Of a DNA stretch of 64,000 nt, positions 1 to 64,000 are shown piece by piece. The stretch's first letter is position 1. Each line of letters begins with the position of its first letter. The notes under the pieces are model-generated. The model had not been told where the DNA came from. It saw only the letters and a list, made by a program, of their open reading frames with translations, and ran no database searches. The stretch is from Andalucia godoyi And28 (taxonomy: Eukaryota > Protista > Jakobida). The translations under genes and the position numbers were made by a program. Location: the NCBI GenBank assembly GCA_009859145.1, contig VRVR01000002.1:161274-225273 (forward strand). Direction: 5' to 3'.

Positions 1-67
<67 letters not shown>
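1..67. repeat. (GTA)n followed by (GA)n microsatellite
   Basis: Directly visible: GTA x11, then a GA run to position 67. Confidence 0.95.
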
Positions 68-70
<3 letters not shown>

Positions 71-375
71 ATGGAAAACGGAATCCAGTTTGTCTGCGGA
101 TGATGATCATCGTTGTCGCCGGCGTTGCAGTCGATTATCCGATTTTTTTGAGTCCCTTTCCTCTACTCTATATTAATTATTTTTTTTGACCTCGCTCATG
201 AAATCGGGAGGGGAGAATATCGGTTCTGTTTTGGTTTTTACGACCGATCAGTCTTTTTTTTTTTACGGTACATATTTTTTTTTAAAGTCTGCTTGGACCG
301 GAGTTGTGATTCGCTCTTTTGCGCTGCTCCGACGATCTATCTCGCGGAAACGGCGCATGCTTTTGTGCATCAACG

Positions 376-475
376 CCTACATTATACACTGAACATGCAT
401 ATCCACGAATAGACATGCATATTCAATCTTGCATCCCGTTGCCGGGAAGGGGATAGGCCCCAACACGCCTCACGT
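376..475 (-). ncRNA. Putative omega-RNA scaffold of copy A
   Basis: Same TCCCG-GCAA-CGGGA GNRA hairpin and 15-bp hairpin as copy B; runs to the element right end. Confidence 0.5.
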
Positions 476-719
476 TGTTCCTGAGAACGGTGCATTTTGA
501 TTCTGACGGCCCTAGCAGCAGGCGTAGTGACACGTGGTCTCTTAGGAGGTCTGCGGGACCTAGGAGGCCCTGTATCGAGCGGCGTAGGCGTAGGCATAGG
601 CGAATGCGTCATCCCAGCGCACTCACACCCATGTTTGAATTAAAAACGTGAAACCAAAAAACGACCGTGTCTGTTTATGGATACTTCCGTATGCATGACA
701 ATGTCGTGTCATTATTCAA
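376..719 (-). mobile_element. Non-autonomous Fanzor2/TnpB-type ghost element, short copy (A)
   Basis: The reverse complement aligns end to end with 61406-61956 (about 95% identity in the aligned core by manual count: 11 substitutions in about 230 nt), with two extra internal deletions. It encodes MTHSPMPTPTPLDTGPPRSRRPPKRPRVTTPAARAVRIKMHRSQEQR (NLS-like segment + TnpB/Fanzor N-terminal RxYPxxEQ-like motif). Left junction CCG|TTGAATAAT, right junction ATGTAGG|CG. Confidence 0.72.
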
Positions 720-1440
720 CGGTGAACACCAAGCAATACGGTTCACTTTTTTTTCTTTCTATTATTTTCTTTCTGCTTGTTTGTTATAATTGGTCCCTCA
801 AACAACACCTTTCATCAGAGGCAAAGACAAAACACGTCTGATGGCTCCAAAGAGGGATCTTCCCGCCAAACTCAAACCGGTCATGCCCAAAGACGCTGAG
901 AACCAAGAAACCATTGATCCCCTGTCGGTGGAGGCGGAGAGCAAGAAGAAGCGATGACCCTTTTTTGATGCAGAGCAATCTGCATTAGGGAGTTGGTGCT
1001 CGCCGCAATTGAAAACACGGGGCTTGAGATCCTGTCTTCGGGGACAGCTTAGCCCGATGATCGATAATGATTCATGCTCTGGCGAGCAACAAGCCGTTGG
1101 CGACTGTTGAACTGTTTCTTAACGTGTTTTATTTCGTTTTCACCGTCTTTGACAAGATGCTTGAAACCCAAACGTAGGATCCGATTAGAACTAAATAACA
1201 GTGCTGGGGCCTGTCCCTTAGATGATTGATCCGAAGGATCGATTGTCAGACAACAACATTGCAATTTGTACCCGTATTAGAGCCAATCCGTTCATTGATG
1301 CAGTCTATCGCTGGCATCGAAAATGAAAAACAGTAATAAAAAGAGTACTGGTCAGTAGAGTAGATTGGGAACCAAAAAAAAATAAAAAATGCAAGAGAGG
1401 CACTTGATTTCAAAGGCATTTACAAAACAAAAGAGGTACT

Positions 1441-3126
1441 CTAAACGGTTTCAGGAGCAGGGACAAGGGCCATTCGGCTCAGAATGCCTGCTCGCAATTG
1501 TTCGCCACGGCTATTTAATTGGTCAGGATCAATGTCGTAGTATCCATCGTCATCCTCGTCATCTTCGTCATCATCGTCCTCCTCGTCCTCCTCGTCCTCC
1601 TCGTCATCCTCAACTCCGTCGTCATCATCGTCGTCGTCGTCGTCGTCGTCATCCTCTTCATCGTCGTCGGCATCATCCTGAAGATCTGCAAAATCCGACT
1701 TTCCATCGGAAGGATACAGTCCCGACGCCGGCCCGGGAACCCCCGAGACGATGATATCAACAGTCGCTAATCCACCTTCGTCATCGACATCGTCGACATT
1801 GACTGGTGTTCTGCGAGGCAAGGACTGTGGATGGAACGACGTGGCAAAGACGTTTGAAGAAGGGGATAGGAAACCTGATGGCGATTCGGATTGGCCCGAA
1901 ACAAGGGCAACATGTAGATCATTCTGCCATCGAATGACATCGACAAGCTGGTCTTCCAAATCCTGGCGATTGATCCAAAACGCGACATCGGAAAACAGCG
2001 CAAGAAGAGGCCGCAGGTCTTGCATCCACGCAGAAAACATGAATCCTGCCTCCGGCTCGACAAGAAACATGAGACTTGTTACATTATCAATAAGCAGCTC
2101 GCCACGTCGAATGAGCTGAGACTGCGATTCCGTCGGAACCGGAGCATCCACGGCATCTGGATCGGTCCACGTGATTTCTTCGAGCTGAGAGAACTCGCCA
2201 ATCTGGGCCTTGTTTGGCTTCAGCGATCGCACGGCTCGCATGACAACGCTTCGTGGAAGAAGGATTCGTCGCGAAACCAGATCTTGCAGAAAAATGTGCA
2301 GCTGATCCGCCATCTTGTTCTTTGCGAAAAACACGACAAACGGCACGCACAGTTCGCGTGTTATGGAGACGCCACTGGCCTTGGCTGCATCCAACACATC
2401 CATGGCCGTCTGCACCGAGTCTTTCACCAAAAATGCCGAGATTAGTTCAGAGTACAAGTAAATGTCAAAAGGAATGTGCCGTTTCTGCGCAATGCGAAAA
2501 ATCATCTTGGAAGATTCAACGTACGATCGGTCAAGCGCAAACGACAGCAACGCAAGCACAGATCCATAGCTGATATGGCGCCCTGCCGCATCCAAATCTC
2601 TTAGAACGCGAAACGCCTCATCAAACCTTTTCTCATCTCGCACGAGCGAAGCAACCAGCTTGTTCGCTTGTTGATCATCAAGTCCGTCAATCAACGCCCA
2701 CGATGAAAGCGGGCTCGAGGAGGAATCTCCAAAACTGCGAATGCTGCAATCCACACCATCAACACCATCCACAGATCTCGCAATCATGACACTACCGCCA
2801 CTTCCATTGTGATTGCTGTCAGAAACGGTCGCGCTTTTCTGATCAGCATTCGCAGCACCGCGTTCGATGGGGACTGAGGTGCCTGCGCCCCCTTTTGCGT
2901 CCGTTGTTGCGTAGAATCTACAGTTCATGGTCCGGGGCAAGACAAGAGACGGCGCTGGGGACCAACTGTGGAGTGACAAGGAGGAATGCGTTGTGGAAAA
3001 CAGGCGAGACGCAAAACCCCCTCTCTTGCTGCTGCTCCCTTGGACCGCCAAACCAGTGTGTGAGACCCACGACTTGGAAGCCTTTGAGAGTCGGCCAACC
3101 TCCCGGATCCATGATGCACGTAACAT
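1441..3126 (-). CDS. Mitochondrial-targeted PPR-like protein with long acidic C-terminal tract
   Basis: 561-aa ORF. Arg/Ser-rich N-terminus (MLRASWIREVGRLSKASK...RFYATT), 35-aa PPR-like helical repeats (FDIYLYSELISAFLVKDSVQTAMDVLDAAKASGVSI), poly-D/E tail. Confidence 0.65.
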   Translation of the reverse strand: MLRASWIREVGRLSKASKSWVSHTGLAVQGSSSKRGGFASRLFSTTHSSLSLHSWSPAPSLVLPRTMNCRFYATTDAKGGAGTSVPIERGAANADQKSATVSDSNHNGSGGSVMIARSVDGVDGVDCSIRSFGDSSSSPLSSWALIDGLDDQQANKLVASLVRDEKRFDEAFRVLRDLDAAGRHISYGSVLALLSFALDRSYVESSKMIFRIAQKRHIPFDIYLYSELISAFLVKDSVQTAMDVLDAAKASGVSITRELCVPFVVFFAKNKMADQLHIFLQDLVSRRILLPRSVVMRAVRSLKPNKAQIGEFSQLEEITWTDPDAVDAPVPTESQSQLIRRGELLIDNVTSLMFLVEPEAGFMFSAWMQDLRPLLALFSDVAFWINRQDLEDQLVDVIRWQNDLHVALVSGQSESPSGFLSPSSNVFATSFHPQSLPRRTPVNVDDVDDEGGLATVDIIVSGVPGPASGLYPSDGKSDFADLQDDADDDEEDDDDDDDDDDDDGVEDDEEDEEDEEDDDDEDDEDDDGYYDIDPDQLNSRGEQLRAGILSRMALVPAPETV

Positions 3127-3749
3127 TCTCTATTCTTCTTTATCTATTCCCGTCCGTCTTTGTCCTTTTGCCGTTTCTGCTGAATTGAACATTTCCACGG
3201 CTTTTTCCTGAACGCTTTGTTGCACAGCGCCTATTTTATGATGGCAAAACATACAGCAGACAGCGAGTAGACACTGATCGACAATCGACATCCATTAATA
3301 ACTACCACAGAGAAGAAAAGAGAAGGGACTTTTCAAATGAGCGCCCCCAAAGGAGGTTCCAGTAAAAACTTAATAAATAAATCAAAAAAAACAAAACAAG
3401 TGAAGCTCTGTTGTTAACGGACGTTCCTGGTTTTCTGATTGGGCAGTGTTGATAGTTGTGCATTTCAAAGGTGCGGAAAATCCACAGGCCGATTCGGGTG
3501 TTTGAGAGCGTTCGGTCAAGTGCATGATTGTATGGTTTCCCTCTCTCGTTGTCTTTTCAGTGTTGGGTGCGTGAATGAAACACACTGTACATATATATAT
3601 ATATATATATACTAAATGAGAGAAATGGGAAACATAACACGTGATCGCTTTGAGGAAAAATCAATGCTGGTTTAGGGAGCATTGCCTTCGATTTTCACAG
3701 GAGTGACACTGGCCTCCGATGCAATAAGTATGAAACAGAAAAGGAACCT

Positions 3750-3784
<35 letters not shown>

Positions 3785-3787
3785 GAT

Positions 3788-4612
3788 ATGTATTTAATCA
3801 GAATTGTTTTGTATTCTTATTTTCCTGGGCGTATTGCATTGTGTGCGTCGTTTCCCATTTGCGTCGTAGATTATCTTTCTCGAAATGTCATTGATCTTGC
3901 GCAAGTCCAGTTTGGAACTCGGATCACAGATGCGCGTACCGCCAGCTGTCCAGACCATCCGCCGGAAAACATGCTGCGAGCGAATCGTGCACTGACATGG
4001 AAATCCATTCAGACTCCGGAGTACCCGATCGAAATCACCTTGGAACTGCCGCTGCAGTCCAGTGTACGCAGAATTGTGATCGAGTTTGGTACAGAAGATG
4101 TTCCCGAAGACCTTGAGATTTGGGTCTCTGATCATATTCCCCTTCCAACCAAGAATGTATCCAGAGATCCAGGCGGTGCTGGTAGTGCCGATAAGGGCAG
4201 CAGCAGAAGTGGCAGTCGTGACAGCAGCCCTGACGCGAAGAGCGGGGCAAGCAAGGAAAAGCCAAGCCCTGCGTCCACGAAATCGAGTGTGCAGCCACCG
4301 CAAAAGCAAGAGTTGGAGAATAATGATAATGCAGGTTTCTACAAGATCGCGACGCTGCAGCCGTCCAGCATATCTCCTGGAAAGCCACTCATTTTGGAAC
4401 TTTCGGAGCCGCTATTTGTTTCCAGATTTCGACTGCGTATCTTGTCAGGGAATGTGAAATCAGGGCGCGCTGCTGTCCAGCGATTTTCGGCTTTTGGTAC
4501 TCCTGCACTGACTGTCGACAATGTGAAGTCTGTTGCCGACATTCGCACGGTGCTGGCATTAGTGGACGCTGTCAAGCAATCGCTGACGTACCCGATCCGA
4601 TCCAGGATCTGA
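3788..4612 (+). CDS. Galactose-binding-like/discoidin domain protein, IFT25 (HSPB11)-like; true start probably in upstream short exon(s)
   Basis: VIDLAQVQFGTRI...SCPDHPPENML...WKS and RFRLRILSG...AAVQRFSAFG resemble IFT25 (HPPENI...W; LRFII...ASVHSVSAEG). A likely acceptor CGTAG lies at about 3866-3870. Confidence 0.45.
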   Translation: MYLIRIVLYSYFPGRIALCASFPICVVDYLSRNVIDLAQVQFGTRITDARTASCPDHPPENMLRANRALTWKSIQTPEYPIEITLELPLQSSVRRIVIEFGTEDVPEDLEIWVSDHIPLPTKNVSRDPGGAGSADKGSSRSGSRDSSPDAKSGASKEKPSPASTKSSVQPPQKQELENNDNAGFYKIATLQPSSISPGKPLILELSEPLFVSRFRLRILSGNVKSGRAAVQRFSAFGTPALTVDNVKSVADIRTVLALVDAVKQSLTYPIRSRI

Positions 4613-4823
4613 CCTTTTTTGGCCCCAGCGACCCGTTCTCCGTTCCTGTTCATTCAAAATCCCTGCTTTTCTTGGCCGTACAAGCAGCGTGTCTTAAAAA
4701 AATCCAGACATCCTCCATTCTCCTTCTTGATTTTGTTTTTCATTGCTTTTATTCTTGGCCCGCGACTGAGTGAAGCGGGAACGGCGTAATATCTTCTCAC
4801 TTTGCTCTTGGCTCGTCACCTTT

Positions 4824-5937
4824 TCAATCCAAATCTGCAACTTCCGCCTTGTGTCGGTGTTCTTCCAGCAGCCGATCGAGGGTTGCTTTGCTGACCAGCT
4901 TGTATTGCACGACACCCGATGACTCGTCCTTTGTGATGGAGACAAACTCGAGCTTCTCAGAAGTAAGGGTGGCCGAGTCCATGGTCTTTGCCATGATCTT
5001 GATTGCGAGTTCCATTGCCTGCGCAAGATTCAGCTGATCGTTCCACTCCTGCTTCAAGATGGACTGTGCAGCCTGGTTGTTGGCGCCAATCGCGGTAGCC
5101 TTCCATGCACCATAGTTGCCTGACGGATCCGAATGATAGAGCTGGAATCCGTAATGCTTGTCCCATCCGGCATACAAAAACGACACTCCGAAAGGACGCA
5201 GACCGCCGAACTGCGTGTATCCTTGCTTCAAATCACACAGCTGTGAAATCAGAGTCTCCACGGGTATCGACTCTTGGAACGTGTGTCGATGGCGAACGGC
5301 ATGTTGCCGTGCATGGTTCACAAGAATATTCGCATCAGATGTGATTCCAGCCACAGCGCATGCAATATGATCATCAACCTTGTACATCTTTTCCGTTGCA
5401 GTATCTGCATCAAGAAGTTTGCTCAGAATCTTCTTTTCGGCAGCCAGAATCACCCCGTCCTTTGCAAGAATTCCAAGACACGCACCTGCATGGCTGATCG
5501 CCTCCATGGCGTACTCGACCTGGTATAATCGGCCTACATGCGTATGTACCTCACGTTAGTCAATTCACATTCCACATTATTATATTTGGCCACAAGCACG
5601 AATGAGAAGAACACGAAAGAACACGAAAGAACACGAAAGAAGAAGAAGAAGAAGAAGAAGAAGAAGAAGAAGAAGAAGAAGAAGAAGAAGAAGAAAAGAA
5701 TTAAAAAAAGCAGCGTCGCAACATACCTTCCGGAGAAAAGATTGTGGTTCGTGAATCATATCGCCGAGACTACAAAAATTTCAGAAAAAACAAAAGCAAA
5801 ACAACATAAAACGCCCACAGAAGAAGAGAAACGAGGAGTAAATACGTAAGCGTCGTCTACACAATCGCATAACCGAACAATCGCACAACAGCACAGCAAA
5901 AACCAAAAAGAAAACCTGACAGAGCGCTACATACCAT
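4824..5937 (-). CDS. PSMA4: 20S proteasome subunit alpha type-4 (alpha3); exons 5935-5937 (ATG only), 5727-5769, 4824-5533
   Basis: Spliced product [50 protein letters not shown] is the alpha3 signature; both introns GTATGT...TAG and the frame is consistent. Confidence 0.95.
5611..5700. repeat. (ACACGAAAGA)x3 plus (GAA)n microsatellite within PSMA4 intron 2
   Basis: Directly visible. Confidence 0.9.
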
Positions 5938-6628
5938 TTTCTTCAGAGATTGGATGTGGGATATACAAAGACGGGTCAAAAGAACAACGATAAGAGATAT
6001 ATATAATATTAAAAACGTTGGAGGAGGAAATAAAAATGAAGAAAAATCGTGAAGCAAGAAAGGCAATGACCGACATGAACCGATGACTTTGCTAAATTGC
6101 CTTCAAGTGTCGAAAAAGTCAAGTCGAGAAATTCAGATGGAGGTTTTTCCCTTAGCATCGATTGATGCTTAGTTTAGAAGAACCCCTTTCTCCTTTTTCG
6201 CCTGATTTTCATCGGGAAGCTTTCCATGATTCTTTGTTGCAATGGAAACCTCGAAGTGCACTGTTTGATTCGATGTTCGAATTGATTAGGAACATAGAGA
6301 ATACATAAGAGAGAATAGGAGAATCGTGAAAGAGAGAAAGAAAAGGCAGCTTACGAAACTCATCCACCTTACCATTTGGTCGCAATTAGAGACGGCGGAT
6401 AGAACGGACGCGCGTGTGAGAAACCTTGGCTGTCACTGAATGACTTGATTTAGCCGGTATTTTCTTCAGCAAGAATTCAATAGAGTCCTCTTATTTGGCA
6501 CCGAGATTGTTCCGATCCTACGCTCAGGAAGGATAACAACAACAGCATCAGCATCAGCAACAGCAATAATAATAATAATAATAATAGCAGCAGCAGGAAT
6601 ATCAGGAAAATAGTAGCAGTTACGGGAA

Positions 6629-8176
6629 TTGAAGGGTCTTCCGATGGCGTCGCGAACGTGCTCATGGTCTTCGGAGCCTGACGATGGTCGTGAACTTCTT
6701 GTAGACCCTGATTATGATCCGCCATTGGTGATTGTCCAAGGAACCGCCCATGCATCTTCATTATCGTCGCAATTTTCGTCGTCGTCGTCATCGAGTTCCG
6801 CTACTTCTGCGTCGAATGGGGCGTCCTTGCCGCCGAGTCCGCGAAGTCGGTCTCAGTTTGATGCTGGTCTAAATACCACGATAGCACCGATTCATTCTTT
6901 GGTGGACGACTCGAGTCATTCGCAATCTGTAGCAGTGAAACATTCGCAAAGTAATTTCGCTGGTAATGTGGTCCAAGGAAACATGCCGGGTCGAGGGGGT
7001 CAAACAAGCAGCAGTGCGGGAGACGATGGACATGTGCAGTTTGCGTCGGATCAGTCGGAACATGGACCGTCGCTTGATGAGCCAAGTGATGATCCCGGTA
7101 GCGATGTTCATGAAGACGGTGCTGCAAATCGAGGATCACTGGCATTGGCGCCGTCGTCGTCTTCCCAGCTCACACAGCACGCATGCACACAGCAAACGCC
7201 ACAATTGGGCAATGGACCGTCGGCAAAACCATCGAGTAGAACACCGTCGCCGCCCGTGCATTTGCATCGTGAGCGAACGAATCCGCCACCAAAGATTTCG
7301 GCGGCGCCGTTGTTTCCGTCGGATACGAGATCGTCGTCGCCTTCTGCAAGTCCCCGAAGACATCCATTGAGATCCGTTTCGCATTCGTCGGCGTCGCACC
7401 AGACAGTGTCTTTGCAACCAAGGATTTTTAGAACGATACAGGACGCTCTGGCTGCAGCAAACCATGGAGATACAATTCGCATCAAAGCTGGAACGTACAC
7501 AGTTCCAAACAAGATTGTGCTCATCCATGATGTTCTCGTTATTGGAGAAGGCACTGTGAAGATTTTGTCTCCAGAGCCATGTGTCATAGAAAGCTATGCG
7601 GAGAGCGCGTGTCTATCAAAGATTGAAATAGACTCGTCGCCCGAGTTTTATGCGTGGTCCCAGGCGGCAGTGTATGTACGAGAAGGGTATCTTCAGATGG
7701 AACAGTGCGCTGTTTCCGCACGCGCATGTACAGGAATCAAGATTTCCAGAGGTGCGGAGTGTCTGCTTGACCGCTGTACCGTTTCAAATTGCTCAATGCG
7801 CGGGGTGTCCGCGAAGGACTCTTCGCAACTCGTTGCGACGAAATGCCGGTTCTCGAACAATCGGTATTCAGGAGTGGCAGCGTACAATGAGTCACGAATT
7901 GAGCTACGCCAATGCAAGATTTTAAGCAATGGTATGTCTGGCATTGTGGCTTCTGAGCTTGCCGATATTGTTGTGGAGAATTGCGACCTTATCGGAAACA
8001 ACACCTTGGATGTCGATGCAGCCGATGTCACCATCCGCCACGTTTCCGTCCGTGCGATTGTCGAAGGCTGCCGCATTTCCGATTCCGGTGTCCAGCTCAA
8101 TGACCTTTCCGATGAGCGGGATTTTGAAGAGAATACATTTGGAGTGACTACAACGCGACGATGTACCATCACATAA
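6629..8176 (+). CDS. Right-handed parallel beta-helix (pectin-lyase-like) protein with Ser/Pro-rich disordered N-terminus
   Basis: 515-aa ORF. FRTIQDALAAANHGDTIRIKAGTY start motif, followed by repeated xIxxCxIxxNxxxGI beta-helix turns, as in the FBXO10/FBXO11/SHCBP1 C-termini. Confidence 0.75.
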   Translation: MKGLPMASRTCSWSSEPDDGRELLVDPDYDPPLVIVQGTAHASSLSSQFSSSSSSSSATSASNGASLPPSPRSRSQFDAGLNTTIAPIHSLVDDSSHSQSVAVKHSQSNFAGNVVQGNMPGRGGQTSSSAGDDGHVQFASDQSEHGPSLDEPSDDPGSDVHEDGAANRGSLALAPSSSSQLTQHACTQQTPQLGNGPSAKPSSRTPSPPVHLHRERTNPPPKISAAPLFPSDTRSSSPSASPRRHPLRSVSHSSASHQTVSLQPRIFRTIQDALAAANHGDTIRIKAGTYTVPNKIVLIHDVLVIGEGTVKILSPEPCVIESYAESACLSKIEIDSSPEFYAWSQAAVYVREGYLQMEQCAVSARACTGIKISRGAECLLDRCTVSNCSMRGVSAKDSSQLVATKCRFSNNRYSGVAAYNESRIELRQCKILSNGMSGIVASELADIVVENCDLIGNNTLDVDAADVTIRHVSVRAIVEGCRISDSGVQLNDLSDERDFEENTFGVTTTRRCTIT

Positions 8177-8705
8177 TCCGTGTTTGCGCTTTCACATTGG
8201 CGCAGCGTCTTCACATTCCCCGTACTTCGTTTTCTACTGTATCTTTGTCGTTTCTGGTGCTTGACTTTCCGCTGTTTGCGGTTGCGTGAATCGTATTTGA
8301 TTCCCATTTTTCCGACTCGGCTGTGAGCTACTCCTTCTGCCCTTTCTTGTACCTTTGCCCCCTCTCTCCCCCACGCACGCACGCACACACACACACACAC
8401 ACGCACGCACACACACGCATACACAAACACAAACACATGTCCAAGTTCTCTGAATGCTAGATCTCTCAATAGTTGTCCATCCATGATCCTAAGTATCTCA
8501 TTTGTACCTTTCTTTACCAAGTCTAATGAGCTCAATCAATCCATAAACAAAAACCCGCACACAAACAAGAAACTAGTGTCACGACGAATCTTTCGAAGAG
8601 ATGCGTGTCTGATTTTTCCAGATATCCTGTCGATCGTTCGTCACTCGATGCGTCTCCGTTCTTCTTATGCTTATTTCCCTCCCCCAAATTTCGTTCCGCA
8701 ACAAT

Positions 8706-9578
8706 TTACATGCCTCCCATATTGAGACCAATGCCGAATCTGTATTCATTCTTGGAGTGATTCATATCCGCCGACAACACAAAGTTTGCCGCGCCATTGA
8801 GCTTTTCCTCCAGCACTCCCTGTACTTTTCCGTCTGTGTCGATACAGCCTCTGAATCGTCCATGGAAAAATGAATACTCGTATCCGATCTTACCGTCTGC
8901 AACTCTCTTACCGGGGATGCAATTAATCTGTGCCCCAGCAGTCAGCCGGTCCCCAATGCGATGGAACCATCCTGCCTGCACGGCAAATCCCTGTGCGCCT
9001 TGCGGCTGCACCTCGACGGACCAAACAGTGTCCTTCTTCTGTTCCCATCTTGCAGCATACGCAAGCTTCGATCTGCGCTCCTCTGCATTGTACTCGCCCT
9101 CCACACCCGCAAAGACACCCTTTCCCAAATGCTGCATGTACGTCGTTCCAAACACCAGCTGCGAATTTGTCTTCAAGGTCGCGACAAAGTCAGCACCCTT
9201 CCACTCCAGTTCGGCAGCAGTAAAGTCGTTCGGTCCAGCAGCCTGGAACACTCCTTCGAGCGACAGCCCCTCGTCAAGCGGGAGCTTCGTCTGCGCAAGG
9301 ATCATTCCATTTGTGTCCATTCGCGCCATAAGCATCGATGTTGCTGTGTGATATGTCGCGCCAAACGAGTACTCGGAAGGAACTCTGGGATTTGCCGTCA
9401 TGATGATTCCGTGCGCAGTCGAGAAATCGTGCGTCGCGCTCTGCGATACACTCTTTTGAAGCTGCATTCGGAATCCCTCCAGAACTTCGGATGCTGCGGG
9501 AAACAATTGCTGGAACTCCCGTGCATGTTGCTCATACTTGAACGGAACTGGACCAGAGAACCCGGTTGAACTCGCCAT
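8706..9578 (-). CDS. TOM40: Mitochondrial outer-membrane translocase pore TOM40
   Basis: Porin-3-like beta barrel: EGFRMQLQKSVS, EYSFGATY, ELEWKGADFVATLK, GTTYMQHL, FRGCIDTDGKV..LEEKL, YRFGIGLNMG. Start at 9578 or 9584. Confidence 0.9.
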   Translation of the reverse strand: MASSTGFSGPVPFKYEQHAREFQQLFPAASEVLEGFRMQLQKSVSQSATHDFSTAHGIIMTANPRVPSEYSFGATYHTATSMLMARMDTNGMILAQTKLPLDEGLSLEGVFQAAGPNDFTAAELEWKGADFVATLKTNSQLVFGTTYMQHLGKGVFAGVEGEYNAEERRSKLAYAARWEQKKDTVWSVEVQPQGAQGFAVQAGWFHRIGDRLTAGAQINCIPGKRVADGKIGYEYSFFHGRFRGCIDTDGKVQGVLEEKLNGAANFVLSADMNHSKNEYRFGIGLNMGGM

Positions 9579-9886
9579 TTGCATCAAGAAAAGGCAGACG
9601 TGAGAGGGAGGGTGGGGAAGAAAGACTGGCACTGACACGGACACGGACAGAAAAGTACGAGGGGAGCGGGAGACGGATCGTCCACGAATCGCAAAAGAAG
9701 TAACTGGAAAACAAACGATGAAGAAGAAGAAAGAAACAAGGAAACAAGGAAAAAGAAAGGGAAAAAACCAAGATAAATTTGAAAATCCATGCTCTTTGAA
9801 GCAATGGCAAAGTGGTTTTGAGAGAGAGTCTGGAGGCCAAAGCCGAGGATTTTCGCCTTCCCATTAGGAGCATAAGCTGTTATCCA

Positions 9887-9900
9887 GCGTCACGTGATGC
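9887..9900. promoter_or_regulatory. E-box/G-box palindrome GCGTCACGTGATGC in the TOM40/IFT46 divergent promoter
   Basis: 13/14 identical to the perfect palindrome at 57675-57688 in another divergent promoter. Confidence 0.4.
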
Positions 9901-10293
9901 ATTGCGCCCCCCCCCCCCCCCCCCCCCTCCTCCTTACTCTTATCTTTATAGTATTATTATTATTATTATGAATTATTTTTTTTTGTATTTTGCACTTGAT
10001 CGTTTCAACACGGAAACAAAACCCGAAAAGCCAAAACACCCAAAACCAAAACCAAGGGTGATAATATTGGGGATTTGGGTGTCTTTCAACACCCACTTCG
10101 TTTGCTCCCGTCTCCGTTTCTCCATTTTTCATTTTCATTTTGCTTTAATTTGAAACAACATAATACAAGACCAAAAACAAAAAATTAATTTAAAAAAAGT
10201 TAGGGGAAAAGAAAAAGAAGCAAGGGGAGAAGAGGGAAGAGGGAAAACACGGAGAGACGGGGGGAGGAAAACAACAAGAAGAAAACAAGAGCC

Positions 10294-11526
10294 ATGTCTG
10301 ATTCTGATTTCTCTGATGGAGACTTTGATTCTCCGGCACAGCGCACCCGTCGAATTGATGGTGACCGATCACAAAAGGTGCAGAATCAGCACTTTGACGA
10401 AGCGTTTGATGTTTCTGATGAGGACAGCTCTGGATCTCCTCCACATTCCCAGCCGCACTTGACCGCGACGTCGACTGCTGGTGCTGCTAGTTCGTCTTCG
10501 AAATTGCATCCACAACCACAGTCGCAACTACCACAATCGCAAACTGTTTCATCGTCGTCGGTGGCGGCACGACGGCAAACACGCGGTGATTCGCCTCCTT
10601 CTGCTTCGTATGACGACCATCTTCATCAAGACTATGATCAGAATGACGTAATGGAGCGTGATGAGGACGACGACGACGACGATGAGGAGGAGGAGGAGGA
10701 AGAAGAAGAAGAAGAGGAAGAAGACGAAGGGGACGAAGAGGATGTAAATGCGAGATATGGATCGGGCGGGTCGTCATATCAAAACAATGCACAGGCACAG
10801 GGACATGGCCGCGGATTGGGTGCTTCGGGGCCGATTCCGACAGCGTCTGGTACTGGGAGTGGGTTTGGTGGCGGAAGCGGCGGTGGTCTTGCTGGGATAT
10901 CGGATGATGCGGGTTCCGAGACGATGGAGACTGTGTTGTCGTACATGCGGTCGTTCGAGCCACAGGCGGTCGAACTTGATGCGCCAATCAAGACGTTCGT
11001 GCCGGAGCCGATTCCGTCTGTGGGTGACATGGATGCGTTTTTAAAGGTGCCTCGGCCCGATGAAAAGGCAGATAACCTTGGTTTGGTCGTGGTCGATGAG
11101 CCGGCTACCCGACAATCTGACCCGGCCGTCATGGATCTTCAGCTGCGAGCGCTTTCAAAGAAATCCGGAGTGCAGGCTGCTGTGGTTCGGTCCATTGAAA
11201 ACGCAGACAAGAACCCAAGGGCCGTCGCAACGTGGATCGAGAACATCTCGGCACTGCACTCCACCAAACCAAAGGTTCAAGTGCAATACACAAAGCCAAT
11301 GCCAGACATTGAGTCTCTAATGCAAACATGGCCTCCCGAGTTTGAAGACTTGTTGAACGAAGTGACCCTACCAGAGGCGGATGTCGCCCTGGAAATCGAC
11401 GACTTCGCCCGTGTCGCCTGTGCACTCGTCGACGTCCCGGTCTACACCAAGGTCGTCGAGTCCTTGCATGTCTTCTTCAGTCTCTATGCAGAATTCAAGG
11501 CCAACCAGCATTTCCAGGCCCAGTGA
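10294..11526 (+). CDS. IFT46: Intraflagellar transport protein 46
   Basis: Acidic N-terminus, then FVPEPIPSVGDMDAFLKVPRPD..LGLVVVDEP...QSDP...W...F...SLHVFFSLYAEFKANQHF, the IFT46_B_C pattern. Confidence 0.92.
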   Translation: MSDSDFSDGDFDSPAQRTRRIDGDRSQKVQNQHFDEAFDVSDEDSSGSPPHSQPHLTATSTAGAASSSSKLHPQPQSQLPQSQTVSSSSVAARRQTRGDSPPSASYDDHLHQDYDQNDVMERDEDDDDDDEEEEEEEEEEEEEDEGDEEDVNARYGSGGSSYQNNAQAQGHGRGLGASGPIPTASGTGSGFGGGSGGGLAGISDDAGSETMETVLSYMRSFEPQAVELDAPIKTFVPEPIPSVGDMDAFLKVPRPDEKADNLGLVVVDEPATRQSDPAVMDLQLRALSKKSGVQAAVVRSIENADKNPRAVATWIENISALHSTKPKVQVQYTKPMPDIESLMQTWPPEFEDLLNEVTLPEADVALEIDDFARVACALVDVPVYTKVVESLHVFFSLYAEFKANQHFQAQ

Positions 11527-11728
11527 ATGTGTAAATAAAGTGCAGTACTGAAAAGTGTCGTCATCCCTGACAGGTGTTTGCGGTTCTGTCGTAACTCCTC
11601 GGACGACAAAACTTTCGCCAATGCAATTTCTTCCTCGTCACCCTCCGAGTGTTCACCTGAGCATCCTTTCCCGGCCGATTGTTCTCAGACGCAACCAACA
11701 AAGGCTACAAAGCAAACGATCTTGATCC

Positions 11729-13092
11729 ATGTTTTCTCGCAAGCGCCCATTCTCTGGAGGCAATGATGCGCCTTTTTCAAAGCGGAAACCCGGTGGGGAC
11801 AAGCCGATCGCGGTCCAATCTTCTCGTCCTCCACAACAATCGTCTACTAAAACAAAACAATCACTACCGCAACCGCAACCGCAACCGCAACCGCAACCGC
11901 AACCGCAACCAACGGCCTTGAGACATCAGAGTAGTAAGCACAGCAGCTCTTCTTCACAGACGACGCACCCGTCTTCGTCAAACATCTTTTCGAAGAACAA
12001 TACTGCGAGAAGAACGACTCCTGATACTCGCCATGCACAAAAGGCTTCAGATCCAACGGCATCGCCCTCTTCTTCTGCGGGCCCAATGAGCAAGTTTGAG
12101 GAGAAGCTGCAAGGATCGAAGTTCCGTTGGATCAATGAGATTTTGTACACAACGCCGAGTGAAGAATCCGTGGCGTTGTTTGCAGAGGATCCATCATTGT
12201 TTGAGCTTGTATGACGTTCTCTTTTTATTCTTTCTCTTCCTGTTTTCCCCTTCGTCTTCGCCATCCTTTCTCTCGCTCTCACGAGCATCATTGCGCGATG
12301 TGCTTTGTTCTCGATTGCTAACGGGTTTTCAAATGTTAAATGTGCAGTACCATCAAGGATTTGAGAGCCAGGTGAGGAAGTGGCCAGAGAATCCGCTGAA
12401 CAGGATGGTCTCGCGCTTGAAAGGAATGCCGCAGACACTGGTCGTTGCGGATCTCGGCTGCGGCACTGCACAGCTTGCGCTGCAAGTTCCGCAAACTGTT
12501 CATTCATTCGATATGGTCGCCGCAAACGAAAGAATTCAGGTTGCAGACATGGCCAATGTTCCTTTGAAATCTGCCTCTGTCGATGTGTGTGTATACTGTT
12601 TATCACTTATGGGAACTAATGTCGTCGATTTCATCACGGAAGCAAGACGGATTCTCAAAGTCGGGTATGTTTCTGCACTGTTCCTATTCTGACAATCTCC
12701 AGAATCCTGTCTGCTATTGTTATTGTTATTATTATTATTATTCTTCTTCTTCCTTCTTTGCTTTGAATTGTCCTCCATTCGCTAATGTATGATCACCGTC
12801 GTCTCCTTCTTCATTTCCGGTCTTCATTCTGTTTTTTCATTCTATTTCTTCTTGCGAGGGGGACCTGTGTAGAGGCAAAGTCCTGGTTGCGGAAGTGTCC
12901 AGTCGGTTCGAGAATCCCCGAGGATTTGTGAAGCAGATTGAGGACCTGGGATTTAAAGTGCTGAAGCAGGACCTGTCCGGCTCGTTCTTTTTCTTCTTCG
13001 AGTTTGAAAAGATTGCACAAAGATCCTCCTCCTTATCTTCTGCTGAAGACGTCTCCATCCATTTAAAGCCGTGCTTGTACAAGAAGAGATGA
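11729..13092 (+). CDS. RRP8: rRNA m1A methyltransferase RRP8 (nucleomethylin); exons 11729-12208, 12348-12664, 12873-13092
   Basis: KLQGSKFRWINEILYT, YHQGFESQVRKWPENP, VADLGCG, VYCLSLMGTN, AEVSSRF, LKPCLYKKR. GT-AG introns restore the frame; branch site GCTAAC at 12317-12322. Confidence 0.93.
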
Positions 13093-13642
13093 GTAAACAA
13101 AATCGGTTGTAACCACAAATTGCCCGACCAAATGTTCTCCGCTCGATCAATCGCGCTCGTGCGCAGCCGCTTTTTTCATTGTTATTCTGCTCAAATCCCC
13201 TAGAGGGGGGATCGCCCATTTTTCGTCTTCGTCTTCGTCTTCTGTTTCGTTTTCTGTTTCGTTTTCTTTTTGACAAGGTGATTTTCCACCGCAAAAACCT
13301 CAACAAAAGAAACCGACCTTTGGCATTCCGCATCTTCCATTCTCTTGCTCGGCTCGTTTATTATTTTCTTGTCCTGTTCACCAAGAATCTTTCTCAAATC
13401 TCTCCTCTGCTGACTGCTACTGGCATTTCACTCTGTCTTTCCACTCCCTCTTCCTCATCATCTTCTTCATCCTCTTACTGTTTCTGTTGTCCTGTTCTTG
13501 TTTTTGCTGCAGTTTCATTGTCAGAAGTTGATTATTGTTCTTTGAAAAGGCAGAGAGGTGGGGAAAAGTTGCATTTTTTAAATTGTATTTCATTAGTATT
13601 ATTATTTGTTCGCCGAATTGAAAAAGTAGAGCTAGATTGGGA

Positions 13643-16600
13643 ATGAATCCACCACCAGAGCGATCTGCGCTTGATCAATACATCAAGAGACTTGGCGGAA
13701 GGCGAGTTATCCAGCGGGTCTTGATTTGCAATAATGGAATTGCGGCTGTGAAGGCCATTCGGTCGATTCGGAAATGGGCGTATTCCGAATTCTCAAACGA
13801 AAACACAATCACATTTGTCGCGATGGCTACTCCGGATGATATGGCCGCAAATGCAGAGTACATCCGCATGGCAGATGAATATGTCGAGGTGCCAGGCGGA
13901 AGGAATATTAACAATTATGCAAACGTAGATTTGATTGTGGATGTTGCGCTGCGTAAACATGTTGATGGAGTTTGGGCTGGATGGGGCCATGCCTCCGAGA
14001 ATCCAGAGCTTCCCCGAAAGCTTGTCTCAAGAGGCATTGCTTTTCTTGGACCTATGGACGGACCAATGGCGGCGCTTGGAGATAAGATCTCGTCGACCAT
14101 TGTGGCGCAGTCCGCAAATGTGCCATGTGTTCCATGGTCGGGCGATGCTGCGACTTCGTATGACGATGCGTGTGTCAAGACGGTTGAGGCTGCTGTTGAG
14201 CAAGGAAGACGTATTGGATTTCCACTCATGATCAAGGCTTCAGAGGGCGGTGGTGGAAAGGGCATTCGAAAATGCTTGAAAGAAGAGGACATTCCTGCTG
14301 CTTTTCGAGCCGTTTCTGCAGAGGTATTGGGTTCTCCGATCTTCCTCATGAAAATGGCATCGGCAGCACGGCACCTGGAGGTACAGCTTCTTGGTGATGA
14401 ATATGGCCAGGCCATTTCATTGCGTGGTCGCGATTGTTCTGTTCAGAGACGCCATCAGAAGATTATCGAAGAGGGCCCCGTGGTTGCTGCTCCACCCAGC
14501 ATGCTCGAGGAGATGGAACGTGCTGCGATCCGCCTTGCGAAAAAAGTCGGCTATTCGTCGGTTGGAACGGTAGAGTACCTGTTTACTGGCGGAGAATACT
14601 TTTTTTTGGAACTGAATCCTCGCTTGCAAGTAGAGCATCCAGTCACAGAATGGATCACTGGAGTCAATCTTCCAGCATGCCAGCTGCATGTTGCTTGCGG
14701 TGTCCCGTTGCACCGCATTCCTGACATTCGCCGATTGTACGGAGAAGATCCAGAGGGAGAATCCCCCATCGATTTCGACAACCGCAAGCAAATTCCTCCA
14801 CGTGGACACGTTATTGCCGTTCGCATTACGGCAGAGAATCCAGAGGAAGGATTCCAGCCCTCTTCTGGCGGCATTTCCGACGTCACATTCCGCAATTCGA
14901 CCAACGTTTGGGGATATTTTTCGGTTGTTTCGCTGGGCGGTGTCCATCAATTTGCCGACTCTCAGTTTGGGCATATCTTCTCTTGGGGAGAAACTCGCGA
15001 CGTGTCCCGCAAATCGTTGGTCATGGCATTGAAGGAGCTGTCGATCCGTGGAGATATCCGCACGACTGTCGAGTATCTGATTCACTTGTTAGAACGTGAA
15101 GATTTCGTGAAGAACAAGATTGATACAACATGGTTAGACGGTCTGATTCAAAACAAGGCTGTTTCTCAGCGGCCGAGAACGCAACTGGCGGTCATTTGCG
15201 CGGCCTTGCACAAGGCATATGGCCGGTGGACCCATCAGCAGCAAAGGTTTATGGATGCGATTCGTCGCGGTCAAGTCCTGAACGGCGAAGAGGGCGTCGA
15301 AGCGACATTCCCGGTTTCCTTGGTCTACGAAGGTAAGTCTTACTGCATCTCCGCGCATTTCTTCGGTCCTCAGCAAGTGTTCCTGGAATCAAACGGCAGC
15401 GTTACACGAACCGGTGTCCGAGCACTTCGTGATGGTTCACTGCTCATCCAGCTCGCAGATGGTCGCTCGCATCTGTCTTATGCCAAACAAGAAAAGACCG
15501 GATTGTTGCTGACAATCGACTCCCTATCCTGCTTCTTTTCCGATGATACGGATCCGACGAAGCTTCGGGCCACAATGCCGGGTAAGATCGTGCGATTTCT
15601 TAAACCTGAAGGATCCCATTTGGAGGCCAAAGAAGCATATGCGGAAATCGAGGTCATGAAGATGTACATGCAGTTGCGCACACCATTGGCCGGTGTTCTT
15701 TCCAAGGTTCACGTCTCCGAAGGCACGTCAATCGATGTTGGGGAGTTGATCGGCACTCTGGAGTTGGACGACCCTACGCAGGTGCCGATTGTTGAGCCTT
15801 TCACAGGAGGTTTCGACGATGCCATTATGTACCGGGCTCGTGCAAGGACGGGCTTTGCTGGCCTTTCCGAGTATCGGCACCGTCTGTCAGACCTCAAGCG
15901 TCTGGTGCAGGGGTACCCGTTACCGGCGAGCGTGTATTTGCAGACTCTCGAAGACTCCCTCTCTGTGTTTGACGATGTAGAAAACCCCGCATTTTGTGCT
16001 TGCGAGTTACTGGAACTGCTTTCCGTTCTCAAGCTGTCTCTTCCAAAGTCCGCTGTGGACCGACTCATGGAACTTGCCGAGAGCGCCACGTTTACTCATG
16101 AGAAACTGACGCTGCTGATTTCGGCGTTAACTCTGGAGTTTTCGGGCGATGCCTTCGTCTCGCAAATTGCAGCATTCCACGCAGGATGGAGGGACGGTCC
16201 TCTTACGCGCAAGATCAGTCTGTTTTCAGAGCTGATATCCTTGTACATGTCGGCAGAGCGGCCTTTCAATTTCTCTCCGTCTCGTCGTCGGGAAGATGTG
16301 CTTTTGGAGCTGCGAGAGCAGTACAAGGATTCCTTGGAGAATGTTCAAGAAATCGCATTTTCTCGAGCATCGTTTGTCCGGCGACGCCGAATTATGTTAG
16401 TGTTGTTCGACAAGATTGAGAAATCTGGTCTGACAGTCCACCTTGGCGTCCCACTCAAGGAATGCTCCTTGCTGACGTCAAAATTGAATGCTGAAGTTTG
16501 TCTGACTGCAAAGCGGTTGCTGATGAAGCTCGGACTTCCATCGACTGCTCAGCAGCTTGCAATTCTACGCAGCAAATTGGAAGAGGTCGTGAATTTTGAT

Positions 16601-19600
16601 TCGCGCAACGCCCAGGAGCCTCACGCTCGCGATCGAGGGTTCTTAATCCGGAAGATTTGCAGCAATCAGCTTTTCACCATTGAATCTTTGTTGCCCTTTT
16701 TTGATCATGCGGACGCGCGTGTTCGCTCTGTTGCGTATGAAGTCTATGTCCGGCGCCTCAATCAATCGTTTTCAATCAGCACGCTCCAGTGTGTTGGAGA
16801 AAGATCCGTTTGTAAATGGACGTTTGAAGAAGATCGTGGAGCGCGTCGTCACGAGGGAATCATTGGCGCCATTTCCATGGACAATCTCCAGAATTTGTCT
16901 GGTCGTTCCAAGATGTCGCTGTCTCCTTCCAGATTTACGTCTCGCACCGCCTCTCCGAACTATTCCGCTGGAGACTCTTCTGGGGATGATCGTGTGAATG
17001 ACGGGTCCTTTGGGTTTGGTGTTCTGCAGATATGCAAAGATTTGTCGAAAATATCTGCTGTATTGCTGTCAATGCTCGATGAAGGAGAACAGCGCACTTC
17101 TTCTGTTGTCTTCTTCAAAGTAGTGTTTCTAATGGGTAGCCTGTCAATGGTGGAGAAGGAACTTCTTGCCTATCTGACAACTGCTGTTTTGTCTGTGAAG
17201 GACCAACTGCATCTCGGGAATGTTCGTCGCGTGACATTCTGTTGCTGGAAGCCCGGAGATTCGCCGCGCTACTTCACTTTCCGTCAGCGTTTCGACTATC
17301 AAGAAGATCCGATTTATCGCCACATAGAACCTACACTTGCGTACACGCTTGAATTGAGAAGCTTGAACAATTTCAACATCAACCTCGTACCAACTGCTGA
17401 GCAAGTGCATCATGCCGTTCATGTTTACTATGCAGAATCCCGACCTGAACGGACAAGTGTGGCTGTCCGATCTGGTTCCGGAGTTCCGGTTGACAAACGA
17501 TTCTTTGTTCGAACCATTATTTCGGAGGCCGACGTTTTTGGAGCAATGGCGCAGGCAACACGGGAGTTTCAATTCAGCGAAGCAGAGCGTGTGTTTGTCG
17601 AATGCTTGAACGCGCTGGAGATTGCCATTGGGTCGCATCCGTGTGGAGATGAGTGTTTTTTCAACCACGTATTCATGAGTTGGCTTCCGGACGTTACGGT
17701 GCCTGTCGAGGACATATTTTCCATGTTGCTGATCATTGCGAGTCGCCATGCAAAACGGTTGCTGCTTCTGAAAGTATCTGCTGTGGAGGTAGTCCTTACT
17801 GTCATCCCGAGCGATGCATCTGTTTCCTCCTCCTCTTGTGTTGAGCTCGAGGATCATAGCCCTTTGAAAGTCCGGCTGGTGGCGTCGAATCCATCGATGT
17901 TTGCAATGCAAACTGAAATGTATTGTGAAAAGGACGGCAAATTTGAACCGCTGATGGGTACTCGCGGACGCTTGGCAGGCTGCGATGTCAATACTGCTTA
18001 CTCGGTGTTTTCAATGGTTGATCAAAAGCGCATCCTCGCGTGGAAGTGCGAAACTCCATATGTGTATGACTATCCGGCGGTAATTGATTCTGAATTGCAG
18101 AACATGTGGTCTGCGATTGGTCGTGTGCCCCCAGAACTGTCTGGGTCGAAGCTGCTGATTGCGCAAGAACTTGTATTGAACCCCAAGACGCTCTGCCTGG
18201 TTCCGACAGATCGCGCTCCCGGAGAAAACAACTGCGGCATGGTCGTTTGGAAAATGTCTTTGGCGACCCCGGAATGCTTTGCTGAAAGCCGGACAGGAGA
18301 TAAGAACGTATTGATGTACCGCGACATTATTGTGATTGCAAACGATATCACGTACCAGTCTGGTTCGTTTTCCATTGATGAAGACAGTCTGTTTGCGGCT
18401 GCATCTAGATATGCTGCTGAGAATCGTTTACCACGGATCTACATATCTGCCAACTCCGGAGCTCGCATTGGTCTTGCAGACGAAGTGAAGAGGTTGTTTA
18501 GGGCAGCATTTACTCCCACTGGTGCCGTCGACTATCTGTACCTGACCGCAGAGGACTATGCCGATCTTAAGAACAGCGTGCGTGCGGAGCTTGTTTCTGT
18601 GGATGTCGGAGGGTCAAAAGAAGATCGATACCGAATCACAGACATCATCGGTAGGAAGGATGGATTGGGAGTGGAGAACCTCAAAGGATCCGGTCTGATT
18701 GCCGGCGAGACATCTCGAGCCTACACAGAGACGTTTACGCTGTCTATTGTCACCGGTCGATCTGTCGGTATTGGGGCGTACGTTGTCCGTCTTGGTCAAA
18801 GAGTAATTCAAGTGGGTCAATCGCCCATTCTCCTCACAGGTTCTGCAGCACTGAACAAGGTTCTAGGAAAACAAGTGTATTCGTCAAATGTGCAGATTGG
18901 TGGACCCCAGATCATGTACCACAATGGAGTGTCGCATGTCCATGTTCATGACGATGTCCGAGCGATCAAAGCAATGCTCCAGTGGCTGTCGTTCGTGGTT
19001 CCTCGGTCGCTTGGACACTCACTGAGCGCCGCTTCGTCTGTTCCTTCTTCGACTTATTTCGTCGAACGTGCTCTTCCGTTCTTCCATGACACGAATCCGG
19101 ACCGGGATGTTACATTCTCTCCTCGGAAGAATGTTCCGTACGATCCGCGCTGTCTTTTGCAAGGAGAAAAGGAATCTGGAACTCTAGGAATGTTTGACGA
19201 TGGATCGTTTTTCGAAACATTAAGCGGGTGGGCTGGTAATGTCGTTACTGGACGGGCGCGGTTGGGCGGAATCCCTGTTGGTGTAGTGTGCGTAGAGACG
19301 CGGCCCGTAGATGTGGTCATTCCTGCGGATCCTGCGGATGAGGCTTCTCAAGAGAAGCGAGTAAGACAAGCCGGGCAGGTTTGGTATCCGAACAGTGCAT
19401 TCAAAACGGCACAGGCTATTCGCGATTTTGACAAGGGCGAGCATCTTCCGTTGTTTATCCTAGCAAATTGGCGTGGGTTCTCTGGTGGAATGCGGGATAT
19501 GTTTGAGGAAATTTTGAAGTACGGGTCGTATATTGTCGATGCGCTGCGCGAGTATTCCCAGCCAATCTTCATTTATTTGCCGCCATTTGCGGAGTTACGC

Positions 19601-20332
19601 GGAGGGGCGTGGGTTGTCGTTGATCCGTCCATCAACTCCGCGCAAATCGAAATGTTTGCAGATCCGAATGCACGCGGCGGGGTTCTGGAACCCGATGGCG
19701 TCGTCGAAATCAAATTCCGTGATGTAGATTTGAAGAACACCATGAATCGATTGGATGTTGAATGTTCTCGTCTTGCTGTTGCTGGGTCGTCTGGGGATGC
19801 AGTTGCGCGTGCGAAGCTTTCGGAAAGACAGCAGCAATTGCTTCCAACGTATCGGAGAATGGCGGAGTTGTTTGCAGACCTCCATGACACGCCAGGAAGA
19901 ATGCTTGCCAAGGATACGATTCACGATATTGTTCCATGGTCGCAATCTCGTCGTTACTTCTTTGGAAGATTGTGTCGACGACTGTGTGAAAATGAGATTG
20001 TCGGTTCGTGTCGTTCAAAGTCGGGATTTTCCGATTTGTCCGGTACTGATTTGATCGCATTTTGGCGAAAGAAAGTCGAGGAATGGATGAAAGCGGATGG
20101 TGTTTTGGTGTTAGATGATCGCTCCATTGCTTCCTGGATTTTGAAGAGTCGCGCTACTGTGATCGAGCGTGAATTGAAACTTCGTGATTTGCAGTCCAGG
20201 CTGCAGGAAATCGGAAGCATCGCGGAGTCCGACTACGAAGCGCTTGGACATGCATTCCGTGTTTTTGTTGACAGCATGCCTGTCGAAAAGCGAGAGGCTC
20301 TGCTCAAAGTAGTCTCTCCTTCCGTTCAGTAG
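13643..20332 (+). CDS. ACC1: Multidomain (homomeric) acetyl-CoA carboxylase, intronless
   Basis: Biotin carboxylase (VLICNNGIAAVKAIRSIR, GWGHASENP, ELNPRLQVEHP), biotin carrier (EVMKM), carboxyltransferase (ANSGARIG, ANWRGFSGG). First ATG at 13643. Confidence 0.97.
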   Translation: MNPPPERSALDQYIKRLGGRRVIQRVLICNNGIAAVKAIRSIRKWAYSEFSNENTITFVAMATPDDMAANAEYIRMADEYVEVPGGRNINNYANVDLIVDVALRKHVDGVWAGWGHASENPELPRKLVSRGIAFLGPMDGPMAALGDKISSTIVAQSANVPCVPWSGDAATSYDDACVKTVEAAVEQGRRIGFPLMIKASEGGGGKGIRKCLKEEDIPAAFRAVSAEVLGSPIFLMKMASAARHLEVQLLGDEYGQAISLRGRDCSVQRRHQKIIEEGPVVAAPPSMLEEMERAAIRLAKKVGYSSVGTVEYLFTGGEYFFLELNPRLQVEHPVTEWITGVNLPACQLHVACGVPLHRIPDIRRLYGEDPEGESPIDFDNRKQIPPRGHVIAVRITAENPEEGFQPSSGGISDVTFRNSTNVWGYFSVVSLGGVHQFADSQFGHIFSWGETRDVSRKSLVMALKELSIRGDIRTTVEYLIHLLEREDFVKNKIDTTWLDGLIQNKAVSQRPRTQLAVICAALHKAYGRWTHQQQRFMDAIRRGQVLNGEEGVEATFPVSLVYEGKSYCISAHFFGPQQVFLESNGSVTRTGVRALRDGSLLIQLADGRSHLSYAKQEKTGLLLTIDSLSCFFSDDTDPTKLRATMPGKIVRFLKPEGSHLEAKEAYAEIEVMKMYMQLRTPLAGVLSKVHVSEGTSIDVGELIGTLELDDPTQVPIVEPFTGGFDDAIMYRARARTGFAGLSEYRHRLSDLKRLVQGYPLPASVYLQTLEDSLSVFDDVENPAFCACELLELLSVLKLSLPKSAVDRLMELAESATFTHEKLTLLISALTLEFSGDAFVSQIAAFHAGWRDGPLTRKISLFSELISLYMSAERPFNFSPSRRREDVLLELREQYKDSLENVQEIAFSRASFVRRRRIMLVLFDKIEKSGLTVHLGVPLKECSLLTSKLNAEVCLTAKRLLMKLGLPSTAQQLAILRSKLEEVVNFDSRNAQEPHARDRGFLIRKICSNQLFTIESLLPFFDHADARVRSVAYEVYVRRLNQSFSISTLQCVGERSVCKWTFEEDRGARRHEGIIGAISMDNLQNLSGRSKMSLSPSRFTSRTASPNYSAGDSSGDDRVNDGSFGFGVLQICKDLSKISAVLLSMLDEGEQRTSSVVFFKVVFLMGSLSMVEKELLAYLTTAVLSVKDQLHLGNVRRVTFCCWKPGDSPRYFTFRQRFDYQEDPIYRHIEPTLAYTLELRSLNNFNINLVPTAEQVHHAVHVYYAESRPERTSVAVRSGSGVPVDKRFFVRTIISEADVFGAMAQATREFQFSEAERVFVECLNALEIAIGSHPCGDECFFNHVFMSWLPDVTVPVEDIFSMLLIIASRHAKRLLLLKVSAVEVVLTVIPSDASVSSSSCVELEDHSPLKVRLVASNPSMFAMQTEMYCEKDGKFEPLMGTRGRLAGCDVNTAYSVFSMVDQKRILAWKCETPYVYDYPAVIDSELQNMWSAIGRVPPELSGSKLLIAQELVLNPKTLCLVPTDRAPGENNCGMVVWKMSLATPECFAESRTGDKNVLMYRDIIVIANDITYQSGSFSIDEDSLFAAASRYAAENRLPRIYISANSGARIGLADEVKRLFRAAFTPTGAVDYLYLTAEDYADLKNSVRAELVSVDVGGSKEDRYRITDIIGRKDGLGVENLKGSGLIAGETSRAYTETFTLSIVTGRSVGIGAYVVRLGQRVIQVGQSPILLTGSAALNKVLGKQVYSSNVQIGGPQIMYHNGVSHVHVHDDVRAIKAMLQWLSFVVPRSLGHSLSAASSVPSSTYFVERALPFFHDTNPDRDVTFSPRKNVPYDPRCLLQGEKESGTLGMFDDGSFFETLSGWAGNVVTGRARLGGIPVGVVCVETRPVDVVIPADPADEASQEKRVRQAGQVWYPNSAFKTAQAIRDFDKGEHLPLFILANWRGFSGGMRDMFEEILKYGSYIVDALREYSQPIFIYLPPFAELRGGAWVVVDPSINSAQIEMFADPNARGGVLEPDGVVEIKFRDVDLKNTMNRLDVECSRLAVAGSSGDAVARAKLSERQQQLLPTYRRMAELFADLHDTPGRMLAKDTIHDIVPWSQSRRYFFGRLCRRLCENEIVGSCRSKSGFSDLSGTDLIAFWRKKVEEWMKADGVLVLDDRSIASWILKSRATVIERELKLRDLQSRLQEIGSIAESDYEALGHAFRVFVDSMPVEKREALLKVVSPSVQ

Positions 20333-20380
20333 TAGCAATGGCAGGAGACGTAAAAAATGTGTCAAATATATGTATATGCA

Positions 20381-21578
20381 TTATCCGTTTGTTTTTACTA
20401 CTCCAGTGATGGAGAGCTTTTCCAAAAGCAACTGGATCTCTTGCATTGAACGCAAGACTTTGTCCAACGCCAAAACATCCAGATTTATGTCCGAAGGTTG
20501 AACATCCGTCAGCATTTCTGGGGCGTGCGACTGCGCCTTGATGACATCCCAGGATGCTTTGTTCTCCACGAAAGCATTTGCAAATGAGGCGGCATTTCCG
20601 CCCAAGCTGGTTGTCGATGCATTCAACTGTCGCAAGTTGCCAAGGATCGAGTGCGCCTTTTGCAGTCTCTGCGATGATGATGAAGATGACAGACACGTCA
20701 ATGGTTAGTGGACTGCGATCCAGACTGAAAGCAGGCGACGAGGGAGTTGCGGCACAAAACACATACAATATCTGCTTCGAACTTCCGCGTCTCCAGCTTT
20801 GCAGAGCGCTGTGAACTCCTCGTTTGCATGACGCCGTCCAGCTCTTTCAGGCAAACGTCCCTGCGATGCTCGACGATCTGAACCATTCCCGTGAACGCGC
20901 TCCTGACCATGTTCTTCACCGCCTGAACTTCCTTTAGAAAATCTCCTTCGACGTCTCTGTGATTTGAAGGCCTATCATTCTCTTTCAGGTATTGCTCCAG
21001 CTCCTGCATTGCACCTTCGGATTCGTCCCGGAGCTCCTGGAGCACGGATTGTGCGCGCTGCACGTTGTGATGCTGGTCTGCGCACGTTGTGATTCAGTCA
21101 GCACCACATCTGGAAATCGCTCTGCATCGGAATGTGAGAAAAACATCTAAAAGACGTACGAACGGAAACCGCACAGTCTGCGCAAAAACAACGACTTCTG
21201 CAGTCCATGCAAAAGTACGTTGCATCCTGGAGAGGGTGAGCAGTGCAATTTGTGTATTTGGCTCTTTTCCCCTCCCGTTTCGCGTGGACACAAGTATTAG
21301 AGACCCGGTGGAAAATGCAGGCAGAGTGAGTTTGGGTCGTTGGGGAAGACGGGGGAAGTTCGTAAGACATACAGGAACTCGTCCACGGAAATCCGATCGT
21401 GGCCTGCGTCGTGTGCGCATGTATTTTGGGAATCGCATCGCGCACAAAAGAACCCTTTGCAACTTCGGCAGAACAGTACCGCGTCTTTTGGCCCTTTCGA
21501 AAATGATGATTTGCAAAAATCGCAAACTCGCCTTGTTCTCGGCTTGTCTGCTGCTGCAGTTGTTCCGTAAGGCTGCAT
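20381..21578 (-). CDS. B-box1/B-box2/coiled-coil (TRIM-like, RING-less) zinc-finger protein, 4 exons
   Basis: Exon 1 (21373-21578) CDFC...FCRSCKGFFCARC...HDAGH; exon 2 CTAHPLQDATYFCMDCRSRCFCADCAVSV|HQHH; then coiled coil. Introns have GTATGT/GTACGT donors that join the frames. Confidence 0.75.
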
Positions 21579-21932
21579 CGCTTGGTTTAGAAAACACCGT
21601 AACGGGGGTTGCGCGAAACTGTCGACTCTCGATTAAACAATTCGATTCTCAGCAAAATAAATGTTCGCAAACGTACGACTCGCGAGAGCACACACGGGGG
21701 AAAAGTGTGTCGGATAAGCAACCGACAACAGACGTACACATTCGTTTCTGTTTCTCATTTTCGCCTGAGTTCCGAGTTCCGGGTTCTGACCTGTCGGACG
21801 TGCCAGTTGGGCTTATCAGACTCATCTGAGAAAACAAAAACTACCGCAGAATGCTGATGTATGGTCGTCCTGCAATACTGGCCTGGCCTTCGGGGAGAGA
21901 GAACTGTTGAGCCGAATCGCGGAACGGAGCCA

Positions 21933-22313
21933 ATGTCCATTACGGATTTGCGAGATGAGTTGCGCCGGTTTGCGGCAGAACGCGATTGGGATCAGTTCCA
22001 CACACCAAGGAGTCTCCTTTTGGCATTAACTGGGGAAGTGGGAGAGCTGTGCGAGCTGATGCAGTGGAAGACAGACGAACAAATTCGACAGCTGGCATTG
22101 GAATCAAAGGACGACACATATCGTACCAAGATCAGTCATGAACTCGCAGACGTTTTCACGTATCTTATTCGGTTGTCCGACAAGGTCGGCGTCGATCTTT
22201 ACGAGGCTACGAAGGACAAGATCGTTCACAACGCGTTGAAGTATCCCGTGACGCTGTGCAAAGGAAAGTCTGACAAGTATGACGAACTGAAATCAACAAA
22301 CAACCTGCAGTGA
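21933..22313 (+). CDS. DCTPP1: dCTP pyrophosphatase 1 (MazG-like)
   Basis: FAAERDWDQFHTPRSLLLALTGEVGELCELMQW...ELADVFTYLIRLSD...D...KI..NALKYP. Confidence 0.92.
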   Translation: MSITDLRDELRRFAAERDWDQFHTPRSLLLALTGEVGELCELMQWKTDEQIRQLALESKDDTYRTKISHELADVFTYLIRLSDKVGVDLYEATKDKIVHNALKYPVTLCKGKSDKYDELKSTNNLQ

Positions 22314-22413
22314 ACAACAAAAGCAACCGACAAAACATCATCATCATCGTCATTTTATTTATTCGATTCTTTTTAGAATATTAAACATCGACACGATCCC
22401 CAAAGACGACTGA

Positions 22414-25400
22414 CTATCCTACGTAGTCCAAAAGCAAAGCAACACCACGAAGGACCCACTGGAGTGGATTGGCCTTGCTCTTCAGATTACAGGCAAAGAC
22501 GTACGTGGGGCCGCGGTCCTGCGTGCGATAGACAGGACAGAGATAGTAGTCCTTGAAATCCGCCTTCTCGACAGGAATCGCCTTGATCAGCATGATTGGC
22601 ATTTCGGGGCAGAGCTCCTTCAGTTTCGACTCTTCGAGAACACCGGCCTGGAGATCCCATCGCGCACCTTCGATGAACAGACCACGAACGAACGCACCTT
22701 CACGTGCAGCGCCATCAATCTCATCCAAGCGCTTCTTCGTGACCTCGGTTGCGAGTGTCATGCGATCCAAAGGCCATGCGTTCTTTCGAGCAGTGACTTG
22801 CATAATGGCTGTCAAGTACGACTGCGGGTTAAAGAAGCCGGACAACCAGACAACCTTTGGAATCTGAAGATCCGACGTCCAATCGCTCAACTGCGTGTTC
22901 CGCTGCAAAAGATTCACCAACCACGAACCAAGGGGTCGCAAAGACGGGTAGGCTACCGCCTCCCACGATGCAGGGACCTTGTCGTCGTAAAGCGCATTCA
23001 TCAATTGTTCCATCTTGTCAGAGATAGTAAGATCTCCCTTGAGACCCAAATCAAGTTCCAAGAGAGTTCGGCGGATCTGCAACATAAGGATGTTCATACG
23101 CTCGCATTCCTGGTAGAACACGACCTGGAACGGCGAACGTTCTTCCTCCAGACGCTCCGACAGCTCTTTCAAATTATACAACTCTTCCGGTATTCGTTCA
23201 AGGATGTCATCCAGCAGCATCTTGGTTCGTTCTTCAACGGACTGCGCACCCTCTCCAGCGGCAGAACGAGGTTGCAACTCCAGAATGGTGCGGAGCATGT
23301 TGTCTCCCTGCGCAGTAAGGAAGCCGATTTCGGCATTTGGATGCAAACCGAACGCCATCGGGCTTTCGCCAGGAAGTTGAGTGTCAACAAATTCGAGATA
23401 TTCGGCGTACGAGAGCGTGCCGGGAGGAACAGGGAACTGCGGGAACAACTCCATGCCCTCGAAAAGCTCTTCCTTGACATACGATCGCAAATACGACGAG
23501 CACAAACGACGATCCCAGTCATCGGTAATGTGGCCTCCGTACATGATTTCACCAAAAACATATCGCAAATCCTGCCACGGGATCTTTGGACGATCCTCAA
23601 GATAGTTGTTCAATACGTTGATGCAAGTTGTCAGATCACCAAGACTGAACGGGTAATTGCGGTTCCAACCCTGCGCTCCGAACTTCTTGCGCTCCACCAT
23701 AACAGCGTGGAAGAAGCACAGAGAGAAGATGACGGTTTTGAACTCTGCTTGCTTCGAGGAGTTCTCCCAAATTTCTTCCGAGAACGCCAAGAAGGCACGG
23801 GTCATGTTTGCCTTCACACCTTGGGGAGGCTCATTGGTCAGCTTGATGGATCGCTGCAAAATACCCATAGGGATCTTCGGTGACGGCTCCGCACTCAAGA
23901 ACAAGCGGAAGTCCGCGTGGCCTTCCCCGTCGCCCTTCTCGTACGAGCCCATCAGGATTTCAACTTTCTTGTCCAGCTCAATCAACCACTTACTCATAAG
24001 ATGAATGTTGTTCAGAATGACCCAAGTTCCGTTCTTGTAGGCCTTCTCCAGTTCCCGCATTGCAACACTTTCCTGGCCTTGGCCAAGCGAAACGTTCGCG
24101 ATTTTCCCGTTATCCGCAGAGTAGCCGAGATTCTTTCCGAGACGCTCCACCTCCTTGACAGGATCTACACCCGGAGAAAGGATAAAGAAGATTGGAATGA
24201 CAGGCGACGAGTCCTCAAACGAAGCAGACAACGGGATCTGCGGAATTTCGACGTATTTCTTGCCCATTGCTTCTCCGACATACAAACGAACGGCCATCGT
24301 CATACGATCCGGACGCAAGCAGCGAAGAATCAACAAACGCTGGAACGTGCTCAGATTTTTGTACTCCAGGGGGAGTTTCTCTGTCTCGGGCTTTTCGGTT
24401 TCGCACCATTCCTTCCACCTTCGAGATGATCCCTCAAGATCTCCCGGGAGCTTGGAAAATGGAGGGTCGGTGCCCTCTATCTCAGACAATGCCTGGATGG
24501 AGGCCCACTGCGAATCAGTAACAATGTCTCGAACGGATTCTGGGGCTTCTGCGGCACCGGCTTTTCGGGAACCGCGCAACAAAAAGTTCAAGTGGGTCGG
24601 GTCCAACTCGCCACTCTTCGCAGAGATGCGGAAGCACAACATGGTGGCAAAAATGAGCTTGTGACGCTCGAAAAGACCACGAGAAACGAATGAGAACAAA
24701 GACTCGGTGACGGTGTCCATGATACTCAGCACACGCGTCGGCAAATCTTCAGCAGCTGGGGCACGATTCAACGCTTTAACGAAGACCGTCATGAATGAGC
24801 CCAGAGAATACTGATACATGTGATCGATCGCGGTGAGCTGATCGATCTGGAAGAACATCAGAGATCCACGGACTGCGGCAGGCCGATACAATTCACGAGA
24901 CTCGGAAATCTCCTTTGATGTAATCTGCGCCTTCGCAACAGATTCCTGGATATTCTTTGCTGTTTTCTTGGTGTTCTCAAGATTCTCAATAAGAGCGGTG
25001 TTTTCGAGAATTTCACCCTTTGCGTTGGACAGCTCAAACAACAGATTGTCCTCACAGCGTTTGAGTTCAATCTTGAACTGATTCATGTCTCGCAGCAACT
25101 TGACACGCTGTTCCTCCAACTCCGGCTTCTCCTTGTTCACGACGACAGCCAACAACTGATCTTCAAGACCTTCTTCCGTTACCATGAAGTTGATCAATGT
25201 TGTTTGGGCAGCGATCTCGGGACGATAGTGTGGGTTGCTCATCTTGGTCTGCAAGTACAGCTTGAACTTGTCATCGTATTCCACTTCCTTGTCGCCGAGC
25301 TTGATGTACGCGGATCGGCCCTTTCTTATGATAGAGCGACTGAGAACGGGCTCAAGAACAGCATCGATCGTCTCACCGAGATTCTCAATCAAGACAGGCT

Positions 25401-28400
25401 CTCCCGCCTGAAGTGCAGCCTCGATCTGATTCAGATACTTGTCTTGGGTCAACTGCACAATTCGAAGATTGTTCTTCTCTTCGCGGGTCTTGATCCACTT
25501 CACACCCTGCAACTGCGGGTCAATCAACAATGGCCAACGCTTGGCATTCTTCACAATTGCGCCATTCTCTACCGAGATTCTGTCGGAGGGAAGAAATTCG
25601 TTGTTCCATCCAGCAACTTCAGCTTCATCCGTCAACACACCGTACAACGGGTCAATGGCAGGAGTAAACGGAATCTCACGAGATTGCATATCCGGAATCC
25701 ATTTCTCCTTCATGAGACTCTCGCGGAACCGACGAGAGAAGGGTCCAATGTACGACAAGAACCCAGCCGCGACAAGGACGTTTCCAATTAACGTCGTCTC
25801 AGAGGCCTTCAGATCCTGGATCGACGCAGCCCAGCGCACATTCTCATCTGCAAGGCCGTTTACCAGGCGTTCTGCCAAGTTCAACTTTTGTTGCGTCTTT
25901 GCAGCACGTTCTTCGATCATCATCTTTTCTTGTCGGGCAGCCTCATACTTGGCAAGCAGCGCGTCAAGCTTGGCTTGCAGCTTGGCGACTTGGTCTTGAA
26001 CTTTTCGCAAGAATGACTGTGAAGCATCAAGCTTCGCTTCCGCAGCGGCGAGCTTCTGTCGCTTAGGCTCTACATCGAGATTCACAAAATGGAACTTCAC
26101 AATATTACGGACCCATTCGCAAAGGCCGGCAGCAGCAAAGGACTTTGACCGAATTTGGTCACCGGTGAAGCCTTCCATGTCCACGAATTTCGCGACGGCG
26201 TCGACGTTCTGTTGCGGAATATGCTCCTTGTCGTACTCAATGAGGGACTTCAAGAAACCGTCCACTTGAGCCATCATCTTCTTTGCAGAATTCCACGAAA
26301 GATCCTTGGGTATCGGTTTGCCAGGTTCTGTCAGCAAAATCATAACAGCCGCAGTAACATTCACAACTTCATCTGCTGGCTTTGTGAAGGATTTCAGCTC
26401 GGTCAGAGATTTCTTATCGAGCGTGTTCAGCGCAGCCAGCGCCTCCTGAACGATGGGCTCTGCTTTCGCAAGGTCTGCTTCGCACTCCTTCTTGAACGCA
26501 TCAACTTCAGACACCAGAGTATTCGTTTTCTCTTCCTCTACTCGTGCCTGGGCAGTCTGTTCCTCGACGATGTTTCGTTCACGGCCCACGTCAACCAAAA
26601 TCTGTTCTGTGTCCCGTCGTTTCTCTTCGACAATAACCTGCTCAGCTTTCAGCTTTTCTTGTAGATCAGCGACTTGCGAAGCGGCATCACGAAGCTTCGC
26701 CAGTCCTGTTTCTAGACGCTCAATCTTCTGGGTGAGCTCACTGCGCTTCTTGGATAGAAGATCGCCATATAGGGAAATCAGCTCCAAGAAACTCTTGGGC
26801 GTCACGTAGTTGTAACGACGCTCCGTTGCTCGGTAGTCTTCCGATGCCGTGCCTACGGATTGATGCACGAATGCCATATGGTGCGCAATGCTGTCGCGAA
26901 GTTCGTCGGACGGCAACTCAATGTTTTGAAGGAAACGGCCAGCAACAGAAACAAGAGCTTCTCTGGGCCAGGCGTGGAACCAATCGATCGCAGTGCAGTT
27001 GGTAAGAGCCGGGAACTGTCTGCAACGCACACGGAATTGATCTCCGATCGGAGAGAAGCACAAGACAACATGCAGGTTTCTTCGGACCTTGTCAATGAAG
27101 TACCCAAAGCACACGTCCTTGTTGTTGTAATCCAATCCAGCCTGCTTGACTTCGTTGGAAATCGATCCAATGATGCCATCCTTTTCTTCCGGAGTAAACA
27201 TATCCGGAATATAGCCGGACGACAACAAATCGTTCAAATACACCAGCATGTTTTCTTCAACGATTTGACCATCCGTCATGAGGAAAACATATGGCAGACC
27301 CTTCAAACCCGTCTTCTTGTACAGCTCTATCAAATCCAACTTGAATTCGTTGATTCCATAATTTGATGTCACGGTAATCTGGAACGTCTCGTAGCCGCAA
27401 ATAAATGCAGCCAGACGAGAAAGCGACTGCTTACCCGAACCACCCACACCGACAAGAAGAGCATTACCACGTGGATTATCAATAATGCGCGTGATTCGAC
27501 AAACGTGCTCCAGCGCCTGTTCGAACAGCTCCAGGTCCATAACGGCATACGTCTCATTGTACTCCCGAAGCTTTTCATTCAAAACCCTTCGAAGAGTCGG
27601 GAAGTCTTTCACTGGGACGTAGATGCGATCGTCCTCTGAAATTCCCTTTTGAATGAACGAGGTAAACACAATGGGCTCCTTCAGAAGCTCGTCTTGGTTC
27701 TGGTCATCAAAGAATTTCTTCGACGATTCCCGAAGAAGCTCCTGGAACCGAGAAGTATCCGATGCCTCGACCAATCGATCGTTGTAAACTCGCGTACACT
27801 CGTGCACAACAAGTCGCATGAACATCTGCGGTTCTGCATAATGCGAACTTCTGGAACGCAAGATGCCCTGGAAAATGTTGGACAACTCGCGCAAGTTGAA
27901 CTGGTAATGGAACTTGATGGCCGTCGGCAGGAAATTGCGCGCAACCTTTGTGTGCAGATCAATGCAGCAGTCCACTACCTTCTCGGAAAGCTTGCAAACC
28001 TCATCTGAAAATCCATTCTGAAGATGAGCATCCAGAATCTGGAAATAAATCGTCTTCAAATTTTCAGTGGAAGGAGAGAAGCAAGAAAACATGGCAAAAT
28101 GCCTCTGGAATCGGTCATCGACTGTGAATGAACCAGCCTTGGGATTCATCGAAGTGATGTACTGGCAACCAGTGACTTCCTTCTTTTGGATCTTGCCTCG
28201 ATCATACCAGAATCCATAATCCATATGTTGTCGGAGGAAAGAAATGGCAGACTGAGTACCATACTTGTCTGGGTTTGGCATGTTCAGATCATCAACGTAG
28301 AAGATGAGCCGCTTTCTGCCAGGGGGACCGTACTGAATACCAGCCTTCTTCTCCAACATGGACTCCATGATGCTCTGCACTGCGATGGAACGGGAATTCG

Positions 28401-31400
28401 AGTTGAAGTTAATTGTGCAAGAGCAATAATCGTCATTGAGATTGTTGAGCTTCTCCTTCACGATTGTTGTCTTACCCGTACCAGCGGTTCCAATAAACAT
28501 TACGGGGTACTGCATGTCTTGCAGCATGTTCATGAGAGCAGTCAATCGAACAGTATCAACGGTCTGCACAACAATGTTGCCAAAGGAAACATCGGAGTTG
28601 TGCACGTATTTCGAAACTTGATCGACCCAAGCAGACAATTTTGGTTGTCCCCCTACTTGCTCGACAAAATAGTCGAAAACAGTGCCGGCATCCGGATACT
28701 TCACAGCTGCGAACTCCTTCTTGAACCAGTTCGAGAAGGAGAGGCGGAAATCCGTCTGGTTGTCTGCATCAAGCGCACCACCAAAGGACCAAACGCAGGC
28801 GTAAACGAAGTACATCTCGTACACGTCCTTGCCGGCTTCATAATTGATTCCAGCTTTCTTCAAGAGACCCTCCAACATTCTGCAGAGAGTCTGGATCATG
28901 TTGAACGTGGATCGAGGAATAATATGGCGACCAGAAACACGGATCCACCGCAGAATCGGAGTGACATACGTGGAAAACAAGGTATCCAAAATGCCGCGCT
29001 CTTTTTCTTCTCTTCCTTCGATCCACGAGTCCTTAAACGGCTCCCAGCCAACGTCCGTCTCGTTCAAGAACAAAATACCAGCACGCGAGACCGTAGCTGG
29101 AGTGGCATTCTTCAAATGACTGATCTCAAACAACATTCTCATGGAGGGAGTGAGCGGAATTCGTTCGTTCGACGCCAAGGTAAGAACCTTGTTATCGTCC
29201 ATGACAGTGTTCATTGATTCAATCCATTCGGGGTCAATGTCGCCATCGAGAACAATCCATTTTGGATTCTTGTTTGCTTTGGACGCATCCGCAAAGTTTC
29301 GCATGACCACAGACAAGATACCGTCCTTCCATTCTCGAGTGACCTTGTGGATATATCCATACAACTCGTCAGACGTGATCGCTTTGGGATCCAGAACCTG
29401 GAACTGTGTGCGCTGCCCACGAAGAGTCAGTGCTTTCGCGAGCGTCTTCCATACCGCAGACTTTCCTGCACCACCTGGTCCGAGAACGAACACTGAGTGA
29501 CGAACATCCAACAGTTCCTTGAGCTGAATTGCCTTGAGGATGAACATGTCGTTCTCCCCGGGCTGCAAGCGGCTCCCTTCAGTAGCCTCTCTCACGGCCT
29601 TTTCCAGATCCGGATCGACCTTCGGGGGAAGGTCCATGTTGGGGAACAAATCACTGATCAAGCCCTTGAAAATCTCAATGTCATCGCGGGCAAGCTTGGC
29701 CATATTCGTATCGCGAAGCGCTCTCATGAGAATCAATTCCTCGCTGAGCGACGGCTCTGCACGCTTCAAACTGCCGGCAATAACCAGCACAGATTTGATG
29801 GCACGCAGACCCCAGTCATAATGGTCTTGCTTGGACAACAGTTCACGATTCAACATGTATAAGGTTACGAATTTCTTCGCAAGACCCTTCGCACCCTTGA
29901 AACCTTCCGATGCAAGCATGATTTCGCAAATGTTTTCAAGATCTGGGACCACCATGGCGCACGGACGGAACAAAGCCTTCAGATTTTCCGGCAGTTCGGT
30001 ACGGCCTTTGTAGCCGGGATTCATAGTGATGAAGACACCAACCGTTGAAATCAGAGTGATATCCTCTCCCTGAAACACAAAGCCCGTCTTCTTTGCAGAG
30101 AGAGCGTCCAGAATGGATTTGAACTGCGTCGCAACGACTGACAAAACCTCAATGGGAATACGATTGAATTCGTCAAAACATCCCCAGGCACCAGTCATGC
30201 ACAGCCCCTTGAAAATGTTTCCAAGCGACCGGTAATCCATTTGCTCGGAGCAGTTGAACACATAGCAAGCATTTCCGAGAGCGCGCGCAAGATCCTTTGT
30301 AGTCTCTGTCTTTCCGGTACCCGCTGGGCCAGCAGGTGCACCACCCATGATCAAGCGAAGCGCTTGGGTCAGCGTGATGTAGCAACGATCGGTCAAAGGC
30401 GTGATAACTAAACACCCACAGTTTCCAATGTACTCGTAGTTGTAGTAGAAGACTGCGTCTGCGATATTGATGACGCAACCCTTCTCATCGCTCCAAGTGT
30501 AGCGCAACTGCGACTGCCAGTCAAATACTGCAGGAGAATCCACCTTTGATTCCACCAATTTCGTAACCACATCGCGAGCATGGACTTCTACTGTGATCAG
30601 AGTGATGACTTTTCGTCGCATGTTTCCGTCCAAATCCATCGCAACAACATCCGCGAGGTTATTCAACATCTCAACCTGTGCCTTGTTGTACTCCTTCATC
30701 GCGTTCTCGTCGCCTTCTTCTAGACGCTCAAACGCTTTGTTGACTTCGAATGTCCACCAGATGCGTGCCGCGACAACTGCAAGCTGTGCAGGAAATGCAC
30801 GAAGAAACTGTTCGCGAGACAAATCCGAGAAGGACGAATACGCATCGCCCATCTGCGCACGAAGAGTATCTGCAACTGCTTTGATCAAGCCGGTGAGCCA
30901 ATCCTCAACAGCACCTTCACAGTTGAAATCCTCGGCCAACGGGACCTCTTCTCCTTCCTTGGATATCATGTTGTACGCAATCTTTGTCGGTTGCTCTCCG
31001 TCCATTCGGAAATCAAGCGTGTCGACAGAATCAATCAACTTCGACATGTGCTTCATGATCAGATGAGGAGTCGATCCCTTTGAAAGAATGTCCACGAGAT
31101 CCGAAGATGAGACGAAATAGAAGCGCGGAAATGCGCGGCGTTTCGTCTCCAAGTAGTCAGACAGTGCTTTCTCGCATTTTTCAAGATCGCCCTGCATCTC
31201 CGACAAAATCGAATACATGTCATCCTGTCGTTTCATTCCATGACGAACGGTATCGTGCGTACAGACCTCGACAACGTTGCTGACATCCTTCGCAACTTCC
31301 ATCATCTGACGGAAAACGGCATCGGTACCTGAAAATCTCTTCGAATCATTGGGAAGTTGTTCTCGAATATCCGCTGATAGAATGAAGATCGGATAAAGAT

Positions 31401-34400
31401 TTGACCAGGAACGTTGAACTTCAGTCCACAGAGTAATCACATCCATGACCATTCCAAGCGTCCGGAGCCACTTCTTGACTTCCGAGTCGAAATATTCAAC
31501 GAACTTGTTCGCTTGCATGTTCTGCAACATGACTTGGTTGTCTTCGAGAACCTCTACTATCTCGCCGACATCCGCAACTTTGTAAGTCTTCAGTGCTTCG
31601 TCGTGTTCATATGCCAGTACCATGCCCACCCAAGTTTCCTCAATCTTCTTCAAATTCTTCTCGATTCCCAACTCCTTCTTGGCGCGGTCCACGATATCAA
31701 GAACTTCTACCTCGAACCTGTGGAGACCGAGGTCCAAAAGATTCTTCAAGCTGAACGAATCGTCGTCAGGGTTGATGCTTCCTGGTGTTTTGGTTTCGCG
31801 GAGAAGACCTTTCCAGTGACGATCTCGCATCGCAGGAGAGCGCAGCTCTTGAACCAGCGGCAGAGCCACGAGCATATTCGCAACAGACTTCTCCAATCCA
31901 GTGTAGCAACCCCAGAATTTCACTCTGCTCGGGAACTTCTTCACGTCCTTCATCAACTTCTTCGTTTCCTCGACAAGGTAGTCGACGTCAACACTCTTGA
32001 AAGACGTGGACATCCAGGAGGAAAACTGATTCATCGACAGAGAGATGAAATCCCAAAGACCCTTGAGATCGACAATGTCGGAACGGCACTGCGACAGCTC
32101 TTTGTACTCCGACTGATTAAGTTCAAAGAGTTCCTGCAAATTCTGCAAAGATTTTGCGTCCTTTTCGATGTCACATAAGCGGAGCTGCTGCTCATCGAGG
32201 GAGTCGTAGGCCTGCTCAACACCGACATCAAACTCAAACGGAGCATTCTGCTGGAATCCAGAACGGAACACTGAGACCTTGTCGTTGAAACCCAGCATCT
32301 GGTCTTTGACCTTCTTTGCCTCTTGATCCTGAAGTGGAGACAGCTCCTCGCGGCGAGAAAACGTTTTCTTTTTGAGATTATTCCAAAGCAACGGGAGATT
32401 GTCCAAATCCTTCAGCTTTTCCTCCGGAACATCAACATCATGTCTCTTCAACATGCTTACAATGTCGCGTAACGGATCAAACATTGCATCTGTTGCTTCG
32501 GAGCGCAAACGAACGTCACGAATATAACCCATAACTTCGAGTAAAGTATCCATGTCTCCGACCTGCACTTCCTTGTTGAGGTTCTGGTCCACCAGTTCAA
32601 TGAATCCGCGAAGGTCGGTCAAAGAGTTGCTCACCTTATCCGCCAGGTAACCGGTGTACGATGCCTTCCACTTTCCGCAAGTCGAGGCCAAAGCGTTCTT
32701 GATTGGCTTTGCATCAATTCTGAGCCAGCCAATGTCCTCTGTATTCGGCAACTTGTGAATTTCGGACTGAATCTGCTCATACTTGATGATCTGTTCATCA
32801 AAGAGGCCAATCCGCGGGTCCTTTCCGTTCTCACCTTGACTGAGGAATTCCTCAAAGGATTCGTAAACGTCGCTAGTCCACAAGAAAGAAAACTTGAGGA
32901 ACTGTTCTCGGAACGAGGAGCACTTACCTGCATTCGTCGACACAAGACCTTCAACGTGCTTAACCAAGGATTGCACCTCAGTGGAGGAATTGATCTCTGG
33001 GATATAGTCGTCTTCTCCAGTATCCAGACGCTTCAGGAAAACCCCAATGTGGCAGAATGTCTTCATCCACGTCTTGCACATGTTTTGAATAGACGTGGCG
33101 CCATCTGCTTCGAACAACGCGGGGGAGAATGTGGCGCTCTTGTCCTTGCCAGAGTCATCGGGTGTTTGGACAACAAGCTCCAGTTGCACTTCCAGCAGCG
33201 GGCCAAGATCATTCTTCACAATAGATTCCGGATCGATCTGGTCTCGAAGATACTTGAGGGTAGACAAAATGGTAGTTCGGATGCCGTCCACAACGATGCC
33301 GTTCGCGTAGTCAACGTAATTCTTCCACGAAACAGATCCTTTGCCAATGTCTTTCAATGCTTTGAAGGAGTCGGCAAGTTTTTGGTGAATCTGAACGCCT
33401 CCTTCGCGGATCTTGGATTCACGAGACGCCATTAATTCCTTGTGTTTGGTCTCGAACTTGACAGGATCATAAACATCTCCTTCCTTCCGTTCAAACATGG
33501 TTTGGGAAGCCCAGAGGGCAAGGATCTTCTCAATCTCATGAACATTATTCTTGAGCAGGGACAGGGTAGTATTGGCATCGCGAACATTGGTCATGGCGGC
33601 GGCGATGAAGTCGTCAATGCCATAACCCTTCCAATTCAGCGACGAAATACCCTTTTGGAGTTGCTCATCAATCGTCTTCATCTGGGTTTCCAACAAGGGT
33701 TTCTCGACCTCGAGCAAAGACTGCAACATTCCGTTGTACATGTTCACAATAAGCTCCAGTTTCCCAGTCTGCGTCCGGTAAACTTCTGCCTTCTTGAAAA
33801 TATCGAGAGCCTCCTTCGGAATCGGCAATTTTTCCAGATCGCCGCGGTCCGCATTGATTTTCTCCAGATACGAAACTTCGCGGAGAAGACGGACCAACGC
33901 GGGATCAAAGTTGACATAAAGCAAGTTCGAATCCTTGTCGCGTCGCAGGAGATACTGCTTCAACTTTTCCGCAGAGACGTTACCCACTTCCTGAGACCAT
34001 TCCTGGTACTTTGCACGCTCGTATTCGCGAAGAGACTCTGTGATCTGTTCGTATGACTTCAAGAGCTCACGCGCCTCGTCCGTCTCCAGCATTGACTTAT
34101 TCGACTGCTGAAACTTCTCCATGGGAATTACAACACGATCCAGCAGCCCACGGCACCAAATGAGAGCTCCAGCCGTTGGAGGCATGTTGTCATAAACAGG
34201 AGGTGTTTCCTTGTTCTGACCAAAGATTTCCTGAACGTGTTTCAAATCGGTTCCGTAGGAGCGCAACAGATCTGTCTGTTTCTTTTCCAGATCGGCCTGG
34301 ATAATTTCTCGTTCAAGCAACCCCTCGAAGGATTCAACCAGTTTGAACGCAGAAAACACAGTGGAGCAGTCGTCAAAGCCTTGCGAAAGAATGGAACCTA

Positions 34401-35892
34401 AACGTCGCTCGAGTTCTTTGATCACACACCGAAATTCATAGAAATCGTCATCAAACTGCTTTGACTCCACATCCAACAAGTCATAGGGAACGTGCTGAAA
34501 CTTCTCAAAAGCTTGTTGGAAATCATGATGAATCTGTTCAACAGACTGACTGAGGGTCTTTCCTTTCGTCCCACCGATTTCGATCTTTTCCAGCTTAGAA
34601 AACTGTACAACCGTCTCAAGAAGATCCAGGATGTCGTGGCATCGCTCTAGGAAATTATCAAGCCTTGAGAAGAGAGCGGTGTGTTGGATTCTCCAAGGAT
34701 TATTTGGAATCTCATTCGACACTCGTGTCTTGTAGTCAAAATAGCAATCCTTGAACGATCCACAAACCTTCAGCGTGAGCTTCAACCGTTCAACCGCCTC
34801 TGCAGCCTCGACCTTGAAAACTTCTTCAGTATTTACATACTCCCGAGCGTTCGCAATGATGGCGTTAGCGATTTCACGAATGACGACAACCAAGCGAGTT
34901 GGAGTGTTATAATACTTGGAATGCTTCCATACCAAGTACAAAAGATGAATCATCTTGCGAAAAGACGTGTGCAGTTCCGGGAACTCTATTCGCTCCGAAG
35001 ATTCCGTGCTAATCTTTTCAAACCAGATCTTGAGCGGTGCAAGAAAACTGAGATTGTCGTTTGCTTCATCCCGAGCACCTTCTACCTCTTTGACCAATCG
35101 TTGGAAAGGTGAAACGTATGTGGACTTTGCAACTTCGAGAATGTTCAAAATCTTTTGAATCTTATCTCCAGCGAGCTGTTCGAAGATCGCATTGAGATTC
35201 TCCGACTTTGTGGACCAGAATTCAAGTTCCTTGAGGGGGCCTGGATGATCAGACCCTTTCAAGGCCATTTCTGGATCCATCTTCAGCACATTCTTGATCT
35301 GGCGTGTCCACGTGACGACCGCGGATTCCAGAGCATGCACCTTCTCCTTGTCTTTGGACGCCGCCTCCTCTGCATAAGTATCTTCTGCTGGGAGAGGAAG
35401 AAGAGTGGTTCCGCGAATTTGACCAATCGTCACATAAATCGATGACATGAATCGCTGGAGCGTCTCCATCACTTCCTTTCCAATCACTTCCGGGACCGCC
35501 TCCAGGTTTGCCTTGTTCTTAAGCAACGGGAAATACACGTCATGTGCCAGGCGGGAAAGAGATTCGAGAGGTGTGGAGATATCAAAAACATACAGGTCCT
35601 TGTCAACTGTGTCAGCGGTCAACGAAACGGCCTTTGTACGCAAGAAGAACATTGCCTTCTTCTTGTACCCGGCAAGAGGCTCCAGAGAAGCCTGAAGACC
35701 CGTAGAACCGTTCGAAATGAACAAAAGAGGAAGTTCTGGCTTCTCCCAGAAAGAAGCAACAATGGCTTTGGACTCGTCATTCGTCAAAAGCTTTTTAACA
35801 TCCACTGGTTTGGCTTTCAGACCCGAAGTAATGCGCTCTTCCAACCATAGGAAGCGAGCGTCCGTGATCTCCTCAGAAGCGGCAGGAGGCAT
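22414..35892 (-). CDS. Axonemal outer-arm dynein beta heavy chain (DNAH9/11/17-like), intronless
   Basis: About 4490 aa. P-loops GPAGTGKT, GPGGAGKS, GTAGTGKT, GVGGSGKQ; C-terminus CPVYRTQDRGPTYVF..NLK...W.L.GVALL is typical of beta-type heavy chains. Confidence 0.93.
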   Translation of the reverse strand: MPPAASEEITDARFLWLEERITSGLKAKPVDVKKLLTNDESKAIVASFWEKPELPLLFISNGSTGLQASLEPLAGYKKKAMFFLRTKAVSLTADTVDKDLYVFDISTPLESLSRLAHDVYFPLLKNKANLEAVPEVIGKEVMETLQRFMSSIYVTIGQIRGTTLLPLPAEDTYAEEAASKDKEKVHALESAVVTWTRQIKNVLKMDPEMALKGSDHPGPLKELEFWSTKSENLNAIFEQLAGDKIQKILNILEVAKSTYVSPFQRLVKEVEGARDEANDNLSFLAPLKIWFEKISTESSERIEFPELHTSFRKMIHLLYLVWKHSKYYNTPTRLVVVIREIANAIIANAREYVNTEEVFKVEAAEAVERLKLTLKVCGSFKDCYFDYKTRVSNEIPNNPWRIQHTALFSRLDNFLERCHDILDLLETVVQFSKLEKIEIGGTKGKTLSQSVEQIHHDFQQAFEKFQHVPYDLLDVESKQFDDDFYEFRCVIKELERRLGSILSQGFDDCSTVFSAFKLVESFEGLLEREIIQADLEKKQTDLLRSYGTDLKHVQEIFGQNKETPPVYDNMPPTAGALIWCRGLLDRVVIPMEKFQQSNKSMLETDEARELLKSYEQITESLREYERAKYQEWSQEVGNVSAEKLKQYLLRRDKDSNLLYVNFDPALVRLLREVSYLEKINADRGDLEKLPIPKEALDIFKKAEVYRTQTGKLELIVNMYNGMLQSLLEVEKPLLETQMKTIDEQLQKGISSLNWKGYGIDDFIAAAMTNVRDANTTLSLLKNNVHEIEKILALWASQTMFERKEGDVYDPVKFETKHKELMASRESKIREGGVQIHQKLADSFKALKDIGKGSVSWKNYVDYANGIVVDGIRTTILSTLKYLRDQIDPESIVKNDLGPLLEVQLELVVQTPDDSGKDKSATFSPALFEADGATSIQNMCKTWMKTFCHIGVFLKRLDTGEDDYIPEINSSTEVQSLVKHVEGLVSTNAGKCSSFREQFLKFSFLWTSDVYESFEEFLSQGENGKDPRIGLFDEQIIKYEQIQSEIHKLPNTEDIGWLRIDAKPIKNALASTCGKWKASYTGYLADKVSNSLTDLRGFIELVDQNLNKEVQVGDMDTLLEVMGYIRDVRLRSEATDAMFDPLRDIVSMLKRHDVDVPEEKLKDLDNLPLLWNNLKKKTFSRREELSPLQDQEAKKVKDQMLGFNDKVSVFRSGFQQNAPFEFDVGVEQAYDSLDEQQLRLCDIEKDAKSLQNLQELFELNQSEYKELSQCRSDIVDLKGLWDFISLSMNQFSSWMSTSFKSVDVDYLVEETKKLMKDVKKFPSRVKFWGCYTGLEKSVANMLVALPLVQELRSPAMRDRHWKGLLRETKTPGSINPDDDSFSLKNLLDLGLHRFEVEVLDIVDRAKKELGIEKNLKKIEETWVGMVLAYEHDEALKTYKVADVGEIVEVLEDNQVMLQNMQANKFVEYFDSEVKKWLRTLGMVMDVITLWTEVQRSWSNLYPIFILSADIREQLPNDSKRFSGTDAVFRQMMEVAKDVSNVVEVCTHDTVRHGMKRQDDMYSILSEMQGDLEKCEKALSDYLETKRRAFPRFYFVSSSDLVDILSKGSTPHLIMKHMSKLIDSVDTLDFRMDGEQPTKIAYNMISKEGEEVPLAEDFNCEGAVEDWLTGLIKAVADTLRAQMGDAYSSFSDLSREQFLRAFPAQLAVVAARIWWTFEVNKAFERLEEGDENAMKEYNKAQVEMLNNLADVVAMDLDGNMRRKVITLITVEVHARDVVTKLVESKVDSPAVFDWQSQLRYTWSDEKGCVINIADAVFYYNYEYIGNCGCLVITPLTDRCYITLTQALRLIMGGAPAGPAGTGKTETTKDLARALGNACYVFNCSEQMDYRSLGNIFKGLCMTGAWGCFDEFNRIPIEVLSVVATQFKSILDALSAKKTGFVFQGEDITLISTVGVFITMNPGYKGRTELPENLKALFRPCAMVVPDLENICEIMLASEGFKGAKGLAKKFVTLYMLNRELLSKQDHYDWGLRAIKSVLVIAGSLKRAEPSLSEELILMRALRDTNMAKLARDDIEIFKGLISDLFPNMDLPPKVDPDLEKAVREATEGSRLQPGENDMFILKAIQLKELLDVRHSVFVLGPGGAGKSAVWKTLAKALTLRGQRTQFQVLDPKAITSDELYGYIHKVTREWKDGILSVVMRNFADASKANKNPKWIVLDGDIDPEWIESMNTVMDDNKVLTLASNERIPLTPSMRMLFEISHLKNATPATVSRAGILFLNETDVGWEPFKDSWIEGREEKERGILDTLFSTYVTPILRWIRVSGRHIIPRSTFNMIQTLCRMLEGLLKKAGINYEAGKDVYEMYFVYACVWSFGGALDADNQTDFRLSFSNWFKKEFAAVKYPDAGTVFDYFVEQVGGQPKLSAWVDQVSKYVHNSDVSFGNIVVQTVDTVRLTALMNMLQDMQYPVMFIGTAGTGKTTIVKEKLNNLNDDYCSCTINFNSNSRSIAVQSIMESMLEKKAGIQYGPPGRKRLIFYVDDLNMPNPDKYGTQSAISFLRQHMDYGFWYDRGKIQKKEVTGCQYITSMNPKAGSFTVDDRFQRHFAMFSCFSPSTENLKTIYFQILDAHLQNGFSDEVCKLSEKVVDCCIDLHTKVARNFLPTAIKFHYQFNLRELSNIFQGILRSRSSHYAEPQMFMRLVVHECTRVYNDRLVEASDTSRFQELLRESSKKFFDDQNQDELLKEPIVFTSFIQKGISEDDRIYVPVKDFPTLRRVLNEKLREYNETYAVMDLELFEQALEHVCRITRIIDNPRGNALLVGVGGSGKQSLSRLAAFICGYETFQITVTSNYGINEFKLDLIELYKKTGLKGLPYVFLMTDGQIVEENMLVYLNDLLSSGYIPDMFTPEEKDGIIGSISNEVKQAGLDYNNKDVCFGYFIDKVRRNLHVVLCFSPIGDQFRVRCRQFPALTNCTAIDWFHAWPREALVSVAGRFLQNIELPSDELRDSIAHHMAFVHQSVGTASEDYRATERRYNYVTPKSFLELISLYGDLLSKKRSELTQKIERLETGLAKLRDAASQVADLQEKLKAEQVIVEEKRRDTEQILVDVGRERNIVEEQTAQARVEEEKTNTLVSEVDAFKKECEADLAKAEPIVQEALAALNTLDKKSLTELKSFTKPADEVVNVTAAVMILLTEPGKPIPKDLSWNSAKKMMAQVDGFLKSLIEYDKEHIPQQNVDAVAKFVDMEGFTGDQIRSKSFAAAGLCEWVRNIVKFHFVNLDVEPKRQKLAAAEAKLDASQSFLRKVQDQVAKLQAKLDALLAKYEAARQEKMMIEERAAKTQQKLNLAERLVNGLADENVRWAASIQDLKASETTLIGNVLVAAGFLSYIGPFSRRFRESLMKEKWIPDMQSREIPFTPAIDPLYGVLTDEAEVAGWNNEFLPSDRISVENGAIVKNAKRWPLLIDPQLQGVKWIKTREEKNNLRIVQLTQDKYLNQIEAALQAGEPVLIENLGETIDAVLEPVLSRSIIRKGRSAYIKLGDKEVEYDDKFKLYLQTKMSNPHYRPEIAAQTTLINFMVTEEGLEDQLLAVVVNKEKPELEEQRVKLLRDMNQFKIELKRCEDNLLFELSNAKGEILENTALIENLENTKKTAKNIQESVAKAQITSKEISESRELYRPAAVRGSLMFFQIDQLTAIDHMYQYSLGSFMTVFVKALNRAPAAEDLPTRVLSIMDTVTESLFSFVSRGLFERHKLIFATMLCFRISAKSGELDPTHLNFLLRGSRKAGAAEAPESVRDIVTDSQWASIQALSEIEGTDPPFSKLPGDLEGSSRRWKEWCETEKPETEKLPLEYKNLSTFQRLLILRCLRPDRMTMAVRLYVGEAMGKKYVEIPQIPLSASFEDSSPVIPIFFILSPGVDPVKEVERLGKNLGYSADNGKIANVSLGQGQESVAMRELEKAYKNGTWVILNNIHLMSKWLIELDKKVEILMGSYEKGDGEGHADFRLFLSAEPSPKIPMGILQRSIKLTNEPPQGVKANMTRAFLAFSEEIWENSSKQAEFKTVIFSLCFFHAVMVERKKFGAQGWNRNYPFSLGDLTTCINVLNNYLEDRPKIPWQDLRYVFGEIMYGGHITDDWDRRLCSSYLRSYVKEELFEGMELFPQFPVPPGTLSYAEYLEFVDTQLPGESPMAFGLHPNAEIGFLTAQGDNMLRTILELQPRSAAGEGAQSVEERTKMLLDDILERIPEELYNLKELSERLEEERSPFQVVFYQECERMNILMLQIRRTLLELDLGLKGDLTISDKMEQLMNALYDDKVPASWEAVAYPSLRPLGSWLVNLLQRNTQLSDWTSDLQIPKVVWLSGFFNPQSYLTAIMQVTARKNAWPLDRMTLATEVTKKRLDEIDGAAREGAFVRGLFIEGARWDLQAGVLEESKLKELCPEMPIMLIKAIPVEKADFKDYYLCPVYRTQDRGPTYVFACNLKSKANPLQWVLRGVALLLDYVG

Positions 35893-36352
35893 TGCGTGTA
35901 CACACACAGACGGAAAACAAGCTGGAAGAAAGACAGGATAAAAAGTAATTGCCTAAGAAAAGATGAATGCAAAAATAAAAATAATAAAAATAATGATAAT
36001 AATGATTATAGTAAAATAAAAAATACCGAAAGTGGTGGTAATAAAAATATGCAAAAAAATATATATATATACATATGAAACGATCTGGCAAAAGCCTTTC
36101 TGCAGAGGGACGATGAAATTTTCCAACGATTGCAAAAAGGACCATCTCTTTAGGTCTTACACACTGTCATCCTGCCCCGAACGCGGTTTGTTCTTACACA
36201 TCTACGTCGGTTGCTATACATTGTAATTCGTAGGTAACGGCCTGCCGGATGTCGGGGAACGCGGATGACCAGTGACGACGAATTTGGCGCAACAACGCAC
36301 ACATAAAATAAAAACAAAACTAGGCTCTAACGTTTTATGATGACTCACTCAG

Positions 36353-38307
<1,955 letters not shown>

Positions 38308-38450
38308 TCACATGAGTCCAGTCTGTGTATTTTCCTTTTCTACATTTGTTTTTTCAATACATTTTTATTTTAAATTCTTTCTTCTATTCTTCTTCTTTCT
38401 GTTTTCTGTCTGTTATGTTGTTGCGATTGAAATTGGAATGAAAGGAACGG

Positions 38451-40865
38451 ATGAGCGAACCATTCCATCGAAAGCGGGCTTTTGCACAGGATGACGAGGA
38501 CCAGAAGAAAAATGAATGTCGCGAAGACATTGAAAAGAACAGGAAAGAGTCTCGAAGACGATATCTTGAAGAGCGCGAAAAGAAACTGCTGCGGGAACTC
38601 AGGGAATCCGTGGAAGATGAGCTTGCGCTGTTTGATCCGTCTGAGCTGTCTGTGGCGGAGCGATTGGAGCTGGAAAAGAAGCAGCAGATTCTCCGAATTG
38701 TAGAATCAAAGAGGAGCTTGTCTGGACTTCGAGAACAGAATTCGGATGATGATGCGCGGGAATTTGAGGAGCGATACAGCTTGTTGGTCGATCCCAGCCG
38801 ACACAAGGTCTTGTTTTCTGCCCATTCTTCCGAGGTGCTTCCCGGGCGTAAGGACCCTAACTATGTCCCACCTCCGCCAAAGTCCTTCGTCATCAAGAAA
38901 GAGCGAGAGCGACTGCCAATCTTTCAGTTTCGAACACAACTGATGGATGCCATCAGAGAGAATCAAATCGTCATTGTGATTGGAGAGACAGGCTCTGGAA
39001 AGACCACACAACTTACTCAGTACTTGTATGAAGACGGATACTGCGCGAATGGTCAAAAAATTGGCTGTACGCAACCACGAAGAGTGGCAGCCATGTCGGT
39101 GGCGTCTCGGGTCTCGTATGAGTTGGGAAAACGGGTGGGAACGCTCTGCGGCTATTCTGTTCGTTTTGAAGACTGTTCCTCTGCCGATACGAGGATCAAG
39201 TACATGACCGATGGCATGTTGCTGCGTGAGTTTCTCCGTGAGCCCGAACTGTCGTCGTACAGCGTCCTCGTCGTAGACGAAGCACACGAGCGGTCTCTAC
39301 ACACTGATGTCGTTCTTGGACTAGTCAAGGAAGTGTGCAATCATCGGAAGGATTTGAAGCTGATCATCTCCTCTGCCACGCTGGAGGCGGAAAAGTTCAG
39401 CTCGTTCTTCGGAGGTGCACCGACGTTATTTGTTCCGGGTCGCCGGTTTCCTGTCCAAATCAAGTATACGGTTCAACCTGAACCAGACTATCTGCTTGCT
39501 GCTGTTGTGACTGCTCTACAGGTCCATATTTCGCAGCCTGCAGTGGATGCAGATGCTGGAGTGATGGGAGATATTTTGATCTTCCTCACGGGTCAAGACG
39601 AGATCGAGCGTGCGGAAGAATTGCTGAAGGAAAGGATCAGGGGACTTGAGCAGCGGATGCCCGACCTGCTGATATGTCCGATTTACTCCGCGCTCCCCTC
39701 TGATCAGCAGCAAAAAATATTTCTTCCTACACCTCCAAAAACAAGGAAGGTCGTAATTGCCACAAACATCGCGGAAACATCGCTGACCATCGAAGGGATT
39801 GTGTACGTCATTGATTGCGGCTTTGCGAAAGTGAATTTCTTCAATGCCAAATCGAACGTGGAGCAGCTGCAAATCGTCCCGATTTCAAAAGCAAACGCCG
39901 AGCAACGCGCTGGCAGAGCAGGACGAACCCGCCCAGGAACGTGTTTCCGATTATACACTTCATGGGCCTTCCAGAACGAAATGGAGGATTCGAATATTCC
40001 AGAGATCCAGAGATCTAACTTGTCAAGTGTCGTGCTCTTGCTCAAATCTCTCGGAATCGATGACATTGTCAATTTTCCTTTTCTGGATCCGCCGCCGACA
40101 GCGTCGCTAATGTCGGCGCTTGAGCACCTGTATGCCCTCGGTGCGTTGACGGAATCCGGAGCATTGTCGACAATTGGATTCCGAATGTCGGAATTTCCGT
40201 TGGAGCCTCAGCTTGCACGAATGATTATCGCTTCTGAGAAGTTTGGAGTTGTGGATGAAGTTGTCGTTTGCGCTGCAATGCTGTCTGTAGGGCACAATCT
40301 TTTTTATAAGCCAAAGGGAAAAGAGGAGGCTGCGGAAAAAGCGAGGCTGGGATTTGTTGAATCTCGGGCGTTGGGAGATCACGTCCTGCTTGTGAACCTT
40401 TTCAATGCATGGGCAGCGTCGGAATTTTCTCCCCAGTTTTGCTTTGAGCGCTTCGTGCAGCTCCGCTCCATGAAACGCGCACGAGATGTGCGTGATCAGC
40501 TGTCAGCGATGCTGGATCGCGTCCGCGTCCAACGATCTTCCAATCCGCTCGACCATGAATCGATCCGGAAATCTGTTTGCTGTGGGTTCTTCTTCAATGT
40601 TGCAGCATTGCGAACCAGCGGTGATTACAAATTATTGAAAGGTTCCGTGGTTGTTCATATTCATCCGAGCAGCATCATGAACGGAGAATTTCCGAAATGC
40701 GTGATGTTCCATGAACTCGTGCTGACGTCCAAGGAGTACATGCGACACGTCTGTGAAATTGACCCTGCGTGGTTGTCGTCGATTGCACCCCATTATTATT
40801 CATCGCAGGATTTGAAGTATCTGACGGAGAAGAAGCCGTTGACCGGCAAGGCTGGCAGAAGATAG
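38451..40865 (+). CDS. DHX16: Pre-mRNA splicing DEAH-box helicase Prp2/DHX16-like
   Basis: GETGSGKTTQ, CTQPRRVAAMSVA, DEAHER, SAT, QRAGRAGR, HA2 and OB regions. The N-terminal RRRYLEEREKKLL...ELALF segment resembles DHX16. Confidence 0.85.
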   Translation: MSEPFHRKRAFAQDDEDQKKNECREDIEKNRKESRRRYLEEREKKLLRELRESVEDELALFDPSELSVAERLELEKKQQILRIVESKRSLSGLREQNSDDDAREFEERYSLLVDPSRHKVLFSAHSSEVLPGRKDPNYVPPPPKSFVIKKERERLPIFQFRTQLMDAIRENQIVIVIGETGSGKTTQLTQYLYEDGYCANGQKIGCTQPRRVAAMSVASRVSYELGKRVGTLCGYSVRFEDCSSADTRIKYMTDGMLLREFLREPELSSYSVLVVDEAHERSLHTDVVLGLVKEVCNHRKDLKLIISSATLEAEKFSSFFGGAPTLFVPGRRFPVQIKYTVQPEPDYLLAAVVTALQVHISQPAVDADAGVMGDILIFLTGQDEIERAEELLKERIRGLEQRMPDLLICPIYSALPSDQQQKIFLPTPPKTRKVVIATNIAETSLTIEGIVYVIDCGFAKVNFFNAKSNVEQLQIVPISKANAEQRAGRAGRTRPGTCFRLYTSWAFQNEMEDSNIPEIQRSNLSSVVLLLKSLGIDDIVNFPFLDPPPTASLMSALEHLYALGALTESGALSTIGFRMSEFPLEPQLARMIIASEKFGVVDEVVVCAAMLSVGHNLFYKPKGKEEAAEKARLGFVESRALGDHVLLVNLFNAWAASEFSPQFCFERFVQLRSMKRARDVRDQLSAMLDRVRVQRSSNPLDHESIRKSVCCGFFFNVAALRTSGDYKLLKGSVVVHIHPSSIMNGEFPKCVMFHELVLTSKEYMRHVCEIDPAWLSSIAPHYYSSQDLKYLTEKKPLTGKAGRR

Positions 40866-40937
40866 TTTGACGACATTCACTGTTGCGTTGTGCTGTTTGG
40901 CAAGTGTTTTTATGTAAAGGCCAGGCAGTAAGAAGGC

Positions 40938-42687
40938 TCAATTCTCTTCGTCGTGGAAAACTCCGGACTGCGAGGCGGATCTTGAAGCGACAGGGGAAAC
41001 TTTTGGTGTTGGCCATGTATCGATGCCGGCTTTTCTGGCTTGGACTTTAGAACGAAGTCCTCCAGGAACTGCATTCTCAACAACGCGAACGTTGGCTTTC
41101 AAATTCTTTTGCGCATCGTCCTTGTACGCAATGGTCGCAAAAACGGAAACGTGAATAATGTGCGTAGCGGTGACAACCTTTAGATCTTCCGCAATGTCCC
41201 CCACGCCACCTGCGGAAATTTCCACGTCGACTTGCCGTGACATGCCAGGTGCCAAAGGCCCAGGAGAGTAAATAACATCAATATCTCTGCTTCTTGGTTT
41301 GGCGACTCGAAATCGGCCTACCTCATTGCCAACATTGGAGAGTTGGAACGACATCCGATAGACTCGGCCTTCGGGAACAGTGCCAAACCGCAACTCTGGA
41401 GGCCGCGCAATGATGTTCGACAAACCTTTGCCGGCGAGGGTGGTAGATGCCGTTGTCACAGATCGCTGCGTGTTGTCTTGCTTCGCATTCAATTCAGACG
41501 CCGCGACATTGCGTTTCAAGGAGTTCACTGCAGGCAGCGGAACCGGCCTGCCTGAAACCAGAGAGCTCCGGAGTGTTTTCCTTTGAAGAGGATTTGTGGA
41601 AACGAATCCACCGGTCTGCGAATGACGAGGTTCCTTGACTTGGAACTCTCCGGTGCTCCCTGCGTCGCCGTGAAAGACAACGTCTTCTTCGTCGTCGTCT
41701 CGTGCTCCGCCTTCAGGAACAGCGTTCTTGGATGAGCTCCCTTCATATCGATGACGACGAAAGTCTCCAACCATTCCATCTGACACACTTGCCAGGACCT
41801 GGGTCGACTCACTGAAAGCGCCTTCATCCACGAGATCCTCTTCCGGAATTGCGCGACCCGTCTTTGGATCGATCATCATCTGGTTAATATCCGCCAACGC
41901 ATCTTGTCCAGCTGGTACTTTCCAATAATTGTCGGATTGGGGGATCTCGTCACGCAGCGTATTTCTCGGAGGTCTCGCAGGCCTTGTTGAAACAGCAGAA
42001 GACGCGGCATCCGCCACGACAGGCTCGGCAGTTGAAGTCGACCCAGGATCCAAGAGGTCACCAGCAGCAATGCGGTCGTCCATGTCGTTTAAATGGCTAA
42101 TACCGGCAACACCCTTGGAAGCCTTCCGATGCAAAGCGTCGAGTAAACGACGTTGAAATCCTGCGTCGTCGGCCGTCCCGTTGTCTGACGAGGGAACAAT
42201 GCTCTTGTTAAACTCGGCCCGTCTCGCCGTCCATTGAGTCCACTTATCAAAGACAGGGAGCACCGAGAACAGCGATCTTTCGATGCGAAGAAACTGGCGG
42301 GTGTACAGCGTCCCCCGAGCCCTGGAAGGCTCCAGCGGGCCTGGAATAACAGGGATAACAGCACGAGGGATCTGCAAATCTGCTTTGGAATTGGAGGAGC
42401 CACGACTGGGTCCTCGATACTTCAGGATCGTAATGGCTGTGGAAGAAGGGTCATCTGCTACAGGCTCTTGCACCAGAGAAATCTCAAATTCATCATTTGA
42501 AATGGAATTTGAAGCACCTGATGTTTCCGATTCTTGTGCACGATCCCAGACAACGCGTTCCACGTCACTGAGAACATGACCCACGGATCTGGGCGACCAT
42601 AGCTGGAAACCAGATCCGTCACGGTTAAAAACAAAAACACAAGAATCGTGAGTCTGCTCCGCAACAGACGGAATGAAGGCTACCTTC

Positions 42688-42721
<34 letters not shown>

Positions 42722-45644
42722 TGTCCTCTTCTGCACCTTGATGATCGGTTTTCTGCTGCGTATTCTCTGCAGCCGGAGGGTTCGCGTTACCAGGCATGGG
42801 CGAAAGTGAAATATCCACGTCCTCGAATTCGGATTCGGCTTTCAACGGAATTCCGTATTCAGGGTCGGATGAAAGTCGAACAAAACCTTCTCCAGAAGAT
42901 GCCACGGTGTAGCGATGCCCCGAGGCATCGTTCACACGGAGACCACCACGGTTCATGTTGAAAGAATACTCAAGATCCGATGGGGATAGCGCTACAGAAT
43001 GGCAACTGACGGTAGCTCGCAAGCTCCTGATCGTTACCGTACCGCTCATGACAGTGCCAACTCCCCGAACAGCGATGGTCTGCACTCCGATGTTGACCTC
43101 CGTTGTCGGCAAGCCCTCCTTTTCGACATGAAGGATTCCGGTAGAGCTGTACAGCCACGTTCTGGTTCCATCAGCGTATTGCCGCATCACAACACTTGCG
43201 GAAGGATACTCAACAAACATTGTCAGATCCTCTCGTGAGTACACAATAGACGAGGTCTCGATGTCGAGGTTCTGCGCCACATCCAACGACGAAAGGGATT
43301 CGGATTTCACAACAAGTTTCTCTTCGACCGGCGGATCTGACGAACCCCCTTGTGCTGAGTCGGTAGCGGAAACTTGGTCGCGAGAAACTTGGACGGGTAC
43401 CTCGGTGCGACGAACTCTTGATCCCGTTGCACTTGTGAGGATCCACTCATTGCAACTGGCTCCACGAGAGAGCAGTATGGAACCGTCGGGAAGATACGCT
43501 TTCCGAGAGCCATCCCTGTTTTGAACCACTATACGACCATCGGAAAATATGGTTCGTGCTTCCTCAGCCCTCTGCGTGACATCAGAAAACCACAGGGTCA
43601 CAGAACCAGCTGAAGACAGCGATGCATGATATCCTTTCTTCATATCCGAATAGCACAGTTCGTGATGCACTGGATGCGATTCAGCAGACTCGGTAGCAGA
43701 AAATCGCCGAGCTTCCACAAACGTGTCGTCTTCAAATGACACCAACAATGCAACATCATTCGTCGAAAACAGGTCCGCATCTCGCGGAACGTACTTCTTG
43801 GGACGAGCCATCTGTGAACTCGCATTGTCAATGCTGGATCTCGAAATCAATTGACGAGCCACTACCCCCGCCGGGAACACTACAGAAACATTGCTGCGCA
43901 ATCCATCCGTGGTCGACAATACGCGAATCAACGAACCATCGGAAGGATATAGAATCGACAACCGAGTGCTGATTTCCGCAGCAACAGAAGAGGCAACAAA
44001 ATACTCAGAGCCTCCAGTGCCCGAGAAGCCCGTCAGCCGAATTCGAGGCACAGAAGGAGCAGTACCCTCATCGTACTCATCTCCGACCGTTTCCTCGGCC
44101 TTGTTGTTCCTTTCCTCCGTCCAATCACGGAAAAACGGGTATGATTTGAGCGGAATGCTTAAGCTGCATGATGACATGCGGGAATTTGGGACTTCAACGT
44201 TTAGCAGAAGGATCATCTGGTCCAAAATCGGATTGTACGACACGACTTCAGTCGAGGCAAACAGCAGCTTTGCACGAGCGGCGGCAATCGCGTCCCGTAG
44301 CCCCCCGACAGACAGGTACTCTACAACGGAATGCGAAAACAGCTGATGAAGACCGTGCGAAAATCCTTGTTTCGCCGCCGCCTGATGCGCCAACGAGAGA
44401 GCCAAAGCGACTTGCAGCTGAACAGGAGTCATTGAATCTGGAAGGAAAGAGCGGAATTCCGTAAGAACCGATGAAGGAGGAGGAGAGGATGGGAAGGAAG
44501 GAGGAGAAAATTGCAAGGGATAGCTTGCAAAGAGCTCGTTTTCCAGAGATGTATGTTGTTCCCCAGGCCAGACTGCGATTCGTCGCCCCTTGCTTCCGGA
44601 AGCTCGCGAAGCACCAGCACTGCTTGGTGAGCCAGCAGACACGCTTCCTACAACGGACAGCTTTGAATTCATTGTCAGATCGAAAAATGATGAAATCAGT
44701 TCACTGGGCGTATCTTCGGCAATCTGCTCCATCTCCAACACGCGCAGCAAGGAGTCCACAACTGCAACAATCGGCTCCTCCGCAGACCGGCTCAAAGTTT
44801 GACGATATCTTTCCATGACCAAATCCGACGGAGACACAAAATCTGGGACCGTGACGATTCTTGTGGTGCTGAGGAATTTTGCGTATCGTGCCTTTGCATC
44901 GATGACGTCCTCGACTGCAGACCGTATCCCTGCTGTATCCTTGGGCTGGAAATGCTGGATGATCACATGTCGCAGCTTTTCACTGTCTCCCGTCTTTTCA
45001 AATTCTGCAATTGACTTGTACGGCTCCAGTGTGGCTGACTGCGCGCTGTCTTCTGGGTCTGCAACCGCCAGCATATCAACCCGCAACACCGATCCATTCA
45101 ACGCATACAGTAATCCAGCTGCGTTTGAAAACAGCTGCTTCAAATAGATGACAAAATCCAGCTGGAAGATCTGATCGGCCTCCTCCTCTTCTTTTTGGTC
45201 TACTGCATCTGCATCTGCCTCTGCCTCTGCCTCTGCCTCTGTCTCTGCATCTGCCTCTGCTTCCAGTCTTTCCCGCTCAAGCTTCTCGCGCTCTAACCTG
45301 GCCTCCTCTTCGAACTGGCACTGCTTGGAAGCAACGAACAGCACAAGTGCATTGTAGACATCCTTTGCATGAACATCCAAAGCATCGAACGCAACAGGTG
45401 GATGGACACCTGGATTGGCGGCAAGAAACGCGCTAAGCACAGATCGATCAACAACAATCTGTGACTTTTCGGTTGCGCTGAAAGAATGCTGGAAATCGGT
45501 GCCCACGACACTGAAAACCGCACAGCGAAGTTGCTTCACCACAGCTTCCGCAGATGAAAGACGTGATTGCTGGTCCTCATTCAGAACACAAGCCGGAGTT
45601 GGCGGCGGTGCCTCCGGTTCTTTCGGAACGTTCTTTGGGGGCAT
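40938..45644 (-). CDS. SPAG17/PF6-like central-pair-associated protein with C-terminal PapD-like (ASH) domain
   Basis: 1568 aa. Repeated beta-hairpin motifs (IFSDGRIVVQNRDGSRKAYLPDGS; MRQYADGT) and PPELRFGTV...F.LSNVG....RFRV...YSPGPLAPGM....VEI, as in SPAG17. Confidence 0.6.
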
Positions 45645-46043
45645 CGCGAAACACGCTTGTTATTATTATTATTTTTTTTCTCTGACCTTTTCTTTGTTTA
45701 TAAAAGATTAGTCAGTGATGGTGGCACTGATGATGAGAGTAGTGATGATGACCTGGTTTTTTACAAAAACGAAAATATTAATTGCAACAGCAGAAACAAA
45801 GAGAAAAAAAGACGTCGATGACGAAGAAATGGAAACGGGAAATCCACACAAGCTGGCGAAAGGCCCTTCAAACGGCCGGGCATTTTTTACAGCCGCTGGA
45901 CAGGACCCTCGGTCGTGTCCGTCTGTAGCAAAGTGAATGAGAGGGGTGGCTCTTGTGGCTCTTGCGCCTTTTGGAACGTTTCGACCGTCGTCATGACGAG
46001 ATGGGAAGGAGTGGGGAATCAGCGATAGATCCACAAAACAGGA

Positions 46044-46538
46044 CTACTGTTTATTTGCCAAGAGGTTGTCGAGGCGATCATAGGACGCCGCAACGCCCTT
46101 TTCCATATCGGACTTCATGACGAGATCTCGAGCTTCTTGGGAGTCGTACGTAATGGTTGCTGAGAAGGCGGTAGTAGAGGGACCTGCTTCTTTGAGTGCA
46201 GTGGAAATGACCGCAGTTCCAGGATACCACGCTTGGTCAAACTTCTCGGTATGCACCAAATGCGTTGGCGGTTCGATCCGCGTGTACGTTCCCTCAACAC
46301 CCATTCGACTTGTGGGATCATCCTCGCTTCCCCAAACATACCGGTACTTTCCCCCGATGCGAAAGTCGATATTGCACACAGGCATGGTCCCTGCAGGAGG
46401 CCCGAGAAGCCACTTGGACACCAAGGAAGGGTTCGTCAGTGCTTCATACACATCAGAAGGAGTCGCCCAGAAGACTCGAGTCATGACGATCTCGCGGTCT
46501 CCAGAAGCACGTATTTGCAGTTTGGCAGGCGTTTGCAT
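46044..46538 (-). CDS. SRPBCC (CalC/Aha1-like) domain protein of bacterial type
   Basis: 164 aa, intronless. DREIVMTRVF...WLLGPP..TMPVC.ID.R.GG.YRYVW...LVHTEKFD..WYPG.A....MEKGVAASYDRL..LL matches the bacterial SRPBCC pattern along its whole length. Confidence 0.85.
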   Translation of the reverse strand: MQTPAKLQIRASGDREIVMTRVFWATPSDVYEALTNPSLVSKWLLGPPAGTMPVCNIDFRIGGKYRYVWGSEDDPTSRMGVEGTYTRIEPPTHLVHTEKFDQAWYPGTAVISTALKEAGPSTTAFSATITYDSQEARDLVMKSDMEKGVAASYDRLDNLLANKQ

Positions 46539-47254
46539 TGCGTTCCTTTTCAAAATATTTCAACTGAGTAGACGCGGCTGCTGGGTACCAGAGATGGGAA
46601 TTTTTTTTAAATTAAAAAACGGGGGTGGGAGAGTGAGTGATGCTGCTGTTTCTCACAAAGACGACAACAAACAGCATGTATGAACGCACGAAAAAAACAA
46701 CAGGGCAAACGAAATGAGAATCCGTGGTGCTCGCTTGACAACTCCAAGTTCGAGGCTGATTTGGTGGAATGTCCCAAACTGTTCAGCGCTAATTTCTGGG
46801 GACCCTGTTTAATTTGTTTTTTTCTTTTTCCACGCGATGCCAATATACGTGACCCCTTGCCACGCTACGCAAGACGTATGATATTTTCGCAGCAAACCCT
46901 TTGATGCTGGGTCACCGCAGGGGCGCGTCCACTTCCACAGCCTCGCACCATGCGGGACGAGAACCAAGTCCCACTCGACCAAAGGCGCATGAATCAGGAT
47001 TCATCAGCAGATCCGCAACCTGACGACGGACACGCATCGCAAGCTTGCAATGTAGTTAATTATAATTAATCATTAAAAAAAGAAGCATCGTCATGAATCA
47101 AAGTCCACAGGAACTGGGAGTGAATTGATTTTCTGGATGCTCATCTTTGAACTGTGTGGTGTTCATTTTACAAGGAACTGAGAACTGGGAACTGGGAAAT
47201 CAAAAATAAAAGAGTGAACAACCGTCCGACAACTGAAACGAAGAGTCTCAGTTC

Positions 47255-47297
47255 ATCCGCACATCTCGCGCTTTGGGCTTTCCAAGACATGCATCAT
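47255..47297 (-). promoter_or_regulatory. SECIS element (core, helix II, apical loop) in the 3' UTR of the selenoprotein gene
   Basis: Minus strand: AUGAU-GCAUGUCUUG-G-AAA-GCCCAAAGCG-CGAGAUGUGC-GGAU. UGAN/NGAN quartet, 10-bp helix II fully paired with G-U, unpaired AAA at the canonical distance. Confidence 0.85.
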
Positions 47298-47495
47298 GGG
47301 ATCCGTCCGTTGATCCAAATCCGAGCAGCCAGAAACGAGCTGTCCTGGATCTGATCTGATCAACGTCAGGAAAATCGGGGAGCGGTCCAGTGGGACACCA
47401 TTTGCTTCGAAACCGCAGAAGAAATGACATTCTGGAAAAAGAAAAAATCATCTTCCCAAGTGAAGCGAGACCTGCTTCGTCATGCAAGGCTCGCC

Positions 47496-47753
47496 TTAAG
47501 CAGTTGCAGTAAGACTCTTGATGGCTGCAATGATCTCGTCCGCAGTCGGGAAGCGTCCGCTCTTGAACTTGGACCAGATCACGATGCCTGCATCTGTCGT
47601 GATCTCAAATGCTGACGAGCGAGGAGGCTCGGGATTCATCAGGACACGCACGCCGGGAAGCAGCTTCTGAATGATATCTCCTGCGCTGCGTGCTTTGCCA
47701 AAGTAGCCTCAGGCGTTGCAAAACTCGATCTTGATAGCTTGGATAGCGGACAT
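47496..47753 (-). CDS. Rdx-family selenoprotein (SelW/SelH-like), Sec at TGA 47709-47711; absent from the ORF track
   Basis: MSAIQAIKIEFCNAUGYFGKARSAGDIIQKLLPGVRVLMNPEPPRSSAFEITTDAGIVIWSKFKSGRFPTADEIIAAIKSLTATA* (85 aa). CxxU motif, Rdx C-terminal SK...G.FP motif, and a downstream SECIS. Confidence 0.9.
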
Positions 47754-48880
47754 TTTTTTGTTGTAAAGTGAATATAGAACTCTCTTAAGCTTTTACGAAG
47801 AACGGAGGGGAAAAAGAAGAGAAAGGGGAAGAAAGAAAACGGAGAAGGGAAAACAGCATTGAACGACGGTGGGAAACACAAAACTTCAAGTGTCGCTGTG
47901 TCACTCTCACCCCTGCATGTGTCGCTGGTGTCATCCTGACAAGGCCAGCGTGGGCTATTATCGTTTATTACAACTGGCAGCCGTTTTCGGGGTTTTTTTA
48001 AGGAGGGGGAGAGCCAGTTGCATGACCCTTCGACTCTGTGGTCGGTGTTTGCATGTTTTCTTTAAATTACATGTGCGTAGCATGTTGTGTGTTGGGCAGC
48101 GAGATGTGTGGGTGGAGTTGAAAAGGTGTTAATATAATATATATATGTATATATATGTATATATATAATATTTTTTTTTAAAAAGGGGGTGACATGTAGA
48201 GAAGAAAAAACCTAACGATTCAAAAAGCTCGTTGAACGATCTGAAAAAGACGTTTGGAGCTTTCTGGTCTCGTGCTGGTCATAACGACAGCCCGAGAGCG
48301 ATGGTATTTCAATCCCACGTTTTTAATGTTAGAGGTGAATGGAAGAGATTCGAACACAGAAAATCGAAAAGGGAAAATAAACCCACGATAAGATTGAATC
48401 TCAAACGATAGCCTCGGTTGTTTCTGCAGAACGAGAAACAAAACAGAGGAGAAAAAACAAAAAAACACAGATCAGGAAAGTCGGGTCACGCGGTCACGAG
48501 ATCGCGGACGGACGAGCGGAATCCGCCCTTGCGGCATTTAATCCTTTTTTGAAACGCAAGGTTTTTTGGAAAAGTTTTCTCCCTGAAAAAACTCGAACTT
48601 GATGCATTGATGCTGTGATGCACTTTGAGCCTGACTGCAATGCTGACGTCAATATGCACGTCACATTTTCTCAACAACATTAGTTTCACATGTCTCTGTC
48701 GTGCTTTGAGGCATTTTTCTTTTTCTTTTATCTATTTTATTATCATTTTTTTAAAGTTTAAAATTAAGTATTTACTTATTTGTTGTTGTCGCTCATTTTG
48801 TTTTTGGCTTTTTTATATATTTTTTATTTTTTTACATTAGCAAGGAGTACTTTCTTGTTTCTTTTTGGGGGAGGAGGAAA

Positions 48881-50656
48881 ATGTCAGACGCCGTCACATT
48901 GAAGGATAAGGGCAATGCAGCTTTTTCAGCAGGCAATTTTGAAGAGGCAATTACGTATTTCTCAAAGGCAATTGAAGCGGACCCGTCGAATCATGTTTTG
49001 TACTCGAATCGGTCTGCCTGTTATTCTTCGTTGAAAGACTTTGAAAAGGCTTTGGATGATGCGGAGCATGTTGTGAAGATCAAGCCTGACTGGGCTCGTG
49101 GGTATTCGCGTAAAGGTGCCGCGCTTCATGGACTTGGACGCTTGCTGGAAGCTGCGGATGTCTATGAAGAAGGTCTGGCGATTGATCCTGGTAACAAGCA
49201 GATGTCGGATGCACTTCGTGAAATCGAGTCTGGACTGCGAGCTGAAGGCGGTGCTGCTGGAGCTCCTGGTGGTGCTGCTGATGGAAAGGACCCCTTTGCA
49301 TCCATGGGAAATGTGTTCAACGCGGGGTTGATTGACAAGCTGCGAAGCGATCCGCAGGGCCGTGCATTGCTTTTGCAGCCGGATTTTGAAGCGAAGCTCA
49401 GGATGATTATTGCAAATCCAAAGAGTCTTTCTGCGCATATGGGCGACCAGAGAATCTTGCAGGCGCTCATGATTGGAATGGGAATCAACGCCCAGTTTGG
49501 AAACGCTGGGGACTTTACCGGTAAGGGCGATGGAGATGTTCCCATGCGCGACGCTTCCAATGCAGAATCGGAGTATCGGTCGAAGGAGCAGCCGCAGTCT
49601 GCAAAGCCGTCCAAGCCAGCGGAGCCCGAGCTGTCTCCCGAGGAAAAGGAGAAGAAGGATCGCCTAACGAAAGCAGAGGCCCTCAAGGAGGAAGGAAACG
49701 CGCTCTACAAGCAAAAGAAGTTTGAGGAGGCGCTGAAGAGGTACGACGACGCTCTGGAAGTGATGCCGGAGAATGTCGCCTACATGAACAACAAGGCTGC
49801 GGTCTACATGGAACAAGGAGACTTTGACAAATGCATCAAGGAATGCGAAGACGCAATTGAAAAGGGACGTGCTGTTCGTGCGGACTTCACTGTGATTGCC
49901 AAGATCTTTGCACGCATTGGAAATGCGTATGCCAAACAAGGCAAGTATGATGAGGCCATTCAGGCGTATAACAAGTCTTTGTTCGAGCATCGTACTTCGG
50001 AGGTTGTCAACAAGCTTCATCAAATTGAAAAGACGAAGAAAGAGGCCGACATCAAGGCGTACCTCAATCCTGAAATTGCTCAGCAAGAGAAGGATCGTGG
50101 AAACCAGCTTTTCAAGGATGGAAAGTGGGACGAAGCAATTGCTGCATATTCCGAGGCAATCAAGAGGAACCCTGAAGATGCAACGTTTTATTCAAATCGT
50201 TCTGCGACATACCTGAAGATTGCGCAGTTCCATCCCGCATTGCAGGATGCAGACAAGTGCGTGGCACTCAATCCGTCTTTTGCAAAAGGTTGGCTGCGCA
50301 AGGGAAATGCACACTTTGGTTTGAAGGAGTACCACAAGGCACTGGATGCATTTGACCGCGGAATGCACCTTGATCCCAACATGTCAGAATTGAAGGAAGG
50401 CTCTGAACGGGTTCTTCTGGCGTTGCGGAGGGAGAGTTCGAGTGGACAAGTGGACGAAGAGCGCGCACAGCGATCCCTGTCTGATCCCGAAATCCAGGCA
50501 ATTCTTCGTGATCCTCAGATCAACATTGCTTTGCAGAACATGTCGGAGAATCCGCGCTTGGCAGCAGAGTACATGCGTGATCCTGTGATGTCGGCAAAGA
50601 TCAATAAGTTGATTGCTGCAGGTGTCTTGCGAACGGGCCCCGCCAAACCTGAATAG
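48881..50656 (+). CDS. STIP1: Hsp70/Hsp90 organising protein STI1/HOP
   Basis: TPR1 (LKDKGNAAFSAGNFEEAI...VLYSNRSA), DP1, TPR2A/2B, DP2 (DPEIQAILRDP...KL.AAGV). Confidence 0.95.
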   Translation: MSDAVTLKDKGNAAFSAGNFEEAITYFSKAIEADPSNHVLYSNRSACYSSLKDFEKALDDAEHVVKIKPDWARGYSRKGAALHGLGRLLEAADVYEEGLAIDPGNKQMSDALREIESGLRAEGGAAGAPGGAADGKDPFASMGNVFNAGLIDKLRSDPQGRALLLQPDFEAKLRMIIANPKSLSAHMGDQRILQALMIGMGINAQFGNAGDFTGKGDGDVPMRDASNAESEYRSKEQPQSAKPSKPAEPELSPEEKEKKDRLTKAEALKEEGNALYKQKKFEEALKRYDDALEVMPENVAYMNNKAAVYMEQGDFDKCIKECEDAIEKGRAVRADFTVIAKIFARIGNAYAKQGKYDEAIQAYNKSLFEHRTSEVVNKLHQIEKTKKEADIKAYLNPEIAQQEKDRGNQLFKDGKWDEAIAAYSEAIKRNPEDATFYSNRSATYLKIAQFHPALQDADKCVALNPSFAKGWLRKGNAHFGLKEYHKALDAFDRGMHLDPNMSELKEGSERVLLALRRESSSGQVDEERAQRSLSDPEIQAILRDPQINIALQNMSENPRLAAEYMRDPVMSAKINKLIAAGVLRTGPAKPE

Positions 50657-50924
50657 GAGGAATGTTTGCGATGAAAATGAAGTTGATGAAGATAATTAAA
50701 AAAATTTAAAAAAAACAAACACATAAAAACGGGAAGGAGAAAAAATGAAGAGGCGGAAGCATGAGCGAAAACAGCGTGAGAACGCGCAAGCGAAAAAGCC
50801 GGGCGAGGCACAACGATTCTGATTTTTTTCTTCTTTTCTTCTTCCTCATGTCTCTTTACACAATATTACAGCGAGTGACGATTGACGGGAAAGAAGAAAC
50901 GGTCTAGCACGTGCCCCTTTGTAA

Positions 50925-52676
50925 TTAGATGCGTCGACGTTTAATCGACCGGGATGGGGTCGGAGAGTCCGGCATTACGACATCGTTAATCTGCTCCATG
51001 TCAAAGCTTGATGTGCCAGTAAATGACACGGCACGAGTTTGGCGAATCGGTGGCAGGTTTGCCACATCTTGCTTGAACTTGGAGTTCTCCCAACCAGCCC
51101 GAACTCGCTTCTTTCCGGAAGACGGGGCAGCAGGAGACGGGGGAACATTCTCCGCATTGTCTAGAGTGTCCCTCGGAAAGATCGGATCAACATCGGTTTG
51201 CGGGGAGACGCTTCTGTTATGAGGAGCGTTCATGTGAGGAGAATCAATTCCACTTCCAATAAGCATTGATGGAACCGCATCTGCATCCTCTTCGTCAAAA
51301 TACACATTCTGGACCGGCAGCCTCTTCCGGGTAGCGGAAACCTTCTCTCTGGACACTGCAGGCCTCGCAGAGTCTGCGGTTGAGTGGACAAAGGCGGTGC
51401 CGACAATGGTCGGTATTGTGGAGGAAACAGGAACAAAGTCGAATACAGCGAAACGAGAAGTGGACTGCGGCACGACAGACAGTGGGGGATTCGGAGATTC
51501 CGTCTGTACTCCGACAACAGAACCTTTCGTTGCGGATGTCTGTTTCCGTGAAACATGAAACGGTTCCAACAGATCAAGATCCTGGTCAACGGCAGCCGCA
51601 GGATTGTTCGTCTCCAAACATCCTTTCGCACCTCGGGATTTCGAATCACTGCCGCGCTCTTCGTCTTCAAATTGTGCAATCTTCAACGACGGATCAAGCA
51701 TATTTGCAGATGGGGTCAAAGCAGACGGTGTCTGTGGATCTGCTTCCATGGCACTGTGGGGTCGGCTGCGGGGCTCGCGAGGATCATCGAACGCCGATGT
51801 GCTGGAAACACGTCTGGAGCACTTCAGCGTCGTCGCTGCCTCGATTTCCTCGTTCGCTGTGTTGAAAGGATCGAGCGAATCTCCAGAAATGATGGGAACG
51901 AGGCCATGCGCTGTGTGTCGTGTAGGAGGAGTCGTGACGTCATCTAGCCGCGACGAGCTGTCCAGAGGAAGCACCACGGTAGACGAGCCAGAACCAGAGC
52001 CCCATGAATCCAGGTTAGTCGAAACCGACGGGTCTGGAAGATCCAAGCGGAATTCGTACGGTACCGATTCCTCGTGGATACCGAGCATGCGTCTACCAAA
52101 CGAATCCAGTAGATGATACTGCGGAGTCTCCAAGTCAAACGATTGCAGGAACTCAACCTCCATAGAAGCGAAAATCGAATCCAAGGCAGCATAATTGACT
52201 GAGTTTCGAGCAAACTGCAAATGTTTCGCATCTGTCTTGCAGTGTTTGTCGATGTCAGTAACCGTAACTCTGCAGATCTCGCAATGCGCTTCCTTTGCCT
52301 CACGAACCTCAACGACAGCAACTGCTGCTCCTGTTCCTGCTCCTGCTCCTGCTCCTGCATTGTTGTTTTGAGACAAGGATTGCTTCTTTCGCTGCGCAAT
52401 TCTTTGATACAGCGCAATCGTCGACAGACCAGCACTTCTCGACTTTTCCCATGAATCCCGTGGCTTTCGGAATGGAGATTCCAACGGATGGCCGTCGTGA
52501 TAAACTCGCGGTAATTCCTGTCCTTTTTGTGCATCAAACAATTTAACCTGCACTTTGAATCGCAGCGACCGCTCCTCATACATGAAGTACCGAACGGACC
52601 CATCAGTGAATGCGGAACGGACGCGAATCGCCTGATCCATCGCATCGAGCATCGATAGCATCGGTCGTTGTTGTTG

Positions 52677-52707
<31 letters not shown>

Positions 52708-53282
52708 AATGGGACTAAGGAAAGTGGATTGTTCAACGCTGAAGCGCTGCCTGCATTTCGAGCCAGCTTCTGCAGTTCAAAGTCGATGCGATCATAGATC
52801 TTCATTCTCCGCATGTGTCGATCGAAGCGATGCCAATCAATCACGACAACCCCATTCTCATGACACGCTTGCAGCATCCTTTTCATTTCCGTCCCCCTTG
52901 AGATTCTATTTTGTTCCAGCGCCTTTTTGAGGTTCTTCCGGCTTGACGCGCTGAGCATGGAAGGGTTTGGCAGACTAGGATCGAAATGTCGTTGCTGTTG
53001 CTGCTGCTGTTGTTGTTGAAGCAATGGGTCTAGTATTTCGGATTCCATAAGCTGGTCATTCGTGTCTTCCAACACACAAATATGAATCATCGAAGCATTA
53101 AAGTGTGGAACAAGAGTGCAGTTCAGTTTCGTCTTCAAAACTGCTGCAAACACATCATACTTTCGAGACAGCCGAGAAACGTACATTGAGCGGCCCAAGT
53201 AAATATCGCGTGCTGGATCAGAAACTGAATCTTCTACTAATTTTCGAGATACTGGCGGCGCAACCATATTATACAAATCCAT
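50925..53282 (-). CDS. DBF4: Dbf4/ASK-like (Cdc7 kinase regulatory subunit) with zf-DBF zinc finger
   Basis: BRCT-like motif N, motif M-like segment (YFMYEERSLRFKV...LPRV....SPF) and motif C HCEICRVTVTDIDKHCKTDAKHLQFARNSVNYAALDSI, then a disordered tail. Confidence 0.7.
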
Positions 53283-53300
53283 GTCTTCTTTCTCTTCTCT

Positions 53301-53433
53301 CACTCTCCCACTCACAAACACTCCCACTCACACACTCACACACTCACACACTCACACACTCACACACTCACACACTCACACACACTCACACGCTCACACA
53401 CTCACACACACACACACACACACGCTCACACAC
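53301..53433. repeat. (ACTCAC)n/(CA)n compound microsatellite just upstream of the Dbf4-like start
   Basis: Directly visible. Confidence 0.9.
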
Positions 53434-54119
53434 GCAGACGCAGAGAGAGTGTGTGAAGAACGGTCTTGAATAATTTTAAAAACGGAAAAGAGAGAGAGAG
53501 AGAGAAAGGCTCAAAAAAGATGTTTGAAGTGAAGAAAACTGTGGAAATGTTTTCAGATATAGAACGTAACTCAGACGACAATGAGCATAGTAATGATGTT
53601 ATTGTTTTTGTTATATGTTTTTGTTTTTCTTTTTCTTTTTCTTTTTCTTTTTCTTCTTTTCTTTTCCTGTTCTTTTCGTTTTCTTGAGGAAACCAGAAGA
53701 TAGAACCAAACAAGGAAATCAAAGAAATCAAAGAAATCAAAGATAGAAAGAAGAAGAAAATATGGAAAACATTAATTTAAGAAAACAGCAGAGAAAGAAA
53801 AACCGAATTTCAATCATGCTCTTTGGGAAACCCGCCTTGGAGAAAAATGGTCTTTGAATTTCGAGTCGTGTCAAAAGACCCTGAAAAGGACACAACGAAA
53901 AGATTAACGAATAAACACAAAGGGAAATCGGTTCAGAGGGTTTCCTCTGCCGGATCTTTTCGTGCATCGATGAGTGCGTCATGTTTATGCTTCACTTTAT
54001 CTTTATATTGTTGATGTGTATGCTTTCTCGAATGCTATTTTCTCCGTTTAGTTGTGTTTGCAGTTGTTGCTGCATATTGTATATTTTACAGGTGTCCATT
54101 AAAGAGTAGGAGAATAGGG

Positions 54120-54868
<749 letters not shown>

Positions 54869-55222
54869 GAAGACCGGCAACCCCGGGACAATGGTTTCCG
54901 TTTTCAACTTGCCTTCGCCAATCTCGGTCGAATTTTTGTAAAGCATTGTACTTATCTTATGTTCCACCAGCCCTACAGCTTTGGATGACGGCTGTCGTCC
55001 TCCTTGTTCCCTACTTCTTCTCCATCCGTCCCAGCAGTTTTTGATCACTGGTGCAGACATCCTTCGTCCCCTTTGCGCGCGGAACCCCGGAATCTATGTC
55101 TCGTGCACTCCCTCATGCAAAAGACTATCGTACTTCACTTGACACACCGACGCTCGACACTAGACGCTTCACGGAATTAATTACTTGAAGTTCGAGTTCA
55201 TATAGTATCATTCAAACAGGGG

Positions 55223-55229
55223 TATATAA
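55223..55229 (+). promoter_or_regulatory. TATA-like box (TATATAA) upstream of the 115-aa ORF
   Basis: GGGGTATATAACTCC about 115 nt before ATG 55345. Confidence 0.35.
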
Positions 55230-55344
55230 CTCCATTTTATCTTCAGTAACCAGCTGAGACGTTTTTTGTTTTTGTTTTCTTGTTTAGCAATTTATCCCAA
55301 AAAGAAATCTGTAATCCCATCTCCAAAAAGCACCATCTACAACC

Positions 55345-55692
55345 ATGACTGACCAGCATCGCGAAACCTTCACTGAAAAGATTCAGCATGTCGCAGAGAA
55401 CGTGGGCACGAAGCTGCGCGACACCTTCCATCTCAACAAGGAGACCTCAACAGAAGCGCATCCAACCTCGGAAGCCGGAACGCAGGAAAGCTTCGGAGCC
55501 AAGCTGAAGGGCTTTGTGACAGGTAACACAGAGACGGCGCGGTCGGACAACCCGTTCGCAACTTCTGGTTCGTCCCTTGGCGTCGACGTTCCTCCTGGCA
55601 GCACCGCGACCAGCACGTTTTATGGATCGGAGTACCAGTCAGAGCCCGCTCATCGCATCCACTCCGAGTCCGAGCAGCTCCCACGCCCCTGA
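55345..55692 (+). CDS. Small hydrophilic LEA/hydrophilin-like protein, function unknown
   Basis: 115-aa ORF with coding-like composition (no Cys or Trp, rich in T/E/S/G), AT-rich leader and upstream TATA. Confidence 0.6.
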   Translation: MTDQHRETFTEKIQHVAENVGTKLRDTFHLNKETSTEAHPTSEAGTQESFGAKLKGFVTGNTETARSDNPFATSGSSLGVDVPPGSTATSTFYGSEYQSEPAHRIHSESEQLPRP

Positions 55693-55898
55693 TAAGGGAA
55701 ATCAGTAAATAGCTTCTGACCCACTTGAATGTCCTTAGTAATTTGCGCTGTCGTCCACGATCCCCAAGTGCGGGAAGGAGGTGGGGGAAAAAAAACACAA
55801 TTTACAGTATAAATGACAAAATCATCAAAGAAATCAAAAAGGAAGGAAGAAGAAGAAACAGCAAAAGTAACCCACGGCTCTACTGATCTCGTGCAGTC

Positions 55899-57431
55899 TT
55901 AATCATCCGCAGCGTCCTCGGCCTGCTGCTCCTCTGCGGCGGCTTCTGCAGCTTCTGCGGCGGCTTCTGCTTCCTGCGCGGCCCTCTCTTCCTCTTCGAT
56001 CCTGCGTCGTTCTTCTTCCTGTTCTCGGATCTTGCGCTGTCTGGCTTCTTCCGCCTCCTGCAATTTCCTGAGTCTGTCAATTTCAGCCTGTTCGATCCTG
56101 CGCCGCTCCTGCTCCTCCTCCTCAAGACGCTTATGTCGTTCTGCAATAACACCTTCTGTGCGCTGCAAGGCCCTGGAGATGGCTTTTGCAAGCAGCCTGT
56201 CCACAGTCGATCGTGCCTGGTTGTCGTTTTCCGCAACATGCTGCGAGACACGCTTTTGCAGCTCTGCAAGGTACGTTGTCTCGACATCCCGTTCAACGGT
56301 ATCGTAAAAGAATCCGGCGTCCGAAAGCGCATTCATGACCGATCCCTGCAAAGATCCCAGCAACGCTCGCGCAGCCTCCCGAGCCGCAAGCTTGTCCTTT
56401 GCTCTCTTTTCCGCTGCAAGTCTCGAGTGCTCCTGGTCTCTGCGACGCGCGATTTCCTCTTCTCTGCGCTTCTCTGCAGCCTCAAGCCGCTGCACCTCTG
56501 CAAGTTCTGCATTTCTACGAGATGTCATATCCTGTCGGTGCGCACGGATTGCCGAGAACTCGTCTTCCTCGAGCACTTCCAGCAGCGATTGCTCCAGGGT
56601 CTTCCCAACCAGCACATCAAGAATAGGCTCCACCTCAAGATCAAAGTGGAATAAATCGCCCTCGTAAATCTGAGTCTCAGAATCAACACCGGATTTGCGC
56701 GGGACAAACAACGGCGAAGGAGGACGGTCCATGAACGCATCAGTCTGCGTATCCACTTCCTTTTCAACAGGTCGGTCCGAAAGATCCTCGAGATACTCGT
56801 CAGTCTGCAACAAAAGATGCTGCCGACCCTCCACCGGTGGCGGGGTACGGGCACGCTGCGCTTCCATATCTTGCTGACGCTTTCGCTCCACACGAGCCTG
56901 ACGCTGACGCTCCTGGCGTTCTCTTTCCTGAATCATTCTCTCGGCTTGGGCCTGCACACAACAAACAAACAAACAAAAGTCAAGTAAGCCAAACCGTTCA
57001 TGCACATGGATCGACCAATTGTAATGAATCAGCCGACAAAAAAAACAAAAACAACAACAAGATCAAGATCAAGAAGAACATACTGCTGGAAGAACTTGGG
57101 CTGCATATGTCGAGCCACGTGCAACGCGACGATCCCACATCACATTTGTAGCACTGTCAATTGAAGCATTTAGTAAAAACCAAACCCACAACGATGAAAA
57201 CAACTCCCATGTAAGTCACTGGCATTTCCCCTCCAAAAACAAAAACGATTGGCAAAACAAACAAGAAAAAAAAACAGCAAAATGAGTGAAAGAAGAATCA
57301 CGAAAAGCATACGTTCTGGAATTTGCGCTCTCAGACTCTGGATCACGATACTTCTTTCGAGCGCCAACAGTGCGCGGTGCAGACCCCAATTGATATGCAC
57401 CCTGGTTCGGCACAAGTGGACCCGTATTCAT
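55899..57431 (-). CDS. RSPH3: Radial spoke protein 3, 3 exons (last exon 55899-56951)
   Basis: APRTVGARKKYRD | NVMWDRRVARGSTYAA | PPPVEGRQH..QTDEYLEDL.DRP.E.EVDTQTDAFMDRPPSPLFVP.KSGVD..TQI..GDLF.FD.EVEPIL.VLVGKT.EQSLLEV.EEDE. Confidence 0.95.
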
Positions 57432-57674
57432 GGTGCAGTACTGTGTGTCGAAAAAGCACAAAGAGCTGTTTTAAAAAGGGGGGGGAGTGCGGAAAGAAGA
57501 AGTGGAAAAATAAAGTTAGATCGAAAAAGAGAACTCTTTGAAGAACAAGAAAGCGGCAGAAAACGTTTCACCCAGAAAGCTATAGATGATCAGATAAAGC
57601 AAACAGAAAATGATAAAATATGAAAAAAGCAAAATACAACGTCCATCCGAGCGGTTGTTTTGGGGTCTGCGGAA

Positions 57675-57688
57675 GCATCACGTGATGC
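57675..57688. promoter_or_regulatory. Perfect 14-bp palindrome GCATCACGTGATGC (E-box core) in the RSPH3/MFS divergent promoter
   Basis: Directly visible; near-identical copy at 9887-9900. Confidence 0.4.
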
Positions 57689-57953
57689 AGTAAGTGCAGA
57701 GGATCCGGTTCCGCAATTGTCCGATCGAACAATAATAATAAAAATCCAACCAAAAATCAGCGCGTTGCACATTGAAAGACTCCAACTCATTGGTTTCTTG
57801 TTGTTGGCTTTTTGAGCATTTATTCATCTGTTATTTATTTATACGAGAAGAGGAGATCAGCAAAAACAAAAAATAATAAAAAGAAGGAGGTGAGGTGAAG
57901 AAGAAAAAAAAAAAAAGAAAGAAAGAAAGAAAAAGAAAAAAAGAATTTAATCG

Positions 57954-59624
57954 ATGCTCAGTTCTCCAAGTTCGAGTCTGAGACTGCAGTTTGGAAATGC
58001 CATTACTGTCGTCACCCACATCAACTTGTTGCTGTATGGAGCTGCGTATTGGATGCATTTGACGCTGCTTCCATATCTTGCGTCTTCGATTGGTGGTTCC
58101 GTTTCGGATCTTCGAGTTCTCGGCACACTTCTTACGGTCTTTTCAGCGATCCAGATGATTGGATCGACTCTGTTCGGAAGATTCGCTGACGCGTTTGGCG
58201 GACGGACAGCCATGTTGCTTGCGTTTTCATGTTCCATTCTCAACTACTCGTTGCTCTATTTTGCAGATTCGTCGTTCTTACTGTTTGTCTCTCGGATCCC
58301 AGCATTGGGCCAGCATGCTTTGCATGCCTCGCAAATCGTAATGTCGCTGCAGTCTTCAGAACATGCTCGTGCCGCAACTCTGGGTCGGCTGGGGGTTTCG
58401 TACGGCATCGGATTCGCTGTCGGTCCCCTGATTGGAGGGTATCTTGCGACCACCCACTCGGTGAGATTGGCTGTTTTGCTCGCCGTCGTTGTCTCGGCTC
58501 TGTCTCTTTTCCTGACCTTCATGTTTGTCACAGATACACCAGTTGCCGATGTGGTGCCAAAGTACATGCGACTGGACGGTTCGGAGCCGCCGTTGGTCTC
58601 CAGAGTCGACTCCGTTGGGTTTCGGACTTCAGGAGTAAAGATGAGGTCCCCTTCGACATCAAGAGTGGGTTCTCCAAAATTTCCGCTTTCGCCAAGCACC
58701 AGCAATGCAAATATTGACCTCGTTGAACACGCACACAGTCATGGTCTGCAAAGTTCGCTAGCAGCCGGTTCCGGTGCGGCTCCTGTCTCTCTCACTGTGA
58801 AAGTTTCGATGGTTGTTACTCCCGAAACTGGTTTTCAGAACCAGGCTCAAAGCTGCGGTCAGCATTACGACGATCCAGAAAACTGTGCAGATGCAGAGGC
58901 GGGCTTTGCGCCTCGTTCCGCGCATTCCCTGTTTAAGCAATGGTACTCGTTCAAGGACCTATTTCGATATCCGCTGCTGAAGCCGCTTCTCACTGCCAAA
59001 GCGGCTGGAGGCCTGTCGTTTGCGCTGTTTCACTCATCATTCTCAATGCTTGCTGTGGATACCCTTCATTTTTCAGCTCAGGAGAGCGGATATGTGATTG
59101 CGTTTGTCGGCTTTGTAGCCATGATTGCCCAAGGGCTTTTGGTTGGAAGGCTCGGCATTCTATTCCAACACCGTGAATTGACACTCGTTCGTCACCTGTC
59201 CATTGGGCTGGTGCTGTCATTTTGCATGCTGTCGGTCATTGACAACTCTTTGATTTCTGTGTTCACCGTGTTGGTTCCTATTGTGATTTGCGGGACTGTT
59301 ATCGCAACCACGGTGACTGCGCAGCTCACAAAGTGTGTTGAGGCAAAGGACGTGGGAACTGTGCTTGGATTGGACATGACGGTCGGGTCATCTGTGCGAG
59401 TGATTGCGCCTTCCATCGGGGGCATCCTCATTTCCATCGCCCCTGAGTACGGTTTCGCACTCGTTGGTGGTGCAGCGGCATTGCTTTGCGCGTCATTATG
59501 GACGAGTTTTTGGTATTTTGAATGGGAACGGATGGATCACGATGCTGCGAAAGCCAGTGGATCCGTACCTGTCGCTCCGGGGGGCTTGGAAGGAAGCAAT
59601 CATGGAGGCTTGTACAAGACGTAG
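57954..59624 (+). CDS. Major facilitator superfamily transporter (SLC22A18/TetA-like) with long central loop
   Basis: Two blocks of about 6 hydrophobic helices; motif A GRFADAFGGR; GFAVGPLIGG. Confidence 0.85.
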   Translation: MLSSPSSSLRLQFGNAITVVTHINLLLYGAAYWMHLTLLPYLASSIGGSVSDLRVLGTLLTVFSAIQMIGSTLFGRFADAFGGRTAMLLAFSCSILNYSLLYFADSSFLLFVSRIPALGQHALHASQIVMSLQSSEHARAATLGRLGVSYGIGFAVGPLIGGYLATTHSVRLAVLLAVVVSALSLFLTFMFVTDTPVADVVPKYMRLDGSEPPLVSRVDSVGFRTSGVKMRSPSTSRVGSPKFPLSPSTSNANIDLVEHAHSHGLQSSLAAGSGAAPVSLTVKVSMVVTPETGFQNQAQSCGQHYDDPENCADAEAGFAPRSAHSLFKQWYSFKDLFRYPLLKPLLTAKAAGGLSFALFHSSFSMLAVDTLHFSAQESGYVIAFVGFVAMIAQGLLVGRLGILFQHRELTLVRHLSIGLVLSFCMLSVIDNSLISVFTVLVPIVICGTVIATTVTAQLTKCVEAKDVGTVLGLDMTVGSSVRVIAPSIGGILISIAPEYGFALVGGAAALLCASLWTSFWYFEWERMDHDAAKASGSVPVAPGGLEGSNHGGLYKT

Positions 59625-59695
59625 TGGCGGTGCAACGCGTTGCATTTTCTCGGTCGAAGGAAGAAGCCGCAATCGCCATTTGGTGCTGATTCCGT

Positions 59696-61234
59696 TTATT
59701 TCCAGTAATCAACTATCGGTAGTCTAGAAAATGGATCCAACTTCTGGTGCATCGCAGAGACTGACCGTTGTGCAACGCCAAGAGAACTCGAGACAGAGGT
59801 AGCGTTTGGTGCAGACAGCATCAGAAGGCGAAAAGCAATCAGCTTTGCTTGTTCCACGATGACCCTTCGATTCGCGAACTCCAACATGTCCGTGCCCAAT
59901 GGTGACGGTGATGATCGTATTTCTCTCAATGCGTCTTCTAGAGATAAGCCGAGCTTGTTATGCAGGCAGTGAACAAGAAAGTCTTCAAAACATGCGGAAA
60001 ACCGATGGACCACTGAACTGAACTGAGAGCTGCCGAGGGCAACCATGCAGTATTTTTCCCACGTCCCGCCCCCGAGCGCAGGAAATCGCGACTTTCGAAT
60101 GTAAAACTGCTTCCAGAACTGATGTTCCAAGACGGGAAAGCGGCAGCGAATCTTGTCGCACAGCAGCACAGTGACGTACGCGTCCTCAGCAACCGGGCTG
60201 TGTACATTGCGAGGAATCGCAGTCAACTGCAAGAACGACTGGTGTTCCTTGCCAAACCACGTACTGCGATCCTGGGGCAACTCAAATGTCTCCACATCGT
60301 CCAACGGAGCCCACCCTTCTTCGAAGATGTGAATACTTTCAACTCGCCCACTAAAATCGTGCTCATAATCGTCCAGGCTACCGACGGGAATGGAGCAGCA
60401 CGCCCGACTGACCGCCACAAACTCCTCTGCAATCAAACTGGAAATCACAAGGCACGTTGATTCCTCCAACAGCAGCTGATGCACATGCGGTAGCACACTA
60501 CTCTTGGTAAACAACACGCGAATCTGCATTTTCGTGACCCACAGAAGCAGGATTGTCAGATCCTCTGGAATCGATTCGACAGACGCACACAGCATTGTGG
60601 TGTTGGAGCCGTCTCCAACCGCCAGGCACTGCGATTTCCAGTCTCTGACCTTGCGCACGACCTGCCGAGGGATGGGAAGCAGGATTCCAGCAAAGACGCT
60701 TGAGCGATCGCGACCGGCACCCAGAAGCCGGCGTATTTTGATCTTTGATGCATCGTTCGGAAGCATCGGAAAAGAAATCTGGGACACAAGAAGAAGGTCT
60801 TCTCCCTCCCCAAGTTCATCATTGCCACTCAAACTGAAAGCATCCGGAATGAGATTCTCACGGTCAAGCAACAGCGAATCTGCAATCTGGGAGCATATCT
60901 GCACGACCTGCTGCAACGTAGACTGGCAATCCGCCATTGTATATCCCTCTCTCGTCATTTGGATTGCTTCGACGGCAAATCGAAGACCAAGATACGCAGT
61001 CGAGGCGCATCCCAAGTACTGACATTTCCGAATTGCACGCAGAGAAGCAAGCAAGACGTGCACAACCGAACTCGTGTCCTCACCCAATTCCTCGAGAATC
61101 CGCACGATATCGCTGCTGGCTTCGTCACCACAGAACACCAAGGACGTACTGCACAATCGCCGAGCTGCGAGTCCAAGAAGCCTCCGAAGCGTCAGTTCAT
61201 GACCAACTCGACTCGCATCCACTGCATCTTGCAT
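59696..61234 (-). CDS. Divergent group II chaperonin-like protein, BBS12-like
   Basis: 512 aa with CCT-like layout; VTVLL...LEHQFW...LGGGTWEKYC resembles BBS12 VTVLL...EDRFW...LGGGAVEFLC; no GDGTT ATP motif. Confidence 0.5.
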   Translation of the reverse strand: MQDAVDASRVGHELTLRRLLGLAARRLCSTSLVFCGDEASSDIVRILEELGEDTSSVVHVLLASLRAIRKCQYLGCASTAYLGLRFAVEAIQMTREGYTMADCQSTLQQVVQICSQIADSLLLDRENLIPDAFSLSGNDELGEGEDLLLVSQISFPMLPNDASKIKIRRLLGAGRDRSSVFAGILLPIPRQVVRKVRDWKSQCLAVGDGSNTTMLCASVESIPEDLTILLLWVTKMQIRVLFTKSSVLPHVHQLLLEESTCLVISSLIAEEFVAVSRACCSIPVGSLDDYEHDFSGRVESIHIFEEGWAPLDDVETFELPQDRSTWFGKEHQSFLQLTAIPRNVHSPVAEDAYVTVLLCDKIRCRFPVLEHQFWKQFYIRKSRFPALGGGTWEKYCMVALGSSQFSSVVHRFSACFEDFLVHCLHNKLGLSLEDALREIRSSPSPLGTDMLEFANRRVIVEQAKLIAFRLLMLSAPNATSVSSSLGVAQRSVSAMHQKLDPFSRLPIVDYWK

Positions 61235-61649
61235 CCAATCTCCACACCCACCAAGTCACAAAAGCCAATACACCACGATTCCACGGTGCATTGGATGCAC
61301 TTCAGACGTTTGCATGCATCTATTGTCGTCTTTTCCTATCACCACAGCGCTCTCCCTTTGTTTTTTTTTAATGCAACCCGCTCTCCCACAGTAAGCATCA
61401 AGCTGTTGAATAATGACACGACATTATACATACGGGAGGAAGTGTACATAAAACAGACGCGGTCAATACTGGCCGACACCAGCTCGTTTGTTTCACAGGG
61501 GAATTCGTGCTTACGCACGCTCGGCCAAAATTCAGCCGGTGACACAGGCTCCGCATTTTCGACACTCTTTAACGCAGCATCCGTAGCCATCTATTCTATC
61601 ATTCGTTGGTTTCACTTTTAAATTCAAATATGGGCGTGAGTGCGCTGCG

Positions 61650-61909
61650 ATGACGCATTCGCCTACGCCTGCGCCGCTCGATACAGGGCCTCCTAGGTCC
61701 CGCAGACCTCCTAAGAGATCACGTGTCACTGCGCCTGCTGCTAGGGCCGCCAGACTCAAAATGCACCCTTCTCAGGAACAACGTGTCACGCTGAGAAAGT
61801 GGCTCACCGATTGATCGAGATTGGGAACGGAGCGCGGAACATTTATCTGAAGAACGCCGTGAGGCGTGTTGGGGCCGATCGCCTTCCCGGCAACGGGATG
61901 CAAGACTGA
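61650..61909 (+). pseudogene. Internally deleted Fanzor/TnpB nuclease relic
   Basis: 61650-61808: MTHSPTPAPLDTGPPRSRRPPKRSRVTAPAARAARLKMHPSQEQRVTLRKWLT. 61810-61909: IDRDW, one extra G at about 61825, then NGARNIYLKNAVRRVGADRLPGNGMQD*. DRDxNxAxNI is the TnpB/Fanzor RuvC-III motif. Confidence 0.8.
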
Positions 61910-61956
61910 ATATGCATGTCTATTCGTTGATATGCATGTTCAGTGGATAATGTAGG
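61855..61956 (+). ncRNA. Putative omega-RNA scaffold of copy B (5' end uncertain; overlaps the end of the relic ORF)
   Basis: GNRA hairpin TCCCG-GCAA-CGGGA (61885-61898) and 15-bp hairpin CTGAATATGCATGTC-TATTCGTT-GATATGCATGTTCAG (61906-61943), ending at the element right end, where omega-RNA scaffolds sit. Confidence 0.55.
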
Positions 61957-62357
61957 CGCAGGCTTTCATACTGAATTCATCACAAATGTGAAATGATTCT
62001 TCGCAGACTGCAAAAGGAAGATTGAAGAAATCCCCACGTGACCGAAGCGTTGCGCTGAACACTTGTCTTTTGTGTGCCGAACTGTGCACGACGGCAATGG
62101 CTGTGTCGGGAGGAGGATGCCTCTGATGATGGTTATGATGAAGGTGGAGGTGCACGCAGTACAAACAACAGCGGAATGTCGACAGCGAGTGATATTGGCG
62201 GTTCGACGAATTTGCCTGGTTCTTCGGAATCGGCAACTCGGGAAAAGCCATATTTTGTTTCCGGCTGCTGCTGCGGCGGCGTTTTGTTTGTCTGTTCGGC
62301 TTTGTGCTAGCGAGTGTGGCCGAACCCGACCAGAATGGTTTACGATTAACAAAGGGA

Positions 62358-63680
62358 TTAGTGACCGGACCACTGGATGCTCTTAAGGTCGATCCCCTCC
62401 TGGACCATCTCCCACAACGGCGACATTTGGCGCAGTCGATCAACCTGCCCGGCACACAACGCAATCGCAAAGTCGACTTCACGTTCCGTAGTAAACCGAC
62501 CGATTCCAAAGCGAATGGAAGTATGCGCAAGTTCTTCCTCAACTCCAAGTGCACGAAGGACGTACGAGGGCTCCAGCGACGCAGAGGTACATGCAGACCC
62601 CGAGGACACTGCAATCCCGCGCAACGCCATCAACAAGCTTTCACCCTCGACAAACGAAAAAGAAAGGTTCACATTTCCGCAATACCGCATTGGATCACCC
62701 AAGGGAGGGCCGTTCAGTTGGACGTGCTGAATTCTCTGTGTCATTCCATCGTACAACCTGCGTGCAAGTTTCGTGATGTGAGCAGAGTCTCGCGTCATTT
62801 CTTCCTTTGCAACCTTGCACGCTGTGCCAAACCCGACAACAAGCGGGGCAGGAATTGTCCCGGACCGCAATCCGCGCTCCTGACCACCTCCGTGAATAAT
62901 CGGCTCTAAGCGAACGCGGGGCTTCCTGCGGACATACAACGCACCGATTCCCTTCGGTCCGTAAACCTTGTGGCCTGAGATGGACATTAAGTCGCAGTTC
63001 CATTCATTGACATCCACCGGAATCTTCCCCACGGCCTGTGCCGCATCGACGTGGAAGAAAACCTTGTTCTCTCGACACAGCTTGCCAATGGCGGGCATAT
63101 CCTGAATCGCACCAATTTCGTTATTTACAGCCATGACCGACACCACAAGAGTGTCTGGCTGGATGGAGCGCTTGAGTAAGTCCAAGTCGACAATTCCCGA
63201 AGCTGAGACAGGAAGATACGTCACCTTGAACCCTTGTTGCTCAAGATGGCGGCACGAGTCCAAAACGCACTTGTGCTCAATCTGCGTCGTAATGATGTGT
63301 CGCTTTTTCTGCCCATAAAACCCAGCAAGTCCTTTGATTGACGCATTGTTCGATTCTGTTGCACCAGACGTAAAGACGACGTCGGTGGGCGACGCACCAA
63401 TAAGCGTGGCTACCTGTTCTCGAGACTGTTCGACCAGATCCTGTGTTTCCCATCCATACATGTGGGTTCTGGAATGTGGATTTCCATATTGGAACGTGTA
63501 CAGCGGAATCATCGCATCGAGCACTCGAGGATCAACAGGCGTTGTCGCCTGCAAGTCAAGATAAATCGAGCGGCCCTCATCCGTCGTCACAGAAACAGAT
63601 GAAGACAAGGAAGTCGAAAGAAGCCGCTTCGAAAGCAAGCTGCTGCTTGATCGAATCACCGATGGAAACAACCGAGTCAT
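62358..63680 (-). CDS. NFS1: Mitochondrial cysteine desulfurase Nfs1/IscS
   Basis: Presequence, [31 protein letters not shown] (PLP lysine), [17 protein letters not shown] (catalytic Cys), IDLKSIQW. Confidence 0.97.
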
Positions 63681-63925
63681 GATTTACCTAAAAAGAAAGA
63701 AAGAATAAAATCACTCTGAGATTCAAATAAAGGAAACAAAATGACAATGCAAAGGAAAATGACAATGCAAAGGAAAATGAGGCCTCTTTAAAGCTTGCGG
63801 ATTGCTTGCGAAATTGCGAAATTGCGAAAGAAGTTTTAAAGCCCGACTCTGGAAGTCCGGAGGTTCGAACTACAGTATTTCCCTCCTCCCCGTTCTGCCT
63901 CGTTGCTAAGAGGCGGGAAAGCAGT

Positions 63926-63951
63926 CTCTCTCTCTCTCTCTCTCTCTCTCT
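63926..63951. repeat. (CT)n microsatellite
   Basis: Directly visible. Confidence 0.9.
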
Positions 63952-64000
63952 ATTTTTTTTTTTGTTTTGTTGTTGTTGTTGGTATTCTTGAATTTTTTGG

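Follow-up and report, generated by a model that had tools for sequence, protein, structure and literature searches.

The omega-RNA of the Naegleria Fanzor2 protein NlovFz2 was defined by RNP sequencing; the TAM of this system is CCG and its guide is 21 nt long (Saito et al. 2023, PMC10432273). In the published architecture, the omega-RNA consists of three stem-loops and a pseudoknot to the guide-adjacent bases, and it overlaps the 3' end of the nuclease gene (Yoon et al. 2023; Saito et al. 2023). The pairing of a loop with guide-adjacent bases was demonstrated for ISXfa1, which encodes an IS607 TnpB, and proposed for Fanzor2; a single mismatch in the equivalent pseudoknot of ISXfa1 reduced activity more than 10,000-fold (Yoon et al. 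2023, 10.1101/2023.08.09.552727). Omega-RNA scaffolds have been published, and so have ghost omega-RNA loci devoid of an Fz gene, which were described in S. punctatus and other species and whose scaffolds work with SpuFz1 in human cells (Saito et al. 2023, PMC10432273). No report of Fanzor2 or IS607-type elements in jakobids was found in the literature searched.

The window, a stretch of 64,000 nucleotides, belongs to the jakobid Andalucia godoyi, in whose draft nuclear genome it lies on contig VRVR01000002.1; this assembly omits subtelomeric scaffolds that resemble transposon or virus sequence (PMC7050145). Its segment 61852-61958 is very probably the right end of a dead, internally deleted IS607-type Fanzor2 transposon, homologous to the omega-RNA (reRNA) scaffold bound by NlovFz2. 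Three copies of the element were recognised, two of them with a scaffold that is matched over its whole length by the two covariance models described below (R1 and R2) and with a flank that may correspond to a guide.

61405..61958, + strand: copy B, an internally deleted, non-autonomous Fanzor2 (IS607-type) element and the most complete copy.
374..720, - strand: copy A, the element of copy B with two further deletions, as seen by copy comparison.
4398-4745 of locus L001, about 5 kb past the window end, minus strand in that locus: copy C, in the same orientation as copy B.
61852..61958, + strand: omega-RNA scaffold homologue of copy B, matched by R1 and R2 over the whole model.
374..477, - strand: omega-RNA scaffold homologue of copy A, matched by R1 and R2 over the whole model.
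61959..61979, + strand: CAGGCTTTCATACTGAATTCA, putative guide equivalent in the flank of copy B, modelled on the 21-nt NlovFz2 guide.
353..373, - strand: TTGATGCACAAAAGCATGCGC, putative guide-equivalent flank of copy A.

Copy B comprises, in this order, a left end, a 5' region, an N-terminal ORF remnant, a C-terminal ORF remnant and the right end. Comparison of copies A and B places the start of their homology at GTTGAATAATG and its end at ...ATAATGTAGGCG, the flanks being unrelated, and one further deletion of copy A lies at a microhomology junction (GGAACAACGTG / AGAACGCCGTG). In copy C, the junction between N- and C-terminal remnants and the frameshift are those of copy B while the flanks are different, which implies that an already dead, non-autonomous derivative was copied to new sites. 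A deletion of its own takes out the start-codon region of copy C, and the copy is truncated right after GTGAGGTCTGTTG; it is devoid of SL3, SL2, SL1 and the tail, and it escapes detection by R2. The copies have the make-up of ghost loci, with omega-RNA region and element ends present and the nuclease gene absent. No intact Fanzor2 gene was found in the 82 kb of A. godoyi sequence examined, and a gene for the serine recombinase TnpA is absent from the element copies and from the same 82 kb.

A divergent 512-aa ORF (59696-61234, - strand) has its start codon 171 bp from the left end of copy B (interval at window 61234-61405). Copy B is situated in the upstream region of this ORF, where a shared bidirectional promoter could drive transcription into the element. 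About 370 bp separate copy A from a run of N that marks an assembly gap (window 1-70; L002 13127-13775). Microsatellites, (GTA)n/(TAC)n and (CT)n/(GA)n, edge this gap, and the sequence past it is unrelated.

The left-end junctions read CACCG/TTG in copy A, TACCG/CTG in copy C and AGCTG/TTG in copy B. CCG, the TAM of NlovFz2, consequently abuts the left end in two of the three copies (A and C, not B). Among these three copies only, the junction dinucleotide is CG at both ends of copy A and at the left of copy C, and TG at the left of copy B. Neither inverted repeats nor a target-site duplication were seen in copies A, B and C. On the right, the resemblance between A and B stops at GGCG, the flanks being dissimilar from the very next base, as expected of a variable guide, and divergence directly past GGCG or GGTG is seen between loci L166 and L167 as well as between the two Andalucia copies.

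Remnants of Fanzor2 coding sequence in the window include the following pieces.

61650..61814, + strand: N-terminal remnant, an ORF of 54 aa plus stop with a basic, NLS-like patch followed by RLKMHPSQEQRVTLRKWLT.
61810..61909, + strand: C-terminal remnant, IDRDW-NGARNIYLKNAVRRVGADRLPGNGMQD and a stop, with the RuvC-III motif and the C-terminal tail.
46830-47061, + strand: a fourth, heavily decayed Fanzor2 fragment with core coding sequence, detected by tblastn and HMM.

In the copies, about 54 N-terminal and about 32 C-terminal residues are joined out of frame with no core between them, and an intact Fanzor2 ORF, with its WED, RuvC-I/II/III and zinc-finger regions, is absent. The C-terminal remnant becomes readable (IDRDWNGARNIYLK...) when the GGG at 61823-61825 is read as one G too long, and the other frame of copy B as it stands gives GNGARNIYLKNAVRRVGADRLPGNGMQD and a stop. 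Protein and omega-RNA sequences of NlovFz2 were taken from the supplements of Saito et al. 2023. In BLASTP, the N-terminal remnant matched NlovFz2 residues 97-137 (30.4 bits, E=1e-6) and the frame-corrected C-terminal remnant matched RuvC-III residues 474-486 (E=6e-4). In hhalign comparisons with a profile of 25 family members, the N-terminal piece reached a probability of 86% (E=5e-6) and the C-terminal piece one of 95.3% (E=2e-8). Both pieces match NlovFz2 and the profile at collinear positions, and tblastn with family proteins also matched 61650..61814. At E<=1e-10 the broad family numbers 3,359 proteins and carries the Pfam domains OrfB_IS605 and zinc ribbon; P0069 has the closest C-terminal tail. 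A search for homologous proteins with the remnants yielded no match and no near-identical full-length protein, an exhaustive search of representative proteins for the exact 54-aa N-terminal ORF gave 0 matches, no NCBIfam profile matched the remnants, PDB sequences gave chance matches only, and the PHROGs database gave a weak transposase hint only (phrog_506, E=0.1-0.3).

The fragment at 46830-47061 is composed of two pieces in different frames. The first reads ..NIRDPLP..PLPQPRTMRDENQVP (family consensus IKSSEPLP..IPxPLExxSENQAP) and the second ..IRIHQQIRNLTTDTHRKLAM followed by a stop (family consensus RRIQxKIRNLVDExHKKL). Stop codons interrupt it, and about 55 aa are missing at the expected position of the RuvC-I region. 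Eight of ten tblastn queries hit this one place (E=0.002-0.35), and the HMM domain E is 0.0017. No homology to the left or right end was found nearby. The fragment suggests that full-length Fanzor2 genes were once present in the lineage.

The right end itself can be divided into the following parts.

61854..61867, + strand: SL0, ACGCC-GUGA-GGCGU, aligned to the Naegleria SL0 GCAC-CUUGU-GUGC.
61871..61882, + strand: SL3, GGG-GCCGAU-CGC, degenerate in copy B.
61885..61898, + strand: SL2, UCCCG-GCAA-CGGGA with a GNRA tetraloop, aligned to the Naegleria outer helix.
61899-61905, + strand: conserved UGCAAGA, directly after SL2.
61905..61944, + strand: SL1, a 16-bp hairpin with two G-U pairs and an 8-nt loop.
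61945..61958, + strand: tail GGAUAAUGUAGGCG; the element ends at 61958.
61952-61956, + strand: GUAGG, pseudoknot partner of the SL3 loop.
461-450, - strand: SL3 of copy A, GGG-GCCUAU-CCC.
447-434, - strand: SL2 of copy A.
427-388, - strand: SL1 of copy A, whose SL0 is shortened to 4 bp.
380-376, - strand: GUAGG of copy A, forming with the loop bases CCUAU an intact pseudoknot of five pairs.

The initial annotation of this DNA had described a 5-bp UCCCG/CGGGA stem with a GCAA tetraloop, the same in both copies, which is present at 61885-61898, and a longer stem of 15 bp with 13 Watson-Crick and two G-U pairs. The loop of 8 nt and the G-U pairs of this longer hairpin were correctly described; its arms (61905-61920 and 61929-61944, loop UAUUCGUU) form a stem of 16 bp with 14 Watson-Crick pairs. 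The stop codon of the C-terminal remnant, a TGA at 61907-61909, lies inside the 5' arm. In copy A (window 388-427, minus strand), a T to G change converts the 8-nt loop into U-A-[UUCG]-U-G, and the minimum-free-energy fold of SL1 is there an 18-bp stem, 2 bp longer and capped by a UUCG tetraloop. The position of SL2 is occupied in relatives, as judged by eye, by UCCAUC-UUCG-GAUGGA (L043), GGAUC/GAUCC (L003) and CCGCA/UGCGG (L109). The tail is kept in relatives as AAUGUAGGCG, AAUAAAGGCG and ACUAGGUG, and the flanks diverge right past it. The 102-nt stretch 61855-61956 folds better than shuffled sequences on the plus strand (z=-3.9) and on the minus strand (z=-3.6), where the G-U pairs of SL1 turn into mismatches.

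The identification of these hairpins as an omega-RNA scaffold, proposed in the initial annotation, was borne out by two covariance models that contained no Andalucia sequence. Model R1 was built from only two natural variants of the NlovFz2 omega-RNA scaffold with their minimum-free-energy structure, and model R2 from ten relatives recovered by R1, Andalucia being left out. A scan of both strands of the window with R1, filters off, returned as its best two matches 477-374 on the minus strand (25.0 bits, E=3e-4) and 61852-61958 on the plus strand (23.1 bits, E=9e-4), the remaining window matches having E of at least about 0.07; with R2, copy A scored 44.2 bits (E=1.3e-7) and copy B 33.4 bits (E=2.4e-5), the next match reaching 9.9 bits (E=2.2), all these E-values being rough owing to a shortened calibration. 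The R2 scores of both copies are separated from the background by more than 20 bits. The R1 matches cover the whole model and end at 374 and 61958, the boundaries set independently by the copy comparison. The ten relatives recovered by R1 lie at or overlap the 3' ends of Fanzor2 genes and score 23-143 bits, a range that includes the Andalucia scores; these also fall inside the narrower span of 23-66 bits observed for relatives placed at the 3' ends of real Fanzor2 genes. The homology of 61852-61958 and 477-374 with the Fanzor2 omega-RNA scaffold is thus strongly supported. A third R1 match (42617-42689, E=0.067) is taken to be noise and was not reproduced by R2.

Only five of 160 broad-family loci have this scaffold type, and the Naegleria-type scaffold marks a sub-lineage of the broad family. 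This restriction explains why comparison of the right end with the 160 loci by exact motif and BLASTN was nearly empty. No Rfam family reached its gathering score and a permissive Rfam search with both right ends gave chance matches only; exact 20-mers of the right end had 0 matches in viral and metagenome contigs. When divergent scaffolds were aligned with MAFFT, their stems fell out of register, and these alignments were for that reason left out of the modelling. A hand-written structural descriptor matched copy A only, and it carries little weight alone since about one match occurs in each shuffled window.

Covariation among relatives supports the structure. In the 12-row model alignment, standard pairs fill 94.8% of the pair cells against 67% in shuffled alignments (0 of 500 shuffles reach this value), both sides vary in 30 of 36 pairs, and the covariation score reaches 0.654, compared with 0.20 for shuffles and 0.08-0.11 for slid partners, with the reservation that helices other than the pseudoknot were counted on a structure-fitted alignment, which inflates pairing. 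All four pairs of SL0 and all three of the outer helix (SL2) covary, and 15 of the 16 pairs of SL1 change on both sides. The pseudoknot between the SL3 loop (columns 40-44) and the tail (columns 194-198) pairs in 98.3% of cells, and three of its five pairs are compensatory (CG/UA; AU/UA; CG/UA/GC/UG); these counts are unbiased because the pseudoknot is outside the model. An independent test on 14 loci, in which each loop was confronted with its own tail and with the tails of the other loci, also favoured the pseudoknot (51 of 5000 permutations). This pairing agrees with the one of Yoon et al., and the SL3-to-tail pseudoknot, earlier proposed for Fanzor2 from folding alone, is now backed by covariation.

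The argument of the initial annotation that G-U pairs favour an RNA structure extends to the family, in which the structure-fitted alignment has 41 G-U-type cells and three A-C-type cells. This excess indicates a fold of one strand; a hairpin of the top DNA strand would give the same asymmetry.

The two scaffolds of the window differ in state. In the initial annotation, two differences between copies had been counted and the scaffold had been thought to tolerate them. For the long hairpin both statements are exact: within SL1 the copies differ by C/T at 61906 (C-G versus U-G) and by T/G at 61928 in the loop. The whole shared right end, however, has five substitutions (61877, 61881, 61906, 61928, 61946), and tolerance does not extend to the SL3 stem and pseudoknot of copy B, which are broken. 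G61881 creates a G-G mismatch in the SL3 stem and G61877 a G-A mismatch that disrupts the pseudoknot; these are the sole SL3 break and the sole pseudoknot break among 12 aligned sequences, the other 11 of which pair. In copy A, where the pseudoknot is present, SL0, SL3, the pseudoknot and the outer helix are unbroken and one pair, at the base of SL1, is broken. Copy A has the family-consensus base at 61877, 61881 and 61946, and its GTT GGG GCC TAT CCC CTT CCC encodes VGAYPLP, the tail motif of many family proteins, against VGADRLP in copy B. The changes of copy B are hence derived and damaging. With two derived substitutions breaking the SL3 stem and the pseudoknot, copy B is most likely a decaying relic; copy A keeps all conserved pairs, and it alone could therefore still provide a working scaffold, provided that the genome encodes a Fanzor2 protein.

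The conserved C-terminal peptide VG[AST]YPL(P/G) is the translation of the SL3 hairpin GUUGGGnCCUAyCCCCU. The corresponding stretches of the window are 61868-61890 and 464-442 (minus strand), and the peptide occurs in P0005, P0008, P0017, P0050, P0052 and P0069. It is probably conserved on account of the RNA and not of the protein.

Compared with NlovFz2, the Andalucia scaffold has the same order of parts, namely SL0, SL3 (GUUGGG-loop-CCCCU), SL2, UGCAAGA and a long, imperfect SL1 with G-U pairs, followed by an A/U-rich tail down to AGGCG at the element boundary, a loop-to-tail pseudoknot (intact in copy A) and flanking DNA in the position of the guide; the Andalucia remnants match the N- and C-terminal ends of the NlovFz2 protein. 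The Andalucia scaffold is shorter (about 104-107 nt versus 120-143 nt), its SL2 consists of one 5-bp hairpin with a GNRA loop where Naegleria has a nested stem, its overlap with the ORF is much longer, with the stop codon inside SL1, and its pseudoknot is CCUAU/GUAGG instead of CCUUU/AAAGG. In addition, the Andalucia gene is deleted.

The reRNA of ISXfa1 (Yoon et al. 2023) likewise has stem-loops and a pseudoknot, formed by the apex of a 5' stem-loop with guide-adjacent bases; the direct repeats of the recombinase lie within a stem-loop, the RNA crosses the right-end boundary, and a fixed G/CG is found at the junction. ISXfa1 differs in being bacterial, in its scaffold of about 144 nt, in its TAM GGG and in its intact TnpA and TnpB, and the comparison made with the Andalucia scaffold detected no sequence similarity. 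Like published ghost Fanzor loci, the Andalucia copies are short, present several times per genome, and keep transposon ends and omega-RNA while the nuclease gene is absent. The ghosts of S. punctatus, in contrast, are Fanzor1 elements with 30-nt inverted repeats and demonstrated function, whereas the Andalucia copies are visible deletion derivatives that retain N- and C-terminal codons, lack inverted repeats and include at least one damaged scaffold. With MITE-like deletion derivatives they share the internal deletion, the preserved ends and one junction common to unrelated sites; unlike these, they show no terminal inverted repeats or target-site duplication, and their ends resemble those of IS607-type serine-recombinase elements.

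By analogy with these systems, the scaffold stretch of an intact element would be co-transcribed with, and overlap, the 3' end of the Fanzor2 gene. The processed transcript would fold into SL0, SL3, SL2 and SL1, and the SL3 loop would pair as a pseudoknot with the five bases just before the element boundary. The scaffold would then bind Fanzor2, and some 15-21 nt of flank past GGCG would act as the guide that sends the nuclease to a matching empty site beside a TAM. For the Andalucia scaffold, we infer such transcription, processing, protein binding and targeting from its described homologues.

A possible but less favoured explanation is that the right-end hairpin serves mainly at the DNA level, as a binding or recombination site of an IS607-type serine recombinase, the fold being a by-product of repeated and partly palindromic motifs. 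The arms of SL1 are exact 10-nt direct repeats of ATATGCATGT (61910-61919 and 61930-61939, spacing 20 nt) with a palindromic ATGCAT core, and these repeats and their core alone yield both G-U pairs, so that part of the conservation may serve recombinase binding to DNA. Moreover, CATGCATAC also occurs in the left end of copies A and C, both termini of the element contain TGAATAATG / TGGATAATG in the same, direct orientation, several relatives have 6-7-nt direct repeats common to both SL1 arms, and the TnpA direct repeats of ISXfa1 sit in the stem-loop of its guide RNA (Yoon et al. 2023). A Resolvase/MerR-type gene directly upstream of a Fanzor2 gene in locus L172 points in the same direction. 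A role in DNA does not, however, explain the covarying pseudoknot, SL0 and SL2, the 41:3 ratio of G-U over A-C, or the match to an omega-RNA that RNP sequencing had delimited. Since IS607 right ends are known to combine both roles, the DNA role supplements the reading as an omega-RNA scaffold and does not replace it; in SL1, recombinase binding probably coexists with the RNA role.

It is unlikely that the gene-less copies are live ghost guides, still transcribed and guiding a Fanzor2 encoded elsewhere in the genome. Ghost omega-RNA loci do exist, and their scaffolds are functional with SpuFz1 in human cells (Saito et al. 2023). Copy A retains every conserved pair including the pseudoknot, and copies A and B keep the left end and the 5' region, the putative site of their own promoter. 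As the assembly omits subtelomeric scaffolds of transposon- or virus-like sequence (PMC7050145), an intact Fanzor2 could be hidden there. On the other hand, the SL3 stem and the pseudoknot of copy B are broken, and a mismatch equivalent to the latter cost ISXfa1 more than 10,000-fold; no intact Fanzor2 was encountered in the 82 kb or in the protein searches with the remnants, and the neighbouring Fanzor pieces, copy C and the fragment at about 46.8-47.1 kb, are decayed as well. We accordingly regard it as improbable that copy A is a live ghost guide for an active A. godoyi Fanzor2, perhaps one encoded in the omitted subtelomeric scaffolds. If it were, a jakobid would possess an RNA-guided nuclease system whose guide repertoire is kept in deletion derivatives. 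Chance hairpins in a generic repeat, MITE end or terminator unrelated to Fanzor, to which the folding of both strands, the roughly one descriptor match per shuffled window and the lack of a matching Rfam family might point, have a negligible probability, given that two models from other organisms pick the exact sites more than 20 bits above background and that the adjoining ORF remnants are those of a Fanzor2.

The reading as the right end of a dead Fanzor2 transposon places Fanzor2 / IS607-type elements in a jakobid and makes the Naegleria-type omega-RNA scaffold common to Andalucia and to metagenomic and giant-virus relatives. The understanding of how Fanzor works is unchanged by the Andalucia copies. 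Model R2 can serve as an annotation aid, flagging solo or ghost omega-RNA scaffolds where the gene is gone.

Two relatives provide minor observations. In locus L172, a Naegleria-type relative, positions 1-735 hold a gene with a Resolvase Pfam domain and a faint MerR domain, located directly upstream of a Fanzor2-like gene, which it overlaps; as judged from its predicted domains, this gene pair has the IS607 TnpA-TnpB arrangement. In the N. lovaniensis locus L163, the 12-mer TATTGGAACATT directly past the right end, in the guide region, occurs twice (2330-2341 and 58-69). The second site lies about 2.27 kb upstream, near the expected left end, and the 12-mer may represent a duplicated target or a repeated insertion site.
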